NCBI GenBank assembly: GCA_964016885.1
Contig: OZ024740.1
Location: 107,384,001 to 107,448,000, forward strand
Reading direction: 5' to 3'
Origin: Eledone cirrhosa
Taxonomy: Eukaryota
DNA length: 64,000 nucleotides
In this document: positions 1 through 64,000 of the stretch, in pieces
Layout of the letters: each line of letters begins with the position of its first letter
Numbering within the stretch: the stretch's first letter is position 1
Translations under genes and position numbers: made by a program
Notes under the pieces: generated by a model
Told to the model about the DNA's origin: nothing
Seen by the model: only the letters and a program-made list of their open reading frames with translations
Database searches by the model: none

Positions 1-400
1 AACAGGAGAGGGCTAAGAACATAGCCCTGGTGGACACCAAACTGTACGCTAAATTCCTCGCTATAGTCATTGTTAATCCTAACTTTGCTGACTGCTCACC
101 TACACATGGCTTGTACAGCTTTCACAAGCCACTCATCTATTCCTAGTTTTCTAAGAGCCCACCAGATTACAGCATGGGGCACTCTGTCGAAAGCTTCTTC
201 TAGGTTGAGAAATGCCAGGTAGAGCAACTTACTTTTAGCTAAGTACTTTTCCTGTAACTGCCTCACCAGGAAGAGAGCATCTGTGGTGCTTTTGCCTGGC
301 ACAAATCCAAATTGCATCTCCTCTAGATTTACTCAGTCCCTAATCAGCTGCAGTATAACTCTTTCTGTTACTTTTATGACCTGGTCCATCAGCTTTATGC
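1..400 (-). mobile_element. RTE-clade LINE reverse-transcriptase fragment
   Basis: [15 protein letters not shown]...AFDRVP RT motifs; homologous to 15540-15850 and 45900-46280. Confidence 0.9.
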
Positions 401-401
401 C

Positions 402-439
<38 letters not shown>

Positions 440-519
440 CATATATATATACATATATCTATATACATATATATATATATACATATACATATATATATGT
501 ATACATATATATACATAAA

Positions 520-550
<31 letters not shown>

Positions 551-842
551 CATACATATATATATATATATATATACACATATATATATATACTCCCATG
601 GGTACAAGCTGAAGCATATAGACAATATATATAGGCATATTGTCTATATGCTTCAGCTTGTACCCATGGGAGTATATATATATATGTGTATATATAGATA
701 TATATACATATATATATATACATATATATACATATATATATATACATATACATACATACATATATATACATATACATACATACATATACATATACATACG
801 TACATATATATATATATATATATAGACACATATATATATATA
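401..842. repeat. (TA/TATACA)n microsatellite with an embedded 38-bp-arm palindrome
   Basis: Direct reading; arms at 591-628 and 637-674. Confidence 0.9.
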
Positions 843-1170
843 CTCCCATGGGTACAAGCTGAAGCATATAGACAATATGCCCCCCACCCCCCACCCCCAC
901 TGCAAGGTGGTCGTGGAGGTGCCACGGCAAAAAAGCACCCAGCCCACACTGTAAAGTGGACGTGTAGGCGCCACAAAAAAGCACCCAGCACTCACTGTAA
1001 ATGAGGTTGGTGTTAGGAAGGGCATCCAGCTGTAGAAATCAAGCCAAATCAGTTCCTGTATGAGCAAGGCAGTGTCAGCCGACCAGACACTGCCCACAAC
1101 AGGACAACCCATCTAACCCATGCTAGCGTGGAAGAACGGACGTAAAACGGTGATGATGATGATGATGATG
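843..1170 (+). mobile_element. SINE-like element with RTE-derived 3' end and (GAT)n tail
   Basis: Near-identical inverted copy at 42045-42360; 3' end AGGAAGGGCATCCAGC...CGTAAAACG(GAT)n shared with the RTE LINE 3' UTR. Confidence 0.8.
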
Positions 1171-1419
1171 ATATATATACATATATATATATATGGTGGC
1201 TGCCAACTCGTTTTCGAGTACGGCCACTACTTTATATCCATGTAGGAGAACCCCTACCGATGCGCTGAACGAGTGTGACTTTTTAGTCCAGCCAGCGACT
1301 TGAAAACTCTGGTACAAACACTACACTTGTGACAATTACTGACACATAGTGCTGGGCCCATGGTACCATGTGACGACAAGTGCAGAGAGATCTCCAGATA
1401 TAAAGCAATGCCTGTGCCG

Positions 1420-3130
1420 TGAAGCTTTTATAGTGACCCTTTCTAGTTTGACCCTTTCTCTAATTAGTTGTGCTAATATCCTTTCTGCCACTTTCATAAC
1501 CTGATCCATCAGGTTTATACCCCTATAATTTCTCCTCTCCAGAGCATCTCCTTTACATTTGTAGCAATTTATGAAAATACTGCTGCACCAGTCTTTGGGT
1601 ATGACACCGCCATATATAGCCTGATTGATGATGCATGCAACCAGTTTAGTGCCTACGTCCCGATGCCTTCAGCATCTCAGCAACTATCCCCGATGGTCCA
1701 GCAGCCTTACCATTTTTCATTTCCTTAATCGCCTCTTGAACCCTATATTCGTCAATCTCAATAGCTGGTCCCTCTGTCGGATCTACTGAGGGTAATTTCT
1801 CTCTCTCCCATTTGTTCTCCACATTCATCAGTCTCATAATGACATTTCCAGGCCTCCTTTTTCTGATCATTCGTGACACTAAGTACACCGGCATCATTCC
1901 AGACACATTTATCTCCAACAACATCCTGATTTGCATTGACACACTGCCTTACAATGTGGAACACCGCAATGTGGAACACCGCACGCCTCTGATCTTCCCG
2001 TCGCAGAACATTGGCAAACCTCCTACTCTCATCCTCCCTGTGTGCTAAGTACACCTGACATCTAGCTTCTCTCTTAGCGGCTGTATATCCTTCCCTACTC
2101 CCACCCTTTTTCCAAGCTAGTCTTTTGTCTCTAATTGTCTCTACTGTGCTGTTCCACCACCAGGTCACTCTCTGTCTGGTTGGAGCTCTGCTCCAGCCAC
2201 AAGTTTCATCAGTAAGTTGTCACGTAAGAAATTCCAGTTATTATCTATGTCATATGACTCTAAATCGTCTTCTTTCTCTTCATACACATCTTGAGGGGCT
2301 TCCTAAATTTGTATTTTAGTGAAAGGTCTTTTCGCTTCGAGACTTTCTTCTCCACACCTTCCCGTATGTCTCATTCCATCTCTTGCTTACTGAGATATCA
2401 CTAACGACTAACCTATGCTGTGGGGTACATTCCCTAGGGTATGCCTTGGTATTAGACACTATCTGCCTGTCCTGCTGCCTAACATGTAAGAAGTCAATCT
2501 GGCTTATGTGTTCGCCAGATTTGTAGGTTATTAGGTGGTTGGCAGGTTTCTGGAAGTTAGTGTTGCAAATAATCAGTGTACTTGCATCACAAAATTCAAG
2601 AAGTCTCACTCCTTCATTTCTTGAGCCGTAACCATGCCCACCATGAACCCCAGTGTAACCATCCTGGAGCTGTCCAACCAGACCATTGAAGTCCCCTGCT
2701 AGCATAACGATGTCTCCGTCCTCTGTCATTGCGGTTGTTTGTAAAAGTTGCTCGTAAAAGCAGTCTTTCTCTTCTTTGCCTAGGCCTGCTTGGGGACATA
2801 GGAAGAGATGATTGTCAGTAGTCTCCTGCCTACAACTAATCTAAGCTTAATTATTCTATTACTAACTCGAACTACCTCTATTGTCTTATTGATCCATCTC
2901 TCAGCCAGGAAAATGCCTACTTCCCCTAACCTATCATCATTACCCACCCAGAAAAGCTTATAGCTAAGATGTTTGCCCACGACTAGTCTCGCAGAGGCAC
3001 CTCTCCATCTCACTTATTGCACGCAGCACACATCCACATGCCTTCTCTCCAGCATCTCTTCTATTTCAGCAGGTCTACCTCTGAGAGTGCCAACATTAAG
3101 TGTTGCAACTCTGAGATGCGACGTCTTCAT
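1420..3130 (-). mobile_element. Degenerate RTE LINE (APE endonuclease plus RT N-terminal part)
   Basis: GDFNG, GYGSRN, SQIDF, QHRLVV APE motifs; KAAGPSGIVAEMLK; many stops and frameshifts. Confidence 0.9.
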
Positions 3131-3757
3131 ATTTTGTTGTTCCTATCTACTTGTTGCTGTGCTGATAATCGTTTTGGCATTGATACACTGGTTGGATGCC
3201 CTTCCTAACACCAGCGCCACTTTACAGCATGGACTGGGTGGTTTTATTTGTGCCACCAGCACTAGAGAGGATGTCTTACTAGACTCAAGGGCCCTCTCTA
3301 CCCTTCCATTTTACAGCATGGTCATAAAAAAAACACACTTATTGACACTCACGGCACACTCACACACCAACACTCATGCATACAAACTACAAACACACAT
3401 GCCACTCACACACCAACACACTCACCACTCACAAACACATACATATAAATCATCATCATCATCATCACCGTTTTACGTCCGTTCTCCCATGCTAGCATGG
3501 GTTAGACGGATATATATATATATATATATATTACCGTCAGTACTGATACAAAATCAAAATCATGTCAACTGTTGACTTTTCCAGTCCAGTTCAGTTTTTA
3601 TATAATAATAATAATAATTGTTTGCTTTACAGCAAAGAGCAACGGCTCTCCACTCTCCAGTCCCAAAAAACAAAAAAAAAAAAACACGGCACCAGCAATG
3701 CGCTGCCCCGTGCCAAGAACAGAATAGTTATTTAGTATTATTATTATAGTTGTTTTT

Positions 3758-3850
3758 AACTTTGCCTTTCATCCTTACGGGGTCGATAAAATAAAGTACC
3801 AGTAATGCACTGGGTAATTGCTGGCCTTGTGCCAAACGTAGAAACAATTA
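3758..3850 (+). mobile_element. Truncated tRNA-derived SINE (Meta-domain-like core GCCTTTCATCCTTACGGGGTCGATAAAATAAAGTACCAG)
   Basis: Same core recurs at ~9480-9600, 13480-13600, 20120-20310, 21600-21770, 32750-32920, 38790-38850, 51456-51630, 62700-62880. Confidence 0.75.
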
Positions 3851-3877
3851 TTATAGTTGTTTTTAAGGTCTGATCGC

Positions 3878-4140
3878 TGGTGATGGTGGTGGATGGTGTC
3901 AGTGATGGTGGTGGATGGTGCCAGTGATGGTGGTGGTGGATGTTGTCAGTGATGGTGATGGTGGAGTGTCAGTGATGGTGGTGGATGGTGCCAGTGATGG
4001 TGGTGGATGGTGTCAGTATGGTGGTGGCAGTTGTTGTTGTCGTTGTTAGTGTTGTTGTTGTTGCTGCTGCTGCTGCCATTGTTCATTTCACTGATGCTGC
4101 TGCTGCAGACAATGGTGCTGCTGCTGTTGCAGTTGTTGTA
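3878..4140. repeat. GGT/GAT-rich minisatellite followed by (GTT/GCT)n
   Basis: Tandem GATGGTGGTGGATGGTG(T/C)CAGT units. Confidence 0.85.
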
Positions 4141-4774
4141 GTCGCTGGGTTGAAATTTTGAAATTTGTTCGCTTCGCGTGTGTGATATATACACATGCAT
4201 ATATATACATACACATATATATATATACATACATACATACACACACATTCAACACAGACAATGGTGTAATTGCTGTCGTTGTTGTTGTAGTTGCTGTCGT
4301 TGAAATCTGGTCGCATCCACTGAGATATATATATACATATATATATACACACACATACATATATATATACACACATATACAACAAAGGAGTTAGCAGTTT
4401 GCCAACAGGTCTTAGTGTAGATAGGGTAATGACTTATGTGGTGGTGGTGGGGAGCAAGTGTAGACGTTATTGTGGTGGCGGGGTGCAGTGAGATGTACAA
4501 GTTCATAGTTTAATTGTCCCTTTTCCTCTCTTTTCAAAATTTGAATTAATGGCCATTCTTCTACGGCAGACAAGTATGCGTAAAATGTAAAATGTTTAAA
4601 TAGAGATTGCTCTGGAAGAATATATGGAATATTTCTGTTGTTCCACAGCTTTTGTCAGAACATTTCCAGGCGTCCAATGAGCAAAAATTTTGTTGTATTT
4701 TGGTCTTTCAGAATACAAAAATTAGTAAAAACTTACCCCACGAAAAACCATGTGTTGTCCTATCTATGAGGTCC

Positions 4775-4817
<43 letters not shown>

Positions 4818-4886
4818 AAAAAAAGATGAAATCGAAAATGCAACTGGAGTCATAATTTAAAAAATATATATATATTTATTTGGTTC

Positions 4887-4922
4887 CTTTACTGGTTTCG
4901 CAGTTCTTGTGCTTTTCAAAAG
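4887..4922 (-). ncRNA. Second, inverted minimal hammerhead motif
   Basis: Minus strand CTT-TTGAAAA-GCAcaagaacTGC-GAAAC CA GTA-AAG. Confidence 0.5.
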
Positions 4923-5149
4923 TAGAAAAAAGAAATTCAAACACTCATATTTGAAAAAACAACCTGAGTACCCCCTCCCTTGTTTGAAGAACTTTGTAAC
5001 ACGAACTGGCGCGAAATTTATTATACCAACCAATCAAATTACTTCTCTAAAAACCTGGCGTTTCGAGCCACTTTTTTCCATATAAAACAAGTAACATTCA
5101 AAGATCAACCAGATGTGAGAAAAACCACAGGCCCTCCATCTCAACTCTA

Positions 5150-5185
5150 CTTTTGAAAAGCAGAAGAACTGTGAAACCGGTAAAG
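5150..5185 (+). ncRNA. Minimal type I hammerhead ribozyme motif (U3-A8 variant)
   Basis: CTT-TTGAAAA-GCAG aagaa CTGT-GAAAC CG GTA-AAG: helix I CTT/AAG, helix II, GAAA core, palindromic ACCGGT helix III, GUA cleavage triplet. Confidence 0.6.
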
Positions 5186-5319
5186 GAACCAAATAAATAT
5201 ATATATTTTTTTAAAATAAGACTCCAGTTACATTTTCAATTTCATCTTTTTTTCTTTATACTTTCACTCGTGTAAGACACCTTGGTTATTTTTCATTTTG
5301 TAAAAAACCTCACTTTCTA

Positions 5320-5336
5320 ATATATAATGTATGTAT

Positions 5337-5370
<34 letters not shown>

Positions 5371-5620
5371 ATATATATATATACATTTATATATACATAT
5401 ATATATACATTTATATATATATATATGTATATACACATATATATATATATATATATATACATATATATACACATATATATATATATATATACATATATAT
5501 ACACATATATATATATATACATACATATATATACACACACACACATATATATATATATATACACACATAAACATATTTATACACACACACATATATATAC
5601 ACATATACAAATATAAACAA
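5320..5620. repeat. (TA)n/(CA)n microsatellite
   Basis: Direct reading. Confidence 0.95.
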
Positions 5621-5715
5621 AATTTGTTTTTGCTCTAACATGGTGGATACCTAAATGTATTTGTGAGTGAATAATAAAATCACTTGGTATGCAAAGTAGG
5701 CTAATCAGCAGATGT

Positions 5716-6043
5716 ATCATCATCATCATTTTACGTCCGCTTTTCCCTGCTTGCAAGGGTGGGACGGGAACTGATTCTGGCTTGATTTCTATAGCTGGAT
5801 GCCCTTCCTAACACCAACCTCATTTACAGTGAGTGCTGGGTGCTTTTTTGCCGTGGCACCTCCACGACCACTTTGCAGTGGAATGATAGGGACCCCAGTC
5901 CCTATCATCTCATTTCTACAGCTGAGTAAACTGGAGCAATGTGAAATATGAAATAAAGTGTCTTGCTCAAGGACACAACACATCACCTGGTCTGAGAATT
6001 GAACTCACAACCTTTCGATTGCAAGGCCAATGCTCTAACCACT
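5716..6043 (-). mobile_element. tRNA-derived SINE with RTE-type (GAT)n tail
   Basis: tRNA-like head (TAGTGGTTAGAGCATTGGCCTTGCAATCG...GTTCAATTC) and GTGTCCTTGAGCAAGACAC core; close copies at 43300-43620 (-) and 44220-44500 (+). Confidence 0.85.
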
Positions 6044-6519
6044 AATACTATGTATTCTCAGCAGTTCCAGCAGGCAACAGCGACGAGTACACAAAGTCTT
6101 GTTAAGGGGCAATAACTCTGAAACAATTGTTGACTGTTTTTTCTCTACTATCGCTGGAACAAAAGGATGACATTGTCACCTAGAAAACACACATGGTGTT
6201 ATGAGGTTGCAAACGAACCAAATATTAATAATATTATGATAATATTATTATCATTCACTCATGAATACATATATATATTTATTTACAAGAGTCAAAATCA
6301 GTGTTGCTGCTTACGTACAAACTTTATTAGCATATTACAATTGTTTCGATATTGATCACCTTGGTACAATCAAGGTGATGGGGTCTGACTCTTTTTTGAC
6401 ATCTCATCAGATATGCAAGCTTGTATGTGCAAAGACACATCTAAACTCTGCACACTAGAGCTGTAACACTGGAATACAACCCAAATGAAACGGACTTCAT
6501 AACAGCATTGAGTGCAAAA

Positions 6520-7310
6520 TCAAGCTTTAGAAAAGTCAATATAAATAACATCCACCCATGAGCCGCCATCAGATTCAGGTCATGTTTTCAAAAATTTCAA
6601 TGAAATGATCACAGCAGCTAGAGTTAAGGATAAATCCAAATTGTGAGGGCCGGATAAGGCAGTGAAGGTTCCAGAGTGTTTCTCTGACACAGGACACCAT
6701 CAGTTTGGTGATGCATCTAGTAAGACTGACTGGACAATAGTTGACTGGCGACATGAGATCACTCTTTTTGAACAGAGAAATGCCACTGGCAGTTTTCCAC
6801 TGCTCTAGGGTAATACTGTTGTTAAGGCAGAATTGAAAGAAGAGTGAAAGCTGGTGTAGAAGAAAGTATCCACAATGTTTGAGAAGTAGGTACGTAACAC
6901 CATTAACACCAGGAGAGGCATAGTTGCACTTATGCTTTCTTTGAAATCATCAGTAATCCGGTCTATGTAGGGATTGCGAAAAGGACCAACTGGAGAGTGG
7001 GTCTCTGCTTTGAACGTACATATTTCCAGAACACTTTGCTGTCAGAGTTGGTTACTATACACTGTTCAAGTTCAAACACTACTCTTTTCACCACATGCTT
7101 GAGATGGTTAGATGAACTATTGCGCTTTTTTCTATTAACATCTGATCTATGTAGTCTATTCTCATTCAGCATCACAACATTCTTTCCTGGCAAGTCAGAC
7201 TGTTGCAGTCTCCAAATTGCATTTTGGGGATGTTTTTTGTGCTTATGTGATGCTCCACATGCTGTCCATATTGAATTCAAGATATTTTGGAGTATACTAT
7301 TCACATTTCC
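6520..7310 (-). mobile_element. Degenerate CR1-like LINE fragment
   Basis: Homologous to 47345-47980 (NYRPVSLT, QFGF, DVIY.DF); KVFWKYVRSK motif. Confidence 0.8.
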
Positions 7311-7471
7311 AGAGTCGTAAAATTCAAGCCTGTTTGAGAGTTGTAGCTAAGTGCAGTAATAATTCCAATCTTCCACATATGGTGTGACACGGGTTATCTC
7401 CCCTTTTGATTCCTCCCCTTTCCCCTCCTGTCTGTTGACAGACAAAGGAGATCAGCTTGTCTTTCACAATA

Positions 7472-7763
7472 CTAGAATTTGTTTCAACACGCTGACGCGT
7501 GTGTGTATGTGCATATGCATACATTTATATGTATGAGTATATAAATATAAACGCGCAAACACAGAGACACAAAAATACACTCACACACATACATCCACAC
7601 AAACACACATACATTTTCACAAACACACACATACACTATCACACAGCGTAGCAAATGGAACGCCAGCTGCTGTTTTGCTATAGTTTTTTTTCACCATTCT
7701 CTTCCTTCCTTTTACACATAGTGTGTAACAGACAGAAGTCACTCAAATTTATATATAGATAGA
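7472..7763 (-). mobile_element. Non-autonomous Helitron (292 bp)
   Basis: Minus strand A|TCTATCTATATATAAA 5' end; 3' hairpin ACACGC-gtca-GCGTGT 11 nt before CTAG|T; no TSD. Confidence 0.75.
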
Positions 7764-7822
7764 TTATTATGGTGGTCATCACCATCACCACTACTGTCTC
7801 AAATATTAATAAAATTACATAC

Positions 7823-7954
7823 CACAGAAGAAAGTGAGTTCAAAGTTAATAGCAAGGAATTGTCCTCTGTGTCCTCAGCTAAGTCAAACTCACAAACCAA
7901 TCCATCTGTAGATCCACTTGCCAACAGATTTTCATTGGTTGGATGGAATGATAC
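7823..7954 (-). CDS. WDR89: WDR89-like coding exon 7 (VSFHPTNENLLASGSTDGLVCEFDLAEDTEDNSLLLTLNSLSSV)
   Basis: AG/GTATGT boundaries, 132 nt in frame; FHP..SGSxDGLV motif. No further exon found in 1-7822, so the gene probably continues outside the window. Confidence 0.93.
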
Positions 7955-8352
7955 CTGAAAGTTAAACATTTACATTTCGAGTTTAAACCAGAAATACTCA
8001 AGATATCAGAATTGCTATTATCCCTTTTGTTACCATGCTGCCTGAAAAGCTTTTGGTTCTATGATACAAAATACTGTTTTTTTAAGTGTTTGTTTATATT
8101 TATCTAAAAAATTTCCATCATAACTTTATGTAAGAAAAGTTATACTCCAAACACCAGCTTAATAATGAGAAAGTTAGTTAAATGAGTAAATCTCTCAAAT
8201 ACTTGATTATTTTCAAAATGATTTTAAAATCATGAGCAAAAACTTTCACTAAAAAGATGTTTTTAAAAGTATATCACACAATGTGGTGTTTTTTAAAATG
8301 CCTTGAAGTATAAAGTAGAAAAATTAATAGAAAATTAAAATAAATAGCCAAC

Positions 8353-8416
8353 CTGTGTTATGTCATCCATGTGGGAATCGGTGAAATCTGTAAGTAAGAC
8401 TCCTTTCCTCCTATCC
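8353..8416 (-). CDS. WDR89: WDR89-like coding exon 6 (WDRRKGVLLTDFTDSHMDDITQ)
   Basis: ttttctccag acceptor, GT donor, 64 nt; HxDD(I/V)TQ motif of WDR89. Confidence 0.93.
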
Positions 8417-8877
8417 CTGGAGAAAATAAATACAAAGTTTAATTTAAAATTCCAACAATTAAATGGCAAAGGTAAACTATAAAAAGTACTTAATCTTAAT
8501 TCTTTTAAATCTCTGTTTTAAAGTGTTTACATTTACCTAAAACCCTTCCATCATAATTTTATGTAAGGACACCAGCTTAATAATGAGAAAGTTATATATA
8601 TTACTAAATCCCTATAAATTCTTGATTATTTTCAAAATTATTTGAAAACCCTAGGTAGTGTCTTTCATTAAAAATATGGTATTGAAGAGGTTAAACTTTT
8701 TCTTGACGACAATGAAAATTAGTGGCTTTTGAAAGATGTGATGTACATTATTGTACATATTTTTACTGGTAACTAGAGTTAATCAATGAAATAACTGTAT
8801 AAAAAGGGGTTTGTTATAATCTCCATGTATAATCATAAGCAAAAGATGTAGTGAGATAAAAAAACAACATAGGTTAA

Positions 8878-9119
8878 TCCTTTTGATACCAAATCACCTG
8901 AAACCTACAATACAAAACTATTTAAAGTGTTTATATTTATCTGAAAACTTTCTATCATAATTTTAAGAAAAAACCTTTAAGTTATACTCCAAACATTAGC
9001 CTAAAAACAAGAAAATTAATTATATTAGTAAATCTCTCCAAATTCTCGATTGTTTTCAAAATTATTTGAAAATCATAGGTAATCTAGTGTCTTTCATTAG
9101 AAATATGATAATGAAATGG
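8878..9119. mobile_element. piggyBac-like MITE
   Basis: TTAA flanks with degenerate CCC...GGG termini; related copies at ~8020-8270, 8510-8695, 12156-12574, 13181-17510 (split), 23200-23340, 51640-51920. Confidence 0.6.
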
Positions 9120-9307
9120 TTAATATGCTTGAATTTTAATTTTAGAGAAATGAGCAAAGACAACATATAGTTGAGAAGACTGGTGCCCATGATAAATTAT
9201 TCCCAGTACACTCTATAAATTGATTTGTATTAGGAATATTTTACCTCATAATTTATTTATCATTTGATAAGTTCATATGCAAGATAAAATCCATGAAGAC
9301 AACTTAC

Positions 9308-9407
9308 CAAATCTTTAATTCAGCTTCTTGTTTAACTGCTTCTGTTCCAGCTACCAACTTCAAATCAGAGCTATTGATGTCCATACAGAGAAGACATTTA
9401 TCAGAAC
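9308..9407 (-). CDS. WDR89: WDR89-like coding exon 5 (GSDKCLLCMDINSSDLKLVAGTEAVKQEAELKI)
   Basis: ttttcag acceptor, GTAAGT donor, 100 nt; DIN...AGTE motif of WDR89. Confidence 0.93.
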
Positions 9408-9884
9408 CTGAAAATGAAATTTATATCAAATTTTAATTTCAAAGACTATGACGCAGCTGGGCAGCTATCTCGCAGATCATTAGAATGTTGGATATAATGC
9501 TTTGCAGTATTCATTCCAGTTCTCAGTGCTCTGAGTTCAAATCCTACTGAGGTCAGCTTTGCCTTTCACACTTTCAAGGTCAATAAAAAAAATACTGGTC
9601 CAGTACTGCAGCCAATTCTTCTCTATATCTCTTTCTCATTTCCTCTCTATCACTCTCTCTTTCTCTGGAAGAAATTGGTTGTGTTAAGATCTGGAGAGGA
9701 GGTGGGCTCCACTAGGTGCATAAGAAATGCTGTATGTCTACTGCACCCCTATAACTCCACCAGGAGTTATAGGTCCATATGTACATACATGACACAAGTA
9801 GATATGACAGGAATAGCAATATGATTGAAATATTATAAGAGAACATGTGTAGCCATTAAAAACATACCCACATACAATGATTTA

Positions 9885-11050
9885 AATGATAATAATGAAA
9901 ATATTGTGTACAGTGCTCAGGTGCACTACAACTCATCAAAAGTGTATGTATAGTACATAGGTTAATGTACAAATGTCAGGAAAATGAACAGTGCATGAGT
10001 CATGATATACACGTGTGCATGTGTATGGAAGGGGGACATCAGGTGTAGTTTTGGTGAATTTCGGGAAGCATGAGGGTTTTAAAGGATGCAGTATCTCGAC
10101 AGCTAACAACTGATGCAGGTAGTTTGTTCCATGCTTCAGCAACTCTAAGCGTGAAAAAATGTTTCCGAAAGTCATGGGAGTTGTGCTGTTTTCTGACTTT
10201 GTAGGCATGTCCACGTGTGTTAGACACATGGAGATCAAAAAGGTACTCAGGGCTGTTGTTGGCGAGATGGTTAATAACTTTGTGGGTGTTTACCAAGTCC
10301 ATGATGATGATGATGATGATGATTGCCAGACGTCGGAGCTTCAATGAATCCATGCCCAGGGAAGCAAGGCGTTCAGAGTATGATGGAGGGTATGCGCTTG
10401 GTTGCACGTCTCTGAACAGTTTCCAGGAGGTCAATGTTCTGAGCAAGATAGGGTTTCCAGACTGATGATGCGAATTCCAAGTGTGGTTGTACCATAGCTG
10501 TATTCAGCTTTAAATAGATGGCTGGAGAGTGGCTAACAAAGGTCTTGCTGAGTGATGCCAAGACACCCTCGGCCTTCTTGACAATTTTAGAGATGTACTT
10601 TGTCCAACGCAAATCGTTGACAGTAATGCCCAGGTCACGTTCACAAGAGGACTTCTTGATATCAGTGTTGTGGAGGGAGTATGTGGACGCTGGATTTTTC
10701 CTCCTAAAGGGCATGGTGGTACACTTGTCCACAGCCAGCTTCAGTTGCCAGTCTGTGATCCATTGCTGCATTGTGTCCAGGTCTGATTATAGGAAAGAGT
10801 TATAGATTTCAGAATCTGTTCTTTTGATTTCAAGGTACAGTTTGATGTCATCTGCATATTTCAGTACTGTGGCATTCTTTAAGTTAGCATCTATGTCGTT
10901 AATGTATGTAACAAACAAAAGGGGACCAAGAACAGATCCTTGTGGTACACCAGTTGACATCTCATATGGTGAAGAATGCTGTGCTAGAACCGTGACTATC
11001 TCTTTTCGGCTGAGAATGAAGGATTTCAACCAGTTAAAAAGATCATCCAC
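9885..11050 (-). mobile_element. 5'-truncated CR1-like LINE (RT C-terminal half plus 3' UTR)
   Basis: GVPQGSVLGPLLF and YADD motifs; highly similar to 48040-49200. Confidence 0.92.
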
Positions 11051-11799
11051 TCTTACTAGAGATATCAATGTCTTTAGTTGTATACCTACAACCTGAAATG
11101 TTTGAGTCTTTCAGTAAGTATGTGAGACTTCCTGTACATGTTTCAGCCTTAATACAACTCACCAGTGAAATATAGCCTTCATAGTGCTTGCTGAAGTAGT
11201 GATGAGAGAATCACAAAGTAAATGTGTGATTGATCTTCCATCTGTTTTGATAATGATCATTCAGTTGCTCAATGAACAGAACATCCAATTCATGAATTAA
11301 CACGTATGTGGTTGAGTATTCCACAAATACATGTACTGTACATTTAATGTACGATATATACTCAGTTTATAAACAGGGGTTTGGATTTTTGTCTATTTCT
11401 TAGATATAAAATGGATGGGGGGGGGGGGGGGGGGGGGGGGGGCTCAGTTTATATTCAAGTATATACAGTAATTCTCAAGCAGAACCAGTATCACACAATA
11501 TGTGACATGTGACAAGGTTAGACCTTTGAATTACAGGTACAATCCGTCTGATAAGTATTCATATATTTCCTGTCGAACTAATTCCACTCACAAAGCTTGG
11601 TTTAACTGGAGGTTATGGTAAAAACATTTACTCAAAATGCCACACAGTGGGATTGAACCTGGGACCTCATGATTGTGAAATAAACTTCCTAACCACTCAG
11701 CCATGTCAATCTACACTGGTTGACGTCAATCAATTTTGGCCTCCCATTATCTTCACTCCCACCATACCATCTGTGTTAAACGATGAAGTTATAATTTAC

Positions 11800-11849
11800 C
11801 AATGAATTCTTGAGCAGGTTTTTTAAAATCTGTCCTTGTGTCCCAACAC
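11800..11849 (-). CDS. WDR89: WDR89-like coding exon 4 (RCWDTRTDFKKPAQEFI)
   Basis: ttttccag acceptor, GTAAAT donor, 50 nt; matches WDR89 KCWDAR..KPVQLF. Confidence 0.92.
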
Positions 11850-12155
11850 CTGGAAAATAAAATATAATTATTATCATCATAATCATCACCATTTAATGTC
11901 CATTTTTCAATGCTAGCATGGGTTAAACGAGTTGTCCCGCTGTGTATCAAGTCAGATCAGATGACTGTGGTTTGCTCATACAGAACTGACTCTGGCTTGG
12001 TTTCTATGGCTGGATGCCTTTCCACATTTACAACATGCAGTGTGGACTGGGTGCTTTTTGTTGTGATGCCAAAGTGACAACTCCATCATAACCACTTTAC
12101 AGTCGTTGATAATCAAAAACTAGATTCTACATTAATTAATAACTAAAATTGTTAA

Positions 12156-12574
12156 CCCTTATCATACTAAACCAGCCCTCGTATACACACGTATACATTT
12201 TAAAGTGTTTATAGTTTTCTAAAAACCTTCCATCATATAAATTATGTTGCAAGCACCAGATTAATAATGAGAAAATGACTGTATATACTTGAATATAAGC
12301 TGAGGAATATGTGCCCAAAACATCGTTAAAATTGGAAATCGGTTTATATTCAGGGTTAATATTTATGTGTTAATTAGTTGCCTCAGTTTATAAGCAGGGT
12401 TTGGATTATATTCAAGTATATACAGTAGTTATACTACTAAATCCCTTCAAATTCTTTGATATTCAAAATAATTTGAAAATCATAAGCAATGTCTTTTGTT
12501 AGAAATATAGTAACAAAAAGCAGTTTTGTATCATAGAACCAGGTGCAGTTTCAGGCAATTTCATATCAAAAGGG
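12156..12574. mobile_element. piggyBac-like MITE hosting a pogo/Tigger-like MITE
   Basis: TTAA|CCC...GGG|TTAA termini. Confidence 0.7.
12279..12425. mobile_element. pogo/Tigger-like MITE
   Basis: 20-bp TIRs CTGTATATACTTGAATATAA / TTATATTCAAGTATATACAG with TA on the right; relatives at ~11350-11468, 17250-17430, 38907-39020. Confidence 0.7.
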
Positions 12575-12597
12575 TTAATTATAAAAATTGGATTTAC

Positions 12598-12682
12598 CTG
12601 ATTGTCATATCCCATGATGAAGAAAATAATAAATGTGGATCCTTGTGGGCAAATTTTAATCCTGTTATAACATTGTTATGAG
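12598..12682 (-). CDS. WDR89: WDR89-like coding exon 3 (AHNNVITGLKFAHKDPHLLFSSSWDMTI)
   Basis: AG/GTAAAT boundaries, 85 nt, canonical WD40 repeat signature. Confidence 0.92.
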
Positions 12683-13999
12683 CTAAAAATATAATGAAAG
12701 CCACAGCATTACAATACAAAAAATTACACAGATTGTATTTTGGTTTACATCCAACATTTAATTTATTAACTTTGAAAGTCCTATACCATATTAAAATGCA
12801 TTATTAACAAGACATTCTTAAACAGCACATATGACTGCATCACAATAAAAATTTAAGCCTCAAATTTTCTCAATGATCTTCTTGCCACATTTGAACTAAC
12901 AAACCTGTTTTTATATATTTTCAACCAAATCATTACAGGATGTTAAGACTTAAAGAAGGATAATTATATATATACAACAGATAATTACATATAGATGAAA
13001 AAATTAAATCTCACTATTACATGACAGATAATAGATTTTAGTAGTGAAATATTTGTTTTATTCAGTTGAAAGTTAGTTATTTCACTGAACCACTTACAAT
13101 TCTTGAATATCACATTATATTCTGTTAAAACACAGAAACAGAATATATTCTTGTTAGAAATATGGTCACAAAAGAGTTAACCCTTTCATTACCATACTTC
13201 TAATAAAAAAACACGAATGGTTTTCAAATAATTTTGGAAATAATCAAGAAGTTGGAGGGATTTAGTGATATAACTAACTTTCTCGTGATTTATCTAGTGT
13301 TTGGAGTATAATTTAACAAAAGAATGTACAGAAAATTATGATAGGTTTTCAGATAAATATAAACCTTTTAAACATCATGTGATTAGAAAGTGGCAGTGGA
13401 ATTTGAAAATTGAATTGGTAACTTTGCTGTATATTTTTTTTACTACAGAAAATAAATCTAATAATAATTTCTACTATAAGCACAAGGCCAGCAATTTGAG
13501 AAGAGGTGAAAGTCGATTAAATCAACCTCAGTGCATTACTGGTGCTTTATTTTATCAACCTCGTAAGGATGAAAGGCAAGCAAAGCTAACCTTGACGTCT
13601 AATAATAAGAGAGCATAGAATCCAATCTTTCAATTTTATTCGATAATTCTGTCAAACCCTCAAAAACAGTCTTCTTGTATTTAAACTCTGATTACTGTTA
13701 TACATTCGTTTAATAACCTTTTCGTATTTAAACACTGATTACTGTTATACATTCGTTTAAATTATGGTCGAATTTGTAGGTTTAGATTATAAAAAGAAAA
13801 AAAAAAAAATAACCTTCTCGGTAACTTCCGCATACCCCCCCCCCCCCCCCCCCCCCATTATTAGATGGTCCAATCATACATAATTCAGCGGCTTATATGT
13901 TTCTCTTACCAATCTCTTACACAAAACCACCGCCTTGGCTATTCACTCCTTAAGTTTAAACCTGGTTGCCTTTGATATGCTAGATGGACTGTGGAATTC

Positions 14000-16900
14000 T
14001 GGAGAGTACGAAGAATCTGAACAATGTCAAAGATAAAGATAAATTCAGCTCATGGGCCAGACGAAAATGCAAGGATACCTCTTTATTTCAGACGCGGATG
14101 GCAAACATAACCCCATCTCCCTCACTCCTCCCTACACCTCCAACCCATCCCTTCCACCCACCAAACGAAATCCAAAACTTCAGAGTTAGTACCATGAATG
14201 TAGGCACTTTAAAAGGTCGCTCTAACGAGGTTGTAGAGATGCTTGAATGTAAGGGAGTTGATGCTTGTTGCGTCTAAGAGACTAGGTGGAGGGGTGGGTC
14301 TGCTAGATTCATTGTGAGTAAAAAACGATGCTATAAACTTTTCTGGGTGGGAAATGAAAATGGGCTGGGTGGAGTAGGAATTGTGTTAGCAGAAAAATAG
14401 GTAGATAAGGTAATTGACATAAATAGAGTAAGCGACAGAATAATCAAGACTTGTCCTAAATAGAACTACTGTGATAATAATATCCGCTTACGCACCCCAA
14501 TCTGGACTGCCTGGCGTTATAAAAGACAGTTTCTATGTGTTGCTAATGCTCACTACCTCCCAACTAACCAACAGTGACTACATAATTATTGCTGGCGACT
14601 TAAATGGTCATGTTGGACATCATTGTGACGGCTATGACGGAATCCATGGAGGCTACGGGTTTGGTACCAGAAATGAGGAAGGCTTCAGAATCCTGGAATT
14701 CTGTGACGCAAATAACCTAACTATCTGTAACACAAACTTCAAAAAACGAGACAATCACTTGATTACCTATAGATCAGGGGAACACACCAGTCAGATAGAT
14801 TATATCCTTACCAGAAGACGTGACAATGTGTCTGTTGTAAACACTAAATTCCTCCCCCGCGAAGAATGCATCTCCCAACATAGCCTCATAGTTAGTGACC
14901 TCATAGTCAGGACGACATGTACTCAATAACAGAGGAGGACCACCCTGAGAAGAAGAATATGGAAGTTAACCCCACAGCCAGTAACAAATTTAAAAGCATA
15001 TTACTTGATGCTTTTGACAGTAAGGAAGAGCAATTAGAGACGTACAGTATAGAGGAACAGTGGGAATTCCTGAACGTTAACCTGCTGAAGGCGATAGATG
15101 AAATCTGTGGCTGGAGCAGATCTATAGGCAGGAGGCTTGGAAGTGTCACTACGATAGGCTACTAAATGAGGAGAATAAGTGGGAAAAAGATAGTCTGCCC
15201 CAAATCGATCCAATAGAGGGACCAGCAGTGCAAGTTGAAGGTAGTATAAGTAAGGCAATCAAAGATATGAAGACAGGCAAAGCAGCTGGAACTTCGCAGA
15301 TAGTTGCTGAAATGCTGAAAGCATTTGGATCGGTGAGACACACTATGGTCACCCGGATAGTAAACCAAGTCATACAGAATGGGGTCATACCAAATGACTG
15401 GCATAGCATCATCATCATTAACTGCTACAAGGGTAAAGGAGATGCCCTAGATAGGGGAAACTATAGAGGCATTAAATTAATTATATATATAAAATTAATA
15501 TATATTAAATTAATTATATATATAAAAAGTTATAGCGCAACTAATCAGAGAGCGAATTGATCTAGAGGAAATGCAGTAGACTCTCTTTTCCTTGTACGAC
15601 AACTACAGGAGAAGTACCTAGCTAAAAGTAAACCCCTATACTTAGCTTTTGTTAACTTGGAGAAAACATTTGACAGAGTCCCCCGTGCCATTATCTGGTG
15701 GGCCCTTAGAAAACTAGGGGTTGATGAATGGCTTGTGAGAGCTATACAAGCCATGTATAAAGAAACAGTCAGCAAGGTTAGAATTAACAACGAATATAGT
15801 GAAGAATTTAGCGTAAAAGTTGGTGTTCATCAGGGCTCTGTCCTTAGCCCCCTCGTATTTATTATTGCCCTTCAGGCTATAACAGAGGAATTCAAGACCG
15901 GCTGTCCATGGGAACTTCTAGACGCAGATGATCTAACACTCATAGCTGAATCAATGGCTGAACTAGAGAAGGAATTCCAAACTTGGAAGCACGGCCTAGA
16001 ATCAAAAGGCCTTAAAATTATCTTGTCTAAGACTAAAGTTCTAGTATGTAAGAAGCAAAATAGGGCACTGGTCTCCTCTGGGAAATGGCCATGCTCAGTG
16101 TGTAGGAAAGGAGTAGGCAGAAACTCCATTTTATGTCCCAAATGCAAAGTATGGGTACATAAAAGATGTAGTGGGATCACAGGTAAGCTAACTAAGAACA
16201 TAGATTTTATATGTGACCGGTGCTCAGGTGCAATAAGTAGTAGCAAGTGCCCACAGGATACTAGCTCCTTCCATTGCCCAGATGGTTCTATAGAAATAGT
16301 GGACACCTTCCATTACCTGGGTGACGAAATCAGCAGTGGTGGAGGGTGCTCTGAAAGTACAGTAGCTAGAGTCAGAACGGGATGGAAAAAGTTCAGAGAG
16401 CTTATACCACTATTGGCCGCTAAAGGTTTCTCTCTAAAAATGAAAGGTAGACTGTATGATGCCTGCATACGAACAGCAATGTTACATGGCAGTGAGGCAC
16501 AGGCATTGTGTGTAGAGGATCTGTGCAGACTGGAGAGGAACGAAGCTTTCATGCTCCGTTGGATGTGTAATAGTAATATATGTGAACGGCAAAGCATAAA
16601 TGAACTAAGTGAGAAATTAGGTATAAGAGGGATCAGATGCTGTTTACTCGAGAGAAGGCTACGTTGGTATGGTCACATGATGCGCATGAAAGACGACAGC
16701 TGTATAAAAAAGTGCAGGGCGATCAAAATAGATGGAAGTTACAGGGTAGGTAGACCCAGAAAAACCTGGGACGACTTGATAAATTCCGACCTTACACACT
16801 TACACACTTACACCTCTCCAAGACAATGTCACTGGACCGACATCTTTGGTGCTGCACAGTAATACAGAAAACCCGCCTTGCCTAAGTACAAAGCACAACA

Positions 16901-17142
16901 TCCAGTCCTAAATAAATGAAGTCATGTAGGTGTCACGACAAAAAAAAACACACAGTCCACGCTGTAATGTGGCCGTGTAGGTAACACGGTAAAAACCTCT
17001 CAGTCCACACTGTAAACGTGGTTGGTGTTAGGAAGGGCATCCAGCCGTAGAAAACCCGCCAGACAACCAATCTTGCCTCACGTGGGACAACTCCCGTCTA
17101 ACCCATGCTAGCATGGAAGATAGACGTTAAATGATGATGATA
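14000..17142 (+). mobile_element. Long RTE LINE copy: APE - RT - PHD finger - thumb - 3' UTR - (GAT)n, inactivated
   Basis: NVGTL, GDLNGH, SQIDY APE motifs; GVHQGSVLSP and DADD (YADD variant) RT motifs; 401-aa ORF 15657-16862; stops and internal deletions. Confidence 0.93.
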
Positions 17143-17570
17143 AGTCGCTAGAATAGAAAAAAATAGGCATTGGTGTGCATATTTTTTCCCATTATATACT
17201 GTTATTAATTATTTTCTGTAGTAAAAAAAAATACGGAAAAGTTAGTACCGCATATGCTTGAAAGCCGAGGAATATGTGACCAAAAAATTGATGTAAAATG
17301 AGGGAGCAGCTTATATATGCCATCTAAACAATGTGCTGATTAGTTGCCTTGGCTTATAAATGGGGTTTCGATTTTTGCCCATTTCTCAGACATGAAATAG
17401 GGGATCAGCTTATATTCAAGTATATATGGTAATTTAATTCAATTATCATAAACCCTTTAAAACAAAGAGTTTTGTATTCTAGAACGAACGGTGGTTTGGA
17501 ATCAAAAGGGTTAATATATAACTATATGTTAAGATAAATTAGTATAAAAGAAAAAGAAAGTTGACATCAC

Positions 17571-17677
17571 CATCAATCTGTTGCTTAGTAGCCATATTAT
17601 GCCTGGCATGTAAACGTATATTATAGCTGCTGCTGCTGCATGCCAATAATCGGTCATCTGTTTCAGAAGATTCAGAG
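17571..17677 (-). CDS. WDR89: WDR89-like coding exon 2 (SSESSETDDRLLACSSSSYNIRLHARHNMATKQQID)
   Basis: tttcttttag acceptor, GTGATG donor, 107 nt, phases 2/1 consistent; resembles WDR89 LVAVLCSNGSIRIY (recalled sequence). Confidence 0.85.
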
Positions 17678-17894
17678 CTAAAAGAAATAATATTGAAAAC
17701 AAATTTATTGCAATATATAATTAGGAAATAAATTTCATTTTAAACAAAACCAACATTTTTCTTTTCAAATTTCAAGTTATTCAAAATTTAAGTAAACTAT
17801 GTATTCTCGATATATTCTATGAGTGGGTGTGGATATGTATTTTGTATGTGAGGAAGTATGTATGTGTGTCTAAAAAGTCTAAAGTCTGTCCTAA

Positions 17895-18100
17895 GCCAGA
17901 AGACTCATTTGGCCAGTGCTTATCCCGGTTTCATGGCACTTGAAGTACAGGACGCCAGTCCATCACAGGGTTAAACGCCCAGCTATTGCTGGTACTCATT
18001 TTCAGCTGATTATACTGGAGCAACGTGAAATGAAGTGTTTTGCTCAAGAAGACAGTAAATTGAACCCATGACATTATGATCGTAAGTCCAATACGCTTAC
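17895..18100 (-). mobile_element. SINE fragment (second tRNA-SINE family)
   Basis: TTGAGCAAAACACTTCATTTCAC core; copies at 24620-24870 and 61920-62120. Confidence 0.7.
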
Positions 18101-19922
18101 CACAATTATTCAGCAGAGTGCTCAATACTTGGAAAGTGTAAATATAGCAGCAGGTCAGGACCCACCAGCTGAGCTTTTGCCATTTAAACAGCAAATTATA
18201 TATCATAAGCATCATCATTGTTGTTTAACATCCATTTTCCACGCTAGCATGGGATTGACGGGTTGTCCCATTAGAGGCAAGTTGGGTCAGGTGACCGTGT
18301 CTTGCTCATCATGTTGTACTGCAGAAGACCATGTGCACAAAATGAAATGAAACAAACGTGTAGAGGACACTAGTCTGAACCAATTCTCTCTCTGCTCTTC
18401 TCCAGTCTCAATGCCTCGCTTCACCTGCTAAATAGCCCACACACCTAGTCAATGATGAACTTGCTTACCTGTCCCCTACACCAAACCCTCATCCCTGATG
18501 CACCTCCTCTGCATAGAGGAATGAAAGCTAGACACACTCAACATCTGCTCTCACAATATCATTGCCACAACAAAAAGCACCCAATCCACCCAGTAAGGTG
18601 GTTGGTGTTAGGAAGGGCATCCAGCCCAAAATACAGATCATATGAGCATGACATGGTCTCCGAACCTGACTTGTCTCATAACATGACAACCCGTCAAACC
18701 TACAAAAGCACGGAAAATGGACATTAAACGATGATGATATATATATATATATATATACACACACATCTAAACACACCACAATTCAAAAGAAACAACTTTA
18801 CTAAAAAAAACATCACACCACCAAAAACAATTCTTAATCATCATCATTTAACGTCTATTTTCCATGCTAGCATGGGTTAGATGGTTTTGTCTCATTAGAG
18901 GCAGTTGGGTCAGGTGACTGTGTCTCGCTCATATAAGACTGTTTCTGGCTGTTTTTTTACGGCTGGATACTCTTCCTAATGACAACCACATGAAAAAAAA
19001 ATTCCTACCAAAAGTTTTTATTACATTACTATCATCCATTTTTTATTTCTATATTTGTCATTGTTTTTTCAATAAAACACTCAATTATTTTTATATCTAC
19101 TTTTATTTATTTTTCTTTTGTTTTTGTATTTATCTACAAACCCCGAAAATAAACTTGAATTCTTGACACAATAGAACTCCACCTAAATACACATACAGAA
19201 TAACAAATTGCCATCTGAGCCTTTATTCTAAATAGAAAAGGAACTTTCTATTTAAAACAATAGAATTTTCTAATAAATCAATTGAATCCTGATTTGTTGA
19301 ACCCCATTTTAACCATTTCCTAGCATATTCTCTGTCTCTATGTTGTTCTGTTGTCACACATGCAGTTTTCCGGTGGCTTGTTCAAGCCATTGTGCAACCT
19401 GGGCCCAATATTATGTAATCTACCCTTATGTACAAGATGACGTCACAGCCTGTCAGGCAAACAGTGAAACTAATTAATTCTGTGATGATCCGCCATACCC
19501 ATGGAAAAATCATCATTTTACATCCACTTTCATTGATTTTCTATGGTCAAAGTCAGTTCTTATTTGGAGTTATTGCCCTCAAAGACATGTCAGTTGACCA
19601 CATCTCGCCTGTCTGTTCTATTTTTGGCATGTTCTCTCTATAACTAGATACCCTTCATTACACCAACCCTTTTCTAGAGTATACTGGGTGTATTTTATCA
19701 TGACACCAACACTAGTGAGGAAGTGAGGATGCTTTGTATCATGCAAGACTACATAGACATGACGCCCCTCCTCCCACAATAAAATATATCCAGTACACTC
19801 TGTAAAGTGGTTGGCATTAGGAAGAGCATCTAGTGGTAGAAAACAGGTTAAAATTGGAACATGAGACAAAGAATAACGATACTTATAGTTCTTAAAATAA
19901 AAGTTAAAACATATCAACCTAC

Positions 19923-20032
19923 CTTTGCTGAACATCCATGTGAAGAATATATTCATCTTCTACAGGTTTTAAAGATACAGCAGTTTTCTCACAAAAGTTT
20001 AATTTTCGCATCATATCATTCATAGATTCCAT
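19923..20032 (-). CDS. WDR89: WDR89-like WD40 protein, coding exon 1 (MESMNDMMRKLNFCEKTAVSLKPVEDEYILHMDVQQ)
   Basis: ATG in ACCATGG context at 20032; GTAGGT donor; ends in phase 2, matching the next exon. Confidence 0.85.
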
Positions 20033-20521
20033 GGTGAAGATCTTTAGTGACAATATAATATTCAAAGAGTTAAAGAAAATTCCTTTTCAGAACCAGTTTT
20101 AAGTATTTCTGATTCAGACACAAGGCCAACAATTCTGGGGAAGGGGAAAGTCGATTGAATTGACCCCAGTGCGTTACTGGTACTTTATTTTATCAATCCC
20201 ATAAGGATGAAGAGCAAAGCTAACCTCAACAGGATTTTAACTCAGATCGTAAAGGGCCGTAACTGTATGCCGTAAAGCATGTTGTCCGACGCTCTAGCGA
20301 TACTGCCAATTGGTGTATATAATAAAATTAATTAAATGAAGATGAACAGGACCTGACTGATCTGTATATGTAAATTCTGAATGACGTATTAGTTAAAGAA
20401 AAGGAAAGATGACATGCATGGGACATTACTTTGTCTCTTTTCCATGTATCTGCAGGAATTGTGTTTAAAACTAAAGTGTGTTTACTGCGTGGAAGTGTCA
20501 TTGTAGCCATTAAAAAACATA

Positions 20522-20580
<59 letters not shown>

Positions 20581-20618
20581 GGAAAATTTGAACAGGAACA
20601 AAACAGAGAGGCAGTACA

Positions 20619-20665
<47 letters not shown>

Positions 20666-20843
20666 CGTATAATAAAATAAATATGGTTTTATATATATAG
20701 TTTCCATTTATTAATATATTGTATATTTACTCCACTAATCAATTGAGTGCTTTACACAAGTTATACATTTTTTTAAACTTGTTGAATCCCAACAAATTAA
20801 ATATAACCTCTGCATATATATAGATAAATCATTTATTTCTTAC

Positions 20844-20900
20844 TATCGAAATTTTCGTCGCACTGTCTGCCGCTTGGTTACTGACATACTTCCACACACA
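20844..20900 (-). promoter_or_regulatory. Probable non-coding first exon / promoter of the WDR89-like gene
   Basis: Small CpG-containing patch with GGAAGT (ETS-like) motif, followed by a GTAAGA donor (20838-20843), ~0.8 kb upstream of the ATG exon. Confidence 0.4.
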
Positions 20901-21099
20901 GTCCCAAACAAGTACAACTCCGAAATAAATTATGTTTGATAATGATTAAAGAAAAATGGTTGTAATTGATTTAAATTAATGTAAAATTAAATTCTTGATC
21001 AGAAATTGCCGTCTATTGAAATGGAAAGAAAGCCAGGTTTAGTGGTAAAAATGTTGAACAAAAACTAAATTAATTAGATTTAGTGATAAAATATGTAAC

Positions 21100-21290
21100 G
21101 ATGTCGGCGAAGTTCTTGACATCGTTAGTGGCTCGCCATACCGTGGCGTCAGGTAATGCCTGTGAGGGTGCTTGGTTGTTTCCGCGCCTTAGCCTCGCCA
21201 TCACCCATGGTAATACTGGCAGCGTCTTGGCTCGCCTCAAAAAGTGTGCCAATGCCGCTTGTGGTGTGTGACCGATTGACGCACTTAGTG
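21100..21290 (+). mobile_element. CRE-like non-LTR retrotransposon 3' end (restriction-like endonuclease tail)
   Basis: AWLFPRLSLAITHGNTGSVL resembles the QRLSxAxQRGNAxSVL C-terminal motif; copies at 21850-22230 (-), 25770-26055 (+), 31995-32230 (-), 49810-49920 (-). Confidence 0.7.
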
Positions 21291-22754
21291 ATTATTGATG
21301 CTTATTTTTGTTTTTTCTCTCGTTTTGATTATATATTTTTTTGTTTTATATTTATAAGGTTCCTAGCAATAATTGATTTCATATATGTATTTCTATTTAA
21401 TCTTATATATTTGTTATTAATAAAGGGTAACAGAAATATGTAATTTTATTACAATTGTATAAATTTGCAGTAGAATAACATTGCAAATATTTTTTTAAAT
21501 ATATACATAAATAACATTATAAATTGTTCGCAATTAGTTCAGAAGGACATTACAAATATAATGTCTAAACCGTGTATAAAAATATAATAATTGTTTTTAC
21601 TTTTGGCACAAGGCCAGTAATTATCGCAGTGCATTACTGGTACTTTATTTTGTCGACAACGTAAGGATGAAAGGTAAAGTTAACCTCGGCGGGATTTGAA
21701 CTTAGAGCGTAAAGGGCCGTGACTCTATGCTGCAAAACATGGTGTCCGACTCTCTACCGATACTGCCAATCCAAAAATATAATAATACAAATTCATTGAA
21801 CAAAAATGATAAAGGAAAGAAAAAAGAAGGGAAAAAGAGGGCCACACCTCACACCTTAGGGGTTAACTACACACATGAGGCAAGCCAGCCAACACACTCG
21901 CAGCATTACGATGGGTGATGTCGAGGCTACGGCGCTGAAATAACCAGACACCCTCACGAGCATCACCTGAAACCTCAGTAAGGTGAGCCGCCAACCAGTG
22001 ATGACAAGAACTTCGCTGTCAGCGGCCCAACTCCACCGAACGCCATAGGCTGGAAAAAATTATTATTTGATAAGTCCTGGTATTTTCGAATTTTATTCCG
22101 TTCGGCAGCGGAAGCAGTGAACCCTATATTCACCGAGCGTCCATGACATGGGAGGTGAGCAAAAGAGTCACCAAGGGACAAAGGTAAGGCCGCCTGGTCT
22201 CTTCCCATCACTTCTGGATAAACCAGCCGGTTCCAGACCTGTGGGGATATTCACCCAAGCCAGGGCCCAATTGATGATCGAGAACCGGTGTTTAAAAAAC
22301 AGATACAATTGATATATTTTTTTAATGTAGAAATTCGAAAGAAATAAAAATAAAAAAAACGATTGCGTATTCCGAAACTCCCTACAACAATATGGCCAAA
22401 CGGTCGGTGAACAGAAACATAATCAAAGGAAAAGAGAAGTCACATTTTATTTAGATACACAAAACTAAACAATTCATTTATTTTAAATTGCCTTCTTTAG
22501 AAACTTACAGAGATCTAAGAAAATAAAAACATTAAATGCACTTAAATTCTGGTTTAAACATAAAATAAATTCTTTGATAACACTTTTAAAATCCCACAGC
22601 TTAGAGGTAAAGATTAGGGTTAGTAAATGGAGAAAGACAGTACACGAGGGGAAAGTTGCTTTTGAAGCATCTCGAATCGCATACGAGCAAGTAAAAAGGG
22701 ATGTCAGGAAAGGCATTGCTGTTACATTTGGAGACAGCTAAAGTCTTCCTATGT

Positions 22755-23016
22755 TTTTTCACGCTCAGAGTTGCTGAAGCATGGAACAAACTACCTGCAT
22801 CAGTTGTTAGCTGTCGAGACACTGCATCCTTTAAAACCTTCATGCTTTCTGAAATTCGCCAACACTACACCTGATATACCTCCTCCATACACACGCACAC
22901 ATATGACTCATACACTGTTCACTTTCATGACATTTGTACATTATTCTATGTACATGCACTTTTGATGAGTTGTAGTGCACCTGAGCACTGTACACAATAA
23001 TTTCATTATTATTATT
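22755..23016 (+). mobile_element. CR1-like LINE 3' end with (TTA)n tail
   Basis: Matches 48925-49200. Confidence 0.9.
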
Positions 23017-24899
23017 ATCGTGGTTGCCAACTCTGTGCAAGACATTTTAGATCATTGGCTGTGCTAAAAAGCCACATTCGTAATATATATGTTGTTTTTG
23101 TCGTGCAATGGCCATACTCGATAACAACGGGACAGCCATCATGAATATATATATATATATATATATATAAATTGTTGAGGTATATAGTTTCAATCCTTTA
23201 ACCCTCTTGGTATCAAGTCGCCTCAAAGTGTGCTTTTTTAAATTATTTTTATTTGCCTAAAAACCGTCAAACATAATTTTATGTAAGAACCTTTTTTAAG
23301 GTATGTTCCAAATATCAGCTTAATAATGAGAAAGATATATATCTATTATTTGAAGCATTAAACTAATATATTTCTTCATTGTACTGTGTCGTTTGCTTTG
23401 TTATTTCTGTTTACTTTTTACATACATATATATTTGTCTCTATGTATAGACTATAATGTATTTTCTCCTGTGACATTTTTTTCCTTGATTCAAGCGGTGA
23501 ACATGATTTTAATGTTCTGAATACCAGTTTTAGATCCACCTATAAACCGGTGGATTTTTTATCGTCATTAATGTTTCTCTTTTATTCCAAATATATATAC
23601 ATAATCATTAAATATAATTTCAATTAAATAATTATATTTTAGTGTGTTTGTCAAGAGTTTAATTGAGTAAATAATATATTTTATCGGAATGTAGTAAATT
23701 AAGAAATAAAAAGTTCAGTATTTCATTAATCTTATATGCTCGACATACAGATTAGTTTTTTAATAATTTTTTTAACGTTTTCTGTCTCGAACAAACAAGG
23801 AATTTGTAGATCGTTAAATTTTTATTAGGCATATATGATTTTCATTAAATTGCTAAAACAGTGACATGGAAGCATTTGAAAAAATAATTTTGCATATCTA
23901 AAATCATAAGGCTACAGTAAACATTAAAATTTAATTACATTTTAAGAAAAAATATCTAAATGAATTCCTTAATAAGATTAGAAACATTGAAGAATCGATA
24001 CATACTAGAGATAGATATAAAAGTAAACAATCAGATTAAAAGAAAAAGAAAGTTGTAAGGATAAGATGACAGATCAATTAACATTAAAAGTTCGATTTTA
24101 ATAGAGCAAAATTTACGATGTTTATGAGAAAGAAAATAGGAGTTAATGACAAGTATATCTGAATAAAGTTAGATTTTTAATATTATTACAACGTGTAATT
24201 AATTTTAATTGCCAGATTCTCGTTACGATGACATATTTTTGGTTTTGTTTTGTTTTTAAATTGATAACAAAAAGATTTTATCAATTACTTTTAATCGAAA
24301 TATATTAGATAGACAAAAATACCAATAAAATATGCCCATAATTACCTTTATCAATATTAGTGACAATAAAAGACGATGAATCTAGGAAATCTAAATGTTC
24401 AGTAACAGACCGTATTCACCGGTGTAATACAAACTTACGTTCCTATTCTGATAAATTGAAAAGAATTTAAAAATGTGTTAAAATTTTGCTTCTGAATTTT
24501 TCCATCAGCTTTTGTTGCCATTTTCATCGATTTTCAGTAGTTAAAATAACGTTGAAACAAAAAATTCATCAAGTCGAGTATCAAGATATGCTTTCTTTGA
24601 ATGTTAAAATCTATCCCAAGCCTGAAAGCTCATCAGGACGGTGCTTATACCGGTTTTATCGGCGTTAAGTGACTGAGAGTACAACATTTCCTCCTGGGTA
24701 TGACGCCAGTCCATCTTAGGGTTAACCTCTAGCTACAGCTGGTACTCATTTTCAGTTGAGTGTACTGGCGCAGTGTGAAATGAAGTGTTTTGCTCAAGAT
24801 CACAACTCACCACTCGGTCCAGGAATCGAACCTACGACATAATGATCGTAAGTCCATCACCCTTAGTAGGTTTATTAAGCTCAAGAGAAATGTGAGCTG

Positions 24900-25620
24900 T
24901 CTTTCGAATTTTGCGAAGGAAATTAGTAGCTCGAGGACCGAAGACACACGAGGTCTCGATGGTGATTGAGACGAATCGGAGGCAGGCGGGATATTGTTGG
25001 TCCAAGGAAGACTCAATCTACTTGATGCCGTCTCAGTTACGTTGGTGTTTTGTATATTGGGGGACGGCGGTGCCTTCGTCAGTCCGATTGGCCAGAGCTG
25101 AATCAAGTTTCCGGGTCACGTCAGGTTCCGTCGTCTCGTGGAGGACCTAGTTTCTACTGGGGGTGCGGCAGGAAAAGATTGAAGATAGGTAGGCCGGCGT
25201 CATCAGGTCAGAGGTGGAGGCCACCGAATTTCACGGTGAGTCTCACCTGTTGCCAGCTAGCGCTGTAGAAACTAACATTGCAAATAAGTTCTGCGCGGCG
25301 TCGAGTTCGATGAGGCGATCCGTGTAAGGGTGACAAGGCGCAGCATGAAGAGGAGTTTGGGAGGACAAAGCAGTTCCTCAGGTGGGGAGGGTGTCAATGA
25401 GGCGCAATCTCTCCATCATCCTCACCAAGTCTGCATGCATGATCTCCAAGCATTCTCGTATGGCTTTCGAAAGGATTGGAGAACTGAGAATGTAGACGGC
25501 GTTTTTCGGTGATGGCAGAGGCCCCATCAGGATTCTGAATATAACGTCTTGAAGTTTAGCTTCCCCGTAGCTTATATTTATCACCTCGGACTGGACGAGT
25601 TGATCTCAAGTCCAAGGAAC
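24900..25620 (-). mobile_element. Degenerate CRE-like LINE post-RT region
   Basis: Frameshifted LRNCF..P.LLFMLR and WQQVRLTVKFGGL segments resembling CRE/RLE-clade elements. Confidence 0.55.
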
Positions 25621-26249
25621 GATAGGGCTGGGATGACTTGCGAATGATCGATGTGTTATTCCATGACTAATTCTACGTGTCTGAAATACGAGGAGCCGTT
25701 AGTAGCTAATCTTCGTGCATTTCCAATCTATTATTTAACTGTGGCTTTTCTTTCGAGAGCGGCAAATCCCTAATTTGGGACGCAATGTACAGCGACTCGT
25801 TCTCCACCTCCAAACTTGTCACTTCGGCCACAAACCCGAGCTCCGCTGCTCATAATGCAGAGAAGAGGAAGATAGTCAAATACCAGGGCTTGACCGACCG
25901 CTTTCTCTTTCCACCGGAATCCATCAAGACCTTGATCCCGCACTGCTGCTTTCCTCCAGAAAATCGGAAAGACGTGGGCCCGTTTGAGGAGTGAGTCCCG
26001 TGAGGTGGGGTGGCTATTGCAGCGAGTGTCTCTGGTCATTCTCTGCGATAACGGTTTTGTCCGCAGGAGCTGGTACAGTAATGCGCCAGCTTCAGTAATC
26101 AGAAGAAGGGAGGTAGGCATAAAAGCCAAACTCGCTATCTTCAATTCATATCCGTGCCAACCCTTGCCTATGGTCATAAATCTTAGGTATTGACCGAAAG
26201 AATACGATCGCAAATATAAGCTGTCGAAATGGAATTCCTCCGAAGGATC

Positions 26250-29200
26250 TTTAGTGTTCTGTCAGACCCAGGATTATTTACTTGAGTAAATATCACTGGA
26301 ATCTAACTACTACATTTTATACAGAAAAGGATAAGATATATTTACAAAACACCATATCGAATACAAGTCTTCATTTTATTGTAACTCCGTTATAATTGTT
26401 GTACACAAATATCCTCGTACATATTTAGGTATAGTCCAAGCCCGTGATTAACATGTTTTATTGATGGAGTGGTGTGCGCATAAATGTTAGTATACCTGGA
26501 GTTATATGTTAGCAAACAGCAGTAAGAAAGGATCGGAATGCATGTCCATCTTTAGGCCCTTTGATGGGGGTCCCTAGGAAGATGTTATCTGTTCGAAGGA
26601 AAAACGCCAAAGAGAGAAAGAGCTGGTTGTGTTGCCGCTATTTATAACCTCTTTCCGGAAATTGCAAAAGGGGGTTCTAGACTTTCGACGGGAAGTAACT
26701 CTAACTACTTCCCTGTCTAGAGAGCGCTACAAGACTCCCCTCTCAGACGAGAACTCGAATGGCCAAATGAAATCATTGTAGCGAGAACGTGAGGAGCAAA
26801 ACGAAAGGTACAAGAACATGAATGAATCAAACACGAGCAAGCAAATAGCAATCAAGGTAGCCAACCGCTCTTGGCCAGAGAACGACTGGACATCTATCTA
26901 TCCATCACCCAAAGATACAATGTAACCAACTTAAAAGAAGAGGTCAAAGGAGCAAAGAAACGTGCTCGAACATAGTTATTAAAAAAAGTTCAAATGTTCA
27001 AAATAAAGGTAACATGGCAGCAGGGAAGAGAGTGTGTCCTCCAGAGAATGTATCCAGGTGGTTTCTGGACTGTGGTACAACGTGAAATTCCGAACCTCCG
27101 AAGGCGGTGGGATTTTCTCACAGGAAGAGTGCTGCAAAAATAAATTCTCTGTGTTTTGTTCTGCTGGTTTTGGTTGTTGATAAAGCAAAGATGAAGCTGT
27201 GTTGTTGTTGTTGTTGTCTCGCGGAGTGAGATAGCCCTTTCGAAGTTATTTCAATTCACAGTAAAAAGTTTCTCAGAAAAAATGAGTTGCGCAAAGTGCT
27301 AGAAATAATAGCCAAAGTTGTTGGTCGATGTTGAGAACGCGTTGACCTGGATGAGTCAAGAGGCCAGCGACCATAGAAATAAGTATTCTGAACAAATGCG
27401 CAGTTTTCAACGGCAAATTTACATGGTAAATTTTTAAACCGGCAAATAGGAGAATATAGCTTAAGGCTGGAGAATCCTTGGCAAGAAACATTATCTAGGG
27501 CGTGTGTTATCTCAGTGAGTCGAGATGTGTGCTCCCACACACGTGCCGAAACAAGGTTAAAGTCAAGTTGAATTAAAAAAATATTTCTTTAGCGCGAGAA
27601 AATGATAGTGGAACAGGTCGTTGGCAGCCATTTTGAAAAATTTGTGTGTGAACGTGACAATATGATGAAAAAGAAAGAAAGGCTTTATTCACTTTGTATA
27701 AAAAATATTGCGAGAGTTCAATTTTTTTGTGAAAGTGATGAAAAAGTAGCGAAAAAAGGCTTAGTTGAATGAGTAAGCGAGCTGTGATGTTCATCAAAAT
27801 TGACATGTTGAATATAAGAATACAGGAGTCCAAGTCTTTTTTAGTGTTCGTTCTGAGAAGAACGAAGGATATATCCAGTGAGTGAAACACATTTAAACGA
27901 TGTAAACACGTGAGGTGAAGAGTAAAATTTTTTCTTGTTTGTTTGCTGCTGAGAAAAAGATTACTTCTATTTTTCGTTGTAGACAGTTTCTGAGAAAAAA
28001 TCCATGTGGAATGTTGTTAGAGGATTTTTTTTCTTTTTTCTTGTTGTCCGAAATAGCGCCACGTAGGTGAGAAAAAGTTTGTCCAAACGAAAAGTTCAAC
28101 GTGTGTCTGTGTGTTCGTTTCATCTGTCTACGCGAATCAACAGTTCAATAAGTCATTCGATGTCACCATTAAAGCGAATGGCGAAATTAAATAGGCTGCA
28201 TTTTCTTGATTTATCGTCGGAGTTCACCACTTTAGAAGATATATGGTTATCGGTTATAAAGGATAGCTTGTCAATGTCCGATGGGAATATCTTCTATGTT
28301 TTTAATACGTTATGACTCCATTGATTTTACTGAAAGTTATTGGTAGTGTATGCATTGGTATCAGAGTAAAAACAACAGAGCTTATCAACGTAACAAATGT
28401 TTTAATTTTTTAACTTCCGCGAATCCGGCAATGACAACACATTTGAAAGAAAATTAGTTGCATTTTCAAAATTATATACGCACGTGGTGGTAACATGAAT
28501 GGTTGAAGTGATGTAACACGGAGGAAGCAAAATGGCGGATACAAAAACGAAAGCTGTGTTGAAAACGAAAACACGAGGTGCAAAAAATTTTTTTTCACTT
28601 TATGCGTATCCAGGAATTATCATTATTTTTTTTTCGTTGGTGTTTCTGTACGTCGGGTCACCATTTTAGTGTTCTGTCAGACCCAGGATTATTTACTTGA
28701 GTAAACATCACCGGAATCTAACTACTAAATTTTATACAGACAAGGATAAGATATATTTACAAAACACCATATCGAATACAAGTCTTCATTTTATTGTAAC
28801 TCCGTTATAATTGTTGTACACAAATATCCTCGTACATATTTAGGTATAGTCCAAGCCCGTGATTAACATGTTTTATTGATGGAGTGGTGTGTGCATAAAT
28901 GTTAGTATACCTGGAGTTATATGTTAGCAAACAGCAGTAAGAAAGGATCGGAATGCATGTCCATCTCTAGGCCCTTTGATGGGGGTCCCTAGGAAGATGT
29001 TATCTGTTCAAAGGAAAAACGCCAAAGAGAGAAAGAGCTTGTAGCAAGAGTTCCCTCCCTTATCACCAGTAGCGCTCTCTAGACAGGAAGTAGCTGGAGT
29101 TACTTCCCGTTGAGGTGGTAGAGCCTTCTTTGTCACTTCCGTCCAGGGAACCCTATAAAGGAGAGAGCTTTCAGCTCTCTCCCTCTCTTCTAACCTGCCT

Positions 29201-31203
29201 GGCCCTTCGGCCAGGCTCGCGTTCGCCGAGGCTATACTCTCTGACAACCTGAACATGGTAATGTAAAGAACACTTGGTCTCTTGCGAGATGATTTCAAAA
29301 CGGTAATACAACTAACTTTAATTCATTCTTTCAACTCTCTTGGCATGTCAACTATTCTGCTCTACATAACTCAACGTTGTTAAATAAACATTGTACACAC
29401 AACCTAGTGTCTTGTTATATTCATACAACCCAGTGTCGCTGTTATAAGTGGTGACCCCGAGAAAAAAATAATAGGATCTGGTGTTGTGTGAATATGATAA
29501 AAAACAAAAAAAAAATAATTAATTAGCAGTATTTCAAAAAGAAAAAATTCCTCTAACAACATTCAACATGGATTTTGTCTCAAACGAAAAATAGAAGTAA
29601 TCTTTTCCTCAGCAGCAAACAAACAAGAAAAAATTTCGCTTTTCACCTCACGTGTTTACATCGTTTAAATGTCGCTACTTTTTCATCACTTTCAAAAAAA
29701 AAAAATTGAACTCTCGCTATATACAAATCCTTTCCTTCTTTTTCATCATATTATCACGTTCACACAAATTTTTCAAAATGGCTGCCAACGACCCGTTGCA
29801 CTATCATTTTCGCGCCATTTTCTCGCGCAATAGAAATATTTTTTATTCAACTTTACTTTAACCTTGTTTCGGCACGTGTGGGCAGCATACATCTCACAGA
29901 GATAACACACGCCATAGATAATGTTTCTTGCCAAGGATTCTCCAACCTTAAGCTATATTCTCCTATTTGCCGGTTTAAAAATTTACCACGTAAATTTGCC
30001 GTTGAAAACTGCGCATTTATTCAGAATGCTTATTTCTTTGGTCGCTGGTCTCTTGACCCTTCCAGGTCAACGCGTTCTCAACATCGACCATCAACTTTGG
30101 CTGTTATTTCTAGCACTTTGCGCAACTCATTTTTTCTTGGAAACTTTTTACTGCGAATTTAAACAACATCGAATAGGCTCACTCTGCGAGACAACATCAA
30201 CAACAACAACACAGCTTCATCTTTGCTTTATCAACAACCAAAACCAACAGAACAAAACAATTTATTTTTGCAGCACTCTTCCTGTGAGAAAATCCCAATT
30301 TCACGTTGTACCACAGTCCAGAAACCACCTGCATACATTCTCTTGAGGACACACTCTCTTTCCTGCTGTCACCTGTGAACTGTATTTTGAACATTTGAAC
30401 CTTTTTTTAATAACTACGTTCGAGCACGTTTCTTTGCTCCTTTGACCTATTCTTTTGGTTTGATTACATTGTATCTTTGAGTGATGGATAGATAGATGTC
30501 CAGTCGTACTCTGGCCAAGAGCGGTTGGCTACCTTGATATCTATCATTGATTTTTGCATGCTTATATTTTGCTGTTTTCCTTTTATTGCAAACATTATTT
30601 TTTTGTAATTCTCATGCCTGGACTTTGGTGTTACATGCTCGCCATCTTACTCCATACATGGTTCATTCGATTTTGTTTTAAAAATCTGGCGGGGGATAAT
30701 GTAGCAAGAGTTACCTCCCTTATCACCAGTAGCGCTCTCTAGACAGGAAGTAGCTGGAGTTACTTCCCGTTGAGGTGGCAGAGCCTTCTTTGTCACTTCC
30801 GTCCAGGGAACCCTATAAAGGAGAGAGCTTTCAGCTCTCTCCCTCTCTTCTAACCTGCCTGGCCCTTCGGCCAGGTTCGCCGAGGCTATACTCTCTGGCA
30901 ACCTGAACATGGTAATATAAAGACCACTTGGTCTCTTGCGAGATGACTTCACAACTAACTTTAATTCATTCTTTCAACTCTCTTGGCATGTCAACTATTC
31001 TGCTCTACATAACTCAACCTTGTTAAATAAAATTTATACACACAACCTAGTGTCTCGCTTTTATATTCATACAACCCAGTAAACCTGTTATAAGCTGGTT
31101 GTGTTGCCGCTATTTATAACCTCTTTCCGGAAATTGCAAAAGAGGGTTCTAGACTTTCGACGGGAAGTAACTCTAACTACTTCCCTGTCTAGAGAGCGCT
31201 ACA
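26250..31203 (-). mobile_element. Non-autonomous LTR retroelement A (outer)
   Basis: LTRs 26250-26731 and 28665-29039+31093-31203, near-identical; GATC TSD at 26246-26249 and 31204-31207; PBS TGGTGACCCGACGT at 28650-28663; PPT GAGAGGGGAG next to the 3' LTR; no gag/pol ORF. Confidence 0.92.
29040..31092 (+). mobile_element. Non-autonomous LTR retroelement B (inner, inserted in the 5' LTR of A)
   Basis: LTRs 29040-29446 and 30700-31092; AGCT TSD at 29036-29039 and 31093-31096; PBS TGGTGACCCCGA at 29449-29460; PPT GGCGGGGGATAA. Confidence 0.92.
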
Positions 31204-33410
31204 GATCCTTGGAGTAACGTTACTCAATAGAATGCATAGCTCAGAGATAAGAGAGTCGCTTCAGGTAGAACCACTATTTCTCCGGATTGAGAGGTCACAA
31301 CTCCGATACTATGGGCATGTGGTTAAAATGTCTCAGGAAAGAATCGCTGGACAGATTTTACGGGCAAAACTAACCGGCAGGGGACCCATAAGGAAACCTC
31401 GAGCAAGATGGTTGGATAACATCCATGAGATTGGCTGGTCTCGCTTGGGGATCCAGCCGGATCAGTGGAAGATGGTTGCTTCTCACAGGCCCCACTAGGA
31501 GTATTCGAGGACTCTTCCCCCACGACCCTCTCAGGAATAAGTGGGTGAATAAAAAGAATATTTGTTTTGTTTTTTAATGTATTTGGTTCTTAATAAAAAG
31601 TATGGAGATTGTCACTAAAGCCATATTTCAACTAACAAGCTACCAGCCAGTGAACGCTGGCTCCAGCAAAACAGTATACATGGACGCTCATGAAGGTGTT
31701 ATGTTATTAAGCTATTCAAATGAACATCTGGCAAAGATGAACATAACATCTTAGAAAAAAACATCATTGATTACGTCCTTGAAAACGATTGTATGATGAC
31801 TGTAGAAACGGCGGATATTTTTTGTAGTTTAATCTTGTTTACATTTATAATAACAAGAATTCATTAATAAGATATTATAATCATGATGTTTCACATAAAA
31901 ATAGAATTCGTGGGATCATATAAATATAAAGTTAGTTAATATAACACAAAAATATATAATCAAAGCGAAAAATAATAGTATCAATTCAACTATAAGTACG
32001 TCAATCGGTCACACACCACAGGGAGCATCGGAACCTCCCTCAAATACTTTTTGAGGCAAACTAATACGCTCACAGCATTACTGCCGGTGATGGCGAGGCT
32101 ATGGCGCCGAAACAACCAAGCACCCTAACGGGCATCACCTGACACCTCGGTAAGGCGAGCCGCTAACAAGAACTTCGCTGTCAGCGGCCCAACTCCCCCA
32201 AACGTCTCGAACGTCACAGGCTGGAAGAAATAGTTTACCGACAATTTTTATTTTTATTTAGTTCTGAAGAACTGTAAACAACTTTGAGTAAAACTCCGTG
32301 TTTGAAAGAAAAATTGCTATCAATATATTTACACATCGATTAATTCAGATAAATGTGTGTGTGTGAGAACATATGTACAAATGAGAAATAAAAGTACTCA
32401 ATATACGTGTGTATGTGAAGGTGTGTGGCTTGATTGAGACTAGGCGGTGGGTTGTGTACTTGAGCAGGACCCTTTATTTCATGTTATTCCACCAATTCAC
32501 TCACCTGTAGAAATGAGTTGCGACGTCTCAGGTGCTTTTCTCTTGGACAACATCAGTGACATGAAGAGGGGAGATCGGCATATATGGGCAACTGCTTGTC
32601 TTCCACAAAAACACCTTGTTCAGTTTTGTGTACTTTCTAGGAGCAAATCCCATGGTCATTCATAACCGAAGGGTTTTTTTTCTCCATTTATATATGTAAT
32701 CTATATACTTATATGCGTGCATGATACGGTTAAGTTATAATTGTTTCTACCTTTGGCACACGGCCAGCAATTACTCAGTACATTACTGGTACTTTATTTT
32801 ATCGACCCCGTAAGGATGAAAGGCAAAGTTAACCTCGACAGGATTTGAACTCAGACCGTAATGGGACGTAACTATGCTAGAAAGCATGGCGTCTAACACT
32901 CTACCGATACTGCCAATTCACGGTTAAGTTATAATGGAATACTGACTTTGATGACATCCTTCAATCACATACACGAGTATCTCATTATTAAAACTATATA
33001 GTGTTATTCATGCGTATCTACTCACATTAATACTAACTAATGCTCATAACGATACTTGACTACATCTGTGGTAATGCCGTGCGTGTGCTCACCTAAAAAA
33101 TATATTTAGAGGGCAACAGTAGCATTCTTTGTTGCCGTGTGCAATTGAATGTGCATCTCTTCTCGCGGTTTTTCTTTCTCTCTACTCTTTTGTATTGATT
33201 TGTTTCTTTTTTAAGTCGTTTGTTTTTATACATGATATAACTTAATACACATAATTTGCTTGTTGAAATTAAATAAACCATATGGCGCAAACACTATGCT
33301 GATTTCTCCCGTGATAATCTTAATATCCCATTCAATTTAACTCTAACACCTGGTCCTTTGGTGGTTTCAGCCGAGTTCATAAAAAGCTTACTGTTTCCTC
33401 TCACCCCACC

Positions 33411-35830
<2,420 letters not shown>

Positions 35831-37027
35831 AACATGCTGTAAGGGTTGGTTTCTATCCACTGCTCTGGGACAAAACCGTTGTTAAGGCAGAATTGGAAGA
35901 AGATTGAAAGCTGGTGCAACTGTTCAGACTAGACATTTATCCCTCCAATCTGGGATAACTGCGTCTTCCGACTAACTAATAAAACTTCATGGCTTTGGCA
36001 TCATCTCTCAGTACTCCCACTGCATGTCATTTTCAGACATCGTACAAAACACTTTATTCAACATTTCCTTGCTATCATCATACTCCTAGACATTTTCTCT
36101 CGTTCCCTAATTTCATTGATTAGGAATTCGAGATAATATATAATATCGCATGGGAGAACAGAACTATAATCACCGAAAAAAACGCCACATCTTTTGCTAC
36201 GAAAAAAAAAAAAAAAAGGTTTAAACCTGAATTTAAGTGTTTCCAGTGTTTTTTTTTAAATAGATATGTTTTTTATGGTATTTTTTTTAATAGATATGTT
36301 TTTTATGGTATTTAATTAAAATATGACTTTTTCTCAAATTACTTTTTTCCCTGGTTCAGAAAAACATGGTAAAATCATTCTTCAATTTTAATTTTAAATC
36401 CCGCCAAGTGTCGATCACCCCTCACATTCCAACTAATATATCTGACCTTTGACCTCTGTTCTGCTAGCAGACCAGCAGAACAGAGAAGGAGCGAGCTGGG
36501 TGTCAATGAACTTAATCACTTCATGTTTTAGTTCTTTTATTCTGTCCTGATACATGTACTCTACACTATACGCCTGTGACTCATATATAAATCATACGTA
36601 TTTAGCAATAAATATATTTTTAAATCTATAATACTAGGTAAAATTTCGTCTATTATATTAATTCCACAATAATTGCTATGAAACATAGTTGCGGATCATG
36701 TCCGAAAACAAGACCGAAAGAGAATTCCACTTAAAGAAAATAGGGAGTGTATGTGTTTTTTAACGTTAGAAACCCAATTGGTTGAGAAGCAGTCACCAAT
36801 ATTCCTGTACTTACCATTAACAGGTGTTCGAAATATTTGGAAGGGGAGTGAGGGGGGCGTTTTAGATTGAGAGTAGCGCCCCCTTGCAAGACCAGAGGCC
36901 ATTTAAATCACTTAACAAAAACCACCACAGCCTGATGCTCACTGCTGCTTCTTTTTTTTTCTCTCTTTCTCGCTAGTTTTCTTTATGTTACCGTAATCTC
37001 ATTTTGGTGCTTAAAGTGATTATCATA

Positions 37028-37120
37028 ATGTCTTCGTCGTCGGCACACAACAAAATAACTCCTGGACATGCGATAACCTACGATGTTTTTGTAGCTAATC
37101 TTCCTTCCGATGCCAACGAG
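37028..37120 (+). CDS. STK31: STK31/TDRD8-like protein exon 1 (MSSSSAHNKITPGHAITYDVFVANLPSDANE; RRM RNP2)
   Basis: ATG at 37028, VFVANL = RNP2 motif, GTAATT donor in phase 0. Confidence 0.8.
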
Positions 37121-37664
37121 GTAATTAAATATATTCATCTTTTAAACCAAATGATATGTATTTATTTATTTCGCACATTTGTATTCATTGTTTTTAATTC
37201 ATTCATACATTATTATTATAAATAGATAAATTATTTATCGAATAACAACAACGTATGTTTATTTTTCTATCCTCTTTTAATATGCAATCAAGTCATTGAT
37301 GTAATTCTACAAATTGTTAAATAAAAGCAATGAAAACGAATCTAGAGTTTATGTTATATAGAATAATTTGATTTCGAAGTAAAAACCATGCAAACAACAA
37401 CACTCAGTTGAACTAATCTAAAGTACGCCAGTAAGGGCGATATTTAAATGATTAAAGCTTGATAAAAGAAATCAAGAGCAGCTACAGTTCATAAGTGAAT
37501 GAAAAACTTGAGGCTGTCCCTCTCTGCACGTCAGTAAAGAGGAAAACATGTGTCTGGAAGAAACCATGTGCAGCGAAACCCCGTTCCGTAAATGACAACA
37601 TGGCGCGCCATTTTCGATTCTGTTAAGAATTTTTTGTATAAAACATTGTTCACAAATAAATGAA

Positions 37665-37704
<40 letters not shown>

Positions 37705-39404
37705 TGTGTATGTGTGCTTTCATATATTAGGCTTTCGTGTCGGACATTCAGTTCAAATAATATTTATAATATAACTATTATGTTATTTGCTTTCTTCATA
37801 TTTTATTGCTTGATGTAATAAATATTTTAGTAGAGTACGGTTTAGTCTAATTAGGGGTTTGTTAAGAGTAAATTGGGAACGTTTGTTAATATTTTCTCTG
37901 GTGATCGATCGATACGATAGAAACAAGAATGGCGTGAGTGTATGTAGTAAGACGGTCTGTTCTAATGGTTTGTCACCAACTAATATATCTTCGTCTCTTG
38001 TTTATTGATACTATACTGCTTATACTATCAGTGTGCGTGTGCTATTGAAAAAAAAAAACGTGCTAGTCGTCACACTTTTCGTACTCTCTAATGCTTAGTT
38101 TGTTAAAATTTATTAATCATTTCTGCTATACTAACTTCTATGTATATGTGCGTGCGATTTTAATGTATACGATTTTAATCACTTTAGTTAGTATTCGGAT
38201 ACATCTCCAAACAGTCACGACTTCAATGCCATGTTTAGCAAACTGAAAATCGATAAAGAATATTCTCCCTCCCATCGTATCCTATCAACTGCTACGAACA
38301 ACTTGAGTCAAACTATCGATCTTAGTAGCCGCCCTTCTCCCCCGTAGATCATTGTTGTTTCAGCAACTACAATGAAAACTATTCCCTTCTTTTTACCATC
38401 ACCTTGCAACTTCTAATTAACTGGCTGGTCGAGGACACCAGCTTCCCTGTGAGCAACCTGTGTTTATTATGTTCTGAATGCTTCCTGTTACAAACATGCC
38501 GGGATGGTAGTAGATTTGATAGACACATTGTCACTTTATTTCTCTCTCTCTCTCTCGCGTGCTTTTCACATAACCTTTCTGTTTATTTACTATTGTTGAG
38601 CATTTGATAGTTCAAAGACGTGATGATAATCGCACGCACTCACACATACGTTCCCTGACACAGTGTCTGTAATTTTCAGTAAAAATAAAATTATTGCTTC
38701 AATTAAGGAACACCGTGTATATGTATGATACGATGGACTCTCGTTGTGTTCGATCAACTATAGTACCTACTAAATGAATTATAATTGTTTCTACTTTTGG
38801 CACAAGGCTAGCAATTATTCAGTGCATTACTGGTACTTTATTTTATCGACCAAGTGGCTAAGCAATCCGGTTGTGATTTTAACGTGATTAATTCTCAGTC
38901 AGAATCTACCGTGTATACTCAAATATAAGTCGACCCTATTTTTTTTATGCCTGAGAAATAGGCAAAAATCCAAACCCCATTTATAGGTCGAGGCAGGTAA
39001 TCAACACATTATGCTTAGGTAGTACGGTTTTGAAATTCTCATGAATGGAGAGTATATTTATGAAGTTTTTATATGTTTATACTTAAAATGTTCTAAATGT
39101 CGTTTAAAGTATAATTTTTGTTTCACAACTCTATTATGTAATGATTTCTTTTTTTTTTTTTGTTTTTGTTGCCAATTTTGAAGGCCATATTCATTCACAA
39201 CACATCAAAAACAATAGGAAATAGGAATTTCACGGCGAAAGTGAAACGGTGTAAAATATTGACCTCGAATATAACCCCTCTCCCCCCACCACCACACACA
39301 CCATTTCTCGGTTTATATATGGTATATAACAAGAATGGTTCTTTTCTAATTTAACCTATAATTTGTCTTAACACGCGCAAGTTTTATACACACACACACA
39401 CACA

Positions 39405-39454
<50 letters not shown>

Positions 39455-40289
39455 CGTGTGTGTGTGTCATCATTTTTACGTCCGTTTTTCCACGCTTGCA
39501 TAGGTTGGACGGTTCCTTTTCAGCACGGCATCTCTCCACTCATCTCGAAAGCACTAACATGACTAGTGTGAGCACTGTATACTCAATTTGTGAGAGTTAC
39601 ATTTGTCGTACTGTTCAAGTTTTAGCAGAGTTTTTTTCTGGCTGGATGCCTTTCCTATCACCAACCACCTTATGTGTGAACGGGGTGTATTATTCGTGCC
39701 ACCAGCACTGGAGAGGTTGTCATACTGGACTCAAGAGTTCTCTTCACTCTGTGTTAGTTTTTATTTGGAGTGCCTATTCTCTTAGACGGGTTGCATTCAC
39801 TACAGCTTACTGAGCCCACATATGTGTGTGACCATTTTTCTTACTACGAGAGTAAAGGAGAGATGTTTCTCATGAGTACTCAATACAAAATAGTAGATAT
39901 TGTATATTTATTAACATAATTTATCCTTACAAAAATATTTTGTTTCGCTCAGTGAGCAACTGCTTTTTGTAAGGATTAAGTCTATGAAATGTATAGGTTT
40001 AGTTGTACAAATGGTAGAAAAAACTCAATACATGGGTAGAGTGATGTATATTTATTGTAGTTATTAAAAGTGCACTTCAGTCTGAAGTTCCTAGCATTTG
40101 AGTCACTGGTATAGCTTCACGGCTATATCATCATCAGCATCGTCCGTTTTTCCATGCTTGGTTGGACGGCTCCTTTTCTGCACATCTTTCCACTCACCAC
40201 ATTCCTTTGTCATCTCCTCTGTGAGTTTCGGTGATTATAGATCAGCTCTCACCGCCTCTGCCAAGGTCTTCCTTGGTTTATTTCTACTA

Positions 40290-43000
40290 TGGCTTCTTTC
40301 TGGGATTTCTTACCCAGTGATCATCATCCATGCATATCACATGTCTATACCAATGCAGTCTTCTCTCTGGCACACCACTTCAGGTTCTTTTTAAACCCAG
40401 TTTCTCCTCCAGTTCACCCAAGATCTGTCTTTCTCTCACATTTACATTGCACATCCAATGAATCATGGTTGTTTCATTTCTCTCCAGTCTACTCAGGTCC
40501 TCTGCAGTCACTGCCCATGTTTTACTACCATGTAAGCATTGCACTTGCAAACAGGCATCATACAATCATCCTTTTGTATGTAGGGAAAAACCCTTTCTTG
40601 TCAACAGTGGGAGTAGCTCTCTAAACTTCTTCCATCCTGTCCTTATCCTAGCTATTATGCTATCAGAACACCTTCCTCTGCTGTTAATTAAGTCACCTAG
40701 ATAGCAGAAACTGTCAACCACTTCTGTGGATCCTCCTTGTAATTGGTAAAGGTTTATATTACTGATACTCTTTCTCTCGATTACGCCTATGCATCTTCTA
40801 CATGCAAAGTTTACCATTCCTTTTAGTCTACCTTGTATACCCAAGATTTACATTTTGTACATCATATAGAGTTTATGCCTCCTCCTTTTTTACATATTTA
40901 GCAAGGCCACTTCCCTGAGGGAATCAAGGTCCTATCTTCTTTCCTGTTTACTAGCACTTTAGTTTTAGCTAAGTTTACTCTCAGACCTTTTGATTCCAAA
41001 TTTCATTTTCCATTGTCGGAACTTATTCTGTAGTTCTTTTATGGATTCAGCTATAAGGACCAGGTCATCTACATACAGACGTTCCTATCGACAGCCAATT
41101 TTTAACTCCTCTATTATGGCCTGGAGAACTATGATGAATAGCAGTGGGCTAAGAACCAAACCTTGATGAACTCCTACGTGTACCTTGCATTTCTCACTTA
41201 ACCCACTTCCTACTCTCACTTTACTGACAACTGCTCTGTACATGACTTGCATTAATTTCCTTAAGGATCACCAAATAATAGATCAAGGTCCTCTGTCAAA
41301 GGTCTTTTCTAGATCATCAAAAGCAAAATATAATGGCTTATTCTTGGCTAGGAATGTTTCTTGTAGTTGCCTCACTAAAAAGAGGGCATCTGTAGTACTT
41401 TTCCCAGGCATGAAACCAAACTGCATCACATCTAATTTGACTCTTTCCCAAATTAGCAGTACTATAACTGTCACTTTCAAAACTTGATCCAATAGTTTTA
41501 TTCCTCTACATTTGCTATTTCCAGAGCATCACCTTTGCCTTTGTAGCCATTTATGATTGTACTGCTGCACCAGTCATTGGATATGACTCCATCCTGTATT
41601 ACCTGATTGACTATGAGGGTTCAACCCTACTTGTCATTTGTAACACATTTTTTCCCTAACAACATCCTGATTCACACTGACACACTGTCTTGCAATGTGG
41701 AACAATTCATGTCTCTGATCCGCACGTCTCAAGACATTGGCAAGCTTTCTTTTTTCAGCCTTACTCAGAGCTGTGTATACTTCTCTTAGCTACCTGGTAC
41801 CATTCTCTGCTACCCCTATATTTCTAGTTTTTCCATGCATGTCTCTTAGTTTTAATGGTTCTGTCCACTGTACTGTTCCACCACCTGGTCACCCTCTATC
41901 TGGCTGGCACTTTACTCAAGCCACAAGTTTCAGTAGTTCGCAAAAGGTTGTCACGCAAGAATTCCCAGTTGTCTTCTTCATTATATGTATCTAGTTAGTC
42001 AACCCTCTCATCAAATGTATCCCATAGGGCCTTTCTAAACCTATCATCATCATCATCACCGTTTTACGTCCGTTCTTCCACGCTAGCATGGGTTAGACGG
42101 GTTGTCCTGTTGTGGGCAGTGTCTGGTCGGCTGACCATGCCTTGCTCATACAGGAACTGATTTGGCTTGATTTTTACAGCTGGATGCCCTTCCTAACACA
42201 AACCTCATTTACAGTGAGTGCTGGGTGCTTTTTCGTGGCACCTACACGTCTACTTTACAGTGTGGGCTGGGTGCTTTTTTGCCGTGACACCTCCACGACC
42301 ACCTTGCAGTGGGGGGTGTGGGGGCATATTGTCTATATGCTTCAGCTTGTACCCATGGGAGGTCGGGTACTCTGTATTACTGCGTGACACCAGAGGTCAC
42401 GGTCGTGTGTCATCGCCTTTGAGAGGTGTAATTGGGTACGGTCGGCTTTTATCACCTCATCCCAGGTCATCTTAGGTCTATATTTAACCAAAAGGTCCTT
42501 TAGTTTCCAAACCCTCTATTTCCATGTTTACTAGTGTATCTTGTTTCATCTTGTGTTTATTTTGGTGTCACTAGTAACCAATTTGTGTTGGGCAGCACAT
42601 TCTTCCCCAGGGAAGGCCTAAGCATTTATTACAGTCTTTATTTTGTCTCACAAGTAAATCAATCTAGATTTATGTTCGCCTGATTGGTATGTGATGAGGT
42701 GGCTGGCTAGTTTCCTGAAATGTGTGAATGTGTGTTGCAAATGGTTAATTCATTTGCATCACAGAATTCCAGGAACCCCACTCTCTCTTCATTTCTTGAG
42801 CCATAACCATAGCTGTCGTGAACTCCCGTGAATCTATCTTGATACTGTTCAACATGACCATTAGAGTTGCCTGCCAGAATGATGAGTTCACTTTCATCAG
42901 TAACTGAGGTTGTCTGTAAAATTTCCTCATAGAACAGGTCCTTTTGTTCTTTACTCAGTCCTACCACTATTCTAAGCTGATAATTCTGTCTCTTACTCTA
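40290..43000 (-). mobile_element. Degenerate RTE LINE with a nested SINE (42045-42480)
   Basis: APE (GYGSRNEE), RT ([13 protein letters not shown]), remnant PHD, RIRTGWKKFRELLPLL. Confidence 0.9.
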
Positions 43001-44779
43001 TCACCTTATCTATCCATTTCTCAGCTTGTAAGATGCTTACACCCCCTGCCCCATCGTCATTTCCTACCCAATAAAATTTGCATCTATGTTGTTTGCCTTC
43101 TTGTACATAGCGTACATCCACTTCTCTTACAATTCCACAATTTCAGCTGGGTGGCAGTCCTGAGATTTGTTTTTTTCTGGTTGGATGCCCTTCCTATCAC
43201 CAACCACTTTATAGCATGGGCTGAGTGCATTATTCATGCCGCCAGCACTAGAGAGGTTGTCTTACTAGACTTAAGTTCTTTCCACTCTATCATCATCATT
43301 CATCATTCATTTTACGTCCACTTTTCCCTGCTTGCAAGGGTTGGACGGGAACTGATTCTGGCTTGATTTCTACAGCTGGATGCCCTTCCTAACACCAACC
43401 TCATTTACAGTGAGTGCTGGGTGCTTTTTTGCTGTGGCACCTCCACGACCACTTAGCTGTGGAATGATAGGGACCCCTATCATCTCATTTCTACAGCTGA
43501 GTAAACTGGAGCAATGTGAAATAAAGTGTCTTGCTCAAGGAAACAACACATCACCCGGTCTGAGAATTGAACTCACAACCTTTCGATTGCAAGGCCAATG
43601 CTCTAACCACTAAGCCATGTGCCTCCATTATATCAGTTTTTATTTAGAGCGTTTACTCTCCTAGATGTGTTGCTTTCACTATGGCTTACAGAGTCCACGT
43701 GTGGGCCTGTGCAGCCATTTTTAATCAGTCACTCCCTTCCTAGAGAGGTTGCCTCCAAACGGTTTACGGAGTCCACATCTGCCATTTTTAATTTGGAGTC
43801 ACTGCTCTCTGAGACAGGTTGCCTTCACTACAGCTTATGGAACCAATGTCTTCCTCTTGCAGTAATTCCTATCCAGAGTCACTGCCCTCTTAGACAGGCC
43901 CCTTCCAACTCAAATATCTTAAGAATCCCTCGTTTGTCTTACTAGGTGTTGCTACGGCCCACAGTAATGAATTGACATTTGTCATGTGACATTAGTAATG
44001 TGAGAGGGTATATCTGAAAAGCAACGAACTGGCTGGTCGTGGAAAGGGAGTGGGCAACCCAAGGGTGAAGTTTTCAGCACAGCATTGGGGTGCATCAAAG
44101 TTCAAGGGAAAGGGAGAGCATGGCGCTAGGAGTAATGGAGTTGAACATATCTAAAGCCAGAGCAGAAAACATTTATAAAATAAAATATATAATATATAAT
44201 TGGAATATCTTAACTTATTCACCAGGTGATGTGTTGTTTCCTTGAGCAAGACACTTTATTTCACATTGCTCCAGTTTACTCAGCTGTAGAAATGAGATGA
44301 TAGGGACTGGGGTCCCTATCATTCCACTGCAAAGTGGTCGTGGAGGTGCCACGGCAAAAAAGCACCCAGCACTTACTGTAAATGAGGTTGGTGTTAGGAA
44401 GGGCATCCAGCTGTAGAAATCAAGCCAGAATCAGAATCAGTTCCCGTCCCACCCTTGCAAACAGGGAAAAGTGGACGTAAAATGAAATGATGATGATGAT
44501 GATTCACATTTATATGTTCATAGAACTGTATACTGTTGTGTGTGCTCCCTTACTCTTGGGGGTATCCTGTGTCCATGACATAACTGGTGTCCTTTCAACA
44601 GTTTTGGCATGGTTTCTATTGCTGGATATCATTTCTAACACCAACCACTTTACAGAGTGTACTGGGTGCATTATATCATGGCACCAGCACTAGAGATGTT
44701 ATTATGTCCATGACTTGACTGAAGAGCCCACGCTACTCTATGGTAGGCATGTTATATATATATATATATATATATATAT

Positions 44780-46940
44780 AATCATCATCATCATCGTTTA
44801 ACGTCTATCTTCCACGCTAGCATGGGTTTAGATGGGAATTGTCACACTTGAGGCAAGATTGGTCGTCTCGCTCGTATGGGACTGTCTGGCAGGTTTTCTA
44901 CGTCTGGGTGTCCTTCCTAACCCCAACACGTTTACAGTGTGGACTGGGAGGTTTTTACCGTGTTACCTACACGGCCACATTACAGCGTGGACTGTGTGTT
45001 TTTTTGTTGTGACACCTACACGACCTCATTTATTTAGGACTGGATGTTGTGGTACCAACATAAATTTACAGAGAAAGTGTTGGGGGAGTTGGGGTAGTGG
45101 GATGGGGGTGTATATTTGATTAAGAGGTGCCTACTGACTGTAGGTTTCGCTTTGTACTTAGGCAAGGCGGGTTTTCTGTATTACTGTGTAGCGCCAAAGA
45201 TCTCGGTCCAGTGACGTTGTCTTAGAGAGGTGTAAGTGTGTAAGGTCGGAATTTATCAAATCGTCCCAGGTTTTTCTGGGTCTGCCTACCCCGTAACTTC
45301 CGTCAATTTTGATTGCCCTGCACTTTTTTATACAGCTGTCGTCTCTTTCATGCGCATCACGTGACCATACCAACATAGTCTTCTCTCGAGTAAACAGCAT
45401 CTGATCCCTCTTACACCTAATTTCTTACTTAGTTCATTTATGCTTTGCTGTTCACGTATATTACTATTACACATCCAACGGAGCATGCATGCTTCGTTCC
45501 TCTCCAGTCTGCGCAGATCCTCAGCACACAATGCCCATGTCTCACTGCCATGTAACATTGCTGTTCGTATGCAGGCATCATACAGTCTGCCTTTCATTTT
45601 TAGAGAGAAACCTTTAGTGGCCAATAGTGGTATAAGCTCTCTGAACTTTTTCCATCCCGTTCTGACTCTGGCTACTGTACTTTCTGAGCACCCTCCACTA
45701 CTGCTGATTTTGTCACCCAGGTAACGGAAGGTGTCCACTATTTCTATAGAGCCATCTGGGCAATGTTTGGAATTTCTTCTCTAGTTCAGCCATCGATTCA
45801 GCTATGAGCGTTAGATCATCTGCATAGAGAAGTTCCCATGGGCAGCTGGTCTTGAACTTCTCTGTTATAGCCTGAAGGGCAATAATAAATAGGAGCGGGC
45901 TAAGGACAGAGCTCTGATGAACACCAACTTTTACGCTAAATTCTTCACTATATTCGTTGTTAATTCTAACCTTGCTGACTGTTTCTTTATACACAGCTTA
46001 TATAGCTCTCACAAGCCATTCATCAACCCCTAGTTTTCTAAAGGCCCACCAGATAATGGCGGGGGGGGACTCTGTCAAAGGCTTTCTCCAAGTCAACAAA
46101 AGCTAAGTATAGGGGTTTACTTTTAGCTAGGTACTTCTCCTGTAGTTGTTGTACAAGGAAAAGGGCGTCTGTGGTACTTTTACCTGACACTAACCCAAAC
46201 TGCATTTCCTCTAGATCAATTCGCTCTCTGATTAGTTGCGCTATAACTTTTTCTATGACCTTCATGACCTGGTCAATTAATTTAATGCCTCTATATAGTC
46301 TCCCCTATCTAGGGCATCTTTTTTACCCTTGTAGCAGTTAATGATGATGCTGCTACGCCAGTCATTTGGTATGACCCCGTGCTGTATGACTTGGTTTACT
46401 ATCCGGGTGACCATAGTGTGTCCCTCTGTTCCAGATGCTTTCAGCATTTCAGCAACTATCTCCGAAGGCCCAGCTGCCTTGCCTGTCTTCATATCTTTGA
46501 TTGCCTTACTTATTATACTACCTTCAACTTGCACTGCTGGTCCCTCTATTGGATTGATTTGGGGCAGACTATCTTTGTCCCATTTATTCTCCTCATTTAG
46601 TAGCCTCTCGTAGTGCCACTTCCAAGCTACCTTCTTATCAGCGTCAGTGATGGCAAGTACACCATCATCATTAAGGACACACTTCTCCCCGACAATATCA
46701 CGGTTTTCCTTGAGACATTGCCTAGCAATCCTGAACACACCACGTTTTTGGTCCTCGCTTTGTAGAACATGCTTGAACTTTCTTTCCTCTGCTTCCCTTC
46801 TTGCAAAGTACACTTGTCTCCTAGCTTCCCTCCTGGCTACTTGATAGTGTTCTCTACTTCCCCTATCCTGCCATACTTTCCAAGCCTGCTTTTTGGCCTT
46901 GATTGACTCCTCCACCTTACTGTTCCACCACCAAGTTCTG
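44780..46940 (-). mobile_element. 5'-truncated RTE LINE with intact 3' UTR and tail
   Basis: Highly similar to 15160-17140; YADD present; PHD region deleted. Confidence 0.92.
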
Positions 46941-47344
46941 CCACACCTTCTGTACCGTTCACCGTCGCAGCTCCCACTTTGTCAAGCGATTCTCTCCCAC
47001 ACCCAGCACATTATCTATCAACTCCCTCACCCACTACATATTCCTCCAACTTTCATCTCCTTCACTCTATTTTGATCGCTATGACCACATCACACACTCC
47101 CACCCCTAGTCCTCCCTTGAACTCTGCCACCACCATTTCCTACACGCACACACATACACATTTACTTGCTCCACTTCAGACACAGCCACCATATACTCCA
47201 GACTATACCAACTCGGACCATACTGGATACACAAACCCACCCCATCTATACACACACACACTCATACGTTTACACTAATACATGTAGCCACATTATACAC
47301 ACCAATAACCATGCATCCCTTCCAAACAGTCATACAAACGTACA

Positions 47345-49313
47345 AAGCAGAGACCTCACTCTCCAGTTGGTCCTCTTCGCAATCCCCACACAAGCCAGAT
47401 CATTGACGATCCCATGGAATGCGCAGAACTCATTGCTGAGTGCTATGCAAGTATTTTTACTGTTGAAAACCAGAATGTACCATCTCCACCATCTCTAACA
47501 TCAAATTCCATAACAACTATGGAATTTACACCTGCAATGTTGCGACGTCACCTTAAGAATAAGCGCAACTATGCCTCTCCTGGTCTTGATGGTGTGACAT
47601 ACCTGCTTCTCAAACGTGGCGGGTATTTCCTTTTGCGCCAGCTTTCTTTCTTCTTTCAATACTGTCTCAACAATGGTGCTACTCCGGAGCAGTGGAAAAC
47701 TGCCAGTGTGATTTTCCCCTGTTCAAAAAGGGCAACCGCATGTCACCTGTCAACTATCGTCCAGTCAGTCTTACTAGCTGTATGGCCAAACTGATGGAAT
47801 CCTGTGTCAGAGAAACACTTTGGAACTTCTGGAGCTCTCACAGCCTCATCCAGCCATCACAGTTTGGATTTATCCCTAAATCCAGCTGCTGTGATCAGCT
47901 TATCGAGTTCCTTGAGGACATCACCCGGATCACTGACAGCGGCTCATGGGTGGATGTTGTTTACCTTGACTTTGCTAAGGCTTTTAATTCTGTGCCACAC
48001 AAAAGACTTATGGCAAAACTCTCTGCAATGGGTGTGAGGGATGATCTTTTCGACTGGTTGAAATCCTTCATTCTCAGCCGAAAAGAAGTAGTCACGGTTC
48101 TAGGACAGCATTCTTCACCATATGAGATGTCATCTGGTGTACCACAGGGATCTGTTCTTGGTCCTCTTTTGTTTGTGGCATATATTAATGACATAGATGC
48201 CAACTTACAGAATGCCACGGTACTGAAATATGCAGATGACATCAAGCTGTACCTTGAAATCAAAAGGACTGATCCTGAAATTTACAACTCTTTCCTACAA
48301 TCAGACCTGGACACAATGCAGCAATGGATCACAGACTGGCAACTGAAGCTGGCTGTGGACAAGTGTACCACCATGCATTTTGGAAGAAAAAATCCAGCGT
48401 CCACATACTCCCTCCACAACACTGATATCAAAAAGTCCTCTTGTGAATGTGACCTGGGCATTACTGTCAGCAACGATTTGCGTTGGACAAAGCATGTCTC
48501 TAAGATTGTCAAGAAGGCCGAGGGTGTCTTGGCATCACTCAGCAAGACCTTTGTTAGCCGCTCTCCAGCCATCTATTTAAAGCTGTATACAACTATGGTA
48601 CGACCACACTTGGAATTCGCATCATCAGTCTGGAACCCCTATCTTGCTCAGAACATTGACCTCCTGGAAACTGTTCAGAGACGTGCAACCAAGCGCATAC
48701 CCTCCATCAGACACCTACCATACTCTGAACGCCTTGCTTTCCTGGGCATGGATTCATTGAAGCTCCAACGTCTGGCAATGGACTTGGTGAATACCCACAA
48801 AGTTTTTAACCATCTCGCCAATTGCAACCCTGAGCGCCTCTTTGATCTCCATGTGTCTAACACACGTGGACATGCCTACAAGATCAGAAAACAGCACAGC
48901 TCCCATGACTTTCGTAGACATTTTTTCACGCTCAGAGTTGCTGAAGCATGGAACAAACTGCCTGTGTCAGTTGTTAGCTGCCGAGACACTGCATCCTTTA
49001 AGACACTCATGCTTCTCGAAATACGCCAAAACTACACCTGATGTACCCCTTCCATACACATGCACACATGTGTGTATCATGACTCGTGCACTGTTCATTT
49101 TACTGATGTTTGTGCATTGCCCTATGTACTGTACATGTGACTTTTTTGATGAGTTGTGGTGCACCTGGGCACTGTACACAATATTTCATTATTGTTATTA
49201 TTATTATATCATGACTCATACACTGTTCATTTTCCTGACATTTGTACATTATTCTATGTACTATACATGCACCTTTGATGAGTTGTAGTGCACCTGAGCA
49301 CTGTACACAATAA

Positions 49314-49360
<47 letters not shown>
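47345..49360 (+). mobile_element. 5'-truncated CR1-like LINE with a long open RT ORF, duplicated 3' UTR and (TTA)n tail
   Basis: ORF 47692-49041 (449 aa) with NYRPVSLT, YLDFAKAF, GVPQGSVLGP, YADD; one frameshift near 47715. Confidence 0.95.
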
Positions 49361-49362
<2 letters not shown>

Positions 49363-51045
49363 CACATGCACAAAGACACACAATACAGAAATCCCAAACA
49401 CGGCAACAGCTATGAGTGTGCATATGTGTGCATATATATACAAATATATGTGTCATCATCATCATCGTTTAACGTCCATCTTCCACGCTTGCATGAGTTG
49501 TATGTGTGTATTTGTAAGAACATTTGTTATGTCCAAAACACCAGTTTATAAGTGAAAATGTTTTATGATTAAATCCCTCTAAATTTTGGATTATTTTCAA
49601 AAATCATAGGCAGTGTCTTTCACTAGAAAGAAATATGGTAACAGAATGTTTTAAAATCCATTGTTCATGGTTATATTTATTTAAATTTTGATGTGGCATA
49701 GATTTTAAGTTCAAAGGGGAAACACTTAAAGTTATTAAATCTGCTGATTTTATGCTTGATTTTTACACAAAAGAAAGAAAAAAGTGGAAATGCATGCAAT
49801 TACACATTACAACAGGGATGCTGGTGTTGAGGTAACTCAAAACACTTGCAGCATTACTGTCGTTATTGGTGAGGCTGAGGTGTTGGAATAAACAAGTACC
49901 CTCATGAGCATCACATGATATATTTTTTTTTCTTCTTTCAGACTCATCTTTATTGATTTATTTCTTTTATAAATCAAATAAGTTAGTTAATGTTGTTACT
50001 TCGGTTAGGACTATTGGCAACTACCACTCTAGTGACAGTACCACGAAAATGCATCCGGTACACCTTATAAAGTGGTTGGCGACGGGGAGGACACCCTGAA
50101 ACAATGCCTAAAAGGGTTGAGAGGACCCCTCAGTTGTGTCAATGGCACACCATAAACATACTCAGTACACACTGTAAAGTGGTTAGTGATGGGAAGAGCA
50201 TCCAGCCATAGAAAGCTTTCCAAACAAAGGGTTGGGGGGACCCTTCAGTTGTGTCAAGGACATGACAATCTCCCTAGTGTTGGTGATCTATACGATAACC
50301 ACCCCATTTGCTGCTGGTACTAATTTTTTTCAGTTGTGGGAACTGGAGCAATCATCAGCGTTATCTTGTTTAACATCTGCTTTTCCTACTAGCAAGAGTT
50401 GGATGGGTCTACATAGACCAAGTCAGTACTGAAGCAGAGCTACTGACTGCCCAAGGGGGTTTGCATCTTGCTTATGTATGGTCTTCCGTTCTATTGAGTG
50501 CACAGGAGAGGTTGTCATGTCTTTGACACAACTGAAGGGTCCTGTCAACCCTTTATTTGGCAAGGTTTCTAAGGCTGCATGCCCTTCCTATCACCAACCA
50601 CTTTAAAATGTGTGAAATGAAATGCTTTTCTCAAGGACATAATGTGTCACCTCACATGGGAATAGAACCAATTGTCATGAACCTAATACTCTAATCACTA
50701 GGGTATGTGCCTTCACATATTCATTGTATAACAGGTGGAGTTTTCAGCTGTCTCAAAGACATAACTTCTTTAGTGCTTGTGCCACAATAAATGAACTTGG
50801 TAAAGCAAGAAAACGTATGCAAGTGAGATGCAGGGCTCCAGCTCAAGAGGTCAGTAGCTCCTCTTGAGTACTGCCTCAGAATATGATGACCTGTCCAACC
50901 CTTGCTAGCAGAGAAAACATGTTAAATGATGATGATAAAATACAGTTTTTATTCTCTTGAAACTGTTGTTTTAATTTTAGAAGTAAAATAATTACATTTT
51001 ACAAAATGTATTTATTAAATTCAATATTTACGTTTTTTCTGGCAG

Positions 51046-51134
51046 AAAAATGTTGGTCGTCTGTTCTCTAAGTTTGGAGAAATTCAATCCATAATGGTTA
51101 GAGATGACAACAATACTCCAGGCACTAAAATTTC
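51046..51134 (+). CDS. STK31: STK31-like exon 2 (KNVGRLFSKFGEIQSIMVRDDNNTPGTKI; RRM)
   Basis: ttttttctggcag acceptor, GTAAGT donor; LFSKFGEI is a typical RRM segment. Confidence 0.88.
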
Positions 51135-53685
51135 GTAAGTCATATTTTTTCTAATCTATATATTTGTATTTATTTATTTTTTTATAAACTTAAATTATAA
51201 GTTATTAAAACAGAGATTGAAAAATACTTTATTAGGTTAGAAAATTATATATGCTAAGTGTAGTATGAAATCTTGTTGGTAGATCCTTGATGAAAATCAC
51301 ATCATAATTGGATTGTATAATAAATCCATATGCAATATGTTTGTATAAACAGATTTAATCTCTCTGTGAGAATCTTAAACTTTGCATTACCATAGTTATG
51401 ACTTTCAAACAATTTTTGAAAATGATCAAGAATTTGGAAGGATTAAATAATATATTGGTAGAGGGTCGGATGCAATGCTTTGCAGCATGAAGTTACGGCT
51501 CTTTACAGTCTGTGTTCAAATCCTGCCAAGGTTAACTTTGCCTTTCATCCTTATGAGGTTGATAAAATAAAGCACTAGTAATGCACTGGAATAATTGCTG
51601 GCCTTGTGCCAAAAGTGGAAACAATTATTAAACTGGTGTTTTAGATAAATATAAACACTTTAAAACAGTTTTGTATCATAGAACCAGGGGTGTTTGGAAC
51701 ATAATTTAACAAAGGTTCTTGCATAAAATTATGATGGAAGGTTTTTAGATAAATATAAACACTTTAAAACAAAGTTTTGTATCGTAGAACCAGGGGTGGA
51801 TTCAGTTGGTTTGGCATGAAAATTGGTAAGCTGTGATCATATGGAAGGTTTTTAGATAAATATAAACACTTTAAAACAAAGTTTTGTATCGTAGAACCAG
51901 GGGTGGATTCAGTTGGTTTGGTAAGCTGTGATCATGTCACAGCGATACTAAACAAATGTTTATCATACATAAACTTATCATGTGTCTTAAACCTTTAACA
52001 TTTAAAACGGCCATATCCAGGCAGAATTCTCTCACCTCTTTCTGTTCAAACTGGTTGTAACTTGCCACTAATACTGATGTTAAGATATTGTTCTCAAAAT
52101 AAATAACATCAAAATCTCATAGATTCAATATTATGTGAGATAATTATGTAAGATAAAGCCTTTACCACAAAAATACAATAGTAAATATAAAGCAATGTAA
52201 ATGCTAACATATACCTCTATCACTATATTCCCATCATATTTTAGCCAGATATATAGGACAAAAACAATAGATTATACAATTATTTAGGGATAGACATTGG
52301 CAGAAGTAATTGATTCAAAACTAATTAGCAATGTTGTCAATGAAAGTTTAGTAATATAACTTTCTCATTATTAAGCTTGCATTTGGAACATAAAGGGGCT
52401 TACATAAAATTATGATGGAATGTTTTTAGATAAATATGAATACTTTCAAATCCATTCTACAATACAAAAGTTTGTTTTAAAATGTATATATTTCTCTAAA
52501 AACCTTCTGTTAAAATGTTATGTAAAAACTTTTATTATGTTCTAAACAAAAGCTTAATGAGAATGTTCATGATAATTTTTGAAAATTATTTGAAAATCAT
52601 TAGCAGCATCTTCTCTCTTCGCTCACTTATTCCTGAGAGGGTCGTGGGGACAGGGTCCTCAAACACTCCTAACGGATCCTGTTATAATCAACTGTCTCCA
52701 ACTGATCCAGCTGGATCCCCAAGCAAGACCAGCCAAGCTCATGGATGTTATCCAAAGAGCTTGCTTGGGGTCTACCCTTGGGTCTCCTGCTGGTTGGTTT
52801 TGCCCATAAAATCTGTCCAGCGATTCTTTCCTGAGACAACATGTCCATAGTATCAGAGCTGTGAATTCTCAATTTGGAGTAGTAACAGTTCTGCCTTGAG
52901 TGACTCTCTGATCTCCGAGCTACACACTCTATTGAGTAACATTACTCCAAAGACACTTCGGAGGAACCCCAATTTTGGCTGCTTGTATTCGTGATCATAT
53001 TCTTTTGGTCATTACCTAAAATTCATAACCATAGGTAAGGGTTGGTATGTATTCCAAATTGATGATAGCAAGTTTGGTTCTTACACGTACATCCCTTCTG
53101 ATTACCGAATGCTGAAGCTGGCGCATTACTACACCAGCTCCAGCAATTCTTGCACTTAATTCAGCCTCCTGCCTTCCATCATTTGTGAACATGACCCTGG
53201 TATACTTGAACTTTTTCACCTGCTTTAGTGGCACTCCATCCACATGTAGAGTGCACTGTGCAGGCTTCCTTGAGAAAACTAGTGTCTCAGTTTTCGCAGC
53301 ACTGATTTTCATTCCATCCATGCGTGCAAGTCGGAGATCACTTTCTGTTAAGTTAAGTAAGCCAACTGATTTTACACCCACCAATCATGATACCACTTCC
53401 AATCTGGCTGCGCATGTCAATCAAAATAAAATGAAAGGGTTAAATATTTATATTAAACAGTTTATATTTAAAGCACTAATAGTTGTGTTGTATTCCACAT
53501 CTATATATATATATGTATTATATATTGTGCATAAATAGTTACTATTCTATATAGTTTTTCTATATTTTAATCCTATTTTCTGTATTTCATCATTAATTTT
53601 TAACATTCTCTAATGATTTAGATGAAATTATCTAAAAATTAATTTGTTAATTCAAATGTTTATAGTATCCTATGGTCTTTTGTAG

Positions 53686-53805
53686 TTATGTTCGCTTTTA
53701 TTGTGATGAAGATTCAAAGAAAGCTGTGGATGAATGCAACGGCTGTGATGTTGATGGAAACACTATCGTCGTGAGACGAACAGGAAAAAATGATAAAAGA
53801 CAGAG
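53686..53805 (+). CDS. STK31: STK31-like exon 3 (SYVRFYCDEDSKKAVDECNGCDVDGNTIVVRRTGKNDKRQ; RRM RNP1 and C-terminal half)
   Basis: ttttgtag acceptor, GTGAAT donor, 120 nt, phase 2/2. Confidence 0.88.
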
Positions 53806-54449
53806 GTGAATATAATAAAAATATCAAACTTTCTAATTCTTTTCTGAACTATTAGAAAATATTGGAAAATAGTTGCATAGCATCATCGTCACCATCAACA
53901 TCACTATTCTACATCCATTTTTCTGTGCTTGTATGGGTTGGGTGGGTCTTGTAACAAAAGAAAAAAGAAGCAAGGAATATGTCGGAAAAAAGATGAGGGC
54001 AGAGCCCAGGATACTAAGCTTCACAGGAAAGATGACAAACAACCAAAACAAATTGTATACACATATTGCAAACCTATCCAACCCATATCCAACACATACA
54101 CACTACAGACATCTCCAACCAATATCCAATATATATATACACAGTAGGCACCTCTTAATCCAATATACACCCCATTTCCATCCACTGTAAAGTGGTCGTG
54201 TCAGTGATATGACAAAAAGCACCCAGTCCACGGTGAAACGTGATCATGTAGGAGACATTGTAAAAAGGCTCCCAGTCCACATTGTAAATGTGGTTGGTGT
54301 TAGGAAGGGCATCCAGCCGTAGAAAACCTGCCAGGGACAGTTCTGTACGAGCGAGACACAGTCTCCTGACCAATCTCACCTCAAGTGGAACAAAACAGTC
54401 CAACCCATCCTAGTGTGGAAGATGTTAAACGATGATGATGATGATGTGA

Positions 54450-54690
54450 TGACTACAGACATATCCAACCCATATCCAATATATACATACAGAAGACATC
54501 CCCAATCCATATCCAATATATACATACAGAAGACATCCCCAATCCATATCCAATATATACATACAGAAGATATCCCCAACTCATGTCCAATATATACACA
54601 CAGCAAACCTATCCAACAATATCCAATATATACACACACTGCAAACCTATCTAACCCATGTCCAATATATACACATTGTAGACCTGTCTA
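54450..54690. repeat. ~37-bp minisatellite (ATCCAATATATACATACAGAAGACATCCCCA...)
   Basis: About 6 tandem units; related units at 54070-54170. Confidence 0.8.
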
Positions 54691-55701
54691 AATTCAGGTC
54701 AGCATTTAACAGTTCTTCTTCTCTACTTATTCCTGCAAGGGTTGTGGCAGCAGAGTCCTCAGACACTCCTTCCAGCAGGTCCTGTCAGAAGCAACTGTCT
54801 CCAACTGGTCCGGCTGGTTCTCCAAGTGAGATCAACCAAGCTCATGGATGTTATCCAACCATCTTGCTTGGAGTCTGCTCCTGGGTGTCTTGTCGGTTGG
54901 TTTTGCCCATAAAATCTGACCCTTTAAATGAACCTCCATTTCAGCCGCTTGTATTCATGATCGTATTCTTTTGGTCCTTAATCAAGATTCATGACCATAG
55001 GTAAGGGTTAGCATGAATACCAAATTGAAGATAGCCAGTTTATCTTTTACGCCTACCCCCTTTCTTCTGGTTACCAAATGCTGAAGCTAGCACTTTACTG
55101 TACCTGCACAGGCTTCCTTGAGAAGACAAGTGTCTCAGTTTTCATAGCACTGATTTTCATTCCAGCCATGTAGCACTCAGATTCAAACTTATCGAGTGCA
55201 AGTCAGAGATCACCTTCTGTTGAGTTAAGTAATACCATATAATCTATGAATTCCAGCCAACTGATTTTACACCTGCCTGTCATGATACCACTTCCAACCC
55301 GGGTGTGCATGTCAATCCTGTTCATGTAAATAATGAACAGAAGAGGTGACAATATGCAGCCTTGGCAGAGCCCGACTCCCACATTGAATAGTTTTGATTT
55401 ACACCATTTATCCGAACACAAATACTCAGGCATTCATATAGAGACATCATAGCAATGATTGCCTATCCCAAGACTCCAATGAGGGTCCAGAAGGGAGCAT
55501 ACCTTGACAATTGAAACATAGTTGTTAAAAAGAAAATTATTTTCCTGTTAATGTATTTATTAAGTGTAAATTGGCTTAGTAATTTTTAAAGAATATGCTA
55601 AAACCAATTATTTAAAATGTTTTGTTTGTGAAATATTCCCAAAATTTGCTATTAGGATCTGAAATTAATCTAATTTTTTTTAATATATATTTCTTATTTA
55701 G

Positions 55702-55784
55702 GAAACCTGGTGAGAAATTCCAATCTGTAGGAATGAAGACAGAGAAGAAAAATGATAGGATTTCAAATAGAGGACCAGATATAG
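55702..55784 (+). CDS. STK31: STK31-like exon 4 (linker KPGEKFQSVGMKTEKKNDRISNRGPDI)
   Basis: ttcttatttag acceptor, GTAAAT donor, open in the required phase. Confidence 0.7.
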
Positions 55785-56562
55785 GTAAATAGATTTGATA
55801 CTCTCTTCTAGATTCAAGTACTATGGAATATATTTGTATCTTCTCTATCCTGTAACTCCTGTTGTATTATAAATTACTAGTGAACCAGTGCTGTCAACAA
55901 TGACAGATGTAATGTTGAACATATTTGATTTTTAGAGTCCAGGATTGGTATACCATATATATACCAGGATTACAGGACAATCATACAAACTGGGAAATTT
56001 GTCTTTTGATAAATTAATGGTTTGCTTATATAGTTTATATTGATTGCTGACACTTGGAAGTGATTAAAAATAAGAATATTTTAATAATATATCTCTAGGA
56101 TACAATTACATAAATGTTCAGCTTATATGTAAAAATGACATTTAGGATTAACTGTGTAACTTTGGAGAAATAATTATTTACAGGGACAAATGTAACCCAG
56201 GACGTTTTAATTGTAAAATAAACTTCTAGCAATATGATTGAGATAGGAAGTGTATTGTGTGTATGTGTGTGTAAATTATGAAGTTACAGATGGAGATATA
56301 TATAAATATACAAACTCACATGGTGTATTATGGTTGATAGGAAAAATATAATTTATGATTTTTTTCCTCCTCCTTTATTGTAATATTTAATCTTTCATAA
56401 TTTATGTTTGTCTCTTGTCTCTTCCAGCTAATGTTTAGCTCATCTTTTCTGATTCCATCTATTTTATGTTATTTTTCTTCTACTGTTTGGTTTAATTTGT
56501 TTGATAAGTGACTCTGAGACTGTTGAAACTAAAGCAATTACGTTGTGAAAGACTTATTTTAG

Positions 56563-56624
56563 ACATTGACTGGGTTGCAAGCAGTGCAATAAAAAGTTTG
56601 ACACCAGGAAATGATAAATGTAAA
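56563..56624 (+). CDS. STK31: STK31-like candidate exon 5 (DIDWVASSAIKSLTPGNDKCK)
   Basis: ttattttag acceptor and GTGAAT donor; 62 nt converts phase 1 to phase 0, as needed to join exons 4 and 6. Confidence 0.55.
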
Positions 56625-57035
56625 GTGAATTTAAGTTTTATTGTATTTTTGAAAGACTAAAATGACTCTTCCATGATGTAATTGTGTATAATTTATAAAG
56701 TTCTTCAGTATATCAATAAAATGTTGTTGAATTTGTCTACTAAAGGGAAATTTCCTCAAGCCCTGCTGTTTGCTTCTCAACATTTTCACTGAAGATATTT
56801 GCAAGCAGTTTTCTTGCATATCTTTATAGCTGCAACATTTTGATATTTATAACAATAGGTGCAGTGGTTAAGGAGTTTGCATCAGAACCTGATGGTTCTG
56901 AGTTCAGTCCCTTCACATAGCACCTTGGGCAAGTGTTTTCTTCCATAAACTCAAGTTGACCAATGTCTTGTGAGTGTGAAATTTGGTCAACGAAACTACA
57001 AAAGCCTGCTGTGTGTGTGTGTGTGTGTGTGTTTG

Positions 57036-57086
<51 letters not shown>

Positions 57087-59739
57087 TTATATTGTCATCA
57101 CCATTTAATGTCTATTTTCCATGCTTGCATAGGTTGGACAGCTGTCATGGGCGAAGGCTTGATTTCAACAGCTGGAAGCCCTTCCTAACACCAACCACTT
57201 TACAGCATGTACTGAGAGCATTTTATCATGACGCCAGCACTACCACTTTTACAGAGTGGACTGGTGCTTTTCATTGTGGCACCAACATTATCACAGGAAG
57301 CATTGGCAGGGATTGGAACTGAGGTACAGACATTGCACTGCAGGAGGGGGGAATCATGGTGGTGGCCTGGAAGTGAATGATATCTGACATATTGTTTGAG
57401 TGTGCCTGATTTCCCTTGATGGCTTAAAAGGGGTGTTTATATACTGCTTGGAGTAAGTGGGTGATGTTGGTCATTTTGGTGTGTACCAGTCTTCCCTTGT
57501 TTGGGAAAGTGTTGGTGGTGCAAGGGTTCAACAGCGGAGGAGGGAATCAGTCATGGTTCATTTTAACTTTCCATTGTAGCATGGGTTGGGCAAAGAGGTC
57601 AGGAGTATAGTAGCAGGCAAAGTCCTGAGAGTTATTTCATCTCTCTGCTTCTTCAGGTTTCGGGTGGAGAAGGGGATCAGGGACATGCGGGAGGGTGGGA
57701 CCTAAGTGTTGTTTCACTTCTCTGCTTCTTCGAGTTTAGGGTAGAGTGGGGTAGGTGGTTTGCCATCCTCTTTGTGTTGCTTCATTCCATTTGCATGGGA
57801 AGGTAATTCTCTGTATTATGAAATATCGCCAGTTTTCTTGATCCTGGGTCATCTCCTTGTGAGATTCATATTTATATGTGTGTGTGTGATTGTTTGTGTT
57901 TACATTTGTTCATACCCTGTAACTTATTGGTTTGGCAAAAAAGAATTTAAAAAAATAAGTACCAGAGTTTAAAAAGAGTATTGGGATTGATATAATTGAC
58001 TAAATTAAGGCTGTACCCCAGCACGGTCACATTCTAGTGACTGAAGCAAATAAAAGAATATAAGTAATATAATATAAACCAAAATGTTTGAGTTTAATTT
58101 ACTGTGTTGATAATTTTGATGAATACCAACAAATGTTTTAAGGCCCAGTCTTTCCTGTTGAATCCTTTATTTTTGTCATCCTCCTCTTCATCATCATCTT
58201 TTAATGTTGACTTACCCTGCTAGCAAAGGTTGGATGGGTTTTCACAGACTGTGTTAGTACTGAAGCAGGGCTACTGATCTCTCAGACAGGCTGAGGGTTC
58301 GCATCTTGCTTACATGTGGTTCTGGCTTCTACCAGTGCATTTTATTGTGGAACCAGCACTAGAGAGGTTATCAAGTCTTTCACACAATTAGAGTATCCTC
58401 CGAATCTTGTGTGGCAAGCTTTCTAATAGGTGGATGCCCTTCTTATCACAAACCACTTTACAGCGTGTACAGAATGTTTGTCGTGTAGACTACCAAAACT
58501 AGAGAGAATGTTGTGCCATTGACACAACTGAGGGGTCTTCTCAACCCTTTTAGGCATGGTTTCTACAGCAGGGTGCCCTTCCTGTTGCCAACCACCTTAC
58601 TGAGTGTGCCAGTGCATTTTCGTGGCACCATCACAAGAGAGGTTGTTGGCCATTGTCCCAACTGAAGAGCCCTCTCTGCTTAGTGGAGGCAGGAGATAGG
58701 TATGGTGTTATAGGTGTATAGCAGGGTGATGATTGATAGTATATGAGGAGAGGGAATGTAGTTGGGTGGGGTCTATAGTTCTGGTAGTGATAGTAGCTAA
58801 GGAGTGGTACTAGAGGTGGCATGGATGTAGGGGTGCAGTAGTAGTGAGGATAGATGGTGGGGAGTGCTAGAGAACGGACGGGGGAACCACAGGGGTGGGT
58901 CAAGTCCCTATTGTATGCATGTGGCTGGGTTTTCATCATGACAGCATGGTGCCAGCCTTCTAGATCCTTTGTCATCTAAGTTGTGAGGCTTAGTTTCTTA
59001 AGGTTGATCATAATTACCTTGCCCTAAGTCTTCCTGGGTCTGCCTATTTCACTATGCAGTTGCTTTCTTCTGTATATCCATACCAACGCAGTCTTCTCTT
59101 TTGCACACAACATCTGATTCTTCTTATACTGAGTATTTCTTTTAGTTCACTTATTCTATGTCGTTCATGTTTATCAATGCATCTTTTGTATAGTTCCATT
59201 TGAAGATCGACCAAATCGCCATGCAGGAAGCAATAGGCCAGATGGAAAGAGTCCACGTTGTAGCCAGTCTCCACTAGAAGATTCTGCAGATGTAAGGCTA
59301 ACATTTCCATATCATCATAATTGCATCCATTTTTCCATGCTGACATTGGATCGATGGGATATTTTGAGACAATGTTTTACTGCTGGATGTCTTTCCTGAT
59401 ACCCAGCCCTTTTAGTCATCTCTTACAACATTCAGGGATACGGTGTATCTATTCTTAAAAGTAGGATACACACAGCATGTTGTTAAATAATATGAAAAGT
59501 CGTTTCTTATTTAATTTAGATTCATTTCTTCAATTTTTCCATGTCAGCATGAAAAGAATGGTTTTGAAAATATTTCAGCTTGAAACAAATATTTAGGAGC
59601 TGGCTGCTCTTGGCACCACCACCATCATCATCATCATATGTCTGTTTTCTATGGTGTTAAAGACAAGAAAGATTGGAAAACCACACACTCATACATTCCA
59701 TATTTTGGCATGGTTTCGGTAGCTATCTTTCTTTATGCC

Positions 59740-59975
59740 CACCACTTTACAGGGTGTTCTGGGTGTATTTTATCCTGGTACCAGTACTACAACTTTACAG
59801 AATGTACTATGGGAATTTTATCCTGGCACAAGCACTACCACTTTAGAGTGTTCAGGGTAGATTTTATTGCACCACCAGCTATATCACTTACCAGAATGTT
59901 CTAGGTGCATGTGATTGTGGCACCAACACTATCACTTTATAGCGTATATTGGGTGCATTTTATCATGGAACCAAT
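59740..59975. repeat. ~48-bp tandem repeat derived from the SINE internal unit
   Basis: Repeated ACTTTACAG..TGT.CTGGGTGCATTTTATC.TGGCACCA. Confidence 0.7.
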
Positions 59976-59982
59976 GCAACTA

Positions 59983-60094
59983 CAGGGTGGTTCGAAAGTC
60001 ACTAGACCATTTCAATATAGCTGTTTTTAATTGAAAGAATTAAATGTAAAAAAATTATATTTTAAAATGGTCTAGTGACTTTTGGACAACCCTA
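59983..60094. mobile_element. Tc1/mariner-like MITE
   Basis: TA|CAGGGTGGTTCGAAAGTCACTAGACCATTT ... AAATGGTCTAGTGACTTTTGGACAACCCTA|TA. Confidence 0.8.
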
Positions 60095-60229
60095 TACTTT
60101 ACACAGTTTACTGGGGAGTATTTTATTTCACTTGTCAGTTAGAAGGAGCACAATTTGATTTTAGTTTTGTGAAGTCTGTCAAGTTAACAGTCTGTGTTTT
60201 TCTAATTTTTTCTTTCTATTTACTCCTAG

Positions 60230-60382
60230 GAAACTGTCTTAGTGAGTCATGTTGAAAACTGTAATGTTATATGGGTGCAAGTAGTGACTGAAGATGTACA
60301 GGAGAAACTGCTATATGTCACAAACCAATTAGCAGAAGTCTGTCCAAAAGCAAAGAAAGTTGACAAAATCCAGTTGAATAAG
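60230..60382 (+). CDS. STK31: STK31-like exon 6 (ETVLVSHVENCNVIWVQ...LAEVCPKAKKVDKIQLNK; extended Tudor N-part)
   Basis: Strong polypyrimidine acceptor, GTAGGA donor, 153 nt; resembles STK31 EDVVGSHIEDAVTFWAQ...LSEVCPQA (recalled). Confidence 0.9.
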
Positions 60383-62348
60383 GTAGGATTGAATTTTCTT
60401 TCTCTACATCAGATATTTAAGAGAAGTTGTATGGCCTAGTCGGTAGGATATTGAACTCCTAATCATAATGTCATCTGTTTGATTCTTGGACTGGGGTGGC
60501 ATGTTATGTTCTTGGGGAAGATGCTTTATTTTATGTTGTTCTTCATGATAGGACTGGGGTTCCTATCATTTAAATACCTGAGAAACCTCCTATGTGATGA
60601 ATGAAACCTTGTATGAGGCCAGCTAAACCTGCAAAGGTGTCCCTTTGTATTTGTTTTGGCTCTCTCTGTGTTCCGAGTTCAAATCCTGTTAATGTCAATT
60701 TTGACTTTCATCTTTTTAGGGTTGATAAAGAACCAGTCCAGGGGTTGTAGAGTAGTGCAATTGTTAAAGGGTTTGATAGGGTAATTTACAGTATCTGATC
60801 CAGTTCTGTGTGATCTAAGTTCAAATGCCATCTCCTTCTGCCAGGAGTTATGACTGAGCCATAGTATAGAAAGATCAATGGAAACAGTTTTCTTGATCTG
60901 GCCTGATGATTTGCTCCTTTTCATAATTACCGTATTTCCTGTCGTCAAAGACGCTTTGCCCTCAAGGACACACCCCAATATATATCTTTTTTTTTCCTCT
61001 TTTTTTTTTCATTTCTTTTTCTCTTTTTCTTTTTTTTTTCTTCACCTATTTATTCCCGAGAAGGTTGTGAGGTCAGAGTCCTCAAACACTCCTTCCAGTG
61101 TGACCTGTCAGAAACAACTGTCTCCAATTGATCTGGCTGGATTCCCAAGCGAGACCATCTGAGCTCATGGATGTTATCCAACCATGTTGCTCGGGGTCCA
61201 CCCTTGCATCTCCTCCTGCTTGGTTTTGCCTGTAAAATCTGCCCAGTGATTCTTTCCTGAAACATTCTAATCACATATTCATAGTATTGGAGTAGTAGTA
61301 GCTCTACCTGCAGCACCTTTCTGATCTCTGAGTTACGCACTCTATCAAGTAATGTTACTCCAAAAACCCTTCGGAAGAACCCCATTTCGGTCATCACCCA
61401 AGATTCGTGACCATAAGCAAGAGTTGGCACGAATACCGAATTAAAGATAACAAGTTTGGCTTTTACACCTACCTTCCTTCTGATTACTGTATGCTGAAGC
61501 TGGTGCAGTAATGCACCAGCTCCTGCAATTCTTGCACTTAATTCAGCCTCCTGCCTTTCATCACTCGTGAATACATCCCTGAGATACTGGAACATCTTTC
61601 AGTGTAACGCCACTCATATGTAGAGTGCACTGTGCGAGCTTCTTTGAGAGGACGAGTGTCTTGCTCTTCACAGCACTGATTTTCAGTGAATTTGGAGGCA
61701 TTTACTAAAATTATTATTTCACTATTGAGATGGTATTTGTAGCATAACTTAACAATAGGGTCTTAAGTTGGAAAATTTTAATTTGAATAGAAACCCTTTA
61801 AAATGGGTTGTTGTGTGTTGCATCTCACACATATGTAAATCTAGTTAGCCTTCTATGATATGCAACTTCATACGAGGTTTCTTGAGTGTTTTAATAATAG
61901 AGCCCCAATTATATAATGAAAAGACTACCTCCTGGGCTAGATGCTAGTCCATTATGGAGGTAAGCCCCCTGCTGCAGTTGATAGGCTTTTTTCAGCTGAA
62001 TGGACTGGAGCAACATAAAATGAAGCATCTTGCTGAAGGTCACAACCCATCGCTTGGTTCAGGAATCAAATCCTTGACTTTATAATTGTGAGTCCAACAC
62101 CCCAACCTCTAGGCCATGCACCTTTAATTGGTGGTTATATTTCATAGACACCGAGGTAGATTTGGGCTGGTTGGTTAATATTTTGTGGGTGGTGGTTTTT
62201 TTGATAGCAGATCAAATGTTTTTATAATGTGTCTAATAATGTGTGAATCTGCTTCAGAAATTCGTTTTTTTTAAATTTCTACATGAAACTCAGCCAGTTT
62301 TACTATTGTTTACTAAAGTCTAAATTCTGTTGATCCTTTTTGCTTCAG

Positions 62349-62429
62349 ATCTTTGCTGCCAAATTTTCCGAAGATCAACTTTGGTACCGGTGTATTATCA
62401 GAGAACAGCAACAACTTTTGTCTAGCAAG
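62349..62429 (+). CDS. STK31: STK31-like exon 7 (IFAAKFSEDQLWYRCIIREQQQLLSSK; Tudor core)
   Basis: FSEDQxWYRC Tudor motif as in STK31; AG/GTAAAT boundaries, 81 nt. Confidence 0.93.
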
Positions 62430-63343
62430 GTAAATGGATCTTTTTGAAGGTCACCATCATCATCATCATCATTTAACATCCACTTTCCGTTAGCAAAGGT
62501 TGGATAGGTTGTCAACTGACCAGCTTGGTACTGAAACAGAATTACTGATCCCTCAGATAAGCTGAGAGGCTGCATTTGGCTTACATACAATCCTATGCTC
62601 CACTAAGTACATATTATTGTGGCACCAAGACTAGAGAGATTATCATGTCTTTGACACAACTGAAGAGTCCTCCTGATCCCTGTCTTGTGTTAGTAAAATA
62701 ATTGTTTCTACTTTTTGACACAAGGCCAGCAATTACCCAGTGCATTACTGGTACTTTATTTTATCGACCCCGTAAGGATGAAAGGCAAAGTTAACCTCGG
62801 CGGGATTTGAACTCAGAATGGCAAAGCAGTAACTCTATGCGTCAAAGCATGGCATCCGACCCTCTACCGATACTGCCAATCCACCTTCTAAATTAAACTA
62901 TTATCAAGGGCCATACATTTGTATGGGTGAGGGAATAGTTGATTTACCCACCCTCTTTGTAGATTTGATACTTATTTTATCGACTCTAGGAGATGATAAA
63001 AGTTGACTTCTATAACATTTGAATTGACAGCATGAAAGAAATATAACTAAATATGCCAAGATATTGTGGCCATTGCTTTACCAATACTGCTACTCACTAA
63101 CATTTGTATGTATTATGTTAATGAGATGGTGCCATTAACATAATGTATAATATGTGTTCTGTTAATAGATTTTTAGCTTGTTATGGCTCCATTAGTTTGA
63201 AAAATAATGTTGAATGTATAAAATAGGAAACTCTAATATTAATTGATTTTGAATCTGAAATAGGTTCCAACAAATTCTTTTGTGTACTTGCATACTTTGT
63301 AAAAGTAAAATCCATTACTGCTATTTTTTTGTTACTATTTTAG

Positions 63344-63493
63344 GTTCGCGTATCGTTTGTTGACTATGGAAATGAAGAAGAGACTTGTGTAAATAATCTT
63401 GTTGAGGTTCCTGCAAATATTTGTGAATTTAAACCATTTGCTCGCAAAGTCATCTTGAACCTGACAAAATCTAAAAAGTACATGGATGAGAAA
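63344..63493 (+). CDS. STK31: STK31-like exon 8 (VRVSFVDYGNEEETCVNNLVEVPANICEFKPFARKVILNLTKSKKYMDEK; Tudor)
   Basis: FVDYGN Tudor aromatic-cage motif; AG/GTAAGT boundaries, 150 nt; gene continues past the window. Confidence 0.93.
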
Positions 63494-64000
63494 GTAAGTC
63501 ATATTTTAATCACTAATTTATGATATTTAGTAATAAAATCATGAAATATTTGGTAGTTAGGTGTTTGATAAGATAAACATGGCTGAGTAAGTTACAAAGT
63601 TCCCTTTGCAATCATGAAGGCCTGGGCTTGATCTCACTGCATGGCATCTTAGACAAGTGTCAACCCAAGCATTATGAGTGAAATTGGGTAGACAAAATCT
63701 GTGTAGAAACTGGTTGGATGCATTGTACCTGTAATTCAAAAGTTATTATGCCATACTGATTCTGCCTGTAAATTACTTTACAGGTACATGTGTCTGTGGA
63801 ATACTCAATCAATTACATGTTAAATTCATGAGTCAGACACCCGGTTGATTGAACGACTGAATGCTCATTATCAAAACCAAGACAGGTTCCATCGTTTGGT
63901 ATTGAAATATTTGATAATGTAACCATGAGGTATTGTATATACTTGCGTATAAGTCACACCTCCACTTTGCATACAATAATGCACCATATATTTTTAATTG

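What the first reader, a model, noticed from the sequence alone, without database searches (positions are those of the whole stretch)
4811..5260. Penelope-like element with two inverted minimal hammerhead ribozymes using a U3-A8 covariant core
Seen: ~115-bp inverted arms, each containing TTGAAAA-[GCA(G)...(C)TG(C/T)]-GAAAC-NN-GTA closed by a CTT/AAG helix I and followed by AATAAA. Established: Penelope-like retroelements carry minimal type I hammerheads with a short palindromic helix III in their pseudo-LTRs, and C3-G8 is a tertiary pair in the core. Here C3->U and G8->A change together in both copies, which keeps that pair but would escape CUGANGA pattern searches. Inference: a non-autonomous, retrozyme-like family that can self-cleave (possibly as a dimer). 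If the WDR89-like gene extends left of the window, the minus-strand copy lies sense within its pre-mRNA and the arms could also fold into dsRNA.
Basis: partly seen in the sequence, partly recalled or inferred. Interest (0 to 1): 0.8.

Follow-up and report, generated by a model that had tools for sequence, protein, structure and literature searches.

The report
Inverted Penelope retroelement end, degenerate hammerheads
This is an ordinary remnant of a very abundant Penelope-type jumping gene: two copies of the element's end lie head to head in a TA microsatellite inside an intron, each with a mutated copy of an already described self-cutting RNA motif that is likely inactive here; of further interest is only that about half of the family's sampled copies begin at one spot that likely marks the start of the element's RNA.

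Summary
There are two 116-bp inverted arms (108/116 identical), each with a minimal type I hammerhead with a U3-A8 core. It is not a retrozyme. It is a 5'-truncated copy of the 3' pseudo-LTR of an autonomous Penelope-like element with Neptune-type architecture (RT, CX4CX2C linker, C-terminal GIY-YIG), plus an inverted tail-less copy. The genome holds 12,367 exact matches to the motif and many intact RT-EN frames.

U3-A8 cores, inverted hammerhead pairs and one-sided tails are all published. The shared U3/A8 is family ancestry, not covariation between the arms; the 3-8 pair does covary across families. Both window motifs carry further mutations, lie on opposite strands, and are predicted to pair into a long hairpin, so cleavage here is unlikely.

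The family adds three things. All 41 of 41 head-to-head pairs have exactly one tailed arm. 55 of 100 arms start 56-72 nt upstream of the cut site, about 30 nt after a TATA motif, but 0 of 30 ORF1-heading pLTRs do, and no excess of ends falls at the cut site. An upstream ORF overlaps the RT frame at a U UUU UUA site also found in distant relatives.

The parts
4811..4926 (-). Inverted, tail-less arm: copy of the pLTR from 36 nt before to 78 nt after the hammerhead cut site; its outer end merges into (TA)n
4887..4922 (-). Degenerate U3-A8 minimal hammerhead (helix II pair 4 broken, helix III palindrome lost); sense in the host pre-mRNA
4924..5320 (+). 5'-truncated 3' end (pLTR) of the autonomous Penelope-like element; junction with the inverted arm has about 5 nt of microhomology at 4920-4924
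5008..5087 (+). Promoter-like motifs: E2F-like 5008-5016, CCAAT 5030-5034, TATAAAA 5081-5087 (motif names recalled; activity untested)
5110..5126 (+). Family-wide 5'-end hot spot (72 to 56 nt before the cut site); inferred transcription start at about 5110-5111
5150..5185 (+). U3-A8 minimal type I hammerhead, predicted cut after 5182; G10.1-U11.1 instead of the family's G-C
5261..5320 (+). 60-nt tail present on one arm only, between the two fixed 3' ends of the family (inferred reverse-transcription start sites)
4778..4814 (.). (TA)n target, left flank
5321..5610 (.). TA-rich microsatellite, right flank

Best explanation
The stretch is a truncated copy of the 3' pseudo-LTR of an abundant autonomous Penelope-like retroelement joined head to head to a shorter inverted copy inside a TA microsatellite, likely made in one insertion in which both target strands primed reverse transcription at two fixed sites 60 nt apart on uncut RNA, and its two mutated hammerheads are likely inactive passengers. 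Shown: family, autonomous partner, two fixed 3' ends, one tailed arm per pair, one subfamily per pair. Inferred: the endonuclease cuts (TA)n on both strands; each end primes cDNA, one at the tail end (5320) and one at 5260; the two cDNAs stop independently and are joined by microhomology; repair gives the palindrome. In the family, most cDNAs likely run off the RNA's 5' end at a TATA-driven start about 72 nt before the cut site. The hammerhead is a conserved structure of the element, predicted to work as a dimer or with the element's protein, but it does not set the ends of inserted copies.
For: Copies continue upstream into RVT_1 and GIY-YIG frames; 775-aa open frames are common among the 95 scored matches. 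3' ends: 56 of 100 arms at +143 and 33 at +80. All 41 of 41 abutting pairs have exactly one tailed arm, and 38 of the 41 other arms end at the +80 site. Same subfamily in 27 of 27 informative pairs, with subfamilies at 43 and 50 arms. The tailed arm reaches further 5' in 11 pairs, the tail-less arm in 11, and they are within 5 nt in 19, which simple fold-back copying of one cDNA cannot give. Ends at the cut site: 76, control position 50, hot-spot position 669. Frangieh et al. 2024 show two internal start sites bounding the tail, extension of both strands, a protein-assisted hammerhead and uncut RNA as the main template in a Poseidon element.
Against: No RNA data and no assay. The transcription start is inferred from motif spacing and copy ends only. 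Many junctions look like short hairpins, which fold-back priming would also give, and later deletion or gene conversion could blur which arm was longer and make the arms alike. The biochemistry cited is for another clade. The window's own forward arm starts far upstream of the hot spot (about -258). The samples are the first 100 matches on one chromosome, not random draws.
Confidence: 0.85

Rival explanations
1. A separate non-autonomous, retrozyme- or SINE-like family of about 215 nt that self-cleaves and spreads on its own line.
For: 55 of 100 arms share a 5' end window and lack any ORF, so short copies dominate.
Against: No position separates 61 short from 25 long arms (smallest p 0.016, in an A/T tract, among 136 positions). 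Short copies lack the promoter-like motifs upstream of the hot spot. In the first 100 motif matches, close pairs are head to head (one tail to tail), not tandem arrays. Copy ends are not at the cut site.
Confidence: 0.06
2. The inverted arm is made by fold-back of a single cDNA that then copies itself and stops 60 nt short; Arkhipova et al. 2013 propose self-priming for such head-to-head palindromes, on an antisense template.
For: Same subfamily in 27 of 27 pairs and more shared private variants than between loci (0.13 versus 0.03 per pair). Hairpin-like junctions. In the window the tail-less arm is nested in the tailed arm.
Against: In 11 of 41 pairs the tail-less arm holds sequence absent from the tailed arm, by up to several hundred bases. 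Two internal start sites are shown in vitro for a related element.
Confidence: 0.2
3. A DNA-transposon MITE or foldback element with terminal inverted repeats.
For: Inverted ends in a TA target.
Against: The inversion is copy-specific and variable, the arms are unequal, and the sequence is the 3' end of an RT-encoding element.
Confidence: 0.01
4. The minus-strand hammerhead is active in, or co-opted by, the host WD40 pre-mRNA.
For: It lies sense in an intron of that gene.
Against: It has lost one helix II pair and the helix III palindrome, and its complement is transcribed first, forming a -202 kcal/mol hairpin. Conservation in other species was not tested.
Confidence: 0.03

Closest known systems
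Minimal hammerheads of metazoan Penelope-like elements, including the U3-A8 variant of Schistosoma Cercyon (Cervera and de la Pena 2014, PMC4209133)
   Same: Type I, short helix I, palindromic helix III, U3-A8 core (about 1,300 hits in that paper), dual motifs 100-700 bp apart on opposite strands, mostly in truncated copies.
   Different: Helix II is 4 bp with no unpaired base after A9; at least 12,367 near-identical copies in one family.
Neptune (or Nematis) clade EN+ PLEs with inverted 5'-truncated copy and tail (Craig et al. 2021, PMC8557442; Arkhipova et al. 2013, PMC3846280)
   Same: RT, CX2-5CxxC linker, C-terminal GIY-YIG, 3' hammerhead, partial tandems, inverted 5' copy, one-sided tail, microsatellite target.
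   Different: The tail is 60-63 nt rather than 30-40. A 400-aa ORF1 overlaps ORF2 in the -1 frame; Craig's text calls canonical EN+ PLEs single-ORF, but the Fig. 1 legend allows a frameshifted ORF1 for clades I could not see. No tree against named references was built.
Poseidon PAc of Anolis (Frangieh et al. 2024, PMC11167929)
   Same: Two fixed 3' ends bounding a tail; no ends at the hammerhead cut site.
   Different: In PAc the hammerhead and start sites overlap the ORF; here they lie before ORF1. The parts read report no 5' hot spot and no one-tail-per-pair count.
Animal non-LTR retrozymes (bioRxiv 10.64898/2026.07.22.740005, part 1 of 5 read)
   Same: Type I hammerhead, PLE-related, non-coding.
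   Different: Retrozymes are head-to-tail tandem units; this is a head-to-head pair cut from an autonomous element.

Membership tests
EN+ Penelope-like element | RT plus GIY-YIG endonuclease in the autonomous partner | tested here: met
   RVT_1 E 5.6e-8 and 1.5e-6, just under the Pfam cut-off; GIY-YIG E 3e-6 at the C-terminus
EN+ Penelope-like element | Pseudo-LTR, partial tandems, inverted 5'-truncated copy, one-sided tail | tested here: met
   86 pLTR-ORF1 junctions; 41 of 41 pairs with one tail
Neptune/Nematis type | CX2-5CxxC linker before a C-terminal EN | tested here: met
   CX4CX2C in ORF2; motif in 120 of 120 listed homologues
Neptune (versus Nematis) | Phylogenetic placement with named Neptune RTs | not testable with these tools
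   No named reference set was held; the homologues listed carry no clade names
Naiad | N-terminal EN, no canonical hammerhead | tested here: not met
   EN is C-terminal; hammerhead present
Minimal type I hammerhead | Core with complementary 3-8 pair; helices kept while sequence changes | tested here: met
   Positions 3 and 8 left free in 96 related loci: C-G 23, U-A 6, G-C 1, A-U 1, A-A 1. Other U3-A8 families in this genome have other helices I-III; helix pairing was part of the scan's filter.
Minimal type I hammerhead | Self-cleavage | not testable with these tools
   Only folds: intact motif -6.4 kcal/mol as monomer, -20.3 as dimer through helix III
Non-LTR retrozyme | Head-to-tail tandem units each with a hammerhead | tested here: not met
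   Head-to-head pair here; close pairs among the first 100 matches are inverted
Non-LTR retrozyme | Own non-autonomous lineage | tested here: not met
   No diagnostic position between 61 short and 25 long arms
MITE / foldback DNA transposon | Fixed terminal inverted repeats shared by copies | tested here: not met
   Inversion points vary from copy to copy

The most novel reading that the evidence does not exclude
The family's copies record two kinds of template. A linear RNA starting at a TATA-driven site 72 nt before the hammerhead gives 'strong-stop' run-off cDNAs, about half of all copies. A template without that 5' end (a hammerhead-made unit-length circle, or LTR-like strand transfer) gives the long and tandem copies, whose ORF1-heading pLTRs never stop there (0 of 30). 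Together with an ORF1 joined to RT-EN by a -1 ribosomal frameshift, this would make the element's cycle closer to an LTR retrotransposon's than thought, and give the hammerhead a testable role in making source copies rather than ordinary insertions.
Probability: 0.3. Interest if true: 0.55.

Novelty: new member of a known kind. Interest (0 to 1): 0.22.

Why it matters
The locus itself is one of more than ten thousand decaying copies and matters little. The family is a large, young natural record of how Penelope-like elements insert, a mechanism with one in vitro system among the papers read. It extends the two-start-site model to a Neptune-type element with a strict one-tail-per-pair rule. It also argues genome-wide that the hammerhead cut does not define inserted ends, and points to a sharp 5' stop that tandem heads escape. 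That last contrast makes the open question of what the ribozyme does, and how pseudo-LTRs are regenerated, directly testable.

Tried and rejected
Rfam scan: no hammerhead family matched. C3-G8 version of the family motif: 0 matches. Excess of 5' ends at the cut site: none (76 versus 50; 2 of 100 arms start at +1); the counts are lower bounds and the control differs in its fit to a TA flank. Two-parent origin of the arms: not seen (27 of 27 same subfamily; 2 of 29 differ at a second C/T marker). Separate short-copy lineage: none. A cap-derived G before the hot spot: G is common there, but junction microhomology explains it, so it is not claimed. Pseudoknot after the slippery site: no consistent one among 5 loci; a hairpin only. 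ORF1: no Pfam family; the Atlas search did not complete. Expression: no RNA holder listed. Contigs of three runs of unrecorded kind were laid; one shows opposite-strand joints at the hot spot, but depth is no copy number and is not used. Arkhipova et al. 2017 (Mol Biol Evol) is not held, and figures and supplements were not seen, so the frameshifted ORF1 may already be described for Neptune. Searches that found no report of the 5' hot spot or of frameshifting in Neptune.

Full report
1. Observation. The reverse complement of 4811-4926 matches 5146-5260 at 108 of 116 columns, and a structure-aware scan of the 64 kb finds exactly two minimal hammerhead motifs, one per arm. Rfam has no matching hammerhead model at E<=10. 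Positions below count from the cut site (0 = 5182) in a reference copy; tract lengths shift them by a few bases between copies.

2. The family. The genome (3.0 Gb; likely a cephalopod from recall, not tested) holds 12,367 exact matches to the 30-nt motif, control 0, and 15,523 to a downstream anchor. The 29 other loci fetched match 4924-5300 at 91-94% and nearly all run on to the same end, window 5320, followed by a microsatellite, mostly (TA)n. [quoted passage not shown] 775-aa open frames are common among 95 scored matches. Twenty long loci show the unit: pLTR, a 400-aa ORF1, ORF2, 3' UTR, pLTR, about 4.7 kb; 86 exact pLTR-ORF1 junctions exist. The window element is therefore the last 400 nt of an autonomous Penelope-like element plus an inverted piece of the same end. 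The architecture is Neptune or Nematis type by Craig et al. 2021 (passages); no tree with named references could be built.

3. The hammerhead. U3-A8 is the family state; the C3-G8 form on the same helix II has 0 matches. Its presence in both arms is thus one inherited state. Covariation appears across families. A pattern that excludes the family's own helix II start gives 742 matches against 43 for the control; many of the 100 listed are mutated family copies, the rest include other families with different helices I, II and III. In 96 related loci from other organisms, with positions 3 and 8 left free, 31 of 32 entries are complementary: C-G 23, U-A 6, G-C 1, A-U 1, A-A 1 (some loci are copies of one family). 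The motif is real and conserved. An intact copy folds at -6.4 kcal/mol alone and -20.3 as a dimer through the palindromic helix III. The window copies have decayed: the right one has U at 11.1, the left one has lost a helix II pair and the palindrome. They lie on opposite strands, and a transcript through the locus is predicted to pair the arms (-178 and -202 kcal/mol). Minus-strand WD40 exons at 12597-12800 and 7802-7969, and a WD-like one about 7.5 kb left of the window (by eye, no Pfam hit), place the element in an intron. There the left motif is sense but is transcribed after its complement.

4. How the pair arose. Of the first 100 anchor matches on the largest contig, 56 arms end at +143 and 33 at +80. 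Among 159 arms from that region, 41 abutting head-to-head pairs were found; all 41 have one tailed arm, and 38 of the partners end at the +80 site. Both arms belong to the same subfamily in 27 of 27 informative pairs (3 of 30 not covered). Either arm can reach further 5' (11, 11, and 19 level). This fits priming from both target strands at two fixed sites on the same RNA or on sister RNAs, followed by joining of the two cDNAs by microhomology. Frangieh et al. 2024 (main text read) showed two internal start sites bounding the tail, extension of both strands and use of uncut RNA for a Poseidon element. The joining step is my inference. Self-priming (Arkhipova et al. 2013, Discussion read) remains a rival for part of the junctions.

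5. The 5' ends. 55 of 100 arms begin between -72 and -56, 28 reach further up and 17 begin lower. Genome-wide, 669 copies begin at -71 with three foreign bases before it, against 76 at the cut site and 50 at a control position; 3,337 run through -74. The hot spot lies 30 nt after a TATAAAA motif, with CCAAT and E2F-like motifs upstream (names recalled), so it likely marks the RNA start. A start inside the pLTR is known for Penelope and Chlamys (passages). Short copies are not a lineage of their own (61 versus 25 arms, no diagnostic position). By contrast, 0 of the first 30 of 86 pLTRs that head ORF1 stop in that window, while 21 pass it and 9 end below it (one alignment was poor; Fisher p 7.6e-9). 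A reverse-transcriptase block would hit both classes, so the templates likely differ. A circle, efficient strand transfer, or short RNAs from 3' pLTRs could each explain it; I cannot separate them.

6. ORF1. ORF1 overlaps ORF2 in the -1 frame, with U UUU UUA in phase in 19 of 20 long copies; the twentieth has an extra T and a fused 938-aa frame. Of 21 close homologous loci from other organisms, 6 show a -1 overlap and 3 of these have the same heptamer in phase; a fourth locus with broken frames has it too, and one locus has a single long frame. Craig's Fig. 1 legend mentions a frameshifted ORF1 without naming the clade in the text I saw, so this may be known.

7. What is known. Cervera and de la Pena 2014 (parts 1-2 of 4) describe the U3-A8 covariation, dual motifs on opposite strands 100-700 bp apart, and low dimer activity. 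Craig et al. 2021 and Arkhipova et al. 2013 (passages) describe the inverted 5' copy and the tail. Also seen: bioRxiv 10.64898/2026.07.22.740005 part 1 of 5 and passages of PMC12602865, PMC2377424, PMC5408684, PMC6431247 and PMC9977147. No figures or supplements were seen. Searches found no report of the 5' hot spot or of the tandem-head contrast; most subscription papers are not in the library.

8. Verdict. A real but ordinary locus: a new member of a known kind, interest 0.22. The family-level end statistics are the part worth following.

Noticed in passing
L207:3735-7174, L225:3729-7168 (oriented +); overlap near L225:4860: Autonomous partner has a 400-aa ORF1 of no Pfam family overlapping RT-EN in the -1 frame at U UUU UUA; same site in phase in distant homologues L286, L287, L294.
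   Followed up: partly
window 5110-5126 and family copies L047-L175 versus L256-L285: 55 of 100 arms start 56-72 nt before the cut site, about 30 nt after a TATA motif; 0 of 30 ORF1-heading pLTRs stop there.
   Followed up: yes
L002, L027, L030 upstream of the pLTR match; window 5008-5087: The 3' UTR carries repeated modules with E2F-like, E-box-like and CCAAT motifs (names recalled), in variable number between copies; possibly a cell-cycle or germline promoter.
   Followed up: no
L228, L236, L249-L253, L255; L230, L234, L237, L240-L242; L243: Further U3-A8 hammerhead families in this genome with different helices; one lies downstream of a 55%-identical endonuclease end (L253), one forms a 3.4-kb direct pair (L240/L241). 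A C3-G8 family with a 6-bp helix I also occurs (L120, L209, L229).
   Followed up: partly
window 12597-12800 (-), 7802-7969 (-), L046:399-584 (-): Exons of a minus-strand WD40-repeat gene flanking the element (WDR89-like by recall).
   Followed up: partly
window 99-332 (-), 10790-11110 (-), 14444-16859 (+), 34331-34462 (-), 47590-49038 (+): LINE-type reverse transcriptase fragments, one with an endonuclease piece and a PHD-like finger.
   Followed up: no
L366-L381: Penelope-like RT loci, most with a hammerhead motif, sit in contigs filed as bacterial genome assemblies; likely animal host DNA contaminating those assemblies.
   Followed up: no
G000:C3:292520003-292520357; G000:C25:6479764-6480099: Short local tandem runs (165-bp and 104-bp spacing) of family pieces, seen only as pattern matches.
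   Followed up: no
L031:4232-5731 and L027:619-1242 (oriented -): A different RT element with an endonuclease-like C-terminus lies next to or inside some family copies.
   Followed up: no

What the first reader, a model, noticed from the sequence alone, without database searches (positions are those of the whole stretch)
26250..31203. Two related non-coding LTR elements nested in opposite orientation, forming a ~1 kb inverted repeat
Seen: element B (29040-31092, +) sits inside the 5' LTR of element A (-). Their internal regions are homologous (about 26850-28050 is the reverse complement of about 29530-30540, with indels). Their LTR starts share AGCGCTCTCTAGACAGG..AAGTAG...GAGTTACTTCCCG while the rest of the LTRs differ. 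Neither has gag/pol, yet LTRs, PBS, PPT and TSD are intact. Inference: a recently mobile TRIM/LARD-like family with a shared non-coding core and swapped LTR bodies. Read-through transcription would give a long hairpin, a candidate ADAR or endo-siRNA substrate between the two divergent genes.
Basis: partly seen in the sequence, partly recalled or inferred. Interest (0 to 1): 0.7.

Follow-up and report, generated by a model that had tools for sequence, protein, structure and literature searches.

The report
Helper-swapping LTR parasites with stacked primer sites
Two copies of an abundant non-coding jumping-DNA family sit one inside the other back to front; the outer copy carries ends that match an unrelated protein-coding retrotransposon and three primer sites in a row, likely a record of repeated switches of helper element, while the long RNA hairpin remains untested.

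Summary
The nest is real. B (2.05 kb, +) sits in the 5' LTR of A (2.9 kb, -); each has a 4-bp target duplication, a tRNA-Trp primer site and no gag/pol. Their shared cores form a ~1-kb inverted repeat (86% with gaps). Both belong to a large non-coding family (2,441 candidates in a 3-Gb genome). A is a mosaic: U3 start, U5, primer site, 256-nt leader and tail are ~94% identical to a CsRn1-clade gag-pol family found here (Auto1); the rest comes from another core subfamily (C). Three stacked primer sites mark successive 5'-end captures. Other loci join core-family parts to three further gag-pol families, so the core likely switches helpers by template switching in co-packaged RNA. The inverted repeat is most likely a by-product: a second inverted nest exists, the flanks are repeats, no 'divergent genes' were found, and a read-through RNA would need to pass six AATAAA signals. 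No RNA data could be tested. Neither element fits TRIM by size. New variant of a known kind.

The parts
26246..26249 (.). Target-site duplication of A, left copy (GATC)
   Evidence: empty-site paralogue
26250..26731 (-). 3' LTR of A (482 nt): Auto1-type 1-149, C-type 133-279, Auto1-type 275-482
26453..26599 (-). C-subfamily LTR piece inside A's 3' LTR (95% to C LTR 74-222)
26732..26851 (-). Auto1-type 3' tail with polypurine tract (26735-26744)
   Evidence: about 93% to gag-pol copies L091, L093
26845..28038 (-). Non-coding core of A (left arm of inverted repeat)
28155..28168 (-). Third (most degenerate) PBS-like site, behind an LTR-end-like TTTAA
28216..28229 (-). Second PBS-like site (C-type), behind the C LTR end TCTAAA
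28231..28404 (-). Stranded 3' part of a C-type LTR (C 215 to LTR end) inside A's leader
   Evidence: contiguous C form seen as joint 28397-28869 in runs X1, X2, X5
28409..28664 (-). Auto1-type PBS (28650-28663, tRNA-Trp) and 256-nt leader
28665..29039 (-). 5' LTR of A, part downstream of B (LTR pos 108-482); AATAAA at 28877 and 28795
29036..29039 (.). Target-site duplication of B, left copy (AGCT)
29040..29446 (+). 5' LTR of B (407 nt); motif shared with the Auto1/A LTR start at 29069-29113
29449..29459 (+). PBS of B (tRNA-Trp)
29536..30544 (+). Non-coding core of B (right arm of inverted repeat)
30545..30699 (+). B-type 3' tail with purine-rich tract (30688-30699)
30700..31092 (+). 3' LTR of B (393 nt)
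31093..31096 (.). Target-site duplication of B, right copy (AGCT)
31097..31203 (-). U3 part of A's 5' LTR (pos 1-107), TATA-like box at 31112-31118, cut off from the rest by B
31204..31207 (.). Target-site duplication of A, right copy (GATC)
26063..26249 (+). Old LINE-like repeat interrupted by A, left part
   Evidence: RTE-like label recalled, no Pfam hit
31208..31558 (+). Old LINE-like repeat interrupted by A, right part

Best explanation
A and B are two copies of one non-coding LTR family, B inserted backwards into A's 5' LTR, that is likely copied in trans by CsRn1-clade Ty3/gypsy elements and likely switches helpers by template switching during reverse transcription. Shown: anatomy, TSDs, tRNA-Trp PBS, mosaic map of A, Auto1 gag-pol family with A's ends, recombinants with other gag-pol families. 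Inferred: a C-type RNA co-packaged with an Auto1 RNA; Auto1 strong-stop DNA jumped onto the C 3' end at the C poly(A) signal, the minus strand later switched from the C 5' end to the Auto1 leader at the same 7-8-nt microhomology, and a further switch replaced tail and U3 start. That would give A all Auto1 cis signals (promoter start, integrase ends, PBS, probable packaging leader, PPT) and leave older PBSs stranded. The inverted repeat is likely an incidental product of nesting.
For: Mosaic map of A: 1-149 Auto1 94%, 138-279 C 96-97%, 275-738 Auto1 94%, 743-2302 C 90%, 2296-2564 Auto1 93%. Auto1: ~5-kb elements, at least 14 of 20 fetched regions with an LTR pair, Pfam DUF7041, RVT_1, RT_RNaseH, Integrase_H2C2, rve, CX2HX9CX3C in 9 of 20. 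PBS complementary to genomic tRNA-Trp(CCA) genes. 4-bp TSD in 26 of the 34 copies whose ends were located (of 68 examined), none 5-bp. Both Auto1/C junctions fall at C LTR 215-222, next to its AATAAA (213); the uninterrupted C form is seen in three runs with 7-8 shared letters. Intermediate C-U3/Auto1-U5 solo LTR (L075/L139). Second A-type copy L022 and solo A-type LTRs. Other chimaeras: L141 (whole Auto2 body plus its 3' LTR inside a C element), L148 (C 5' end + Auto2 pol end and LTR), L281 (Auto4 U5+PBS, 94%), L279 (Auto5 gag-PR + distal core). These families are 51-74% identical to each other in a 140-aa pol stretch. Core stays up to 96% identical across unrelated LTR types. Stacked PBS also in C, E and L048 copies. 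No coding signal in the core.
Against: No autonomous family with B-, C- or E-type LTR bodies was found (only 40 candidates are scored per DNA search), so B's helper is unknown. L141, L148, L279 and L281 are each seen once and may be dead ends. DNA-level nested insertion plus deletion could give some of these mosaics. The core tree is poorly resolved (9 of 52 inner branches starred), so direction and order of swaps are not fixed. B is nested and so younger, yet its LTRs differ more than A's (15 substitutions + 3 gaps vs 8 substitutions). Co-packaging itself was not tested.
Confidence: 0.72

Rival explanations
1. The mosaics arise at DNA level: gag-pol elements insert into or beside core-family copies, then deletion, ectopic recombination or read-through transcription fuses them; no cross-packaging between distant families is needed to create A.
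For: Nesting among these elements is common: 9 of 82 gag-pol loci (8 distinct) hold a core-family piece versus 1 in about 260 kb of other DNA (conditional test by hand p about 0.08). L141 has an LTR-internal-LTR-internal-LTR layout, which PMC4079214 (passages) explains by unequal recombination or template switching.
Against: A's 471-nt Auto1 block is bounded by a 7-8-nt microhomology at the C poly(A) signal, not by a 4-bp TSD at Auto1 LTR ends; it starts inside the Auto1 LTR, and the same junction occurs in both LTRs and in solo LTRs, so the product went through reverse transcription.
Confidence: 0.16
2. The nest is a functional or host-used hairpin locus: A's cut-off U3 promoter drives a minus-strand RNA through antisense B and on into A's core, folding into ~945 bp of dsRNA that feeds siRNA/ADAR pathways against the whole family.
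For: B lies 22-25 nt downstream of A's TATA-like box (31118). Predicted arm duplex -1,494 kcal/mol, 945 pairs; 17 perfect runs of at least 21 nt, 532 nt in all.
Against: Six AATAAA hexamers lie before the second arm, two of them in A's own LTR. No flanking gene found. A second inverted nest of the family exists (L288, ~1.8 kb, 80%). By my arithmetic ~2,000 copies of 2 kb in 3 Gb give a few nests by chance.
Confidence: 0.08
3. The structure is an assembly artefact from collapsed repeats.
For: No laid contig spans the stretch or was listed across the A/B junctions.
Against: Two independent perfect 4-bp TSDs, an exact target inside A's LTR, a gap-free empty-site paralogue, and LTR copies that carry their own private alleles.
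Confidence: 0.02

Closest known systems
CsRn1 clade of Ty3/gypsy (CsRn1, PwRn1, AgCR; PMC2582038, passages)
   Same: tRNA-Trp PBS, 4-bp TSD; partner Gag has CX2HX9CX3C; ~5-kb partners
   Different: A and B encode nothing; they share only cis signals with these elements
ETn/MusD of mouse (PMC1331978, passages)
   Same: Non-coding element mobilised by a coding family with nearly identical LTRs; subtypes differ in the 3' LTR and 5' internal segment
   Different: ETn has one described helper family; here one core carries ends from four gag-pol families 51-74% identical, with stacked PBSs; invertebrate-type gypsy clade
Soybean SNARE/SARE LTR swapping (Du et al. 2010; title seen in reference lists only, content recalled) and RT-linked recombination review (PMC6894440, passages and section 9)
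   Same: Non-autonomous element gains LTR parts from an autonomous partner by recombination during reverse transcription
   Different: The review calls recombination between distant cross-packaged RNAs rare; here it is seen with several distant families and leaves stranded U5-PBS remnants
TRIM / LARD (PMC10886601 intro; PMC3286476 passages)
   Same: LTRs, PBS, PPT and TSD without coding capacity
   Different: 2.05-2.9 kb: above the TRIM limit (<1 kb), below the recalled LARD size (>4 kb)
Non-autonomous endogenous pararetroviruses (PMC5491270, passages)
   Same: Regulatory non-coding ends exchanged with partners by region-specific recombination
   Different: Plant circular viruses with homologous intergenic regions; here the swapped LTR bodies are unrelated

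Membership tests
Non-autonomous LTR retrotransposon | Two LTRs with PBS and PPT | tested here: met
Non-autonomous LTR retrotransposon | Target-site duplication | tested here: met
   GATC and AGCT; 26 of 34 located copies
Non-autonomous LTR retrotransposon | No gag/pol | tested here: met
Non-autonomous LTR retrotransposon | Dispersed multicopy family | tested here: met
Non-autonomous LTR retrotransposon | Mobilised in trans by a coding partner | not testable with these tools
   inferred from shared cis ends
CsRn1 clade (partner Auto1) | tRNA-Trp PBS | tested here: met
CsRn1 clade (partner Auto1) | Gag CX2HX9CX3C | tested here: met
   9 of 20 regions
CsRn1 clade (partner Auto1) | 4-bp TSD; PR-RT-RH-IN order | tested here: met
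CsRn1 clade (partner Auto1) | Groups with CsRn1 in an RT-RH-IN tree | not tested
   no reference sequences were fetched
TRIM | Length under 1,000 bp | tested here: not met
   B 2,053 nt, A 2,897 nt; limit from PMC10886601
LARD | Large size (>4 kb, recalled) | tested here: not met
LARD | Conserved structured internal RNA (recalled) | tested here: inconclusive
   best-conserved 311-nt block of B: z = -0.25; one stretch only
Hairpin-RNA / endo-siRNA locus | Long near-perfect inverted repeat | tested here: met
Hairpin-RNA / endo-siRNA locus | One transcript across both arms, small RNAs or editing | not testable with these tools
   no RNA holder listed

The most novel reading that the evidence does not exclude
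A promiscuous retro-parasite: one non-coding core, older than its LTRs and present in a second species, survives by serially taking promoter, integrase ends, primer site and packaging leader from whichever of several distant CsRn1-clade families is active, stacking each abandoned U5-PBS as a readable fossil of past helpers; its minimal passenger signal is the distal ~370-nt core kept in the gag-bearing and miniature variants seen.
Probability: 0.4. Interest if true: 0.65.

Novelty: new variant of a known kind. Interest (0 to 1): 0.48.

Why it matters
Non-autonomous LTR elements are usually tied to one helper family, and recombination between distant co-packaged retroelement RNAs is thought rare (PMC6894440, section 9). 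This genome holds a high-copy non-coding core joined to ends of four distant gag-pol families, an intermediate LTR and stacked primer sites, so the order and breakpoints of helper switching can be read from sequence. It offers a natural map of which cis signals (U3 start, U5, PBS, 256-nt leader, PPT tail) define a CsRn1-clade helper. It also warns that LTR-LTR divergence misorders insertions here. The hairpin would matter only if read-through RNA is shown.

Tried and rejected
RNA evidence: no RNA holder listed; a blank, not evidence. Laid contigs/reads listed no piece spanning the stretch or bridging the A/B junctions; parts without cover prove nothing. In run X4 the alleles of A's 5' LTR next to B were not seen; not usable, for the same reason. 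Coding core: rejected; shared variants even across codon phases (13/16/13; 19/26/25), shared indels mostly not multiples of three (2 of 26), at most 4 of 55 copies stop-free in any frame. Structured-RNA core: z = -0.25; Rfam at 20-40 kb gave only AT-microsatellite matches below gathering score; no tRNA in the window. Core as native 3' UTR of a gag-pol family: L141 looked so but holds a full Auto2 LTR and a PBS before the core; L279's gag-PR belongs to Auto5, whose full-length copy L286 has no core. Helper for B/C/E LTRs: not found; one search used wrong coordinates and returned only more D-type LTRs. Flanking genes: none (49 of 199 ORFs, mostly in LINE stretches, were not; flanks L157-L160 were not scanned for genes). 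Earlier scan notes: nothing. Literature searches for stacked PBSs or helper switching in CsRn1-type elements found no such report; Du et al. 2010 and Baust et al. 2003 could not be read, and no supplements were read.
Full report
Observation. Self-comparison confirms the anatomy. Element A lies on the minus strand with LTRs at 26250-26731 and 28665-29039 plus 31097-31203 (8 substitutions in 482 nt, K2P 0.017) and TSD GATC. Element B (29040-31092, plus strand; LTRs 407 and 393 nt, 15 substitutions and 3 gaps, K2P 0.040) sits at position 108-111 of A's 5' LTR with TSD AGCT. A interrupts an old LINE-like repeat whose paralogue at 52.6-53.3 kb aligns across the site with no gap there. The cores are inverted: 26845-27752 against 29672-30544 and 27889-28038 against 29536-29672, both about 86% with gaps. 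The shared LTR motif is A's position 2-47 but B's position 30-74; the rest of the two LTRs does not align. Partner gag, protease and pol find nothing in the window.

No flanking genes were found. Of 199 ORFs of at least 70 aa, 150 were scanned and a few more. All Pfam hits lie in LINE-type RT or endonuclease ORFs; one of these also matches PHD/C1 models. The GC-rich left flank is itself a repeat with 2,526 candidates. Short exons or a very long intron are not excluded.

The family. B and A give 2,441 and 1,908 candidates in the 3.0-Gb genome, 40 scored each; these are not copy numbers. Copies fall into modules: the 3' tail travels with the LTR start and the LTR end travels with the leader, as expected if U3 comes from the RNA 3' end and U5 from the 5' end. 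At least five LTR types (A, B, C, D, E) flank a core that is up to 96% identical between types; the 55-row core tree is star-like and weakly supported (9 of 52 branches starred). A 4-bp TSD was found in 26 of the 34 copies whose ends could be located, of 68 examined, and none extended to 5 bp. Median LTR-LTR K2P is 0.031 (B, n=11), 0.030 (D, n=19) and 0.023 (Auto1, n=14), so parasite and helper were active over a similar span; no clock is available. The PBS is complementary to genomic tRNA-Trp(CCA) genes (7 of 7 gene-like loci called by ARAGORN). The core shows no codon-phase bias, no frame-keeping indels and no folding signal in the one block tested.

The helper of A. A search with A's LTR and leader led to a ~5-kb gag-pol family, Auto1: at least 14 of 20 fetched regions have an LTR pair, with DUF7041, RT, RNase H and integrase domains and a CX2HX9CX3C Gag motif in 9 of 20. 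With the Trp PBS and 4-bp TSD these are the CsRn1-clade features given in PMC2582038 (passages); no tree with reference elements was made. In the copies displayed the coding region is split over several frames.

A is a mosaic: 1-149 Auto1 (94%), 138-279 C (96-97%), 275-738 Auto1 (94%; U5, PBS, 256-nt leader), 743-2302 C (90%; LTR remnant, PBS, leader, core), 2296-2564 Auto1 (93%; tail, PPT, U3 start), then the same LTR. Both Auto1/C junctions fall at C LTR 215-222, beside its AATAAA at 213. The uninterrupted C form appears as a 471-nt skip with 7-8 shared letters in runs X1, X2 and X5. A solo LTR with C U3 and Auto1 U5 exists (L075/L139), as do one more full A-type copy (L022; 2 of 40 scored span the chimaeric leader) and solo A-type LTRs. 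A holds three PBS-like sites at 28663, 28229 and 28168, each behind an LTR-end-like sequence; C copies hold two, and E copies and L048 hold two of their own.

Other helpers. L141 has a complete Auto2 body and 3' LTR inside a C element; L148 joins a C 5' end to Auto2 pol, tail and LTR; L281 has Auto4's U5 and PBS (94%) with the distal core; L279 has Auto5 gag-protease with the distal core. These four families are 51-74% identical to one another over a 140-aa pol stretch. Each of these chimaeras was seen once. D copies (23 of the 55 typed, a biased sample) carry the Auto1-type tail and U3 start. No coding family with B, C or E LTR bodies was found.

Mechanism. Inferred: co-packaging of core-family RNA with helper RNA, helped by the shared tRNA-Trp primer, and template switches at microhomologies near R and the PBS. 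The product gains the helper's cis signals and keeps the older U5-PBS as a fossil. DNA-level nesting followed by deletion remains a rival, since 9 of 82 gag-pol loci (8 distinct) hold a core-family piece against 1 in about 260 kb of other DNA (p about 0.08 by hand). It fits A less well, because the Auto1 block starts inside the LTR at a microhomology and recurs in both LTRs.

The hairpin. The arms would pair over about 945 bp (-1,494 kcal/mol) with 17 perfect runs of at least 21 nt. B lies 22-25 nt after A's TATA-like box, so A's U3 could drive antisense-B RNA. To reach the second arm that RNA must pass AATAAA at 30587, 30266, 30021, 29847, 28877 and 28795. No RNA run was listed, so expression is untested. 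A second inverted nest (L288) and simple copy-number arithmetic make the inverted repeat an expected by-product.

Against my reading. B must be younger than A but has the more divergent LTRs. Its last four differences (396-399) match variants that occur among other copies, while most others are private, so heterogeneous templates explain only part of the gap. The depth contrast of A-identical contigs in run X4 is unexplained.

Comparison. It works like ETn/MusD (PMC1331978, passages) and like the soybean LTR-swapping pair (title seen only, content recalled). It is too long for a TRIM (PMC10886601, abstract and introduction) and shorter than the recalled LARD size. PMC6894440 (passages, section 9) calls recombination between distant cross-packaged RNAs rare; PMC5668417 (abstract) shows it is frequent within a family; PMC3286476 (passages) reports non-coding mosquito LTR elements without known masters; PMC4079214 and PMC5491270 were read as passages. 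Seven searches found no report of stacked PBSs or multi-family helper switching in CsRn1-type elements; the library lacks most subscription papers and Repbase, and no supplements were read.

Verdict. Real structure, ordinary as a nest, more interesting as a clear record of helper switching. New variant of a known kind; interest 0.48.

Noticed in passing
window 26351-26743, 27720-27919, 27995-28551, 28522-28705; run X4: Run X4 (other sample, kind not on record) holds contigs with no difference to A's interior (depth 12.6-21.8) and a 393-nt contig with alleles private to this locus's 3' LTR (18.5) that stops 24 nt after an AATAAA; unique right flank pieces are at 2.5-3.3. Could be transcription or extra copies of this A; contigs cannot decide.
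   Followed up: partly
window 26845-28400; run X5: A run labelled as another organism has 150-210-nt contig pieces matching the core at about 90% and the contiguous C LTR joint; suggests the core predates the species split.
   Followed up: partly
L288:373-4588: Second inverted nest: an E-type copy inside another in opposite orientation, ~1.8-kb inverted repeat at 80%, beside a gag-pol element that also holds a D-type copy.
   Followed up: partly
L028, L264, L272, L275, L070: Family LTRs repeatedly sit inverted right behind a PBS or head-to-head; may be fold-back reverse-transcription products.
   Followed up: no
L135, L192-L196, L199, L258-L274: PBSs extended by up to about 45 nt of tRNA-Trp complement (read-through of the primer); the E subfamily has this fixed in front of a second LTR end and PBS.
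   Followed up: partly
L282:1619-3966: Miniature three-LTR tandem of B-type LTRs with only the distal core (824-1205) and B tail, with TSD.
   Followed up: partly
L047, L050, L190: A further tail/U3 type (about 800-nt tail) on the same core; its donor was not sought.
   Followed up: no
window 33520-35816 and 47340-49075: Two ~81-83% identical LINE copies in opposite orientation, 11.5 kb apart; the right one keeps a 483-aa RT frame.
   Followed up: no
G000 C4 277.41-277.44 Mb and 353.40-353.42 Mb: Clusters of matches to tRNA-Trp; the three loci scanned there with ARAGORN hold tRNA-Trp(CCA) genes.
   Followed up: no
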